Source: Chiloscyllium plagiosum
Lineage: Eukaryota
DNA length: 64,000 bases
Direction of reading: 5' to 3'
Assembly: GCF_004010195.1 (NCBI RefSeq)
Contig: NC_057719.1
Span: 27,199,623 to 27,263,622, forward strand
This document shows positions 1-64,000 of the stretch, piece after piece; the stretch's first letter is position 1, and each line of letters opens with the position of its first letter. The translations under genes were made by a program, and so were the position numbers. Below the pieces are notes generated by a model, which saw only the letters and a list, made by a program, of their open reading frames with translations, did no database searches and had not been told where the DNA came from.

Positions 1-436
1 CATGCGACTTCTGGATTGTAGTTTCAGATTTTGAAAATTGGGTGCCAAAATGTTAGGACATAATTCAGGCAAATATAATGAGAGAGTATTTTCATATATT
101 CGATGTTGATGGTTGGTGGGAGCAATTAAAGTCCAGAATTAATTGTACTGGGATAATTATGAATAAGTTAGTTTCTCACAGTATGTCAGAATAATTCTGG
201 CCTAATTAAAATAATTTGTTTTGCATTTGTATTTCAGTGTCCAAGGACAAGAGATTCAGGAAAATTCACTCCCCAGGGAAAAGTATTGTAGGCTGCAGAA
301 AGAACATACAAAGCATTGTGCTGGTATCCTCAGCTGATGCATACCCTAGACATAAAAGACAAGAAGCTAAAGCTCTTGAATTTATTTTTCAGAATTGACT
401 CAACAGTGCTTCATATACTTAGATGATCTGCTAATG

Positions 437-1270
437 CTGTCACCATGAGGTGTAGGAGCTGAAATAGACCATTCAGCTCATTGTGTCTGCTTTGCCATTC
501 AATGAGATCATGACTGATTTGATTCTCATGGACTGTCATTCCTGCCTTTTCCCTATGCCCTTGATTCCCCGAACGATCAAGACATCTGTTGATCTCGGCC
601 TTGAAGATACTTAACAACCCAGCCTCGACTGCTGTCTGCTGTAATGAATTCCACTGACTCACTACCTTCTGAGAGAAAAAAATCACCCTCATCCCTGTTT
701 AAACGGATGACCCCTTATTCTGAGATTATAGCCTCTTGTCCTAGACTTTCTCACAAGGGGAAACAGCCTCTCTGCTGGTACACTGTCAAGATTCTTAAGA
801 AGTTTGTAATTTTCAATAAGATCACCTCTCATTCTTTCAAACTCCATTGGGTACAGACCCAGGAGAAAGTGAGGACTGCAGATGCTGGAGTACCAGAGTT
901 GAAAAATGTGGTGCTGGAAAAACACAGCAGGCCAGGCAGCATCTGAGGAGCAGGAGAATGGACGTTTTGGGCATAAGCCCTTCTTCAGGAATGAGGGCTT
1001 ATGCCTTCCTGAAGAAGGGCTTATGCCCGAAACTTCGATTTTCCTGCTCCTCGGATGCTGCCTGGCCCACTGAGTACAGACCCAACCTACACAATCGTTA
1101 TTTAAATAATAATTAGCTCTTCTATTCTTTGCTAAAGTGCATTATCTCATTTTCCAACGTTATATTACATCTGCCAAGTTTTAACCCACTCACTTATCCT
1201 GTCTATATCACTCTGCAGACTGTGTTATCCTCACTTCTTGCCTTCCCATTTATTTCCGTGTCACCTATAA
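437..1270 (-). mobile_element. CR1 LINE 3' fragment (decayed), interrupted by a hammerhead element at 862-1066
   Basis: Minus-strand peptides FERMRGDLIENYK..RTRGYNLRIRG and FFSQKVVSQWNSL..FKAEINRCL match the CR1 ORF2 C-terminus. A CR1-type 3' UTR follows. Confidence 0.85.
862..1066. mobile_element. Short palindromic Penelope-derived element, family A, with two degenerate hammerhead cores
   Basis: Inverted arms. + core CTGAAGA-AGGGC-TTAT-GCCC-GAAAC-TTC at 1009-1036 plus a minus-strand copy. Flanking direct repeat CCATTGGGTACAGACCCA (844-861) / CCACTGAGTACAGACCCA (1067-1084). Confidence 0.8.
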
Positions 1271-1274
1271 ATCT

Positions 1275-1460
1275 GACAGGACTGTGGAAACTCAATCATT
1301 GAGCATGTTCAGGACAAATATTGATTGCTTTCTAAACACTAATTACATCAAGGGAAATGGAAATAATGAAGGAAAGTGACATTGAGGTAGATGACCAGTC
1401 ATAATCTAGAATGGCTGAACAGGCTCAATGGGCAGAATGCCTACTCCTGATCCTTTGATT
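1275..1460 (+). mobile_element. CR1 LINE 3'-end remnant
   Basis: Decayed ORF2 terminus and a 3' UTR ending AATGGGCAGAATGCCTACTCCTG, similar to other CR1 ends in the window. Confidence 0.6.
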
Positions 1461-1656
1461 CCCTGATCATTTATGATTGTCTGTTGAATGAAGATTGGAC
1501 TTGGTGAAAAATCTGCTGCTGAATTGCTGCAAGCTCATCGCACTCTGCTAGCTACTGCATACCAGTCTGACACACCATATTCCCAAAATGTGCAAGTGGC
1601 AAATCAGAAGGGAGAGTGTTGTCCAACTATATTGTCACACCACACAATTCTTACAG

Positions 1657-2540
1657 GCAATGACCATCTCCAATAAGAGAGAATCTAATCCTTGATGTTC
1701 AATGCCATTGCCACCTCCAAGTCCTCTACCCATGAACATCCTGGGAGTTAACGTTAACCTGAAACTGAACTGGTGGGTGGTTTGCACAGAGGATAGTGGA
1801 TGCCTGGAACACGTTGCCAGCGGAGGTGGTAGAGGTAGGCACGATAGCATCATTTAAGGTGTATCTAGACATGAATGGGCAGGGAGCAGAGGGGTACAGA
1901 TCCTTAGAAAATAGATGACAGATTTAGATAGAGGATCTGGATCAGCACAGGCTTGGAGGGCTGAAGGGCCTGTTCCTGGGCTGTAAATTTCTTTGTTCTT
2001 TGTTTGTTCTTGTTCTTTGGGCTACCCTTTTAAACACTATAGCTACAAGAGCAGGTCAGAGGTTGGGAATCCTTTAGAAAGTAACTCACCTCCTAACTCC
2101 CAAAGCCTGTTAACCATCTGTGAGGCACAAATCAGCACTGTGGTCCCATTTGCCTGGATGAGAGAAGTTCCAGCAGTGCTGAAGAAACTTGACACCATCC
2201 AGGACAAAGAAGCCTGCAGATCATAAACTTTCAAGCCTCCATCATCACACAGTGGTTACAGTGTGTACAGTACACAATTTGCAACAACTACAGCAACTTC
2301 CTAAGCCTCTTTTAGCAACACCTTTTAAACCTCTGACCTCTATCACCTGGATGATAAAAGACAGAAGATGCATGGGAGGACCAATACTTGTAAGTTTACC
2401 TCCAAGCCATACACCATTCTAACTTAGAACTATGTCATCGTTCCTTCACTGTCACTGGGTCAATATTCTGGAGCTCCTACTGTAACAGCATTGTAGGTGT
2501 CCTCACACACCGAGACCTGCAGTGGTTCACCATTACCCTT
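1657..2540 (+). mobile_element. Second LINE family (L2/CR1 group), RT C-terminal remnant, split by a CR1 fragment
   Basis: Peptides AMTISNKRESN, ILGVNVNLKLNW and QSLLTICEAQ..FAWM..LKKLDTIQDK. Homologous to 47900-49815 on the minus strand. Confidence 0.7.
1775..2018 (+). mobile_element. CR1 LINE 3' fragment nested in the second LINE family
   Basis: AWNTLPAEVVE-type terminus, GGGCTGAAGGGCCTGTTCC 3' motif and a (TTCTTTG)n-like tail. Confidence 0.75.
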
Positions 2541-4416
2541 TCTAAGTCTATGTAACAAGTCCCCAAGGAATCCTCCAGGAATGGGTTTTGTGTCAGATCC
2601 ATGAGACAGAAATCTGTGGAAAATGTCAGAATGCAAGAGCATATCAATTACAGTAGTCCAGATCCCTCACATCAATCACTATGAAATGACATTTACACCC
2701 TGACACTATGTGCCATGCAGCGTTAACAAGGAGCCTAAGTTCAAGTCTTGATATGGAACTCTGAGTTACGTAAATTTATCCAGTTGTATGTTGCAGATAT
2801 AAAGTGCTAATCCTAACTGGGAGTTTTATCCACTTCAAACACCCTTGAACATCATAGACCATGTTCTCGTCTACGTCCAGGTCAGTGGGTCAATGCAGCA
2901 GTGCTGAAATATCATCTTCCCATATCATGTTCGCAAAGTGATGTCAAACTGGCAAACCTAAGTGAGACTGAAGTTTGCATCTGCTTAGCTTCATTTGTCT
3001 GACATGACTGAAGGCCAACTGATGTAAAATATGTAATGCTCATGATACTTAAGGCCTTAATTTGTAATGTTAATTTTTGCCTAAAGAAAACTCTTCAATG
3101 AAATCCAATCAGATGGCAGATAGGTGACATTATAGAATCAGTGGATGCATGATTAATATAATGCCACCAGCAAGGCCTCATGTGAAGAATTACACTCTGA
3201 CTCCAAAGAGGCAAATACTCTGCCTATAGTGGGAGCCATTTTCTATCATTATTCTCAGGATGAATTTGATGTGAAGATGGCAAGATGACTCCACTTGAGA
3301 GGAAGGAGGATTTCCCCCATCCTTCATGTTCCCTTTTATGATGCTGTCCCTGCATCCTCGATGACACTTCAGCCTCCTCCTCTTTCTATTCAGTTCCTTG
3401 ATGTAACGGTTAAAATCCCAAATTTACCTTCTTAACCTATAGTTTTGTGAATTGCCATGCCCAGGTTGAGGCTGGAGGTAGTGTGTGAGAAACCCATGGA
3501 TACCACAGCCCCTCTTCCCCTTGTATGAATATGAAGTCCCAACCTTCTACCTTGAATTACCCCCTTTAATTATAATCATTCCCTCAGCGATCCAGTCCAA
3601 TGAACCCCACCCTTAGGCTTGAGATTACTATTTTTTCCAGGACTCCATGAACAACCCCCTGACAGGCCCCTTGACCATTAATTCTCAGCCCCACCTCACA
3701 TCATGGACCACCCAACCTGGTTGGATAGGTCTGACTGAGAACAGTTCAGCCTCTGGATGGGTCTATCCATCGCTCCCTCACTAATGTATCCAATATGTAG
3801 TCTCCAGCTGGTTCCACTTGACCTACAGGGCTGACCATGGTTCACTCCCCAAACTACAATGATACTGATTCCCGAACTGTAGTCAGATCAAGCACTGGAC
3901 TAACCATGGCTAATTTCATGGAGTGAGATCAGATGAACCTTTTGACTGATTATGGCAATACCCCCTGATTGAGTGTAGCCCCCCTTTCAGTGCACTAAGG
4001 ACTGATCCCCTTTGATTTTCAGAAACAGTCATGGACATTTGGCTGAAGCACACACAGTGTATTTGCCACATACACTGCTGTCAGTATAATATTGAAGATA
4101 ACACCATCCTGTATTACAACATATCCACCCCGATTGAATGTTCAGTGCTCTGAACAGTGACAAACTACCTTTGTCTCCCCATGCACCAGATAGCAATGTA
4201 AATTACAAAGACTGATAGCCTCGAAACCACTTCAAGCGAGTGAGTGCTATGAAAGTAAGCTAAGATCCTCTGTTGATACACAATATGTCCCAGCATGCAA
4301 ACTGTCCTGGCAAGTACATGCAAGTCAGAAGTGTTCCTGAGTCACAGCACCAAATGAAGATCTGGACCCCTCCAAAGGAGCCTCTTGGTTCAAGATCCGT
4401 CAAAAATATTAATGAT

Positions 4417-4741
4417 GGGCGGCACGGTGGCACAGTGGTTAGCACTGTTGCCTCACAGCGCCAGAGATCCGGGTTCAATTCCCGCCTCAGGGACTGACTG
4501 TGTGGAGTTTGCACGTTCTCCCCGTGTCTGCGTGGGTTTCCTCCGGGTGCTCCGGTTTCCTCCCACAGTCCAAAGATGTGCAGGGTCAGGTGAATTGGCC
4601 ATGCTAAATTGCCCGTAGTGTTCGGTAAGGGGTAAATGTAGGGGTATGGGTGGGTTCGCTTCGGCGGGTCGGTGTGGACTTGTTGGGCCGAAGGGGCTGT
4701 TTCCACACTGTAATGTAATCTGTAATCTGTAAATCTAATCT
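4417..4741 (+). mobile_element. tRNA-derived V-SINE (HE1-like)
   Basis: A box TGGCACAGTGG (4428-4438), B box GGTTCAATTCC (4472-4482), V-domain CTGTGTGGAGTTTGCACGTTCTCCCCGTG, CR1-like tail and TAATC repeats. Paralogues at 40551 and 59629. Confidence 0.9.
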
Positions 4742-6471
4742 GGAATGTGGTCTGTATGAAGCAAAGTCATTAGTTTAATAAAGTAAGGTAGCCTGACGCA
4801 ATTCTGTCGAGCAACACAGAGGTTAAAGCTTCTGTGTTCCATGGAGAAATGGCGCAATTACATTAGAAAATTATTTATACTTTTTTTAAGAGACAGCACA
4901 GCCTTAATTACAAGAAAAGACCAATCAAATGTACTAAGGTGACATGATTGACAGCAGGCTAATCCAATGATATTTCCTGGGAAACAGATTGTTATACACA
5001 CAAAATCACCTCATGTTTGCTAGTTCAAGGTTAATTCAAATATCAAATCACTGTCTTATAATTCATATTAGGAAAAATCCATTGTATTCTCTTATTTTCT
5101 ATTTAGCTTAGCTCAGCAAAGTGGCAGTACAAGTTCACAGAGTCAAATCAATACTTTCAGCCATTTTGTTGTTATTTTAAATTGAAAATAACAATTTTCT
5201 GAAGTGAAGTTCTGAAGGACTGAAGTGATGTCAGAGTCAGTCCAAAACAGGCCTGATGTGCTGGGGCTGGTGGTTTGAGATGCCCACTTGTGTGGGTAGA
5301 GAGTGCAAGGGAACAGAATATATCGAGTGTTCAGGGAGAAACTGGTGATATTGGAATTGATGACAGTCTGGGGAAGCAAGCATCAAGCTGCTTCTGCCGG
5401 GTATCCACTCTGACTCTCACGTTGGGAATAGATACCCTCAACTTTCTCAGAATAGGAGAGCAGAATTGGGAACTGCGTAGAAATAAGCGAAGATTAGCGA
5501 AAAATTAGATGCAAATAAGGAATTAATTTTCATGAGTGGGATTCAGCGTGGAGGCAACTTCTGCAATTCTATGTTGACCTCCGATGAAGAAGAGATGCTC
5601 AGTAACATGAGCATCCTTCTCCTCAGGGATGTGTTTCTGCACCAAACAAAGGGATTTGTACACAGGGATCCAACTCAAAGGAAGAGAGATTCCCAATAGA
5701 AGGTTTACAGGCACAGGATCAGTTTTATTGATGAGTCTGAGCATCAGAAACTTGGGAGGTTCAGACTTCCGAGGTAAATTCTTTCTGGGATCTTCATTCT
5801 AAGCAAGACTGGAATGCATTGTCAATGATAAATCATGTGCCTGTCCCTGGACGGTTATACCCTTTCGCAACCCCAGCAAACAGATGGGAATCTGGAGAGG
5901 TGTCTAAAGAAAGTACAAGGAATAAGTACAACAGAAAATTGTATGGATTTGGGGATGTTGTGTTGGAGAATGCCAGAAAAGTCAGACTGTGTTACTTAGC
6001 AACTGAAAGGGTTATCTCACTGACCAGTCTTGCTCTCATGAGACCCTTAAATCACTGGGGAGACTTTCTCCAGATTTATGGTTTCAGAGGCTGGGTTCTT
6101 CCTCCTGTCCTTCGCAAATATCACAGAGCCACAGTAATAAGAGTCAGAGACCCAGGTGAACATCCCAAGTTGCCTTTGCATTCTTGAGGCTGCTAAAGCC
6201 ACAAAATTCATGAGTGGCTGAGCAGCTCTGTCGCCTGTAGGATGCCTTCGGCAAGAGATTCTCCCTTTGACAGATTTGGGCCATCAACCCACCCACACTT
6301 GGAGGCAGGCTGCTAATACTCCAGCTCAGTTAAAGAGCCACAATAAAACCTGTTTCAATGACAAACAACATCTGTTTTCTGGCCCACTATGTGTAGGTTT
6401 TGAGGTTATTATTCCACCTTTTAGCACTGTCCGGTCGTGTCAAGTAGTTGCAGCATTTTTCGTTGTCATTT

Positions 6472-6940
6472 GAGTGTCAGCTGTGGCTTGATTTAAGAAC
6501 ACTTACCTCGGGGTCACTAGTTTCTGGGTTTAAATCCCACTCCAGGCCTTGAGCACAATAAATCCAGGCTGACCCGTTGCTCTGCCGTCATCAGAGAGAG
6601 CTGATGCCCTTTGGAAGTGTCACCTTTCTCATGAGATATTAAACCAAGGCCCAGTTTCCCCACTTTAGTGGATGCAAAATATTCATGGTGCTGTTTCAAA
6701 GGAGAGCAAGGAATTATCCATTGTGGCCTGGCCAATATTTACACTGAAAGCAGCTTCATAAAAATGGATCATCTAGCGATTATCACTCTGCTGTTTATTG
6801 GATTTTGTTGTGCACATATCGGTTGCCATTTTTTTCTGTACTGCAACTGCCTACTCTTCAAGTTGTACTTCAGTGGCTGTAATTCACCTGGAAACCGCCG
6901 GTTATTGTGATAATCATTAATTTAGGCAAGCCTTTCTTAC
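6472..6940 (+). mobile_element. Old DeuSINE (SacSINE1/AmnSINE1-like)
   Basis: Decayed tRNA-like head (GGGTTTAAATCCCACTCCAG), Deu-domain-like GGATGCAAAATATTCATGG..CCTGGCCAATATTT and tail CTTCAAGTTGTACTTCAGTGGCTGTAA..GCAAGCCTTTCTT. Matched from memory of the consensus. Confidence 0.7.
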
Positions 6941-7057
6941 TATTTCCAGCATCCACAGTAGTTTCTTTGTACAATAATTTGATATTGATACAAATCATGT
7001 TTTCTCATGATACAAAATTGTTTGGATAAACATAAGGAGGCCTAAAATAAATAGCCA

Positions 7058-7259
7058 TGATGTGGAGGAGCTGGTGTTGGACTGGCATGGACAAAGTTAA
7101 AAATCACACAACATCAAGTTAGAGTCCAACAGGTTTATTTGAAAGTACAAGCTTTCAGAGCGCTGCTCCTTCACCAGATAGAAGGAGCTGCACGCCGAAA
7201 GTTTGTAATTTCAAATAAACCCATTGGACTATAACCTGGTGTTGTGTGATTTTTAACTT
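7058..7259. mobile_element. Short palindromic Penelope-derived element, family B (hammerhead cores decayed)
   Basis: Inverted arms AAGTTAAAAATCACACAAC..GTTGTGTGATTTTTAACTT. Homologous to 44182-44392. Confidence 0.8.
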
Positions 7260-8249
7260 AAACTACATAAGCAATTCAAACAGTATTTCCTTCATAAAAA
7301 TACCAAGCTATCAGACTATCAGTACATAGTGATCCAACATCATGTTCAAAAAGGAAAGCGTTAAGTTCCTGAAAGTATTTGTGGTTGTTAATTTTTATAA
7401 ATGGTGGAGTCATTTTGCTTGGCAAAAACAAGGAGGATAATTGGACAGGGAGGCTAGGAAGTCCAAACACTGTTGCTTACTTGCAAACATGATCAATCAT
7501 TCTGAACAGTGTTATTGGTTAATGCTGGAATTTTCAGGACATACTACTTGTCCATTGACTGTTCTATTCTGTCAATGCACTAATCGCCTTTTATCTTTCA
7601 GATAGGGAATTAATTATCCTGTAAAAGACCATACTTTTATCCGCAAGAATGAAATCACCTTATAATATCTGTTACAAATGAAAATCCAAGCATCTCTAAG
7701 TATGTGCATTTGAAGCATCTGTATGTATGCACTACTAGAGAGTTGTTGTGTAATAATGTTCCATAATCTGAGGAGACCATGAATCCAAATCAGCTGATTA
7801 TTAGACTTATAACAAAAACAATTTTCCTATGCCACAGGAATTGAAAATTATTGTCCTAAGTAAATCACGTATCTAAATGATATTTCCACTCTAGACTAAG
7901 ATCTGAAGATGACCAAAAATCACTCAATTGGCTTTTGATGCCATATTAACATCATATTTTGGAGTATTGTAGCCGTTCCTCATTTACAATGTGTCAACAA
8001 TCTTTGACAAGGTTAAAAGCATGAACATTCATCTTACTTTGAACATTTCAGTTGACTAGAAAAATAGCAACCAACCTATCTCTGTTTAAGGAAGCACAGC
8101 AGAATTAATTTACCTATTATTTGCATAATATGCAAAACTAATAATGTATACTACTATTTTATACAACAATGTAACAGGCAATGAACATGAGAGAGTGACT
8201 AAAGAATATACTTCCCAAATGGAAATCTCTTGTGATCAGGCCCAGATTC

Positions 8250-8336
8250 CTGATGAAGGGCTTTTGCCCAAAACGTCGATTTTCCTGTTCCTCGGATGCT
8301 GCCTGACCTGCTGTGCTTTTCCAGCACCACAATCTC
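8250..8336 (+). mobile_element. Family A element, single arm with a hammerhead core (G12 to A)
   Basis: CTGATGA-AGGGC-TTTT-GCCC-AAAAC-GTC from 8250. Perfect 11-bp TSD GGCCCAGATTC at 8239-8249 and 8337-8347. Confidence 0.85.
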
Positions 8337-8821
8337 GGCCCAGATTCAAGTCCCACCTGCTCCAGACTTGTGCAATAGCATGTCTGAACAGTTTGTTTAA
8401 AAAAAAGATTAATTTTTAAAGAAAAGTATCTACAGCTAGTAACATAAATTTTGGAAGTAGTTCTCTTTCAAATTAAAATTAAATAATTGGAAAATGCCAT
8501 TCAGATCAAAAAGTTGGCATTATAAAATATTTAATGCCTGGACCAACCATAATGTCAAGGTTGTTTATTGTGCTAAGTATTCACTGAAGGATGGATATTA
8601 GAGAAAAAAACACCTTTATTTTGTGAATTTCTTTGATATTTAATTTGAATTGAATAATAAGTTGGTTTATTGTCAAGCAAAACTGCATTTTATCATAACA
8701 CTTATTTTGATCCTGAATCTATCTACATCATCCTTGATGTATTTATCAATAGTATTTCACAAAAAAAGGGAAAATATATCAATGCAACAATTGAAGTATC
8801 ATTTAGATCTCTCCAAAGAGA

Positions 8822-9440
8822 AATAGAGTCATACAGATCTACAGCACTGAAAGAAGCCTTAGGTCTATGCCAGTCAAAAACCATCCACCTAACTATTTTA
8901 ATCCCACTTTCTAACACTTGGTCTATATCCTTTTATTAACCACCTGGGTTCTCCTGCTCCTCGGATGCTGCCTGACCTGCCGTGCACCACACCCTCGACA
9001 CTAATCTCCAGCATCTGCAGTCCTCACTTTTGCCTATAGCCTTGTATGCCTTGGCATCGCAAGTATAACTCTAAATACTTCTTAAATATCATGAGGATTT
9101 TTGCCTTTACCACCCTTATAAGCAGTGAGTTTCATATTCCCATCACCTTCCGGGCGAAAACACATTTCCTCACTTCCCTCTAAACCTCTTGTCCCTTGTC
9201 TTAAATCTATGTTCCCTGGTTTTCCCTATATTCACCAAGGGAAAATATTTCTTCCTGTCTACCCTGTCTATGCTGCTCATAATTTTATACATCTCAATCA
9301 TATCCTCCCTTAGTCACCTCTGCTCCAAGGAAAGCAACCCCAGTCTGTCCAATCTCTCTTCATAATGAATACTCTCTAGCCCAAGCAACATCCTTGTAAA
9401 TCTCTTCTGCACCATCTCAGTGCTATCACATCCCTCCTTT
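8822..9440 (-). mobile_element. CR1 LINE 3' fragment containing a family A fragment (8949-9035)
   Basis: Reverse complement of the CR1 ORF2 end (CTCTGCTCCAAGGAAAGCAACCCCAG etc.). Insert ends CAGCATCTGCAGTCCTCACTTT. Confidence 0.7.
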
Positions 9441-9441
9441 A

Positions 9442-9615
9442 CAGAGGAATCTTTATTATCCAGCATTTCATTACACCGAATTTCAAATGATTCGAACTAG
9501 ATTGCAAGGTCCCGATGTGTGGCTAACTATGTTATCCGGCATCGATTATCCGGCATTCGACTAACAAAATGAAATACTCCCCGCCTGTGTCCTTCAGATA
9601 ATCAAGGTTCCTTTG
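9442..9615. mobile_element. Tigger/pogo-type MITE (174 bp)
   Basis: TA on both sides (9440-9441, 9616-9617). 20-bp TIRs CAGAGGAATCTTTATTATCC vs CAAAGGAACCTTGATTATCT (16/20). No ORF. Confidence 0.8.
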
Positions 9616-9819
9616 TATGTGCAGGAAGGACAGTTATGGCTGGGTAATGAATGTTAGTTCAGCCCACGCTTCATGCATGATCTTGTACCTTGAGTTCCTA
9701 TGTTGAAATGGAAGTACAGAGGTCTAATTTTGCCACCAGTGTGGGGTACACTCATGTTTCATGGGTCCACTAAAAATCTGAAATTGAATCTGAATTCTCA
9801 TCAGTCATTATTTTGACAT

Positions 9820-10056
9820 TTTTAATTCATGCATGAAACATGGGCATCGGTGGCTAAACCAACATTTCTTGCCTAGCCATAACTGTCCTTGAGAAGGTAA
9901 TGGTGATCTGCCTTCTTAATCCGCTGACCTTTTTACAGTGCTGTTAGGAAGGAAGTTCCAGAATGAACCATGATATATTTCCAAGTGTATGACTTGGAGG
10001 GAAACTTGCAGATGGTGGTATTCTCATACATCTGCTGCCCTTGACCTTCTGGATGG
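9820..10056 (-). mobile_element. Second LINE family 3' end
   Basis: Similar to 47905-48170 (CCTTGAGAAGGTAATGGTG..TATTTCCAAG..GACTTGGAGGG). Confidence 0.65.
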
Positions 10057-11112
10057 AGTCATAGTGCTGTAAAGCATGGAAACAGCCCCGTCAGTCCAGC
10101 TCATCCATGCCAACCAAATCAATCTAGTCCCATTTGCCAGCATTTGGCCCATATCCCTCAAAACCATTCCTATTCATATACCTACACAAATGCCTTTTAA
10201 ATGTTTTAATTGTACTAGCCTCTACCACTTCCTCCGGCAGCTTGTTCCATACATGCACCATCTTCTGTGTGAAAAAGTTACCCCTTAGGTTCCTTTTAAG
10301 TCTTTGCACTCTCACCTTAAACCTATGCCCTCTATCTTTGGACTCCCCTACTGTGGGAAAAAGACCTTGACTGTTTACCCTATCAATCCCCCTCATGGTC
10401 TTATAAATTTCTGTAAGGTTTCCCCTCATCTTCTGATGCTCCATGGAAAATAGCCCCAGCCTATTCAGCTTCTCCCTATAGCTCAAACCCTCCAACCCTG
10501 GCAACATCCTTGTAAAACTTTTCTGAACACTTCCAAGTTTAACAAAGTCTTTCCTATAGCAGGGAGACCAGAATTGAATGCAATATTCCAAAAGTGGCCT
10601 AACCAATGTCCTGTACAGCCACAAAATGACCTCCCAACTCCTATATCCAATGCAGTGACCAATAAAGGCAAGCATACCAAACGCCTTCTTCACTATCCTT
10701 TCTATTTGGGATACCACTTTCGAGGAATTATGGACCTGCACTCAAGATCTCTTTGCTCAGCAACACTCCCCAGGTCCTTACCAGTAAGTGTTTAAGTCCT
10801 GCCCTGATTTGCCTTTCCAAAATGTAGCACATCACATTTATGTAAATTTAAATCCATTTGCCAGTCCTTGGCCCCTTGGCCCATCTGGTCAAGATCCCAT
10901 TTTACTCTGAAGTAACCTTCTTTGCTATCCACTATACCTCCAAGTTTGGTGTCATCTGCAAACTTACTAACCATACCTCCTATGTTCTCATCCAAATTAT
11001 TTATATAAATGACAAAAAGCAGTGGACCCAGCACTGACCTTGACAGCACACTGCTGGTCACAGGCCTCCAGTCCGAAAAGCAACTCTCCACCATCACCTT
11101 CGGCCTCCTCCT
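10057..11112 (-). mobile_element. CR1 LINE, RT C-terminal half to 3' end
   Basis: ORFs 10792-11097 (SVLGPLLFVIYIN..KFADDTKL) and 10124-10741 (LYRTLVRPLLEYCIQFWSP). Confidence 0.95.
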
Positions 11113-13512
11113 AAATGTTTTGTAAACTTTTTTTTATTTAGTGGCAATAAGATACTTAGAATTATATTGTAAAAAAAACAGTGCAATGTTTCAGAACAGG
11201 CTTGAGGTAATGTAAAATGTTTAAGTACTTCTTCTCCAGCAGAATCTGCTACTCAGTCATTTAACATTTAACGCTTGCGAGTTTTGCAGAATGTTTAGAA
11301 AATCCTTCAGAAAATCTTTGAGTTAAAGCACAATGAGAGTATCTATTTTGCAATGAAATCGTATTTTATTGAAGATGAAAGGAGATGGTGGCCAAGTTAA
11401 GTTTGCAACAGAGGATCAAGGAAACTTGCAGCTTTGGAAGGATGGTTTGCTTCCAGTCTATCATGGAATCTGAAGTAAATCACACAGGAGTGCGTTGCTA
11501 ACAGCATTGCTTTATGTTTTCCCTAGCAGTCACTTTATTTTGTTGTTTGTGTGTCAGCAGTCTGCTGAAAAACCTGAAGCAAGTGCATCATTCACTTTCT
11601 ATGTGGAAATGAGCTTTTCAAGAAAATAATAAGGGGTTTAGATCTGTTTCTATGGAGATGAAGCATTGTGCTTCTGTGATATGTCAAGCGCTTACCATTC
11701 TAGTCTTGTGTTCTACTCTTTATAATCACATCTGGAACAAATACTCAGTATATTTAATACATATGTCTCAGTAAAATAGCTATACACTGAGGGGAAGAGT
11801 TTCAATAAATCTATCAACCAGTAAACAAAATTAATATTAATGTAGGAAGCTTTCACCAAGCCCAAAGCAACATTTAAGGACAGATTTAAAGACCTTCTAG
11901 CTGATGAATTAGAATTAAAAACAGCGACCTGCTCATTGAGAGCCAAGAAATTTCATTTGGTCTATATGAAATTCTATTTTATGCACACAGCATGACAAAA
12001 GAAAATATCTTTGCTGCATTGTGATTAATTAATATATGATAGAAAGAGGCTCCTTGCAATTAAAATTGAATTTGTCTCATGGGTTGCGAAAACTCATAGC
12101 AGCGAACAGCATGTGTCAGGTTGCTGTACATGTCAAAAATAGCCACAATTTCAATAAGAGAGGGGAAAAATAATGTATAAAATAAAATATGAAATTTCTT
12201 GTAATTGTAGAGCCATCAAGTTTATGTAAACAGTATAAAAGAGCATTTGTCACTGATTCATGATAGAGACAAGATTGTTCCCTGTATCAGTCCACAGGGG
12301 CACAAGTCTGCAAAGTTGGAAATTTTTGACTAATCTGTATTAAACTGTTGTATCTATCAAAGAAACTGGTTCTGTCTTGTGCTTGTTTTTATGATGTGTG
12401 CTGTTATAGCTTTCAGAATATCTCCTTATTCAGTGCCACACAACCTGCACTGTACAGTTGATGATATTACACGCTAAAAATATATGAAGAAGCCTGAGAA
12501 ACATTTAGTACTGGTCTTGGAGGACTTAAACACATCCAAAACATACATAACGTCACTTAGTTATGACGCTGAGGAATCTACTGACAACTTTAGGATGACC
12601 TCAGGGAAAGTGGGATGCTCTAAGTACACATTTGTTCTGCTCAGATTTTGACAGTATGGGTGATGTCTCACAAATGGCCATGCAGAGGTTTGGTTTTCCC
12701 CACTTGCATTGTGTGCACAGGGAGGAGCAGGAGTTCTTATCCCTGGTTCCAAAGCAAGTCATTGATTACTGCTCATAAAGTATAACCTGTACTCTGCCCC
12801 CAACACAAACTTTCCGCTGCCTTTCCATACCATCTGAACATGAAATCCCCACCACACTCTGCTAGGGACGACTACACTGCCTGTGGAGGTACACGAACCT
12901 ACACAAACATACCCCTAATACATACATTAGACCGAAAGTGTCATGTTGGCCAGCCTTTGTGTACTAAGTTCAGATTCATGCAACGTGGACAAGACTGAGT
13001 CTGGATCCAGATACAGACCTGACAAATTTCATCTCTTTGTGTGTCATCTCTTAGAAAACAAGAATAAGTCTTGCAGCAAAGTTCCAACTCCTGGCTATTT
13101 AGTTGCAAAACCCTCCCTTCTGATTTGCCACTTGCACATTTTGGTTGGGGCGGGTGGGAGAGGAGTGGAGATGTGTGATGAAACTGATCTACAGTAGCCA
13201 TCAGAGTGCAATGGGCTTGTGGCAATTCAGCAGCAGGTTTTTTTTAACCATATCCCATCTTCTTTCAACAGATATCCATAATCATCAGGGAATCAAAGGA
13301 ACAAGAGTAGGCATTCTGCCCATTGAGCCTGTTCTGCCATTCTAGGTTATGATCAGTCATCTACCTCAATTTATACACTCATCTAATTCATTTGCGTACA
13401 TGTGACAATAAAGTTAATTCAATTCAATGCGATTCAATCTCCTTTATGTTAAATATGAGTCCAACCATTAGCTTTCCCCTGTTTCCATTGTCTCTAGTTT
13501 TGCTAGTGATGA

Positions 13513-16500
13513 ACATGTATAGAACATAGAACAATACAGCGCAGAACAGGCCCTTCTGCCCTCAATTTTGCGCCAACCTGTAAACTAATCTAAGCCCACC
13601 CCCCTACACTATCCCATCATCATCCATGTGCTTATCCAAGGACTGTTTAAATGCCGCTAATGTGGCTGAGTTAACTACATTGGCAGCAGGGCATTCCATG
13701 TCCTTACCACTCTCTGTGTAAAGAACCTGCCTCTGACATCTATTTTAAATCTATCAACCCTCAATTTGCAGCTATGCCCCCTCGTACAAGCCAACGTCAT
13801 CATCCTAGGAAAAAGACTCTCACTGTCCACCCTATCGTATCCTCTGATCATCTTGTATGTCTCTATCAAATCCCCTCTTAGCCATCTTCTCTCCAATGAG
13901 AACAGATCCAAGTCCCTCAGCCTTTCCTCATAAGCCCTTCCCTCCAGACCAGACATCTTGGTAAATCTCCTCTGCACTTTTTCTAATGCATGTACATCCT
14001 TCCTGTAATGGGGCGACCAGAAGTGTACACAATACTCCAAGTGAGGCCGCACTAGCGTTTTGTACAGTTGCAGCATGACATCACAGCTCCAGAACTCAAT
14101 CCCTCTACCAATAAAAACTAACAGACCATATGACTTCTTAACAGTGCTATCAACCTGGGTAGTAACTTTCAGGGATCAATGTACATGGACACCAAGATCC
14201 CTCTGCACTACCAAGAATCTTTCCATTGACCCAGTATTCTGCCTTCCTGTTATTCTTCCCAAAGTGAATCACCTCACATTTATCTGCATTGAACTCCATT
14301 TGCCACCTGTCAGCCCAATTCTGCAGTTTATCCAAGTCCCCCTGCAACATTCTTCCACACTGTCACTACTCCACCGATTTTAGTGTCATCTGCAAACTTA
14401 CTAACCCATCCACCTATGCCTGCATCTAAGTGGCACACCACTAGTAACCAGACTCCAAGCTGAATATTTTCCATCAACCACCACTCACTGCATTCTTACA
14501 GAAAGCCAGTTTTTAATGCAGACTGCCAAATCACACTCAATCCCATGCATCTACATTTTCTTCAAAAGCCTACCATGTGAAACCTTATCAAAGGCTTTAC
14601 TGAAGTCCCATGTACACCACGTCAACTGCCCTACCCTCATCTAAATGCTTGGTCACCTTCTCAGAAAACTCAATGAGGTTTGTGAAACACGACCTGCCCT
14701 TGACAAAACCATGTTGACTATCTCAAATCAAATTGTTGCTTGCTAGATGATTGTAAATCCTATCTTTATAATTATCCTCTCTTTCCAAAGCTTTTCCTAC
14801 AACAGACGTAAGGCTCACTGGTTTATAATTACCTGGGTCATCTCTACTGCCCTCTTTGAAAAAGGGCACAACATTTGCAAAACTCCAGTCCTCTGTACTA
14901 AACCATTGGAGACAATGGCAACTGGAAGATCAAAGCCAAAGGCTCCGCCATCTCCTCCCTAGCTTCACAGGGAATACTCGGGTAAATTCCATCTGGCGCA
15001 GGGGACTTATCTACTTTCACACCTTCTAGAATTGATAACACCTCCTCCTTACTAACTTCAATCCTTTCTTCTCACAAACTTTCAATCCTTTCTGTTCTAA
15101 TAGCCCATATCTCACTCTTTTCCTCTACAGTGTTCTCATTTTCCTGAGTGAAAACAGATGAGAAATATTTGTTTAGCACCCTCCGATCTCCACAGGGTCC
15201 ACACACAACTTCCCACTTCTGTCTTTGACTGGCCCTATTCCTACCCTAGTCATCCTTTTATTCCTCACATTCGTCTTTATTCTACCTGCTAAAGACTGCT
15301 CATGTCCCCTCCTTGCTTTTCTTAACTCTGCCTTTAAATCCTTCCTAACTACTCTTTAACTCTCCATCACCTCATCTGAATCATCTCGTCTCCCTCTTCC
15401 GCACAACAAGAGATACAAATTTCTGTAGTAAACCACAGTTCCCTTACCTTATCACTTCCTCCCTGTCTGACAGGGACATACCTATCAAAGTCACACAATA
15501 TCTGTTCCTTAAACCAGCTCCACATTTTGATTGTCCCCGTCCCCTCCATTTTGCTACCACATTCTATGCCTCCTAAATCTTGCCTAATCACATTATAATT
15601 GCCCTTCCCCCATCTATAACTCTTGCTCTATGGCATGTACCTATCCCTTTCCATCGCTAAACGACATGTAACTGAATTATGGTCACTCTCTCCAAAGTTC
15701 TCATCTACCACTAAATCAAACTCCTGGCCTGGTTCATTACCAACTACCAGATCCAGTGTTGGCCCTTCGATATACTGTGTCAGGAAACCCTCCTGCACAC
15801 TTTGGACAAAAACTGATCCATCCGATATACTAGAGTTACAGTATTTCCAGTCAATGTTGGGGAAATTAAAGTCCCCCCATAATGACCACGCTGTTCCTTT
15901 CACTCCTACCCAGAATCGTTTTGCCAATCCTCTCCTCCACATTCCTGGAACTTTGCAGAGGCCTATAAAAACCTCCCAGCAGTGTGGCCTCTCCTCTCCT
16001 GTTTCTAACCTCAGCCCATATCACCTCAGTAGACGAGTCCTCGTCAAAAGTTCTTTCAGCCACCATTATAATGTTCTTGACTAACAAAGGTGCACCTCCC
16101 CCTCTTTTACGACCTTCCCTGATCTTAATGAAAGATCTAAAACCTGGAACCTGCAACAACCATTCCCCACCCTGCTCTATCCATGTCCACAACACCGAAG
16201 TCCCAGGTACCTATCCATGTTGCAAGCTCACCTACCTTATTCCGGATACTCCTGGCGTTGAAGTAGACACACTTCAAACCAGCTTGCTGTCTGCCAGCAC
16301 ACTCCTGTGACCATGAAATCCTGTCCATGTCTTCTCTACTCTCATCCTCCTGGGTACTGGAACTACTGAGCTAATTTAAACCCACCCAAATAGCAAGAAC
16401 ACATTTCCCACCCAGGATATTAATACCCCTCTGGTTTAAGGGGAGACCATCCTGTTGGTAGAGGTCCCACCTTCCCCAGAATGAGTCACAATTATCCGTA

Positions 16501-16980
16501 TACCTGAAACCCTCCCTCCTGCACCATCCTTGCAACCACGTGTTCAGCTGATATCTCTCCCTGCCCCTCACCTCACTATTACGTGGCATTGGTAACAAAC
16601 CAGAGATAACAAATCTGTTTGTTCTAGCTCTCAGCTTCCATGCTAGCTCCCTGAAATCCTGTCTAACATTCCTATCCCTCCTCTACCTATGGCTTTGGAA
16701 CCTATGTGGACCACGACTTGGGGGATGGTTACCCTTTCCCTTCAGGACCCCAAAGACACAATCCAAGACATCATGGACCCTGGCACCTGGGAGGCAACAC
16801 ACCAACCATGAGTCTTTCATTCCAAACAAACTTACTATCTGACCCTCTAACTATTGGGTTCCCAGTGACTAACAATCTCCTCCTTCCCCCCTTCCCTTTT
16901 ACGCAACAGGGGCAGACTGTGCCAGGGACCTGAACTCCATTGCTTACCCTTGGTAAGTTGTTCCCCCATCCCCTCCCCCC
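13513..16980 (-). mobile_element. Long CR1 LINE: ORF1 SGNH esterase remnant, APE and RT, all disrupted
   Basis: LLVTGNPIVRGSD (ORF1), LKCVYFNARSI, GDFNFPNIDW and FGESDHNSV (APE), LYKTLVRPHLEYC (RT), and a (TTCTATG)n tail. Confidence 0.95.
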
Positions 16981-18334
16981 GCCATCTGCTGGCCTTTTAA
17001 GGTTAATTCTAAGCAGTAGCTTTCTGCAGTCTTTCTCTATGTAAATAACATGCAGCTCCTCTACTCTTCCTATCAAAGTGCATAACCTAACAGTTTCCCA
17101 CAATATATTCCATTTGTCAAGTTTTGAAAAAGAAAACATTCACAAGTAATCATTATTCTGGAGACAGAAGTTTAAAATTATAAATAAAAATGGTTTCAGC
17201 ATATATGTCTAAAAATGTAATGGCATGATCATTGCAAATTACTGATGTAAACAAATACAGCACTGAAAAAAAATTTTGTTCTGAGGAATGAATGTGAAAT
17301 ACCTTATAATGTCAATCTTCCTCTTTCAGCACCAGTACAGCTTGTAGGCATTCATGCATTTATTTCAATTTTCAATCAATTAATGGCATGGATCCTTGTC
17401 GTTTACATTTGTGACCTCTTCCACTCTCACTGTAAAAATTACTTTCACGTGTCATTGGTTCAGAGGTATATTTGGATAAACTTTTGACCATTTTTTGCTA
17501 GTTTCTTAGTTGACATATGAATAAATCCTAAGTTAATGAATAGATGTGGCCTTTTGAGATGCAGCTATCAAATAAAATATTTCTCTTCTAATTGTTTGAA
17601 GGAAATTGCTGCCCCTGAAAAGTGGTCAGCCAATGCTTTCAACTCTGCACAGGAGGAATGGCTCTTCTAGGTGAATTCACATTTTGGCATCTGAATTTTA
17701 AAAGATAATTGAGATCTGAGACTTTGCTCCATAGATGGTATGAAAATGCTAATCGCTTGGAATCCTGAAGCCAATTTTTATGTCACAGTTAGAAATGGCT
17801 GCTGCTTTCAAAGGGTGCTGTCAGTATCACAGGGAAGGACAAAAACATCCCAATCAATTTCAAATGTTACAATGCAAATTGTTAATATTAAAAGAAATCG
17901 CTCCTTGTAGAGATCCAGTAGGATATCTCCATACAGCTAACAATAGTAAAGCCAAATAAATATTATATTCATGTATTTTTCTTTAATTCATTATGTCAAA
18001 GGAATTTGAAGGTGTATTTTAGGATTGAAACCAGCAGCAGTGTGCCATTTCATATTCAGTGACAACTTCTGACATTCCGACATCCAAGACATTATACATT
18101 GCTCTTAAGTGTCGTCCTCACAGTTTGCTTAAGCTAACCCAAAAAGACCATAACCACCTATTGTTTCCTGTGACTGATTTTGGTGGTTCCTAAGTTGCCT
18201 AAAGCCTTTTTCCAAGTTAGTAAAATTAATACTACATCGAAGCTAATCACATCTCAAGCAAGAATTTGCATTAACCTCAGAGGTTTGTTGAAACAACAGT
18301 TACATAACGGCAAACTAGTTATTACATGACCGAC

Positions 18335-19145
18335 GAAGAACAATATAGCACAGTAACAGGCTGTTCTGTCCACCAAGCCTCCACCAATATATGATGCCTT
18401 TCTAAACTGAAAGAGCCTTTTGCCTCTATGCAATCTGTACCCCTCTATTCCCTGCCCATTCAAAAATCTGCCAAGGTATCTCTTAAATCTTGCTATTGTA
18501 TCTGACTTGATCATCTCCCAGGCACTTACCGCCCTCTGTGTAAATAAAAATATACCTCTCACATCTCTTTAAAATTTTCCCCTTTTTACTTTAAACCTAT
18601 GTTCCCCAGTAACTGACGTTTCTACCCTGGGAAAAAGACTCCGACTATCCATTCCGTCTATACCTCTCATAATTTTGTAAACCTTTATCAATTCACCTCT
18701 CTGCCTCTGACGTTCAAGTGAAAACAAACCAAGTTTTTCCAATGTCTCCCCATAGCTAGTACCTTCCAAACCTGGCAACAGCGTGATAAACCTTCTCTGT
18801 ACCCTCTCCAAAGCCTCCACACCCTACTGGCAGTGTGGTGATCAGAAATGTATGCAGTGTAGCCTTACTAAAGTTCTATACAGCTGCAACATGACCTGCC
18901 AACTTTTATATTCTATGCCTGATGGATGAAGGCAAGCTCGCCATATGCCTTCTTGACACCTTATCCACTTGAGTTGCCACTTTCAGAGAACTATGGACCT
19001 AGATCCCTCTATATGCTAATACTTCTGATGGTTCTGCCATGTGCTGCATACTTCCAAAATGCATTAGACCTTCCAAAATGCATCACATCACATTTGTCCA
19101 GATTAAATTCCATCTGCCAATTCTCCGCCCAAGTCTCCAGCCTAT
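18335..19145 (-). mobile_element. CR1 LINE 3' fragment
   Basis: EALERVQRRFITLLPGLEG..LGLFSLERQRQRGELIKVYKIM. Confidence 0.9.
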
Positions 19146-19373
19146 TAAAATGGCCTTTATCTGAAGTTTTGGTGAAAAAAACAAAAGCCTCACATTATTC
19201 TGGACAATATGTGGGAGGATGTGCATTAAGGAGAAGACGTATAAACAAGTAACAGGCATTTTGGGTTGTGCCATCAGCTCAATTGGAGGGCATCCAAAAG
19301 AAACCAAGCCTGATTACTTTGGATTTACAGGACACCAGTTTGCTGAGTTTATTGTACAACAGTTACATTAATG

Positions 19374-22300
19374 TTGCAAATTTGCTTGCTGAGCTAGAAG
19401 GTTTGTTCTCAGATGTTTCATCACCATGCTAGGTAACATCCTCAGTGAGCCTCTGTTGAAGCACTGGTGTTCTTCCTGCTTCCTATTTATGCGTCTTGGT
19501 CTGTTGTGGGCTATATCACTTCCAGTTCTTTTTCTGAGAGGTTGCTAAATGAGGTCCAAATCGATATGTTTGTTAATGGAGTTCTGGTTTGAATGCCTGT
19601 GCGTGTCTTTGCTTGGCTTGTCCCAGAAATAATGTATTGTCCCAGTCAAACTGGTGTCTCTCGTTTTCTGTGTGTATGGATACTAGTGATAGATGGTCGT
19701 GTCTTTTGGTGGCTAGTTGGTGCTCGTGTATCCTGGTGGCTAGTTTCCTGCCAGTGTGTCCAATGTAATGTTTTTTTCATTCCTTGCAGTATATTTTGGT
19801 TGTTGGTAAAGGGTCCATTAGATTCACCAAGAGCTATTTCAGTGTGTTGGTAGGTTTGTGGGCTACCATGATGCCAAGGGGCCGGTGTAGTCAGGTCATC
19901 ATCTCTGAGGTGTCTTTAATGTATGGTAGTGTGGCTAGAGCCTCTGGGCGTGTTGTGTCTTCTTGTTTAAGTTTGTTGTACAAATCTTCACAAAAATCAC
20001 AAATGCCTATGGGCGCCATATGCTCAAACTAGCTCGAAGATGGGAAACCAATGCCATCCGATTGAGCGAACAACTATACTTCCTACATGAATGCCTCAGG
20101 AAACAGATATTACCATGATAGATGAAATACAAACCACCTCTTAAACACCCCACAAGCCATAAAAACAGCAGAACAGCCATAGAATGTTACAAGAAATGAT
20201 CAGTAATGCCCACAACTGACTCCACAAATGCAAATGCGAAATTTCGTGCCACAAAACTGTACGCCAATGTGACTGACCAGGAATTGGTAAGTACGCTAGA
20301 ACAAACTACCAACACTAAACAACAGCAGGCCAAGACAAAGAAAAGACTAGCCCTTCAGAAAAACTGGAAAAGTTGACACATAACAATAATATGGACAATT
20401 CAGAGACTTGGACAAAGAACCTGTCGGACCAACCACTCTCAGACACAGAAAAAGTTGTCCTAGTACAAAGGATGAACTTCAACCAGAGGGGCACAGACAA
20501 AAAGACTTCCTAGCAGCACTGGAATCCATCCTGAAAAATAATGTACTTATGAAGGAACTCCAGCAGGCCATCAGACAAACAGTAGCACCAACACTACGCA
20601 GAAAGAAAGAAGGGAACACCCTCAATACACAGGAGAGGAGAGCCCTGGAAGTACTTAGAAAAGACAGAAATATCATAATCCTACCGGCAGACAAAGGACG
20701 CATGACAGTCATCCTGAACAGAACACAATACATTGAAAAAGCAAACATACTATTCACAGATACCGACACCTACCAACAGGTGGCGATGGACTCCTCAGCT
20801 AGAAAACCATACTGCAGCAGCAGCCCTGAGGAAACTATGCAAGACAGGTGAAATTAACAAAACAGACCTCCAAAGAATGAAATCTGAAGGATCCAACACA
20901 CCCCGTTTCTACGGATTACCAAAGGTATACAAACCAGGGGCCCCCTCCAGACCCATAATCTCACTTCCCAGCACACCGACAAACAGACTAGCAAAGGAAC
21001 TTCACTGTAAACTGAAATACCTAATAGAAGTCTAACACCACTCCATCCACTCTACCCAGAATTCCTGAACATCATCAAAGACACCAAAGTAGATGATGGC
21101 AACGTCATGGTTTCCTTCCATGTGACGGCCATATTCACATCAATAAACATCACCTTGGCCAAAGAGATACTGGCCCACTACTAGACGAACCAAAGGCACA
21201 AACAGCAGACATCACCAACTCCTTTAGCAAAGACCTTTAGTAGACCTGTGCCTCATAACCCACTTCATCTTCAACGACAAGACCTACAAACAAATCAATG
21301 GGACACCCATAGGATAAAATATCAGGATTCTTGGCATAAGCAGTTATGCAGAGGTTGGAATGAGCAGCCCTCCCCATGATCCAGCCCAAGCTTTGGGTCC
21401 ACTATGTGGGTGACACCTTTGTCATCATGAAACAGAACAAATTAGAAGAAATCCACAAACACATAAGCAACATCCTTACTGGTATAAAGTTCACTAAAGA
21501 GGAAGAGAGCAATAGCAGACTCCCCTTCCTAGATGCCATTGTAGAAAGAAAAGCTAAATGGAGAGCTGCAGACCAGCTTCTACAGGAAATCCACACACAC
21601 TGACCACATGCTCAGCTACAGAGCAATCATCCCAACACCCACAAACAGTGTTGCATCAGGACATTATTTAAAAGGGCCACAACACACTGCAGGACCCAGG
21701 AACTGTGAGATGCAGAAGAAAAACACCTATACAATGTATTCAAGAACAACGGGTACCCGATAAGCACTGTCTGCCAATTCTTACACAACAAACCTAATTA
21801 AGACACAACACTTCCAGAAACTCTAGCCACCATGCCATACATTAAAGGCATCTCAGACTATTCAGGCCCCTTGGCATCAATGGTAGCCCATAAACTTACC
21901 AATACACTCAAACAGCTCTTGGTGAATCTAATGGACGCTGTACTAACATCCAGCAGAACGAACATCTCACAACCAAATACCTCACAAGGACTATAGCAAA
22001 CATTACATTGGACAGACTGGCAGGAAACTAGCTACCAAGATACACGAGCACCAACTAGCCACCAAAAGACATGACCAACTATCACTAGCATCCATACACA
22101 CAGAAATGAGGGACACCAGTCCGACTGGGACATACATCTCTCCTGGGATAAGCTAAACAAAGACATGCACGAAAATTCCGAGAGACCTGGTATTCAAACC
22201 GGAACTCCATTAATAAACACATCGATTTGGACTCCATTTCCCAACCTCTCAGAAACAGATCCAGAATGATATCACCCACCACAACAGACCAAGACAGATA

Positions 22301-22442
22301 CATCGAGAGTGGGACAGTACACCAGTGCTTCAATGGAGGTCCACTGATGTTGTTACCTAGCATCTGAGAACAAACCTACCAGCTCAGCGAGCAAATTTAC
22401 AACCTAAACCACAACCTGAGCTACAAATCTTCACAAAAATTG
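19374..22442 (+). mobile_element. Penelope-like retroelement (RT + GIY-YIG, disrupted) with a 5' inverted pseudo-LTR
   Basis: Motifs IIILPADKGRMTVILN, TPRFYGLPKVYKPG..RPII, WVHYVGDTF (YVDD-like), LPFLD and GIY-YIG HYIGQTGRKLATKIHEH. 19374-19980 is the reverse complement of ~21785-22402. Probable TSD CAGTTACATTAATG / CAGTTATAGTAATG. Confidence 0.92.
19408..19449 (-). ncRNA. Minimal type I hammerhead ribozyme motif in the Penelope pseudo-LTR (CpG-decayed)
   Basis: Minus strand reads CTCA-CTGAGGA-T-GTTACC-TAGCAT-GGTGAT-GAAAC-ATC-TGAG: 4-bp stem I, CUGANGA, stem II and GAAA. Confidence 0.75.
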
Positions 22443-24699
22443 CAGTTATAGTAATGACGTCTGAGTAATGAACTAGCTTTTAGACAATATGTATGAGCCT
22501 GAAGCATGAACAATTGTTTAAATTGAGATGAAGAGGTGTCTGTGAATATATAACAATGACATATATATCAAAATTGGAGAACCAATTGAAAACATTGATC
22601 AATGGGAATAATGTAAATTACGTGATAGTGAATAGATAACCTGTTTTAGACATAACTACAATGCATTACAAAACTAGGTACCATGTAAGACAGGCTGCTG
22701 ATTTGTTCTTGCACATTTTGCATTCCAAGGAAAAGCTCAGAAAAACCTAAAGAACTACAGATGCTGTAAATCAGAGACAAAAAAGTTATCTCATTGTAAA
22801 ATATTTATAGCTGTGACATTAGATGACTCAATTTGAACCATGCTTTGTAATTACTATTAATTGGAGTTTTTCAATCTCCTGCCACTGGGGAAAGAACTTA
22901 CATTGGTTTATTAGTTATTAACATTGAAATTCTCATTTTGGGAGGATGTTTGAGCAACACCTTACACATAGTCACATTGTTTGATGGACTGATCGGGACA
23001 GATTCAGTTCTATAGTTAGGAGACCATTCTTATATTTTAGCAAAAAATAGGTAACAACTGTTGCAAAGCCATCTATTTGATTTTCTGGTACTGAGGAGGC
23101 GGCAGCTTGCACTTGATAGATTAGTCAAATTAAAAATAATTAGTTAGCAATTTTGGAGAGTAATCATATCTTTTTATCTTCTTGAGCTGATGATAAATGC
23201 CTCATCTCCTCATTTCTTTCCAAAGTGGAAGTGGTCTGTGATACAGCAATACCTTGTCTATGTGCTTTCTGTTTTTGACTGAATGCTCCTAATGAGTATA
23301 TTGTGTGACTCAGAAGAATTTGTGATATGTCATGTTCTCATCCTAAATAAAATTGGTTCTCATTTGTCTGACTCCAATAAACAACAGTAGGTTCCTATTG
23401 TTATCTCATTGCTTTTGGACTTGGAAACAATCTTTGACAGTTAACTTACAGCTTGTGTGGAGTATAAACATGTGCCCAAGTATCAGAATATGCAAATAAA
23501 AAATCAGACTAAATATCCCGTTCCTAATTCAGTCATGAAAACTGCTGTTGCCTATGAGTGGGACGCATTGGGTATTGTAAAAATTGTTCTTGCACATATT
23601 TTCATAAGTATTCATGTGAAGGACATGTAGATGCAAACTGATTGTCTAAGTACAAACCAAAACAACTATAGTGGATTTCTAATTGTAGATGGGATTTTCT
23701 CAGAGTGCAGCATCCTCTGTTTTATCCCATCAGACATTTCTCTCCAAGCTGAGCTAAAAAAACTCTTTTGCGATATATTGTGCTATAAGTGGAAGATAAT
23801 AGAAGTGTGCTAAAGGCAACAGGATATCTGAGATCTCAAATCATTGCTGGATCAATCTCCGTAACTGATCAATGCAGTTCAGAAGTCAGAAAAGCAATGA
23901 TTGAGAAAGGGGAAAACAAGAGGCACTGAAAGAAAGAGATGGAGGACGAAATAGGATGGAGAGTTTAAAAATGTGACAGAGCAGTAAAAGTTAAAACTTA
24001 AGTTTGACATGTTAAAAGAGCTAAAGTAATTAATCAGCAGAACAAAATTTGAACATTGCTTAAAGGAGCCAAAAGTTTGTACCTGTGTTATGGATTTGCA
24101 CATGCTAGAAGCTATGTATTAACACATAGACTCCTGTTTTATTTATGCAAAAGAAATTTGTATACATTCGAATACATTTTTCATTAGGGAAAAATTTGGG
24201 GTAATGTTAAGTGCTAATCTCTGTGATATTTCCAATTGAACACCCTGACTAAGCAGGATCCACCTGTCTAGATGAACAGTTAGCTGTTTCTGCTGCAATT
24301 CTATGTCTACAATAGCCCAACTAATCAGCATCCTCTCCTCATGCATTAAAAAACTGGTGTCTCTTTTACAAGTCTGGTTCTTGCATCGGAGTTTTGATGA
24401 GTGCAAGATGGAGCACTTTGTCTTTGTGTCTCCTTATAAAGTAGTTAAAAAGGCAATTTACCAACTTAAATAATGAGAGTCCACAATTTAAGTCGTTTAT
24501 TTTCTGGGTCAGAGAAGTTGATTGGTTCAACATTATCAATTATTGAATCATTAAAGTATACTTGCACTGTTAATCACCAGGCTTGACAAGTGGAACAACT
24601 AAGTAATGCACAAATCGTGGAAATGCTTATAGAAATAACGGACAGACTAAGGGAAGATTTGGCCTGATATGAAACCAATAGCAGTGTGGTGTAAATCAT

Positions 24700-25352
24700 T
24701 TTGTGAGAACATGTGAGGTTATGAACTTTGGCAGAAAGAATAGAGGAGCTGAATATCATTAAAGTGAGGAGGGATTGGTTAGAAACAGGAAGGTCTTGTT
24801 AAAATTATATCCAACACTTGTCAAACTATAACCGGAATGCATGAATAGTTCTCTACCCCATATCTAAGGAGAGATATACTGGCTTTGGATGCAGTACAGA
24901 GAAGTTCACTAGGCTGATTGTGGGTAAGGGGGGATTTGGATTATGAGGAGAGTTTCAGTTGGTTGTGCTTGTACACATTGGACTTCATAAAAATGAGAGA
25001 ATCCTTATTGAAACATGAAGATTCTTTGGAGGTTTGCAAAGATAAATATCGAGGGATTATTTCCCCTTGTGGGAGAGTCTAGGACTAGAGGGCGTAATCT
25101 CAGAATAAGGATTTTCCTGTTTCTGACAGAGATGAGAATTTTCTTTCTCTCCAAAAGTTGAGAATCTGTGGAATTCTTTACTGTGGAGAGGTGCTGAGGC
25201 TATGTTGATGAGTATATTCAAGGCTAAGATTTCTAAGGTTATCAGGGGTAATGGGGAAAAGCCAGGAAAGTGGATTCTCAGGTCAGCGATCTCAGTGAAT
25301 GCTGGAGAGACCTGATGGGCTGAATGGCCTACCTCTGTTCCTATGTCTTATG
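24700..25352 (+). mobile_element. CR1 LINE 3' fragment (old)
   Basis: CEVMNFGRKNR-like start, ESRTRGRNLRI and a 3' end GGGCTGAATGGCCTACCTCTGTTCCTATGTCTTATG. Confidence 0.75.
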
Positions 25353-26199
25353 GACTTCAAAGCTCGAGAGATCAATAATTTATAATGTAATTCTTAATCC
25401 TCTGAATTTCTTATTGATTCACATCATAACTGTTGTATCATTAACATGTTGTTACCTTTCCAGCCCTATGACTTGGGTGATTATCAAACATTTGTGCAGA
25501 GTTTCTGTTTGGATTTGTCTGTGTCTCAGTGAAGTGCACATGCTGTCAGGTTGGTGCTTTCTCATGGAATTGCAAGTTTGCTGATTTTTCATCTCTCTTT
25601 TTTTAATCTGTCATGGGTGACACATACCTCTACCCACCCATTCAGCTGGAACTGTTGCTCTCCTTGCTGCTTATGGTCAACAATACTGGCCTATCCTTGT
25701 TGCTGTAGTCACAATGTCACCCACTCTCAGGAAGATTCAACCTGACCAAGTCTTCCTCCACTTGCTCAAAAGAAAAGTTACCCTAACCCTCTTATCCTAA
25801 CCCTGAGAGATTTTGTATTGAAGAAAGATCCCTGGAGGAGGACACAGCTCAGACTAATCTGAGATGCACCGCAATGGAAAGGGAAAGAGGCAACATTAAA
25901 AATTGAACACGCATGACAACTAGTAATGCACAAATCACGGAAATTCAGATAGAAATAACAGAGACACTGAAGGAACATTTGGCCTCGATGAAACCAATAG
26001 CAGAGTGGTGTAAATCATTTTGTGAGAACATGTGAGGTTATGACCTTTGATAGGAAGAATAGAAGAGCTGACTATCATTTAAATAAGGAGGGACTGGAGA
26101 AAAATCAGAAAGTCCTGCTAAAATTATATCATTGCTAAAATTATATCATGAAGAGCATTTATTTGAGAAAATTTTAATGAGGTGCCACATAGTTCTTTG

Positions 26200-26303
26200 G
26201 TTAGGGTTAAAGTTAGAGTAAGGGTCAGTGTTACAGTTAGGGTTAGAGTTGGGTTAGAGTTAAGATTAAAGTTAGGGTTAGAGTTAGGATTAGAGTTAAG
26301 ATA
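26200..26303 (+). repeat. Degenerate telomere-like (TTAGGG)n hexamer tract
   Basis: About 17 hexamer units (TTAGGG, TTAGAG, TTAAAG, TTAAGA), three of them perfect TTAGGG. Confidence 0.7.
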
Positions 26304-27394
26304 ACAGCAGCAGTAATGGTTCAATCCCTGTATTAGCTGAAGTAGCTGTTGGGACCTGTCTCCTTGCCTTGCCCCACAGTGATATTGTGTGTAAACTGCG
26401 ATTGGCAAACTGCAGTGCAATGTAGCAGGTATGGCACTTGGGAATTGGCACAATGGGCACTACAGTTCCTGCACCCCAGTGGGTCCTGAAAATCCAGACA
26501 CAAAGATGGGATATCGAAACTTCCTAACATCATAATAGTCAACTATTGTATAATGAATGCCAGTTCAAATAAATAAGTGAAATGCAATAAGCGGAAGAAA
26601 ACCTAGTTTATATTTACTCCATTAATGTACTGTCTGTCCAGACTTAATTAATATTTATGGAGGAGCTGCAAGTAACCCATGTGTGAATCGATCTCAAATT
26701 CTATGCTTTAGATTTTAAATTGTGATCTGGAGCCAAATAAGCCCATTACAAATTGAATTTGTTTATGTATAAACTTTTGTATTTTTCAGACATACAACTA
26801 TAATAACCCACTTTTCAACATTCAATCACTACAGTCCAGTGGAGTGCCAGAGCCCAAGAGAACAATTAATGCATTTGGTTCGTCAAACTTCTTAAATCTC
26901 CCAAAAGTATTCGATGGTCCACATGTGCCTGGACATTGTCACTGTGTAATCTCAGATTCCTGTACTTGTCAAGAGAGAATCACAAGAGGAAGGAATAAGC
27001 CAGGAGAAGAACTCCAGCTCCAAATTAGATCAAGGAAACATTGAATTAAATGCTGACAGAGGAAGCACAAGTTAATGGTACAGTTGCAGCCTGATTAACA
27101 GAGTGCATTCAAATTAGCAACACTGCTAATTTTGAAATGGAAACCCTACACTGCATTCTGTAACAGAAATTGACAGCTCATTAGACTTAAAGATCTACCT
27201 GAACAATTTAATCTGCCCCCAGATTTCTTATTTTTGTGCAAATGTGCTTGAATGTTCATTAGCAGAAATATTTAAATTTAAAATTCTTTGCATCTAAAAA
27301 TATCTTCAACTATTGTACAATGCTGATTATACATTGCTAATAATAGAAGCATAACGCTGTTGTGACTATTTTGCTGAAGCAGCTGAAGTAATCT

Positions 27395-29785
27395 TTAGAC
27401 TTTTTCACCAATTGCCCGAGGATTCCTTGGAAAGATTCAGGACACAACAGAGCATTGTAGAGCATGGAAGGGGAGAAATTCTTACAATATGTGCAGGAGA
27501 ACATTGTGAAACAATCCATTTCCAGTCCTGCCAGGGAGGAAGCTGTGCTGGATCTGGCCCTAGGAAATGAGTGGAGAACATCAGAGTAGGGGAACATTTA
27601 GGAAATAGTGATCACACATAATAAAGCTGAATATTCATTTGGAAAAGGATGAAAGTCAGTCAATGATTCAGACTGGAAAGGGACAGGTTGTAGAGGTCTA
27701 AAAGTTGAACTGGAACACATTAATTGGAAATGTATTCTGGTGGATAAAACAGTGGCAGAAAAAAATCGGAAAACTTCAAAAGGAATATGGTGCAAGCTAG
27801 GTATCTAGTCATGAGAAATAAAGTATCCAAAGCTTAAGTGCCCTGGATGACTAAGGATATTGATGAAGAAGTAAGTAAGGAAAAAGGGGGCATATAATGC
27901 ATACCAGAATAACAATAGTAACACAAATCAGGAAGAGTATCTTAAAGATGGGGAGAGGCTAAGACGGAAATAAGGAAGGTTAAGAGGAAACATGAAGAAT
28001 GGATAGCAGGATGCACTAAAACAAATAGTAAAATGTTCTTCAAACATATTAATGGCAAAAGATCAGTGAAGGATAGAATGGGACCCATTAGGCGCAAGCA
28101 GGAAAAGCTGTTCACTGAAGTAAAGGATATGGCAGAGGTACTAATTGAATATTTTGCTTCTGTCTTAACCAATTGAAAATGTGGGTGTTGAGCAAATGAA
28201 CTGTATTGTAACAGATAAAGAAGAGGTGCTAAAAAGGCTAGCAGCAGACCAGGTAGATGAGTTACCAGATCCAGGCAGGAGGTATCCTAACTCACTGGAG
28301 AGTAAAGGGAGCCATTAACAGAAAATTTTCAGGCCTGTCTGAGTACAAGAGTAGTTCTAGGGGACTGGTGGATTGCAAATATAATGCCATTATTTAAGAA
28401 AAGGACAAAGGATAACCCATGAAACTACAGATGTGTCAGCTTGACATCAATAGTGGGAAACTGATGGAAAGCATAACACAGGATAGGGAAATGTACACTT
28501 AGAGAAAAATAAAATAATATGAGACAGTCAGAAGGACTTTGTCAAGGGCAGGTCAGGGCTGACAAATTTAATTGAGTTCTTTGATGAGGTGATACAGGCA
28601 GTAGATGAGGATAGTGCTGTGGATGTTGTATATCTAGACTTTCAGACAGCAATTGATACAGTGCCAGATGGCATGTTGGTTAGCAATTTAAAGTGTGTGG
28701 GATCGATGGGTCCTCAGCAGCATGGATTAGAAGTTGACTAAAGGATCTGTAACAGACAATCTGTTTGAATTAGATGGGCTTGTCTCAGATTGGAAACAAG
28801 TTGAAAGTGATGTTTCCCAGGGATCAGTGTTGGGACCTTTGTTTTTATTTTAATTTACATAAACAATTTGGAATTAGGTAATGAGGGAAAAATCTCTAAA
28901 TTTGCACATGATACTAGTCTAGAGAGAATAGTGATTTGTGAGGGACGTTGCTGGACAACATGAGAGGGACATCAACAAATTGGCCAAATGGGCTGACATC
29001 TGGCAGATGAAAATCAATGCAGAGAAATGTGAGGCGATGCATTTTGGTGGAAAAAGCACAGAGAGACTATACAGGCTCAATGGTACAACTTTGAGGTGAA
29101 TACAGGAGCAGAGGGATCTCAGGGTTCACGTAGAGATTCTCTAAGGATGGCCAGGCAAGTTGAAACAGTTGTTAAGAAGGCTTATATGATCCTTGGGTTT
29201 ATAAGTGGGGGCATAGAGTATAAAAGCAAGAAAGTGATGCTACACGTCTACAAATCATTGGTCAGACTATATTTGAAGTATTTTGTTCAATTCTGGGCAC
29301 TTATTTAAGGAAGGATGTTGAAGCCCTGGAGAGAATTCAAAGGAGATTTCATGGGATGACACAGAAATTAAGGATTTTAGACACAAGGTGAGATTGGAGA
29401 CACTGGTCCTGTTCTCTTTGGAGCAGAGACGATTATGGGGTGACCTTACTGAGGTATTCAAAATTACGAACAATGTTAAGAAGGTAAAGAGGATATTCAG
29501 TAACTAGGGGTCATAACTTCAAAATTGTCAGCAAGGGAGATAGGAATGAATAGGAGGAGAAACCTTTTTACTTAGTTGTTAGATTTTGGAATACACTCTC
29601 TGGGAGAGTGGTGGATGTGGATTCCATAGGAGGTTTCAAAAGAAGCCAGATACATATTCAAAAGAGATGAAGTTAGAGAGCTAAGGACATAGGGCTGGAG
29701 AGTAGGACCAGCTAGGTAGCTTTTTTGGGAGTCAGTACAGACACAATGGGTTGAATGGCCTTCTGTATTGTACAATTCTATGTTT
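27395..29785 (+). mobile_element. CR1 LINE, APE C-terminus through RT and 3' UTR (old)
   Basis: EHLGNSDH, WWIANIMPLFKKRTK, LDFQTAID, VSQGSVLGP and YKSLVRLYLKYFVQFWA, with many stops. Confidence 0.9.
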
Positions 29786-29855
29786 TTTTTAATTCTAACT
29801 CTGTGGCCAAGATGAACTTCACCAAGTTCCTGAGGTTAGTGGAAGCTTGGACAAT

Positions 29856-30175
29856 GTCAGTGATGCATTGATAATATCATTGGACTAGCAATCCAGGAAT
29901 CTAGGCTAATAGTCTGGGGACCGGGAATCAAATCCCACCTGGCAGATAGTGGCATCTGAGTTCACTAAAAATCTAGAATAAAATATTAGCCCAATGGTAA
30001 CCATCGACCCATTGTTAATTGTCATTAAACAAAATCTGGGAAATGTGCCATATTTATCTGATCTGTTTTACATGTGACTCCATGTTTGTCTGCTTTTAAT
30101 TGTCTGCTTGGCAAATAGGGTTTGGTAATAAATGCTGTCCTCACCACATACCCACATCCCATAAATGAAGAAAGG
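29856..30175 (+). mobile_element. Third SINE family (tRNA-like head, tail shared with the second LINE family)
   Basis: Decayed head TGGACTAGCAATCCAG..GAATCAAATCCCACC. Tail GGTAATAAATGCTG..CCCACATCCCATAAATGAA resembles the LINE 3' end at 9825-9880 on the minus strand. Confidence 0.6.
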
Positions 30176-31604
30176 AACTAGGGGTATCTGACCTAATTTA
30201 ATCTCTCATACCATTACTGGAGAGAGATTAGTTCTGGACAGAAGCTCAACATAATTAACTCAATAAAAATGTTAATAAAGCTGTTGAAACAATGTTGGAA
30301 ATGATTGGATATTCAATGTTTGAGAGCTGAGTGAAATATTGTAGTGAATTACTTGCTTGTGGAGAACTCCACAGCTGGAACTGCCCAGAAACTGTCTTTA
30401 CTTAAGTTTTGTTCACCTAGCAAGGTAGGTTTGCTTAACTATCCCCCTCTATCAAATTGCCTTATCACCGCTCACAGCCTTGCTTACAGATACATGCCAC
30501 ACAAAATAAATGCAGCATTTGTTCTCTCATAGTGATACTCTTTCCCCTTTCAGTGACAGATTAGCACTATACCAAGGCAAATGTCTACAATGTCAGCAGT
30601 AGGAAACTAGCAGGTTGAGGGACAAATAGCCTTACATTGCCAACAAAACTGACTCGTAGGCATTGGCAGCATTAGAGAACAGACCGAGAAGTAATGAAAC
30701 TGAGTGGGATGAAGGGGATATTGGCCAAGAGCAAGACAAGCATGAAAGATCAGAGTAAGGCAGGGCAGGCCGATAGTCATACAACCAATCAGTACATGAT
30801 TACTCCTTCACACATACCCTTCTCATTCCCCATCTCACTACGACAACAACTACAGGTCTGGGAAAACTTGATTATCCTTGAGCTCTCCTTTCAAACAAAA
30901 GATGACAGAGCTGTGAGAGAGAAAAGCAGTCAGAAATTTGCTTCCCTGCGTTAGCAAGTACAACATTACTGCCACTTTGCAAAGAAAAATTGAGGGGGAA
31001 AGGCTGGCATTGGGAATCATAATGCCAAGAGTGAACTAAAGTGCGATCTAAAATTATGATAAGAGGTAAGATTTATGGTTTAAAAAAAAGGTACTCACCT
31101 AAGATTAATAAGAACGAAGATAGATAATAAATTAATGCATAAGCATTCTCATAGCTACATAAAGCTCTAAGAAAGCATTATTTTGCCTTAGGTTTTGGAG
31201 GCCATTAAGCAGCAATTACAATCTGGATCTTAAATGAAGTATGAAGTGACACCAGCCAGACAACAGCTCCTCTAGCAAACTCGTAAAACAAACGTTCAAT
31301 TCAAAGATTATTTTTATTCTCAATAGAATAGAACAAAATTAGTCACCTGGATAGCACCAGAATTAAAATTGAATCTACTTATGAATCCAAGAAATTGATA
31401 TGCAACGTTTGTAATAAGCTGAAGTGAAATGGGCACTTCTGTATTTCATCCATGACAAGTCTATCTCCTTAGGAATAGCTTTGTGCTAAGCGATTTGATT
31501 AATTTCATGTCCCCAGTGATTAAATGTAATTTTACAGTGCTTTATTTATTAATTCCATTTTGTATTACACTCTAACTCCCTTTCAGTTTCCCTGAATTCA
31601 ATGG

Positions 31605-31960
31605 GTATGGTAACATAGTGGCTATGTTCATGGACTATTAATTGAGGAACCTGGGCTAAGTATCTGGCGATATGAGTTCAAATTGCACCATTGTAGCTAG
31701 AAAAATGTTAATTTAATTGAGCATAAAGCTACCATTAGTAGTTTGTCCATGAACTTATGAGATTTTTGAAAAAGCCCATTTCATTCAGCGGGATACATTT
31801 GAGAAGACAATGTGCGGTCTTCACCTTTAGTAACCTACATATGACCCCAGAGCCACAGCAATGTGGTTATCTCTTGGTTGGCCTAGCAATCTGGTCAGTT
31901 GTATCAAACAGCGACATAAGATGTATAACAGAAATAAAGGACTGACAACCTGGCACCAAC
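31605..31960 (+). mobile_element. Third SINE family copy (decayed)
   Basis: GTAACATAGTGG..TGGACTA..GAGTTCAAATTGCACCAT head. CCTACATATGACCCCAGAGCCACAGCAATGTGG body resembles the copy at 29856. Confidence 0.5.
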
Positions 31961-31974
31961 TGAGCTAATCACAT

Positions 31975-34900
31975 AACTAGGGCTGCAGACAGGGCTTTAA
32001 ACTGAATGGGATGGGGCAAGGGGTGAGTTATAGGGGAAATTAGAAAGTCCGTATTAAAGGAGGAGGTAAGAGTGCAGAACTCAGGAGAGGTTATTAAAAT
32101 CTCCAGTAAAGACCATCCAAAGACATTGTGGAATGTCTATGAGATGGCTTTTTGGAGCAGCTTGTGATGGAGCCCACTAGAGAACAGGCAATTCTGGATT
32201 TAGTGTTGTGCAGTGAGGCAGACTTGATAAGGGGACTAAAGGTGAAAGAATAGGACAGAGTGCATGGAAAGGGCTAGCAATCAAACTCCAAGCATACTGG
32301 GCAAATGAATGACAATGAGAAGAGGGACAGTTAATACAGGACTAAAGGTGTTATATCTGAATGCACACAGTGTAAGGAATAAAGTAAATGAGCTTGTGGC
32401 GCAGATTAAAATTGGCAGGTATGACGTGATGGGTATCACAGAGGTTACAAGGGGATCAGGATTGGGGGCTAAATATTCAAGGGTATACATCATATCAAAA
32501 AGATAGGTAGGTGGGCGGAGGGGGTTGGGTTGCCTTATTGGTAAGAAATTAAATTAGTAAGAAACAAAATAAGGTCAGATGGTGTAGAATCTGCGTAGGT
32601 AGAATTGAGGAACTGCAAAGGTAAAAATATCCATAGTTGGAATTATGTACAGGCCTCCAAACAATAGTCAGGAGCTGGGGCGCAAGATACTCCAGGAGTT
32701 AGAAATGATGTGTAGGAAAGGCGAAGTTACAGTAATCATGGGGGAGTTTCAATATGCAGGTGGGCTGGGAAAATCAGGTTGGCCGTGGATTGCAAGGAAA
32801 GGAATTTGTGGAATGTCTACGAGATGGCATTTTGGAGCAGCTTATGATGGATCCCACTAGAGAACAGGCAATTCTGGATTTAGTGCTGTGCAATGAGGCA
32901 GACTTGATAAGGGAGCTTAAGGTGAAGAAACCCTTAGGAGACAGTGATCATAATATGATTGAATTTACTCTGCAATTTTAGAGGGAGAAGATAGAATCAG
33001 AGGTAACAGTATTACAGCTGAATAAAGGCAACCACAGAGGCATGAGGGAGGAGCTGGATAGAATTGATTGGGAGAGGAGTCCAGCAGGAAAGACAATGGA
33101 ACAGCAATAGCAGGAGTTGCTGGGAGTAAATCAGGAGACAGCAGTGATTCATCCCGAGGAAAGGGAAGCATGGTGCAGGGAGGATGAGGCAACCGTGGCT
33201 GACTAGGGGATAGCAGAAAATCAAATGTGAAAGCATACAATGCGGCAAAGGGCAGTGGGGAACCAGAGGATTGGGAAGCTTACAAAGACCAATAGAGGGC
33301 AACAACAAAAGAAATAAGAAAGGAGAAGATTAAGTATGAGGGTAAGCTAGCCAGAAACGTAAGGGAAGACTGGAAGAATTTCTTTAGATATATAAAAGGG
33401 GCAAAAGTGGACATTGGGCTGCCAGAAAATGACACTGGAGAGATAGTAGTGGGGAACAAGAAAACGGCGAGGAACTGAATAATTACTTTGCATCAGACAT
33501 CACAGTGGAAAATACGAGTAACAGTCCAAACATTCAAGGGAACTGAGTATGGTGGTCATCACCAAGGAGAAGGTGCTAGAAAAACTGAATAGCCTGAAGG
33601 TGGCTAAATCACCTGAACCAGATGGACCACACCCCAGAGTTCTAAGGGAGATAGCTGAAGTGATAGCAAAGGCATTAGTGGTGATGTTTCAGAAATCACT
33701 AGAATGGGGGACAGTCCCAGAGGACTCGAAAATCGCTAATGTGACATCTGTTTTAAAAGGGAGTAAGGCTAAAGATGGAAAACTACAGCCAGATTAGCCT
33801 AACCTCAGTCATGGATAAGATCCTGGAATCCATTGCAAAGGATGAGATTTTTGAATACTTAATAAAATAGGGAAAAGTCAGTGTGGTTTCATTGAGGGGA
33901 GGTCACACCTGACAAATCTGCTAGAATTCTTTGAGGAAGTAATGTGCAGGTTAGACCAAGGAGAGCCAGTGGATGTTATCTACCTGGACTTCAAGAAGGC
34001 TTTGACAAGGTGCCACACAGGAGGCTACTGAGTAAGATAAGGGCCGATGGTGTGACAGGCAATTTATTAGCATGAATAGAAGCTTAGCTGTCTGGCAGAA
34101 AGCAGAGAGTGAGGATAAAAGGATGGCAGCTGGTGACGTGCAAGGCTCAGTGTTAGAGCCACAACTTTTCACTTTATACATTAACGATAAAGATGAAGGA
34201 ACTGAGGGCATTCTGGCGAGGTTTGCAGATGACTCAAAGTTAGGTAGTGTGACAGGTAGCATTGAGGAGGCAGGAAGGCTGTAGAAGAATTTGGACAGAT
34301 TAGGAGAGTGGGCAAAGAAGTGGCAGATGGTGTAGAACTTGGGAAAGTGTGAGATCATGCACTTTGGTAGGAAGAATCAAAGAATGGACTATTTGCTAAA
34401 TGGGGATAAAATTCAGAAGTCTGAAGTGCAATGAGACTTGTGAGTTCTAGTCCAGGATTCTCTCAAAGTAAACTTGCAGGTGAAGTCAGTAGTTGGGAAG
34501 GCAAATGCAATGATGGCATTTATTCTGGGAGTACTTGAATATAAAAGCAGGGACATACTTCTGAGGCTCTATATAGCTCTGGTCAGATCATATTTGGAGT
34601 ATTGTGTGCAGTTTTGGGCCCGCTATCTCAGGAAGGATGTACTGACCTTGGAGTGTGTTCAGAGGAGGTTTGCAAGAAAGGTCCCAGGAATGAAAAGCTT
34701 AACATATGAGAAACGTTTGAGGACTCTGGGTGTACATACTCAATGCAGTTTAGAAGGATGAGGTGGGGATCTAATTGAAACTTACAGAATACTGAATGGC
34801 CTGGACTGAGTAGACATTGGGAAGACGCTTTATTTGATAGGAGATACTAGGACCCAAGGGCACAGCCTTAGAGTAAAGTGAAGACATTCAGCCAGAGAGT

Positions 34901-35120
34901 GACGAATCCATGGAATTCATTGCCACAGAAGGCTGTGAAGGCCAGGTCATGGAGTGTATTTAAGACTGTGATTGATAGGTTCTTGAATATCCAGGGGATT
35001 AAGGGTCACAGGGATAAAGCAGGAGAAGGGGTTGAAAAACATATCAGCCATGATCGAATGGCAGAGCAGGCACAATGGGCTGAATGGTCTAATTTCTGCT
35101 CCTATGTCTTATAGCCTTAT
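31975..35120 (+). mobile_element. CR1 LINE, nearly complete ORF2 (APE + RT), disrupted
   Basis: LKVLYLNAHSVRNK, MYRPPNN, LGDSDHNMIEF, QGSVLEPQLF..FADDSKL and LYIALVRSYLEYCVQFW. Confidence 0.95.
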
Positions 35121-36738
35121 GGTTATGGCACAAGTAAACACTGGCCAGTTAAGCCTGAAGCCTGTTCACCTGCTTTCCTCACAAGCAAAGGATGAAAGGC
35201 ACAGACCAGGTCATTTGGCTGATCCAGTCCTCTAAACCAGCCAAACTTCCTCATCTTGAAAAGTGTGCCAAAATTAAAAGGTTAGTCAAGCTACAGCCTG
35301 ACAGTCATACTCAATCATATCTCTGACCCACTTTCCCAGACTCAATCACCATTCCTAGGCATATCTTGGGGAGGACACACCCAGAGGTAGTGACACAGTC
35401 ATGTACATAGAACATAGAACAATGTAGAACATAGAACAATACAGTGCAGTACAGGCCCTTCGGCCCTTGATGTTGCGCTGACCTGTGAAACTGATCTGAA
35501 GCCCATCTTACGTACACTATCCATTATTATTCGTATATTTATCTTTTGACCAGTTAAATGCCCTTAATGTTGCAAGCAGGGCATTCCACGCCTTTCCTAC
35601 TCTCTGAGTACTGAACTTACCTCTAACATCTGTCCTATATCTATGTCCCATCAGTTTAAAGCTATGTCCCCTCGTGCTAGCTGTCACCATCCAAGGAAAA
35701 AGGCTCTCATTGTCCACTCTATCTAATCCTCTGATCATCTTGTATGTCTCTATTAAATCACCTCTTAACCTTCTTCTCTCTAATAAAAACAGCCTTTCTT
35801 CATAAGATCTTCCCTCCATACCAGGCAACATCCTGCTAAATCTTCTCTGCACCCTTTCCAATGCCTCCATGTCTTAATGCAGCGACCAGAACTGTACACA
35901 ATACTCCAAGTGCAGCCTCACCAGAGTTTTGCACAGCTGCAGCATGACCTCATGACTCTGAAACTCAATCCCTCTACTAGCAAAAGCTAACACACCGTAC
36001 GCCTTCTTAACAACCCTATCAACCTGGGTGGCAACTTGCAGGGATCTATGCACATGGACATTGAGATCTCTGCTCATCCACACCACCAGGAATCTTACCA
36101 TTAGCCCAGTACTTTATATTCCTGTTACTCCATCCAAAGTGCATCACCTCACACTTTTCCACATTAAACTCAATTTGCCACGTCTCAGCCCAGCTCTGCA
36201 GCTTATCTATATCCCTCTGTAACCTGAAACATCCTTCTACACAGTCGACAACTCTATCAACTTCAGTGTCATCCGCAAATTTACGAACAAATCCTTCTTT
36301 GCCCTCATTTATAAAAATGATAAACAGCAGTGGTCCCAAAACAGATCCTTGCGGTACACCACTAGAACTGAACCCCACAATGAACATTTACCATCAACCA
36401 TCACCCTCTGTTTTCTTTCAGTTAGCTGATTTCTGATCCAAACTGCTAAATCACCTTTAATCCCATGCCTCTGTATTTTCTGCAATAGCCTTCCATGGGG
36501 AATATTTTCAAACGCTTTAGAGAAATCCATATACACCACATCAATCGTTTTACCCTCATCCACCTGTTTGGTCACCTTCTCAAAGAATTCAATAAGGTTT
36601 GTGAGGCACCACCTACCCTTCGCAAAACCATGTTGACTATCCCTTATCAGATTATTCCTTTTTAGATGATTATAAACCCTATCTCTTGTAATCCTTTGCA
36701 ACACTTTATCCACAACTGAAATAAGGCTCATTGGTCTA

Positions 36739-37644
36739 TTTTGAAACACTCACAAGAGTGCCCTTTTCGAGTCTTTACATCGCTCGTCGATGTTTTGGAC
36801 TCTCTAGCATGACCACAGGCCAAAGGCTGGGGTGGTATTGGTGTTATATGAGGCTCGGGTATTGGTGGTCCTCCATTAATCTGGAGTCAGACTGATCATG
36901 GTGTGGGTGGATTGGAGCCCCCATTTTTAAAAAAATTTTTATTTCATTTTTTGGTGGGGGTTGGCTGATCCTTGTCTCTGGCCGGAGGCGACTGGCGGTG
37001 GTTTGCTCACTTATCACTGAAGAGTTGTAACAATTCAAGTATCAGTGATAACGTGAGTCTTGATGTCATTTGGGCGAAGGTATTCAATCGTTCTATGCCG
37101 AGGAATTTCCTGAGGCTGTTATTCAGGCCCAGTCACTTGCCTCATGCACCCATCCCGAAGCCGAAGTGCTTGGGTTCCGAGCCTCCCGACAATTCCGCTA
37201 TCTCAGCGTTAAGGTGTTTATATTTTCGCTTTACTCACACATTCCATTTCCAGTGCTTTACTGTCATTCTCGTACTGCACTGTGACATCTACTACCGCGA
37301 TCTTGTGATCTTTCTTGAATATAGGATCAGGTTTCCAAAGTGAGCCACCGTTTGCAAATAATCAGACTCCACGTACAATGTCCAGCCGTACTTACTGACA
37401 TGTTTTTGCAACTGGTCAGCGATTTTGTTATGGCGTTCTTGACAAATGGGGAGCATCCTGCGATGTGCGAGATGGTCTCGACTGCCGTCTCACACCTTCG
37501 GCATATTTTGTTTCTATTCAGTCTTCCTCTACATAGTGTGGCTCTTGTCAGGTATAGATTACACCACAGGAGCAAGCTGTTTATGAACAGAGAGGATTTC
37601 CATTGATCTGCTGCTTTTAGCCATGAATTAGAGATTTTGTCATG
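36739..37644 (-). mobile_element. R2 retrotransposon 3' fragment, part 2: CCHC knuckle, restriction-like endonuclease and 3' UTR
   Basis: HDKISNSW..NLYLTRATLCRGR..CRRCETAVETISHIAGC. After frameshifts: KPDPIFKKDHKIAVVDVTVQYE, KYKHLNAEIAEL..FGFGMGA*GK, FAQMTSRLTLSLILELLQLFSDK* (stop 37007-37009). A ~268-nt 3' UTR ends in AAAA. Confidence 0.88.
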
Positions 37645-39720
37645 GGGCAAGGGCAATCATAATGCAATTAAGCAAGAATTAGGATGCATAGAATGGGGTA
37701 GCAAAATGCAGGGATGGGGACAATCAAAATATGGACCTGGTTTAAGGAACAGATATTGCGTGTCCTTGATAGGTATGTCCCTGTCAGGCAGGAAGAAAAT
37801 GATAAGGTAAGGGAACTATGGTTTACTACAGAAATTGCATCTCCTGTTACGAAGAAGAAGGAGGCTTATGTGTTGATGAGGCAAGATGGTTCAGATGAGG
37901 CGATGGAGAGCTACAGATCAGCTAGGAAGGATTTAAAGTGAGAGTTAAGAAGAGCAAAGAGAGAACACGAGGAGTCTTTAGTAAATAGAATAAAGGAGAA
38001 CCCTAAAGCTTTCTACGGGTATGTGAGGAATAAGAGGATTACTAGGGTAGGAATATGGCCAGTCAAAGACAGAAGTGGGAAGTTGAGTGTGGACCCTGTG
38101 GAGATCGGAAAGGTGCTAAACAAACATTTCTCATCGGTTTTCACTCAGGAAAAGGAGAATATTGTAGAGGAGAAGAGGATGAGATATTAGACTAGAAAGG
38201 ATCGAGGTTAGGTATGAACAGGTGTTATCAATTCTGGAAGGAGTGAAAGTAAACAAGTCCCCCTGGGCCAGATGGGATTTATCTGAGGATTCTCTGGGAA
38301 GCTAGGGAGGAGATAGCAGAGTCTTTGGCTTTGATATTTGAGTCGTCATTGTCTACAGATTTGGTACCAGAGGACCAAATGTTGTGCCCTTGTTCAAGAA
38401 GGGCAGTAGAGATGACCCAGATAATTATAGTCCGGTGAGCCTTACTTTTGTTGTAGGAAAGGGTTTGGAAAGGATTATAAGAGACAAGATTTATAATCAT
38501 CTAGCAAGCAACAATTTGATTTCAGATAGTCAACATGGTTTCGTCAAGGGCAGGTCATGTCTCACAAACCTCATTCAGTTTTTTGAGAAGGTGACCACGC
38601 ATGTCGATGAGGGTAAGGCAGTTGACGTGGTATACATGGACTTCTGTAAAGCCTTTGATAAGGTTTCACATGGAAGGCAGAGAGTATTGGTTGATGGAAA
38701 ATATTCAGCCTGGAGTACGGTTACTAGTGGTGCTCCACAAGGATCTGTTTTGGGACCACTGCTGTTTGTCATTTTTATAAATGACTTAGACACAGGCAGA
38801 GGTGGATGGATTAGTAAGTTTGCAGATAACACTAAAGTCGGTGGAGTAGTGGACAGTGTGGAAGAATGTTAAAGGTTGCAGGGGGACTTGGGATAAACAG
38901 CAGAATTGGACTGAGAGGTGGCAAATGGAGTTCAATACAGCTAAATGTGAGGTAATGCACTTTGGGAAGATTAACAGGAAGGCAGAATATTGGGTCGTTG
39001 GAAAGATTCTTGGTAGTGTGGATGTGCAGAGGGATCTTGGAGTCCATGTACATAGATCCTGAAAATTGCCACCCAGGTGGACAGTGCTGTTAAGAAGGCA
39101 TACGGTGTGTTAGGTTTCATTCGTAGAGGGATTGAGTTCCGGAGCCGCAATATCATGCTGCAACTATACAAAACGCTAGTGCAGCCACACTTGGAATATT
39201 GTGTACAGTTCTGGTCCCCATATTTCGGGAAGGATGTGGAAGCATTGGAAAAGGTGCAGAGGAGATTTACCAGGATGTTGCCTGGTCTGAAGGGAAGGTC
39301 TTATGAGGAAAAGCTGAGAGACTTGGGTCAGTTCTCATTGGAAAGAAGAAGGCTAAGAGGGGATTTGATAGAGACATAGAAGATGATCAGAGGATTAGAT
39401 CGGGTAGACAGTGAAATACTTTTCCTAGGATGATGATGTCAGCTTGTACGAGGGGGCATAACTACAAATTGAGGGGTGATAGATTTAAGACAGATGTCAG
39501 AGGCAGGTTCTTTACGCAGAGAGTGGTAAGGGTGTGGAAGGCCCTACCTGCTAATATAGTCAACTCAGCCACATTAGGGAGATTTAAACAATTCTGGGGT
39601 AAGCACATGGATGATTTTGGGATAGTGTAGGGGGATGAGCTGAGAATAGTTCACAGGTCGGCGCAACATCGAGGGCCGAAGGCCTGTTCTGCACTGTATT
39701 GTTCTATTTTCTATGTTCTA
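37643..39720 (+). mobile_element. 5'-truncated CR1 LINE inserted into the R2 fragment
   Basis: Starts WGKGNHNAIKQELGCIEWG. RT SGAPQGSVLGP..KFADNTKV. Ends TTCTATTTTCTATGTTCTA at 39720. Confidence 0.95.
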
Positions 39721-39900
39721 GAGTACTGGATGCCGTCCCTTTGACATTGCAGGTTTTGCCACTTTTTAAATTCCTACTCTCTCCACCCTGCATGCTTGTT
39801 GGGTGGTTTCTGTCGCCCAGCGTCTGCCTCCTGGAATGCTGGCATGATGGCCTGGATGTGGGTCATCAGGTCCATTTCCTCTTCGCCGCTGTTTTGGCTG
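39721..39900 (-). mobile_element. R2 retrotransposon 3' fragment, part 1
   Basis: A minus frame reads ..NKHAGWRE*EFKKWQNLQCQRDGIQYS, the WRxxEFxxWxxLxxQGxG block that directly precedes DKISNxW in vertebrate R2 proteins. Confidence 0.8.
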
Positions 39901-40550
39901 CAGGGTTGTCTCTATTCCCTTGAACAAGGGAACAATATTTGCTATCCTCCAGTCTTCTGGCACTATTCCTGTAGACAAAGACGACATAAAGAACAAAGCC
40001 AAAGGCTCTGCAATCTCCTCCCGAGCTTCCCAGAGAATCCTAGGACAAATCCCATCCAGCCCAACAGACTTATCTATTTTCACACTTTCCAGAATTGCTA
40101 ACACCTCCTCCTTGTGAACATTAACTCTGTCCAGCCTACTAGCCTGTATCTCAGTATTTTCCTCAATAACATTGTCTTTTTCCTGTGTGAATATTGATGA
40201 AAAATATTAATTTAGCACTTCTCCTATCTCCTCAGACTCCACGCACAACTTCGCACTACTGTCCTTTACAGGCCCTAATCTTACTCTAGTCATTCTTTTA
40301 TTCCTGACATAGCTATAGAAAGCTTTAGGGTTTTCCTTGATCCTACCTGCCAAAGGCTACTCATGCCTCCTTCTGCCTCTTCTTCGCTCACTCTTTAGGT
40401 CCTTCCTGGCTAACTTGTACCACTCAAGTGCCCTAACTGAGCCTTCATGTCTCATTCTAACATAAGCCTCCTTCTCCCTCTTGACAAGAGTTTCAACTTC
40501 TTTAGTAAACTACAGTTCCCTCGCTTGACCACTTGACCACTTCATCCACT

Positions 40551-40870
40551 GGGGCGGCACGGTGGCACAGTTGTTAGCACTACTGTCTCACAGCACCAGA
40601 GACCCGGGTTCAATTCCCGCCTCAGGCTACTGACTGTGTGGAGTTTGCACATTCTCCCCGTGTCTGTGTGGGTTTCCTCCGGGTGCTCCGGTTTCCTCCC
40701 ACAGACCAAAAATGCGCAGGTTAGGTGAATTGGCCATGCTAGTGTTAGGTGAAGGGATAAATGTAGGGGAATGGGTCTGGGTGGGTTGCGCTTCGGCAGG
40801 TCGGTGTGGACTTGTTGGGCCGAAGGGCCTGTTTCCACACTGTAAGTAATCTAATCTAAAAAAAAACAAA
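40551..40870 (+). mobile_element. V-SINE (HE1-like) nested in CR1
   Basis: A and B boxes, V-domain and tail as at 4417. CR1 sequence resumes at TCCCTGCCTGACAGG. Confidence 0.9.
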
Positions 40871-43800
40871 TCCCTGCCTGACAGGTACATTCTTGTCAAG
40901 GACATGCTGTAGCTGTTCTTTGAATAAGCTCCACATTTCAATTGTGCCCATCCCATGCAGTTTTCTTCCCCATCCTAAGCATCCTAAATCTTGCCTAATC
41001 GCATCATAGTTGCTTTTCTCCCAGCTATAATTCTTGCCCTGCGGTATATACGTATCCCTCTCCATTGCTAAAGTAAACATAACCGAATTGTGGTCACTAT
41101 CACCAAAGTGCTCACCTAACTCCAAATCTAACACATGGCTGGGTGCATTACCCAATACCAAATCCAATGTGGCCTCGCCCCTTGTTCGCCGACCTACATA
41201 CTGTGTCAGGAAACCCTCCTGCACACATTAGACAAATACTGACCCATCTAAGGTACTCAAACTACAGCGTTTCCAGTCAATATTAGGAAAGTTAAAGTTC
41301 CTCCATAACAACTACCCTGTTACTTTTAACCCTATCCAGAATCACCTTTGCAATCCTCTCCTCTACATCTCAGGAACTTTTCGGAGGCCTATAGAAAACT
41401 CCCAACTGGGTGATTGTTCCTTTCCTGTTTCTAACCTCAGCCATTACTAATTCAGTAGACGAGTCCTCAAATGTCCTTTCTGCCACCGTAATACTGTCCT
41501 TGACTAACAATGCCACACCTCCCCTTCTTTTACCATCTTCTCTGTTCTTATTGAAGCATCTACATCCTGGAACCTGCAACAACCATTCATGTCCCTGCTC
41601 TATCCATGTCTCCGAAATGGCCACAACATTGAAGCCTCGGGTACCAATCCATGCTGCAAGTTCACCCACCTTATTCTGGATTCTCCTGGCATTGAAGTAG
41701 ACATACTTCAAACCACCTTCCTGCCTGCTGGTACACTCCTACAACTTTGAAACCTTATTCATGAATTCACTCCCCTCAACCTCCTGTACACTGGAGATAC
41801 AATTCTGGTTCCGATCCCCTGCTGAATTAGTTTAAAACCTCCTGAACAGCATTAGCAAACCTCCTCCTTCCCCATCCCAGGGTCCCTTCTGGTTCAGGTG
41901 TAGACCATCCTGTTTGTAGAGGTCCCACCTACTCCAGAATGAGCCCCAATTATCCAGGTATCTGAATCTCTCCCTCCTGCACTACCCCTGTCGCCACATG
42001 TTCAGTTGCTCTCTCTCCCTATTCCTCATCTCGCTAGCACGTGGCACAGGTAACAAACCAGAGATAACAACTCTGTTTGTTCTAGCTCTAAGCTTCCACC
42101 CTAGCTCCCTGAATGTCTGCCTTACATCGCCACCCTGTTTCCTATCTATACCATTAGTGCCTATGTGGACCACAACTTGGGACTGCTCCCCCTCCCCTCA
42201 AAGATCCCCAAAACACAATCCATGGCATCACAGACCCTGGGACCTCGGAGGCAACACACCAACTGTGTCTCTCTCGTTCTCACAGAACCTCCTGTCTGTC
42301 TCTCTAACTATGAAGTCTGCATTGACTGATGCTCTACACCTCTCCCCCCTTCCATTCTGAGCAACAGGGACAAACTCTGTGCCAGAGACCTGTGCCCCAG
42401 TCTTACTCCTGTTAAGTTGTATCCCCCAACAGTATCCAAAATGGTATACTTGTTACTGAGGGGAATGGTCACATGGGATCCCTGCACTGTCTGCCTGGTC
42501 CCTTTCTGTCCCCTGGCTGTAACCCATCTACCTTCTTCCTATACTTGAGGTGTAACTACCCCCTTGTAATTCTTTTCAATTACTCCCTCAACCTCCTGAA
42601 CAATCTGAAGTTCATCCAGCTCCAGCTCCAGTTCCCTAACACGGTTTCCGAGGAATTGGAGTTGAGTGCACTTCCTGCAGATGAAGTCAGTGGGGACACT
42701 AGTGGTAACAATTGCCTCCCACATTCTACAGGAGGAGCACTCAACTGCCCTACCATCCATTCCCACTGTTCTGAATTCCCAAAGAGACTATTGAAAAAAA
42801 AACTAGTAATCTTACCGAATCAGTGCGCAGAACTTGTTTTTGGTTAGAGGAGGATGGGCGGGAGACACTACCTAAGTAGTGCTTTGGGTAAAGCAACCAC
42901 CGAAATATATTACCCCATTTATTCAGCCACCCTGCGTCCGCTCCTGTTCAGCGTGTGTTCCACCTAATCACGCGGTAAGCATTTTATAGGATTTATTTAC
43001 CTTCCCGGCAGCCCCTTGGTCCTCACTCTCACAGTTCCTGCTGGAAAAATGGTACAGTTGGGAATCAGTGGCCTTACAAATCATCAACATTGACTCAGAC
43101 TCCAGATGTTCTTATTGCATTATGTCAAAGCCAGGCAAAGAATCCTCTTGCTGATTATCACTTCCTGGTGTTAACTGAACCCTTGATGTTGAGAACCACT
43201 TGGATGCTGCACTGCAGCAAAGACACAGTGTACTCAAGGCAGGAGATTTCTTCATCCATCATCAATAATGAGTGTGTACCACAACAAAAATCATTACTGA
43301 CTGTGCTGGGTGAGCTCCATCAGCCTTATCTATGTGCAGTTTGAATGTGCAGATTGAAACAACCAACAAGAGGGAAAAGTTTATATTGCCTCTTCCTCAC
43401 CAGATAGAAATGACCACTACACAACCTGTGGAAATAAAGCCCTGCCTTCACACTGAGGATACTGTCCATCTTGTTGTGTCGTGATACCTCCAGGCTAAAT
43501 TATACAGATTTCAAAGTGAGCTAGCAGCTCAAGCTGAGCCATCAGGAGCCACTGAGACCATCAGCAGCAGAACTGTTTTCCATCACAATCTGTCAACCCA
43601 TATCCAGCATATTCCTCACTCTACCACTACCATCAAGCCTGGGAACCAATCTAGTTTTAAGAAAATGTGAAGCACAGTCCAGAAGTATCACCATGCACCC
43701 ATTTGTACTCCAGAGCAATCTCTATCATTATAATGATAATGTGGAAAATCGCATGGGGTTGTCACCAAAGATTAATTTGATTACATCACGTACAACCTTT

Positions 43801-44181
43801 TAGTTTCCAAAAAAGAAATATTTGAAAGCATGCTCATGATGCTAAAAACATGCTCACTGATGCTTAGTTTAGGTTCTGTCAGGACCACAGCTCTCCAAGT
43901 CTCATTACAGCCTTGGTGCAAGCATGAATAATGGAGTTAAACTTGAGTTGAGACACAAGACTGAGTATCTTGGGCAAGTGAGACATCAAAGAGTCTTTGT
44001 GAAACTGAAGTTAAATGGGAACTTTAGGGAAATCTTGCCACTGGCTTGAGTCAAGCTTAATAGAAAGGATGATGGTTATGGTCATTAAAGGCTAGTCACC
44101 TCAGCCCTAGACATCACTATGGAAGTTCCTCAGGGTAATGTGATAGGACTAGCTAAATTCAGTTACTTCATAAATGATGAT

Positions 44182-44392
44182 TTGGAGATGCCGGTGTTGG
44201 ACTGGGGCGTACAAAGTTAAAAATCACACAACACCAGGTTATAGTCCAACAGGTTTAATTGGAAGCACTAGCTTTTGGAGCGTCGCTCCTTCAGCAGGTG
44301 ACACAACCACCTGATGAAGGAGCGACGTTCCGAAAGCTAGTGTGCTTCCAATTAAACCTGTTGGATTTTAACCTGGTGCTGTGTGATTTTTA
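44182..44392. mobile_element. Family B palindromic element with one intact hammerhead core
   Basis: ~85-bp inverted arms around ACACAAC. Direct repeat ACTTCATAAATGATGAT at 44165-44181 and 44393-44409. Confidence 0.9.
44308..44342 (+). ncRNA. Minimal type I hammerhead ribozyme motif (CUA cleavage triplet)
   Basis: CAC-CTGATGA-A-GGAGC-GAC-GTTCC-GAAAG-CTA-GTG: stem I CAC/GTG, stem II and a loopless palindromic stem III AGCT. Confidence 0.8.
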
Positions 44393-45127
44393 ACTTCATA
44401 AATGATGATCCCTCCATGAAGAGGTCAGAATTAAGGATGAATAATCATTGAGGACTTGCCTTTGTGCAAAGGACTGAAGAAGGAATTGAGACAGACTATG
44501 GGAGAACAGCATAAAGAAACATGAAATAATGCAGCTTTTTTTTATCCTAACCGCACATATCTTATTTAAAGAATAATACAATGATTGTCAGCAAGGGCCT
44601 AAAAGGGACGCATGATGGTTTTGTCAGTTTTCTCACCCAGACAAGTGATAAAACTTTACCGCAATGTTTCCACAATAATTATCAATGTTAATGAAGCACC
44701 ATGCACAGTGCCTATTTGGTAAAATATGATATTGAGATATTGACTGTGAATGAAATACAATGATTAGAAATACAATCTTTCACTCCTGGTATCAGTAAGT
44801 CACTTTACCTTAACAGTCATAATGACCTGTGCTCATCGTTGTAAAAGCACTGACTCCATACAGCTCAACATCACCTTTATTTACATTAATAGAAAATCAG
44901 TACATTGATTTGTATTGAATTGAATAGCTTTATTGCCACATGCACTCAAATGAGTAAAGTGAAAAGTTTATAAGTAACCACTTACAATGCCATCTTAGGT
45001 ACAAAGGTCACTAGGTACAAACCTTAGTTACAGAATAGAGAAAAGTAAGGAAATAATGTTACATTAGCTGTACACAGTATGACCATAGGTCAGAAAAATC
45101 AAAAAGTAAAGTTAAAAGGTCAAACTT

Positions 45128-45320
45128 CACAGTCCATCTCCACAGTCTGTCTGCACAGTCTGTCTGCACAGTCTTTCTCCACAATCGGTCTGCACAGGCT
45201 GTCTCCACAGTCTGTCTGTACAGTCTGTCTGCGCAGTCTTTCTCCACAGTCTGTCTGCACAGGCTGCCTCCACAGTCTGCGCAGTCTGTCTGTGCAGTCC
45301 GTCTGTACAGGCTGTGTGCA
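45128..45320. repeat. Minisatellite built on CACAGTCTGTCT(G/C) units
   Basis: Direct tandem periodicity of about 13 bp. Confidence 0.85.
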
Positions 45321-45429
45321 GCAGACCAGCGTAAGGGATCTCCCAATGGTCTGACCACTGGATGCTGTCATACCCTCCACTGGGCCATTGCCCCCACACT
45401 CCCACACCAGGCTGCTACACCCACTCTGC

Positions 45430-45850
45430 ACTGGGCTGTTGATCATTGGCGTCCTCACTCCAGCCACTGGTCACTGCCGTCCCCGCTCTGGCTACTAGTC
45501 ACTGGCAGCACTGGCATCCCCACACTGGCTGCTGGTCACTGGCATGACCACTATAGCCACTGGTCACTGGCATCCCTGCTCTGACTGCTGGTCACTGGCA
45601 TCCCCACACTGGCTGCTGGTCACTGGTGTCTCCACACTGGCTGCTGGTCACTGGCTTCCCTGCTCTTGCTGCTGGTCACTGGCATCCCCACACTGGCTGC
45701 TGCTCACTGGTGTCCCCACACTGGCTGCTGGTCACTGGTGTCCCCACACTGCCTGCTGCTCACTGGCATCCCCACGCTGGCCTGCTGGTCACTGGCATCC
45801 CCACGCTGGCTGCTGGTGGCTGGTGTCTCTGTTCTGGTCATTGGCATCTC
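45430..45850. repeat. 28-bp GC-rich minisatellite CTGGCTGCTGGTCACTGGCATCCCCACA
   Basis: Units start at 45525, 45609, 45637, 45693 and 45721 (multiples of 28 apart). Confidence 0.9.
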
Positions 45851-46581
45851 TGCCAATGGTTTACATTTTGCTTCCAATTAGTTCGAAGAAAAAATGTATT
45901 TTTGTAGTCCATTGGAAATGTTATACATTAATCCTGGCCGGAGAGAAAACAATGGAGTAAAGATTTCTACAATCTACAGGATATTTCAAACATAGGTTCA
46001 TAAAATCCCTCCAAATATTGCACACAGAAACATATTGTTGCATTCTACAATCATCCAGATTGTGTAGGGTTTTTTTTACCAAAGATATATTTTATTCATC
46101 AAAATGTGCAAAAATACATCATATGACTGTTCAAATTTGACATTTATGCAAAGTTCAATACAAATCCATTTTTAAAAATCCTGTTGGCGCTGTCTTACAA
46201 GCCTTGCTATTACAAATAATGTATGTAAACATACTATAATGTACATTTACATTTCATGTCAATTGTCCTCTGGTATATTCATTCAGCCCAAGGGTTATTA
46301 TTTATTTAGATTTCAGCCTCTTCGTGTACTGTGACGCTGGATTTTGTAAGAATGGTTTATTGACAATCAGGACCATTCTCTACAACATTGACAAGATATG
46401 TTAATCCCTTCAGTAGTTGGTAGAACTATAGTCAAATCGTCCCTTGTCTAATTTTGAGAACACAAAATGTATTGCAGCTCTATGTTTACAGTGATACCAG
46501 CAGTAAAGATTCATATCTGCACCTCAGCTGTGGAACTCCTGCAGAGAGTCTTGTCACCTGAAAATCCACTCCTTCTTTGGA

Positions 46582-46734
46582 CAAAGTTAAAAATCACACA
46601 AGACCATCACCTGATGAAGGAGCAGCGTTCCAAAAGTTAGTTCTTCAAAATAAACCTGCTGAACTATAACCTGGCTTTGTGTGATTTTTTTAAACTTTGT
46701 CCACCCCAGTCTAACACCAGCAGTTCCAAATCAT
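46582..46734. mobile_element. Family B element with a hammerhead core (G12 to A)
   Basis: CAC-CTGATGA-AGGAGCAGCGTTCC-AAAAG. Perfect 12-bp TSD TCCTTCTTTGGA at 46570-46581 and 46735-46746. Confidence 0.85.
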
Positions 46735-49700
46735 TCCTTCTTTGGAGACATGACAATGCACACCTACCCAATGAAGGGGGCTGAGAAATGCTTTAAGCTG
46801 TAGGAAACCTGCCATCTATCCACTGGCATGGATTGTCTTTTTCCACAAACTGAGAATCACAGAAATGAGTGAGGATTAAATGCAGTAAAATGAATAAAAG
46901 AGAGTAATTGAACCATAAGTAAATGGAAGAGAACACAACAAATTTCAGGATAAATCAGGTCAAATTTGTTTCAGATGTTATAAATGAGAAGAGAAACAAA
47001 GAATGAATATAGTCATTAACTTTCCTCCATGGACCAACTTTTCTCACGTTTACAGTAAAATGTACAAGGAAAAGAGTTCAAATTACAGCAAATACAAGGA
47101 GATAAAATATACATTTGAAAGGGCAAATCTGACAATGATGATTATACCAATCATACTTGAAAATGACTTCTTTCACAATCAAAAGGTAAAAATTCCATGT
47201 TCAGGCAGTGAAGGGGCAATTTAAAAGAGAACATTTTAAATAGTGCATTGCTACCATCTATCATATTTATAACATTATTGGGCAATGATGGTATTTATTA
47301 GAGCAAATTTTGATGTGGATGCTTATGACTGCCTTTAACCATCCCTGGGTCTGTGAAACATTACCATTTTTTTTCTATTTATATAACCATCCTGTGGAAA
47401 TGTCAATGGGTGGAAAAATTGAATAAAAATAATTGGGCTGGAGAAGTTGTATTGTGTGACAACTCCTCAGGAGATAACAATAACAGGTAAAAGTACTGAA
47501 AATTTGAAGTTAACAATGCTGCAAATGCACAAGTCCAACAACATTTGAAAACTAAATGGGTTGGAATTTATTCACATATTTTTAAAAAACAGAATTGTGC
47601 ATCTCTAATGTTTTCTGGTTCAAATATGATCAAGGTATCAGATGTGAAAATTATTTCCATTAATTGTTGCAGGAAGCTCTCTTTAATGACCTAGATTTTC
47701 AGGTAGTGATACAATTGAAGGCCAAATCAGACAGAAATATAGAGCACCCAGACACACATTCAGATTAACAAAGCATCGAGAAATTACTGACCATTTTGCT
47801 CTGCTCCTCAACAAGACATTTTGTTCTTGACATATGAAGGGGTAAAATTTTATTTTGCTTGCCAACTAGATACACAGCAGGATTGTTGGAATTAGTCCAA
47901 TTTTTAAAAATAAATTCTTCATGGGGTGTGGGCATCACTGGTCCATTCCTAGTTGCCCTTGAGAAGATGCTGATGAGCTGTCTTTTTGAACTACTGCAGT
48001 CGATTTGGTGTTATTACATCAACAATGTTGTTATGGGAGGAGTTCTAGGAGTTTGATCCAGCAATACTAAAGGAACACTAATCTATTTCCAAGCTTGGTT
48101 GATGAGTGACTTGGAGGGGAGAATGCATGTGGTGGTGCTCTGTTTTATCTGCTGTCCTTGACCTTCTAGGTGATAGTGGGTGTGGGTTTGGAATGTGCTG
48201 TCTAAGGACCTTTGGTGAATTTGTGATGTGCACCTCATAGATGGTACACACTGCTAGTACTGAGTGTCAGTGGTGGAAGGACTGGATGCTTGTGGATGCA
48301 GTGTCAGTCAAATGGGTGCTTTGTTTTCGGTGGTATCAAGCTGTCTAAGTGTTGTTGGTGATGCACCCAACCAAGCAAATGGGGAATATTCCATAAACAG
48401 TGGACAGCTTTGGGGAGTCCTGAGAGAACTTTGTGACAACAGAATTCCCACCCTCTGTCCTTCTGTTGTAGCCACAGTATTTGTATAGCTAGTTCAGTTC
48501 CATCTCTGGTCAATCAAAATCCTTAAAATGTTGAAAGTGATTGATTCAGTAACAGTGATGGCTTTGACAATGGTTAAATTGTCTCTTGGTGGAGATGGTT
48601 AATGCCTTGCATTTATGTGGTGTGGATGTTACTTTACACTTGTCAGCCCAAGTCCAGGTATCATCGAGGTCTTGTTGCATTTGAACATGGAACTGCTTCA
48701 GTGTCTGAGGAGTTGTGAATGGAGCTGAATATTGTGCATTATCAATAAACAACTTCACTTCTAACATTATGATGGAGAGAAGGTCATTGATGAAGTGCTG
48801 AATATTGTTGGCCCAAAAAGATTGTCCTGAGGAACTCTTCAAAAGTCCTGGTGCTGAGGTGCTTACCTCCAACAACCATCTTTCTTTGAGCTTGGTATGA
48901 TTCCGACCATCAGAGAGTTTTCACCCAGATTCCCATTAACTCTAGTTTTGCTAGGATTTCTTGATAATGCACAATTGGTGAACTGTGCCCTTGATGTCAA
49001 TTGCTATCACTCTCACTTCACCACTGGAATTCAGTTCTTTACTCCATGCTTAGACCAAAGCTGTAAAGAGGTCAGGAGCTGAATGGCCCTGACAGAATGC
49101 AAACCGGACATCACTGAGCAGGTTATTGCTAAGCAAGTGCTGCCTGAAACATTGATAAGAACCCCTTTCTATCACTTTACAGTTATATTGAAACACTCTG
49201 GCTGGAGCACAGCACGTTCTGAAGCACACTAACCCTGTACTATTAAAGAATATTGTTAGGGCCCAGTCAAGCAGCTACGTCTTTTAGGAGTTGACCAGTT
49301 TGGTCAGTAGTGTTGCGGCCAAGCCACTCTTAGTAATAGAATCCCCTCTTAGCTTTCTTCTTTCCAATGAGGACAGGTTCAAGTCTCTCAAACTTTCCTC
49401 ATAAGCCCCCACCCAGAGTAAACACTCTCAATGTTTCCTTCAAGTGCTGTTCAACATTGAGGGGTACTGACTCATCAGCTGGAGAGTGGTTGGGGATGGT
49501 AGGGGTTGAGTGTAATGTGTGGCAATCAGGAGGTTTCCTTGTCCATGTTTTACCTGATTCCAGGAGACTTTGTGGACTATTATTCAATGTTGAGGGTTCT
49601 CAGACCAACTTTACCTTAACTGCATAACACTGGCTCATTGCCTGTGCTGAGCCTGTCCTGGATGTGGGACTGGACATACTCAGGAAACCTAGTGGAGGTG

Positions 49701-49819
49701 TCTGGGACATTGTAAGGTACAATTCTGTTAGTATGACCATGTTAGACTATTGTTTGTTGGACAGCTCTCCTAATTTTGGCACTAATCCCCTAACGTTAAT
49801 AAAGAGGAATTTTCAGGAT

Positions 49820-52800
49820 TAGAACATAGAACATAGAACAATACAGCGCAGAACAGGCACTTCGGCCCTCGATGTTGCGCCGACCTGTGAACTATTCTCA
49901 GCTCGTCCCCCTACACTATCCCAAAATCATTCATGTGCTTATCTAAGGACTGTTTAAATCCCCCCAATGTGGCTGAGTTGACTACACTAGCAGGCAGGGC
50001 ATTCTACGCCCTTCCCTCTCTCCGCGTAAAGAACCTGCCTCTGATATCTGTCTTAAATCTATCACCCCTCAATTTGTAGTTATGCCCCCTCATATACTCT
50101 GACATCATCACCCTAGGAAAAAGACTTTCACTGTCTACCCTATCTCATCCTCTGATCATCTTCTATGTCTCTATCAAATCCCCTCTTAGCCTTCTTCTTT
50201 CCAACCTGAAGTCTCTCAAGTCTCTCAAACATTCCTCATAAGACCTTCCCTCCAGACCAAGCACCATCCTGGTAAATCTCCTCTGTACCTTTTCCAATTC
50301 TTCCACATCCTTCCCGAAATATGACGACCAGAACTGTACACAATATTCCAAGTCTGGCCGCACCAGCGTTTTATATAGTTGCAGCATGATATTGCAGCTC
50401 CGGAACTCAATCCCTCTACGAATGAAACCTAACACACCGTATGCCTTCTTAACAGCACTGTCCACCTGGGTGGCAATTTTCAGAGATCTATGTACATGGA
50501 CTCCAAGATCCACACTACCAAGAATCTTTCCATTGACCCAGTACTCTGCCTTCCTGTTATTCTTCCCAAAGTGCATTACCTCACATTTATCTGCATTGAA
50601 CTTCATTTGTCACCTCTCAGCCCAATTCTGCAGTTTATCCAAGTCCCCCTGCAACCTGTAACATTCTTCCACACTGTCCACTACTCCATCTACTTTAGTG
50701 TCGACTGCAAATTTACTAATCTATCCACCTATACCTGCGTCTAAGTCATTTATAAAAATGACAAACAGCAGTGGTCCCAAAAAGAAATCTTTGTGGCACA
50801 CCACTAGTAATCAGATTCCAGGCTGAATATTTTCCATCAACTACCACTCGCTACCTTCTTACAGAAAGCATTTCTCATCCAAACTGCTAAACTACCCTCA
50901 ATTCCATGTCTCTGCATTTTCTCCAACAGCCTACCATGTGGAACCTTATCAAAGACTTTATTGAAGTCCACGTATACCATGTCAACTGCCCTACCCTCAT
51001 CTACATGCTTGATCACCTTCTCAAAAAACTAAATGAGGTTTATTAGACACGGCCTGCCCTTGACAAAACCATATTGACTATCTGAAATCAAATTGTTGCT
51101 TGCTAGATGATTATTAATCTTATCTCTTATAATCCTTTCCAAAACCTTTCCTACAACAGAAGTAAGGCTTACTGGCCTATAATTACCTGGGTCATCTCTA
51201 CTGCCCTTCTTGAACAAGGACACACCATTTGCAATCCTCCAGTCCTCTGGTACCAAACTTGTAGACAATGATGATTCAAATATCAAAGCCAAAGGCTCTG
51301 CTATCTCCTCCCTAGCTTCCCAGAGAATTCTCGGATAAATCCCATCTGGCCCAGGGGGACTTGTCTACTTTCACTCCTTCCAGAATTGATAACACCTGTT
51401 CGTACCTAACCTCGATCCTTTTTAGTCTAATATCTCATCCCTCATTCTTCTCCTCTACAATATTCTCCTTTTCCTGAGTGAAACCCGATGAGAAATGTTC
51501 GTTTAGCATCTCTCCGATCTCTACAGGGTCCACACTCAACTTCCCACTTCTGTCTTTGACTGGCCCTATTCCTACCCTAGTCATCCTCTTATTCCTCACA
51601 TACCCGTAGAAAGCTTTAGGGTTCTCCTTTATTCTATTTGCTAAAGACTCCTCGTGTCCTCTCTTTGCTCTTCTTAACTCTCACTTTAAATCCTTCCTAG
51701 CTGATCTGTAATGCTCCATCGTCTCATCTGAACCATCTTGCCTCAACAACACATAAGCCTCCTTCTTCTGCTTAACAAGAGATGCAATTTCTGTTGTAAA
51801 CCATAGTTCCCTTACCTTATCACTTCCTCCCTGCCTGACTGGGACATACCTATCAAGGACACACAATATCTGCTCCTTAAACCAGCTTTACATTTCTATT
51901 GTCTGCATCCCCTGTATTTTTCTACCCCATTCTATGCATCCTAATTCTTGCCTAATCGCATTATAATTGCCTTTGCCCCATTGATAACTCTTGACCTGTG
52001 GCATGTACCTATCCCTTTCCATTGCTAAACTAAACATAACTGAATTATGGTCACTCTCTCCAAAGTGCTCACCTGGTTCATTACCAAGCACCAGATCCAG
52101 TGTGGCCTCCCCTCTTGTCGGCCCTTCGACAAACTGTGTCAGGGAACCCTCCTGTACACATTGGACAAAAACTGATCCATCCAACGTACTAGAGTTATAG
52201 TATTTCCAGTCAATGTTGGGGAAGTTAAAGTCCCCCATAATGACCACCCTGTTCCTTTCACTCCTACCCAGAATAATTTTGCTAATCCTCACTTCCACCA
52301 CACTGGAGGCCTATTAAGAAAAACCCAGCACTGTGACTTCTCCTCTCCTGTTTCTTGCCTGTTCTTAATGAAAGATCTAAACCCTGGAACCTGCAACGTC
52401 CATTCCTCATCCTGCTCTAGTCATGACTCCGAAATGGCCACAAATGACTCCGAAGTCCCAGGTACCTATCCATACTGTGTCAGGAAACCCTCCTGTACAC
52501 ATTGGACAAAAACTGATCCATCCAACGTACTAGAGTTATAGTATTTCCAGTCAATGTTGGGGAAGTTAAAGTCCCCCATAATGACCACCCTGTTCCTTTC
52601 ACTCCTACCCAGAATAATTTTGCTAATCCTCACTTCCACCACACTGGAGGCCTATTAAGAAAAACCCAGCACTGTGACTTCTCCTCTCCTGTTTCTTGCC
52701 TGTTCTTAATGAAAGATCTAAACCCTGGAACCTGCAACGTCCATTCCTCATCCTGCTCTAGTCATGACTCCGAAATGGCCACAAATGACTCCGAAGTCCC

Positions 52801-52926
52801 AGGTACCTATCCATGCTGCAAGCTCACCTACCTTATTTCGGATACTTATGGCGTTGAAGTAGACACACTTCAAACCACTTTGCTGTCTGCCAGCACATTC
52901 CTGTGACCCTGAAATCCTGTCCCTGA
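49820..52926 (-). mobile_element. CR1 LINE ORF2 (APE + RT), same subfamily as 37643-39720
   Basis: GDFNFPNIDW, FGESDHNSV, DPGNYRPVSLTS, LYKTLVRPDLEYC and a (TTCTATG)n tail. Confidence 0.95.
52133..52814. repeat. 341-bp near-perfect tandem duplication within the CR1 APE region
   Basis: 52133-52473 is repeated at 52474-52814. I saw one difference (AGGG/AGGA). Confidence 0.9.
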
Positions 52927-53089
52927 CAGGGCTGTGTTTGCTGTTAATGCTTACAGTGTCTTCAGTTGCTGCTGAGTGGTCTGTCCAGTTTCATTTCTCA
53001 CAGACTTTCAGCGAGTTTGATACAACTGAGGGGCTGGTTGCTAGACTATTTCAGATGGCAGTCGCAAATCAACTACATTGCTGTGGATT

Positions 53090-53285
53090 TCACAGACCAG
53101 GGAAAGATAACAGATTTATTTCCCTAAAGGGCATTGGTGAACCACATGGCTTCTAACAACAATGGGTTCACAGTCATCATCAGATTCCTTTAATTCCAAA
53201 TTTTAAAAATTCAATTTCAACCATTTGTCATGGTGAGATTCGAACCTGGGTCTCCAGAGTATAACCACTGTGCCAATACCTCCCC
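53090..53285 (-). mobile_element. Third SINE family copy
   Basis: Minus-strand A box TGGCACAGTGG and B box GGTTCGAATCTCACC. Body resembles the copy at 29856. Confidence 0.6.
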
Positions 53286-53602
53286 AATTGTACGTTGGCA
53301 TGCTTGACATTATTACTGAGACAATGAGGTAGACCTTGATGTTAGTTCTTACTCCTCCAGATCCTGCAGATTGTGTCTGAATACACGTGACATCACCACA
53401 TTAAGTGGTACCCAATATGCTCCTCAGCATGAATCTCTGAGACCATTGACCTGATAAAGATGACAGACCAACCCCAAGAGCTGCTGACCCATAAAGAAGT
53501 GCCATTTTTAGGAAGGTATCTTCAAAGAGAGGGTATCTCAATGCCTGAGATGCTCTGCAGGGCCACTTAAGCTGTTCGAGTGGCTACCCAGCAGATGAAA
53601 AA

Positions 53603-54840
53603 ATTACTTGAGTTTTTTGAAAAAGTAGCAAAGGGGTTTGATGAGGGCAGTGCAGTGGACGTGATCTATATGGGCTTTAGTCAGGTGTTCAACAAGGTTC
53701 CCCATGGTAGACTCGTACATAAGATTAGATCACATAGAATATAGGGAGAGCTAGCCATTTAGATACAGAACTTGCTTGAGGGTAGAAGACAGAGAGTGAT
53801 GGTGGAAGCTTGCTTTTCAGACTGGAGGCCTGTGACCAATGGTTTACTATAAGGAATCAGTGCTGGATCCACTGTCTTTTATGTAAATGATTTGAATGTG
53901 TACATAGGAGGTATGGTTAGTAAGTCTGCAGATGACACCAAAATTAGAAGTGTAGTGGACAGTGAAGAAGGTTACCTCAGAGTATAATGGAATCTTGATC
54001 AGATGGGCCATAGGGTCGATGAGTGGCAGATGGAGTTTAATTTAGATAAATAGGAGATGCTGCATTTTGGAAAGTCAAATCCGGGCAGGACTCATACACG
54101 TAATGGTAAGGTTCTAAGCAGTATTGCTGAACAAAGAGACCTTGGAGTGTAGGTTCACAGCTCCTTGAAAGTAGTGTCGCAGGTAGATAAGATAGTGAAG
54201 AAGGTGTTTGGTATGCTTTCCTTTATTGGTCAGAACATTGAGTATCGGAGTTGGGAGGTCATGTTACACAACATTGGTTAGGCCATTGTTGGAATATTGT
54301 GTGCAGCTCTGGTCTCCATGCTCTGGGAAGGATGTTGTGAAACTTGGAAGAGTTTAGAAAAGTTTTACAAGGATGTTGCCAGGGTTGGAGGGTTTGAGTG
54401 TTAGGGAGAGGCTGAATAGGCTGGGGCTATTTTCTCTGGAGCATTGAAGACGAAGAGGTAATCTTATAGAGGTTTATAAAATCATGAGGGGCATGGATAG
54501 GATAAAGAGACAAGGTCTTTTCCCCAGGGTAGAAGAGTCCAAAGACAAAGAGCAAAGGTTTAAGGTGAGAGGCGAAAGATTTAAGAGGGACCTAAGGGGC
54601 AACATTTTCATTCAGAGCTGGTTTGTATATAGGATGAGCTGCCAGAGGAAGTGGTGGAGGCTGGTAAAATTACAATATTTAAAAGGCATCTGGATGGGTA
54701 TATGAATAGGAAGAGTTAAGAGGGATATGGGCCAAATGCTGGCAAATGGGACTAGATTAGATTAGGATATCTGGTCAGCATGGACGAGTTGGACTGAAGG
54801 GTCTGTTTCCGTCCTATACAGTACATCTCTATGACTCTAT
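53603..54840 (+). mobile_element. CR1 LINE RT to 3' end (same subfamily as 10057-11112)
   Basis: EFFEKVAKGFDEGSAVDV, SADDTKI, LEYCVQLWSP and a CTCTATGACTCTAT tail. Confidence 0.92.
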
Positions 54841-54849
54841 GACATGTCA

Positions 54850-54964
54850 GGTCAGGCAGTATCCGAGGAGCAGGAGAATCGACGTTTCGGGCTGCCTGAC
54901 CTGCCATGCTTTTCCAACACCATACTCTCAACTGATCTCCAGCATCTGCAGTCCTCACTTTCTC
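54850..54964. mobile_element. Family A element (hammerhead mostly deleted)
   Basis: Short inverted arm. TSD CTCTATGACATGTCA (54835-54849) / CTCTGTGACATGTCA (54965-54979). Confidence 0.8.
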
Positions 54965-55937
54965 CTCTGTGACATGTCATCCCACTGGTATAATGACAAG
55001 GTCTGGTATAATGACAAGGTGACAGGAAGACACAGGCATCTGCCTTACCAGTCTCATGCCATTTTACAAGCCTTCTCACTTCACAGTCCATTACCACTGT
55101 GTTGGTAAAATTCAAATCAGTGGATTTCAAAGTTGAGCTTTATAGGAACAAATCTATCTAGTAGCAGGCACATTAGAGGACAGAAAATAGAAACATTTGA
55201 GGTCACTCTGCCCTTCAAGCCTGCTCTGTCAATCAGGACGATCATCCAACTCAGTACCCATTCCTGATTTCTCCCCAAATCCTCGGATCCCTTTAGCCCC
55301 AAGGACTGTAGCTAACTCCTTCTTGAAAAAATTTTGATGTTTGCCTCAAGTGTTTTCTGTGGCAGATAATTCGACAGGCTTACCATTGCCTGGGTGAAGA
55401 AATTTCTCCTCATCTCAGTCCTAAACGTCCTTCCCCTTAACCTTAGACTATGACCCCAGGTTCTGGACTCCCAATGTTCAGAAATATCACTCCTGAGTTC
55501 ACCCTGATTTATTTCTATGAGATACCCTTCCTCGTTCTTCTGAATTCCAGTGACTATAGCTCTAACCAATTCAGTCACCCTTCAAAATTCAATCCTGCCA
55601 TCCCAGGAATCAGTCTGATAAAACTTTATCACACTCCCTCCATAACAAGAAAATCCTGCCTTAGATAAGGAAACTAAAACTGCACACAGTACTCGAGGTG
55701 TGATCTAATCAAGGCCTGATATAACTGCAGTAGGATATCCCTGCTCAAAATATTTATCCACAATATATTTCCTCTGCCATGCATTTGCTCACTCTCTCAA
55801 CTTGTCCAAATCACACTGAAACAATTCTCTTCATAGCTCACTCTCCCATTCTGCTTTGTGTCATCTGCAAACTTGGAGATATCACATTTAGTTCCCTCAT
55901 TTATATCCTTAAGTGTTTATGAATAGCGAGGTTCCCA

Positions 55938-58900
55938 GCACCGATCACCACAGTACCTCAATAGACACTGTCGACCACTGATCACCACAGCACCCCACTA
56001 GTCACTGTCTACCACTGATCACCACAGCACGCCACTAGTCACTGTCTACCACTGATCACCACAGCGTCCAACTAGTCACTGTCTACCACTGATCACCACA
56101 GCATCCAACTAGTCACTGTCTACCACTGAACATCACAGCATCCCACTAGTCACTGTCTACCACTGATCACCACAGCGCCCCACTAGTCACCATCTACCAC
56201 TGATCACCACAGCACCCAACTAGTCACTGTCTACCACTAATCACCAACGCATTCTACTAGTCACTGTGTACCACTGATCACCACAGCATCCCACTAGTCA
56301 CTGTCTACCACTGTTCACCACTGGTCACCACTAGTTACTTTCTACCACTGATCACCACAGCAACCCACCAGACCCTGTCTACCACTGATCACCACAGCAC
56401 CACAATAGTCACTGTCTACCACTGATCACCACAGCACCCGACTAGTCGCTGTCTACCACTGATCACCACAGCACCCCACTAGTCACTGTCTACCACTGAT
56501 CACCACAGCATCCCACTAGTCACTGTCTACCACTGTTCACCACTGGTCACCACTAGTTACTTTCTACCACTGATCACCACAGCAACCCACCAGATCCTGT
56601 CTACCACTGATCACCACAGTACCATACGAGTCACCGTCTACCACTGATCACCACAGCACACGACTAGTCGCTGTCTACCACTGATCACAACAGCACCCCA
56701 ACAGTCACTATCTACCACTGATCACCACAGCACCCCACTAGTCACCGTCTACCACTGATCACCACAGCACCCGACTAGTCACTATTTACAACAGATCACC
56801 GCAGCACCTGACTAGTCACTGTCTAAAAGCTGATCACCACTGCACCCCACTAGTCACTGTATACCACTGATCACCACAGCGTCCCACTAGTCACTGTCTA
56901 CCACTGATCACCACAGCACCACAACAGTCACTGTCTGCCACTGATCACCACAGCAACCCACTAGTCACTGTCTACAACTGATCACCACAGCACCCCAACA
57001 GTTACTGTCTACCACTGATCACCACAGCGTCCCACTAGTCACTGTCTACCACTGATCACCACAGCACCACAACAGTCACTGTCTGCCACTGATCACCACA
57101 GCACCCCAACAGTCACTGTCTACCACTAATCACCGCAGCATCCCACTAGTCACTGTCTACCACTAATCACCACAGCACCCAACTAGTCACTGTCTACCAC
57201 TGATCACCACAGCACCCGACTAGTCACTGTCTACCACTAATCAACANNNNNNNNNNNNNNNNNNNNNNNNNNNNNNNNNNNNNNNNNNNNNNNNNNNNNN
57301 NNTCACCACAGCGTCCCACTGGTCACTGTATTCCACTGATCACCACAGTGTCCCACTAGTCACTGTCCACCACTGTTCACCACTGGTCACCACTAGTTAC
57401 TGTCAACCACTGATCACCACAGCGTCCCACTGGTCACTGTATTCCACTGATCACCACAGTGTCCCACTAGTCACTGTCTACCACTGATCACCGCAGCAAC
57501 CTACTAGTCACTGTCTACCACTGATCACCACAGCACCCCAACAGTCTCTGTCTACCACTGATCACCACAGCGTCCCACTTGTCAGTGTATTCCACTGATA
57601 ACCACAGTGTCCCACTAGTCACTGTCTACCACTGATCACCACAGCAACCTACTAGTCACTATCCACCACTGATCACCACAGCACCGCAACAGTCACTGCC
57701 TACCACTGATCACCACAGCAACCCACTAGTCACTGTCTACCGCCGATCACCACAGCACCCCACTAGTCACTGGCTACCACTGATCACCACAGTACCCCAA
57801 CAGTCACTGTCTACTACTGATCACCACAGCAACCCACTACTCACTGTCTACCACTGATCACCACAGTGTCCCATGAGTCACCGTCAACCACTGATCACCA
57901 CAGCGTCCCACTAGTCACTGTATTCCACTGATCACCACAGTGTCCCACTAGTCACTGTCTACCACTGATCACCGCAGCAACCTACTAGTCACTGTCTACC
58001 ACTGATCACCACAGCACCCCAACAGTCTCTGTCTACTCTGATCACCACAGCGTCCCACTTGTCAGTGTATTCCACTGATCACCACAGTGTCCCGCTAGTC
58101 ACTGTCTACCACTGATCACCACAGCAACCTACTAGTCACTATCCACCACTGATCACCACAGCACCGCAATAGTCACTGTCTACCACTGATCACCACAGCA
58201 ACCCACTAGTCACTGTCTACCGCCGATCACCACAGCAACCCACTAGTCACTGTCTACCACTGATCACCACAGTATCCCATGAGTCACCGTCAACCACTGA
58301 TCACCACAGCGTCCCACTAGTCACTGTATTCCACTGATCACCACAGTGTCCCACTAGTCACTGTATTCCACTGATCACCACAGTGTCCCACTAGTCACTG
58401 GCTACCACTGATCACCACAGTACCCCAACAGTCACTGTCAACTACTGATCGCCACAGCACCCGACTAGTCACTGTCTACTACTGATCACAACAGCAACCC
58501 ACTAGTCACTGTCTACCACTGATCACCACAGCACCCCAACAGTCACTGTCTACCACTGATCACCACAGCATCCCAAAAGTCACTGTCTACTACTGATCAC
58601 CACAGCATCCCACGAGTCACTGTCTACCACTGATCACCACAGCGTTCCACTAGTCATTGTCTACCACTGATCACCAGAGCACCCGACTAGTCACTGTCTA
58701 CCACTAATCACCACAGCACCCCACTAGTCACCTTCTACCACTGATCACCACAGCACCCCATTAGTCACTGTCTACCACTGATCACCACAGCACCCGACTA
58801 GTCACTGTCTACCACTGATCACCACAACGCCCAACTAGTCACTGTCTACCACTGATCAACACAGCGTCCCACTAGTCACTGTCTATTAATAATCACCATG

Positions 58901-59215
58901 GTACCCCACTAGTCACTATCTACCACTGATCACCACAGCACCCCACTAGTCACTGTCTACCACTGATCACCACAGCACCCCACTAGTCACCATCTACCAC
59001 TGATCACCACAGCACCCCACTAGTCACAGCCTACCATTGATCACCACAGCACCCCAATGGTCACTGCCTACCACTGATCACCACACTAGTCAATGTCCAC
59101 CATTGATCACCACATCACCCCACTAGTCACTATCTACCACTGATCACTGCAGTGCCCCAATAGTCACTGTCTACCACTGATCACCACAGCACCCAAACAG
59201 TCACTGTCTACCACT
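55938..59215. repeat. 37-bp minisatellite CCACTGATCACCACAGCACCCCACTAGTCACTGTCTA (~88 units as assembled)
   Basis: Head-to-tail 37-bp periodicity with no spacers. Interrupted by an N gap. Confidence 0.97.
57247..57302. other. Assembly gap (56 N)
   Basis: Run of n inside the minisatellite. Confidence 1.
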
Positions 59216-59628
59216 TTGAGAAAGATCCATGTATTTCTATTCTTTGTTTCCTTTTGTCAACCAGTTCTCTATCCAAGACAGTCTGCTATTCCAATCCTAT
59301 GCACTTTAATTTTACATGCTCATCTCTAATGTTGGCATTATTACGTTTGTTATTGAGAAGTTTTGTTGTTTAACTCCTTAATTTTTTTGTTAAAAGAGTC
59401 TGTTGTAACATTGTCAACAAACTAAAAAGGATAATAATTAGTTTGCAATTAAAAGTTGAGTATGTTAGCAGATGTAGTCTAGTTAGTGGAAGGTTTGAAC
59501 TAGAGGACCCCAATTTAAAGTGAATGGCAAATGAGGTAAATGTGACATGAGGAAAAATATTTAGCAATTGAGTAATCATGATCTAGAATGTACTTGAGAA
59601 GCTGGTTGACTCAGGCTTTTAACAACAT

Positions 59629-59931
59629 GGGCGGTTAGCACTGCTGCCTCACAGCGCCAGAGACTTGGGTTCAATTCCCGCCTCTGGCAACTGTCTGTGT
59701 GGAGTTTGCACATTCTCCCCGTGTCTGCGTGGGTTTCCTCCAGGTGCTCTGGTTTCCTCCCCACAGTCCAAAGATGAGTAGGTTAGGTAAATTGGCCATG
59801 CTAAATTGCCCGTAGTGTCAGGTGAAGGGATAAATGTGGGGGAATGGGTCTGGGTGGGTTGATCTTCGGAGGGTCGGTGTGGACTTGTTGGGCCGAAGGG
59901 CCTATTTCCACACTGTGGGTAATCTAATCTG
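59629..59931 (+). mobile_element. V-SINE (HE1-like) with the A box deleted, inside an old CR1 3' remnant
   Basis: Starts GGGCGGTTAGCAC and lacks the TGGCACAGTGG segment. B box and V-domain are present. TSD AACAT at 59624-59628 and 59932-59936. Confidence 0.88.
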
Positions 59932-60098
59932 AACATATTGAATAATTACCTGAAGGGAAATACAAAAAGAGTTATGAGAAAGGGAGTAGGACAACCTAAG
60001 TTGTATCTGCAAAAAGTCCCTGTTGGTACAACTGTTTGAATGAACTTTGCGGTAACCATTCTCCAATGCTATAAACAGTATGACGCTTACTCAAGCAA

Positions 60099-60244
60099 GA
60101 TCTGAGGATCAGGAAAATCGAAGGGCATTTGCCTGAAACGTCGATTTTCCTGCTCCTCGGATGCTGCCTCAACTGCTGTGATTTTCCAGCACCACTCTAA
60201 TCTAGAAACTGGTTTCTAGCATCTGCAGCCCTTGTTTTTACCTA
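60099..60244. mobile_element. Family A element, partial hammerhead
   Basis: GAAGGGCATTTGCCTGAAACGTCGA. Perfect 13-bp TSD CTTACTCAAGCAA at 60086-60098 and 60245-60257. Confidence 0.85.
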
Positions 60245-61768
60245 CTTACTCAAGCAAACATGGCCATTATTTCTGAAGAACATTGTATTTGTAATATTGC
60301 ACATAACATTTGGTTGACAGGGCACTTTCCTTTTCATTCTGATAATAACTTGAAGGTGAAAGGTCTAATTAACAACTTCAATTCAATAAACCAAAGCTGC
60401 CGGCTAAAATTGATACACCAATGATGCTAAGTATAAAATTCAATAATTTTTTTTATCATTTATTGATTCAGTGCTCTTGATGGAATACCAGGAATAAAAC
60501 TGTACAGTCTGGCATGAGCAAATAAATCTTATCACTAGTCGTTGGGAAGAATTAGTGTTCCCAGCTGACATCTGTCAACAGATAATGGCTCCAAGGCAAT
60601 ATTAGGTCATTGGTCACTTTTCATCAATACAGGTAAATGGCAAGTCAACACATATATAACGTAACACATTTCATTGATACTTTGCTCAATGTTGAAGCTC
60701 ATGCCTCTAAAAGACAAAGAAAGTGATGAAAAGTATTGAAATCAAAGGCATTTTTCCACCTGACAAATGATATGCAATATACTAAGGTGTTTCTGGAATT
60801 GTTTAACAGAGCTCTGTCTTCTATATTCAGTCGCGATTGTATCTGAAAATTTTATATGTTACATTGAAACGAAAAGCATATAACACTGAGAGAGTGTTAA
60901 AAAATGTATTGGTTACTAATTATATGTGGCTGGTATATGGTCAATTAACTACACAGATAAAGCTTAAATAGATATTCGATTATTTTAGTGAAGCATTGTG
61001 CATTGAAATGGTGATAACTTGAATGAAATGAAATGAAATGAAATACTGCTTGTGTGGAAGTTGCCAGCCATTTCTGCGAGAAGAATAGCAAGTCCAATAG
61101 AATGATGCCTGTTATAAGATGAAATTTCACTCTGGTAACTCTAGATTAGCTGGATGTATCTACTCTTGACATATTATTAAATGAAGGAGAGTTAGACTGC
61201 TGACCAGCACAAAATCATGGAACGCTGTGAAAGCCATCATTTGACATCAAGATTTCGCTGGGAAAGGACATACCAAGCCTGTGACGATGACTAAGCCTGT
61301 GAGAAAGTGTTATTGAATGGAGAGAAGTTGATGTTGAAAATGGACATTATCAGTGAGTGCGAGGGTTCACCATTGAGTTTTTCTGACAATCATTCCAACA
61401 GTTTGACAAACAACCATCATGTCCAGCAAGAAAGAGGATGAGAACAGCTGCCCATCCCAACATTGAAGACATTGTGCTAATGCAGTTCACAGCTGCTGAA
61501 GCAGAGAATGTTTCTATCTCCAGAACCATCCTGTAGGGAAGAGGATTTGTCCTGGCAGTTGGCTGATACGGGGGTACACTTGCAGTATTGGTGGCTGGAT
61601 TGATTCAAGAGAAGGTCTGCCTTCTTGTTCCATATGGTTAGTGGTGAGGACATGGAGGGGACAGGAGCATTGGCAGATAATTAGCTCAAATGTAGTCAGG
61701 GTCATGTCTAGAACAGGAGTGCACTGAGGCATTTTAATCCACAACAAACTGTTCTGCCATTTGTTTCA

Positions 61769-61957
61769 GGGAGAAAGTGAGGACTGCAGATGCTGGAGAT
61801 CAGAGCTGAAAATGTGTTGCTGGAAAAGCGCAGCAGGTCAGGCAGCATCCAAGGAACAGGAGAAGGGCTGAAGAAGGGCTTATGCCCGAAACGTCGATTC
61901 TCCTGTTCCTTGGATGCTGCCTGACCTGCTGCGCTTTTCCAGCAACACATTTTCAGC
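61769..61957. mobile_element. Young family A palindromic element
   Basis: Perfect 60-bp inverted repeat (61805-61864 / 61898-61957). Perfect 15-bp TSD CTGCCATTTGTTTCA at 61754-61768 and 61960-61974. Confidence 0.92.
61868..61895 (+). ncRNA. Hammerhead ribozyme catalytic core (GUC triplet) in the loop of a 60-bp hairpin
   Basis: CTGAAGA-A-GGGC-TTAT-GCCC-GAAAC-GTC. All conserved core nucleotides are present, but the first stem I pair is mismatched (G/G). Confidence 0.7.
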
Positions 61958-62549
61958 AACTGCCATTTGTTTCAACCTGACTTATCTTTACCATTTCAAG
62001 GTGAAACATCCGCGGTCTGCATTAACATAGGAACATTGGAAATGGCAACAAGAATAATTCATTTGGCCGTTTGAGGCTATTCCGCCCTTCAATATGATCA
62101 TGGCTGATCATCCAACTCAGTTCCACTTTCTCTCTGTAAACTTTGATTCCTTTAGTCCGAAGAAATATTTCTGCATCTTTCTTGAAAAATTCAATGTTTT
62201 GATCTCAACCGCTTTCTGTAGCAAAGAATTTCACAGGCTCACCTCTCTCTGGATGAAGACATTCCATCACCATATTAGGAGTTTCTTCAGCGTGAATCTC
62301 CAGGACCATTGTCTAAATCAATAGATGGTGGTAAAAGAGCTGTGGCTCTTTGTGATTGGAAGTCCAAACAGTCATGCAGCGTTGTGAATGTCAAGACACT
62401 GCGCAATATCTCCTGATATCTTCCAACATTTTTGAGGTTTGGATGAGAAAGATGGGCAAAATACAAAAGGAAGATGATTACTCTTACAGACAATTGTTCC
62501 TGTGACTCCGACATTACCATCCTCAGGAATGTCAAGTTGACACAAAATT

Positions 62550-63770
62550 TACATGCAATTGGAAAGGCAGGGACTGTTTAGGGGTCGTCAACATGACTTT
62601 GTGTTTGGGAAATTGTGTCTCACTAAGTGGATTGAAATTTTTGAAGAGGTGACAATGAAGATTGATGAAGACAAATCGCTAGGCATTGTCCATATGGACT
62701 TCAGCAAGGCATTTGCTACTTTTCATCACTTACATAAGTGATTTGGATGTAAATATAGAGGTCAATGGTAGAGGGTTGTTTTTTGAACTGGAGGTCTGTG
62801 ACCAGCAGTTTTCCACAGAGATTGGTACTGTCATTTACATAAATGATTTGGATGAGAATACAGGAAGTGTGGTTAGTAAGATTGCGGATGGCATCAAATT
62901 TGGTTGTATAGTGAACAGTGAAGAAAGTTATGGAAGAGTACAATAGGATCATGATCAAGTGGGCCAATGAATCGAGGAGTGACATCTGGACTTTAATTTA
63001 AATAAATGAGTCATTGCATTTACGTAAGGCAAACCAAGGCAGGGCTTCTACAACTATTGGTAGGGCCTGAGGAGGGTTGCCGATTGAAGAGACCAGAAGT
63101 GCAGGTGCATTGTTGCTTGAAGGTCGAGTTACAGATAGATAGGGTGGTGAAGAAAGTATTTGGCACCTTGCATGGGTTAGTGCATTGAGTTTAAGAGTTG
63201 GGACATCACATTGTGGCTGTGCAGGACACTGGTGAGGCCACTTTTAGAATACTGCATTTAATTCTCAGCTCCCTAATACAGAAAACATGTTGTTGAACTT
63301 GAAAGGGTTCAGAAAAGATTTATAAGGATATTGTCAGGTGTTTGGAGGGTTTGAGCTACAGGGCAAGGCTGAATAGGCTGTGGCTTTTTATTTCCCTGGA
63401 GTATCAGAGGCTGACAGGTGACCTTATAGAGGTTTATAAAGTCAGGGATAGGGTGAATAGCCAAGGTATTTTTCCCAGTATAGGGGAGATCAAAACTAGA
63501 GGGCACAGTTTTAAGGTGAGAAGGTAAACATTTAAAAGAGACCTGAGGGGCAGAGTGTGGTGGGTGTACGGAGTGAGCTGCAATTGGAGGTGGTGGAGGG
63601 GAATACAATTACAACATTTAAAAGGCATCTGAATGGGTACATGAATAGGAAGGATTTAGAGATTAATAGGCCAAAGTATGGCAAATAGAATTAGATCAGT
63701 TCAGGATATCTGGTCAGTGTAGACGAATTGAACCAAAAGGTTTGTGCATTGCTGTAGAACACTATGACAC
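62550..63770 (+). mobile_element. CR1 LINE RT to 3' end (decayed). A short minus-strand CR1 3' remnant lies at ~62025-62270
   Basis: QHDFVFGKLCLTK..MDFSKAF, KIADGIKF and LTGDLIEVYK..TRGHSFKVR. Confidence 0.9.
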
Positions 63771-63923
63771 CAAAGTTAAGATTCCACCAATCTATTCAGG
63801 GGATGGTTACCTTAGGAATGTATAAATTTTCTTTGAGATGGCAACTGATCCCTCAGATTATTGAGGCTATCATTAAGAGGCAAAAGCATAGCTAATTAAT
63901 CCTTGATGTGGTCTGTCTTTACA

Positions 63924-64000
63924 CATGATTTGGAGATGCCAGTGTTGGACTTACAACCACCTAATGAAGGAGCGGCGCTCCGAAAGCCAGTGCTTCCAAT
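63924..64000. mobile_element. Family B element running off the window end
   Basis: ATGATTTGGAGATGCCAGTGTTGGACT followed by a mutated core CAC-CTAATGA-AGGAGCGGCGCTCC-GAAAG-CCA-GTG. Confidence 0.8.

Follow-up and report, generated by a model that had tools for sequence, protein, structure and literature searches.

A dead, 5′-truncated lineage-A R2 element outside rDNA in Chiloscyllium plagiosum, probably a fossil off-target insertion

R2 retrotransposons are co-transcribed with the pre-rRNA of their hosts. They carry no promoter of their own (PMC2718515), and copies that stray from rDNA are therefore dead ends. Such copies occur in five Drosophila species, 1 to 2% diverged, and truncated R2 5′ ends usually show upstream deletions and microhomologies (PMC2718515). 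Avian R2 off-target sites have little identity to the target save for a primer-complementary stretch immediately 3′ of the nick; off-target events make up about 1% and 0.1% of junctions (PMC11371274). Nonspecific families have been described in flatworms (R2NS-1_SMed, clade D, and R2NS-1_CSi, clade C; PMC5035012), and R2-like nonspecific elements in a cockroach (PMC7650587). A 2026 review holds that target specificity is likely to be graded and has been little quantified, and warns that extant locations mislead, since copies are lost from rDNA and from other parts of the genome at different rates (PMC13580325, section 7). Chondrichthyes have R2s of both lineage A and lineage D according to Hassan et al. 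(2026; PMC13188248), who used a pipeline that kept top hits and sought 28S flanks; a count of strays is absent from the parts of that paper covered here. Its R2-1_STig from zebra shark (Table S2, row 168) is full-length, with 1,317 amino acids and 28S sequence on both sides; the label R2-1_STig in its supplementary file 12 belongs to the sequence called R2-2_STig in Table S2. R2-1_CPu and R2-1_CPl, from two bamboo sharks, are also 28S flanked, with a visible N terminus that differs from that of the subfamily presented here, and the 28S cells are empty for white shark (1 of 13 chondrichthyan rows). We found no published description of dispersed R2 copies in sharks in a search of mostly open-access literature.

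We present here an R2 fragment from a 64,000-nucleotide stretch of Chiloscyllium plagiosum DNA (NC_057719.1, positions 27,199,623 to 27,263,622, forward strand), called the window below. Between positions 36739 and 39900, two minus-strand pieces (39900-39721 and 37645-36739) are one 5′-truncated, dead lineage-A R2, inserted into one LINE and split by another. Both LINEs we take to be CR1, named from their motifs and a short tandem tail rather than from a repeat-library match. The features are as follows.

35415-36738, minus strand: host CR1 LINE, 3′ half, from the reverse transcriptase (RT) region to the tandem tail (RVT_1, E value 2.5e-14; 71 to 75% identity to sister copies)
36729-36738, minus strand: first 10 host bases at the R2 3′ junction, 8 of 10 equal to 28S downstream of the R2 nick (sequence comparison)
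36739-37006, minus strand: R2 3′ UTR, complete to the element terminus (match to a Table S2 3′ UTR; fold)
37007-37645, minus strand: R2 C-terminal coding piece, with CCHC at 37503-37453, PD..D, KYKHL, and a stop at 37009-37007 (phmmer, tblastn)
37646-39720, plus strand: nested 5′-truncated CR1 LINE, opposite to R2 (RVT_1, E value 1.1e-15; 90 to 91% identity to window 49820-51981)
39721-39900, minus strand: R2 5′ piece, the linker upstream of the zinc knuckle (tblastn with P0001, 39863-39705, 64%; translation)
39901-42428, minus strand: host CR1 LINE, 5′ half, from the APE endonuclease to the RT start (Exo_endo_phos, E value 7.2e-6; collinearity)

The 105-residue translation from 37644 gave three PDB matches with phmmer, all of them R2 proteins (best E value, 1.7e-9), and the endonuclease piece gave four, three of which were R2 and the fourth a thioredoxin-like protein (E value, 0.28). 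A CCHC knuckle followed by a PD-(D/E)xK-type endonuclease, the C-terminal arrangement of the R2 clade, is present; these matches uphold the preliminary description, which was made from the letters alone and had recognized that layout as an R2 C terminus. Pfam zf-RVT scored below the Pfam cut-off (E value, 6e-4). Translation located every motif previously placed on the minus strand: WRE*EFKKWQNLQCQRDGIQY, ending at 39723; HDKISNSW, from 37644; the endonuclease motif KPDPIFKKDHKIAVVDVTVQYE (PD..D), at 37334-37269; and KYKHL, at 37225-37211.

The two pieces had been joined into one element, and homologous shark proteins do continue across the break: by tblastn, P0001 residues 93-145 align with the upper piece and 143-215 with the lower, across 39705/37644, and P0003, P0004, and P0005 likewise run across it. 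Both pieces were drawn correctly, except that base 37645, which lies in a microhomology between R2 and the nested CR1, had been left out; it belongs to R2, where it keeps the pieces in frame. The alignments of P0003, P0004, and P0006 begin at 39905-39911, and on these protein alignments the 5′ boundary may lie as far as 39905, through microhomology with the host. The upper piece holds one in-frame stop (39776-39774) and the lower piece two, making three in total, and tblastn places frame changes in the lower piece near 37435, 37366, 37239, and 37225. At the last three positions, the window copy carries indels relative to other R2 copies in reads and contigs.

Shark proteins came first in the homologue searches (2 of 22, 12 of 359, and 9 of 1,500 candidates). 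The 12 include ten from C. punctatum and one from Scyliorhinus, and ten further relatives that were looked up include six from C. punctatum, one from Scyliorhinus, and one from Carcharodon. An RT domain is present in relatives P0004, P0005, P0006, and P0022. P0028 (1,169 amino acids) was rejected as a zebra-finch protein and is an Astyanax protein. In a tree of the window read-through and 47 hand-chosen proteins of roughly 160, with no named non-R2 or lineage-D outgroup, the window R2 groups with ten C. punctatum proteins to which it is 64 to 83% identical (clade support 100/99). That clade nests in a 100/100 clade of 19 rows, which holds all named shark proteins and two others. The best PDB matches, being R2 proteins, agree with the R2 assignment. 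Together with a DNA match to a 28S-flanked R2, the PDB matches make R2s the closest relatives, rather than R4, NeSL/Utopia, HERO, or CRE, within a comparison set that held no named R4, NeSL, HERO, or Utopia. Lineage A is supported by proxy, through the shark relative P0005, which scored 552, 551, and 510 bits against three lineage-A structures (zebra finch, turtle) and 230 bits against a 1,114-amino-acid silkmoth-type protein. The resemblance to avian clade-A R2 noted at the outset fits as to lineage, but the closest relatives are shark R2s, and the turtle structure 9nl2 (P0025) is 38% identical to the window R2. The lineage-A structures 9nl2 (which we take to be the turtle protein PlaMe), 9nl3, and 9dou (R2Tg) align with it over the DxISN(W) linker, the CCHC knuckle, and KPD..VVDVT. 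Unlike them, the window copy has no zinc fingers, Myb domain, or RT and, without RT, is immobile.

The family is already catalogued in sharks, as its 3′ end matches that of R2-1_STig (PMC13188248, Table S2): window positions 36855-36739 are identical by eye at 95 of 117 bases, including a 27-nucleotide identical block, and in both elements the last hairpin stands equally far from the junction. The comparison covered 13 chondrichthyan rows, of which five have a 3′ UTR; that of R2-1_STig is the shortest and is whole, and a shared terminus is possible for three of the other four, whose ends fell outside the comparison. The R2-1_STig row shows the three N-terminal zinc fingers of lineage A (CCHH, CCHC, CCHH), and its N terminus matches C. 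punctatum P0019, P0018, and P0006 of the window's subfamily (both by eye). The element had been read as ending in coding sequence, a stop codon, a 3′ UTR, and AAAA; the stop and UTR hold, while the AAAA is the element's own end, in register with R2-1_STig. A poly(A) tail was rejected, as these bases align with the R2-1_STig terminus.

The last 120 nucleotides or so of the UTR fold into hairpins (z = −2.04; 12 of 200 shuffles as good). The sole run of five mismatches to R2-1_STig covers the loop of the predicted terminal hairpin together with the closing pair of its stem, which is still able to pair in both elements. Majority read variants at 36763, 36811, 36824, and 36838 shift the family toward the zebra-shark letters. 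The middle of the UTR (36860-36947) is variable among copies, with several X5 contigs skipping 68 to 180 bases, and the proximal UTR, which the C-terminal extension of P0069 matches by eye, is unlike that of R2-1_STig; both observations suggest UTR turnover within the subfamily. The window copy and R2-1_STig therefore share a UTR terminus, but the window copy is 1.1 kb long, dead, and placed in a CR1, with another proximal UTR.

Three layers are stacked at the locus: from oldest to youngest, the minus-strand CR1, the R2 insertion, and the plus-strand CR1. Two sister copies elsewhere in the window are 71 to 75% identical to the host CR1, which follows their order on either side of R2; a SINE-like repeat (40552-40860) interrupts its 5′ half. 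An empty-site consensus was taken from reads of uninserted sister CR1s, which gave 206 and 200 loose ends at 36739. At the entry site, between 39901 and 36738, six host bases are missing, or seven should the final A belong to R2. The nested CR1 has a short tandem tail at 39720 and no target-site duplication; a search for duplications around both insertions returned only chance matches of 4 to 6 nucleotides. The locus is present in organism B with both junctions (X5 records 9 and 16, with 13 differences in 325 bases and 14 in 296, about 4 to 5%), and both insertions therefore predate the split between organisms A and B.

The window contains other repeats. The SINE-like repeat has three copies of about 310 bp, 87% alike (40552-40860, 4417-4728, and 59634-59933); no tRNA gene was called in them, and presumably they resemble the shark HE1 SINE. 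A near-perfect 341-bp tandem duplication (52133-52818; 99%) in the APE region of a CR1 copy is either a recent duplication or an assembly artefact. A 37-bp unit is tandemly repeated at 55939-59215 (89 copies, 82% matches), a related-looking 28-bp array lies at 45509-45817, a 13-bp array at 45128-45320, and a degenerate telomere-like hexamer array of about 17 copies at 26200-26298. Overall, 41% of the window matches a repeat elsewhere in it, and only three stop-to-stop frames reach at least 170 amino acids (two in LINEs and one in a tandem repeat), with no long coding frame.

A canonical R2 copy has 28S rDNA on both flanks, which is not the case here. No Rfam family matched the whole window at gathering score or the region 33000-44000 at an E value of at most 1, and two 20-nucleotide 28S target motifs had no match in the window at up to three mismatches, confirming that no rDNA flanks the fragment. 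The host sequence upstream of the insertion has little likeness to 28S. At the 3′ junction, where the element end is aligned to R2-1_STig, the first ten host bases match the 28S decamer in register at 8 of 10 positions. Counting both strands of the window, 71 of 127,982 positions reach at least 8 of 10 (0.055%). The CR1 consensus differs at one base, giving 7 of 10, a level that 567 window positions reach (0.44%). This likeness suggests off-target priming; it comes from a single junction, the only one read letter by letter, and does not by itself prove a rule.

An insertion with a small deletion and no target duplication could also arise if an rDNA-inserted R2 were captured at the DNA level, by recombination or break repair, with no reverse transcription at this site. 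We consider this very unlikely, since the piece ends exactly at the 3′ terminus, is 5′ truncated, and lacks a 28S tail, with host sequence continuing in register beyond it, which is the pattern of target-primed reverse transcription. Another reading makes the CR1 site a recurrent secondary target, in which an abundant repeat offers a 28S-like decamer; the 7-of-10 consensus and the hundreds of reads over the empty site fit it. X5 records 10 and 11 hold two other R2 3′ ends, followed by 378 and 516 bases that do not fit this CR1 flank, and the R2 pieces have no second copy within the 64-kb window, though it has several CR1s; we accordingly regard a recurrent CR1 target as highly improbable.

Copy number was estimated from two raw-read runs of organism A, using 1.93 Gb from each; copies less than 80% alike would have been missed. 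Depth within the R2 piece, averaged over 26 bins, was 11.2 in one run and 8.3 in the other, peaking at 22.4 and 16.8, compared with 260 to 400× over the CR1 flanks. For an assumed 3- to 5-Gb genome, these depths give 13 to 29 copy-equivalents by the mean and 26 to 58 at the peaks; published carpet-shark values are 3.79 to 5.51 pg (PMC11024215). At a single position, as many as 31 distinct contigs in X1 and 30 in X5 share a letter that differs from the window, a count in which alleles may appear twice. Reads less than 95% alike to the window numbered 764 of 798 and 681 of 712, CR1 flank reads included, and the stray copies are old and diverged, mostly by 5 to 20%. The read query extended about 40 bp into CR1 at either end, and most listed loose ends are CR1 reads; among the 24 of 248 loose ends listed for organism A, none was an R2 end flanked by 28S, and the known member at the 28S site is R2-1_STig in zebra shark. 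X5 records 10 and 11 have a depth like that of the orthologous locus, and record 10, whose alignment goes three bases past the R2 end, may retain a decayed 28S tail. The window's subfamily may be extinct from bamboo-shark rDNA.

C. punctatum has 15 proteins of the subfamily, ten assigned by the tree and five because they resemble P0001 or P0002. They lie on 14 scaffolds between 58 kb and 6.4 Mb long, which we infer from their size and gene models not to be rDNA arrays; P0045 and P0059 of this species fall outside the subfamily. Related strays occur in Scyliorhinus, Mustelus, and Carcharodon, which with the others span three shark orders. Two R2 C-terminal fragments lie in host gene models, P0003 (Mustelus asterias, zinc-finger array, with an open stretch of about 290 residues) and P0017 (C. 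punctatum, MPN domain, spliced); these fusions are probably annotation artefacts of intronic strays. A search for host-derived contigs with R2 flanks confirmed none of 20 pattern matches in viral contigs and none of 95 and 84 in metagenome contigs.

The preliminary description had offered an off-target event or a loss of rDNA specificity. The off-target part fits the junction; the event is not singular, however, there being tens of diverged copies. Such numbers would also fit an R2 subfamily that had relaxed or lost its 28S specificity in sharks and inserted widely, with a short TAG-like preference left. The 13 to 29 copy-equivalents, the 31 and 30 contigs, the 15 C. punctatum proteins on 14 scaffolds, the strays in three further genera, and the white-shark row without 28S flanks all count toward such a loss. 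On the other side, the closest catalogued member, R2-1_STig, sits precisely in 28S; the window junction keeps its 8-of-10 target likeness; the copies are diverged, unlike R2NS copies, which are more than 98% identical to their consensus (PMC5035012); and the caution that present locations reflect differing loss rates applies (PMC13580325). We think relaxed specificity unlikely on this balance. The flatworm R2NS families share with the shark R2 many copies outside rDNA, but theirs are young, with no rDNA targeting, whereas the shark element belongs to vertebrate lineage A, its reads are mostly less than 95% alike, its tree tips are long, and it has a known 28S-inserted relative. As for many copies with unrelated flanks, there are tens of diverged copies here, on 14 scaffolds in C. 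punctatum, and flank letters for one copy.

We favor, as the probable though by no means certain origin, an off-target event, now fossil, of a lineage-A shark R2 that resembled R2-1_STig and had the usual 28S specificity; leakage from rDNA would have been followed by preservation. An R2 copy resident in rDNA would have been co-transcribed with pre-rRNA. Its protein would then have primed reverse transcription within an old CR1, at a point where the bases downstream are similar to those of the 28S target, with the 28S-derived 3′ tail of the template presumably pairing with the primer, as in the avian system (PMC11371274). Synthesis would have halted at a length of some 1.1 kb; joining of the 5′ end entailed the observed loss of six or seven host bases and no duplication. 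Lacking RT and promoter, the copy would have been dead on arrival, would have decayed, and would have been split by the younger CR1 that is observed there. If such leaks recurred while rDNA copies were purged by array turnover and strays persisted, a few dozen copies might result. A rough check with assumed numbers (one insertion per thousand generations, 1% off target, a few million generations) yields tens fixed. The Drosophila strays and avian off-target insertions are likewise incomplete copies outside rDNA with likeness just downstream of the nick (PMC2718515, PMC11371274), but the shark strays are tens in number, mostly 5 to 20% diverged, and spread over three orders, where those of Drosophila are few and 1 to 2% diverged. 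We count against the leak from rDNA that a 28S-resident source of the subfamily in organism A is not among the listed loose ends, that the 28S-flanked bamboo-shark elements seem to belong to a different subfamily, that host bases upstream of the insertion hardly resemble 28S, and that tens of copies exceed the few Drosophila strays.

Taken alone, the insertion in the window is a dead repeat without evident function, and its value is that of one data point. Gene insertion directed to rDNA makes use of lineage-A R2 proteins, whose off-target rules derive from a small number of cell-culture events (PMC11371274). Tens of natural off-target junctions seem to be preserved in shark genomes, and tabulating them would give an evolutionary off-target motif and indicate whether the shark R2 is looser. 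A more speculative proposal, which we hold to be doubtful, is that lineage-A R2 has unusually loose targeting across three shark orders, as a partial generalist that still hits 28S. If true, this would be the first vertebrate R2 of that kind, and the strays would form a natural catalogue of primable sites.
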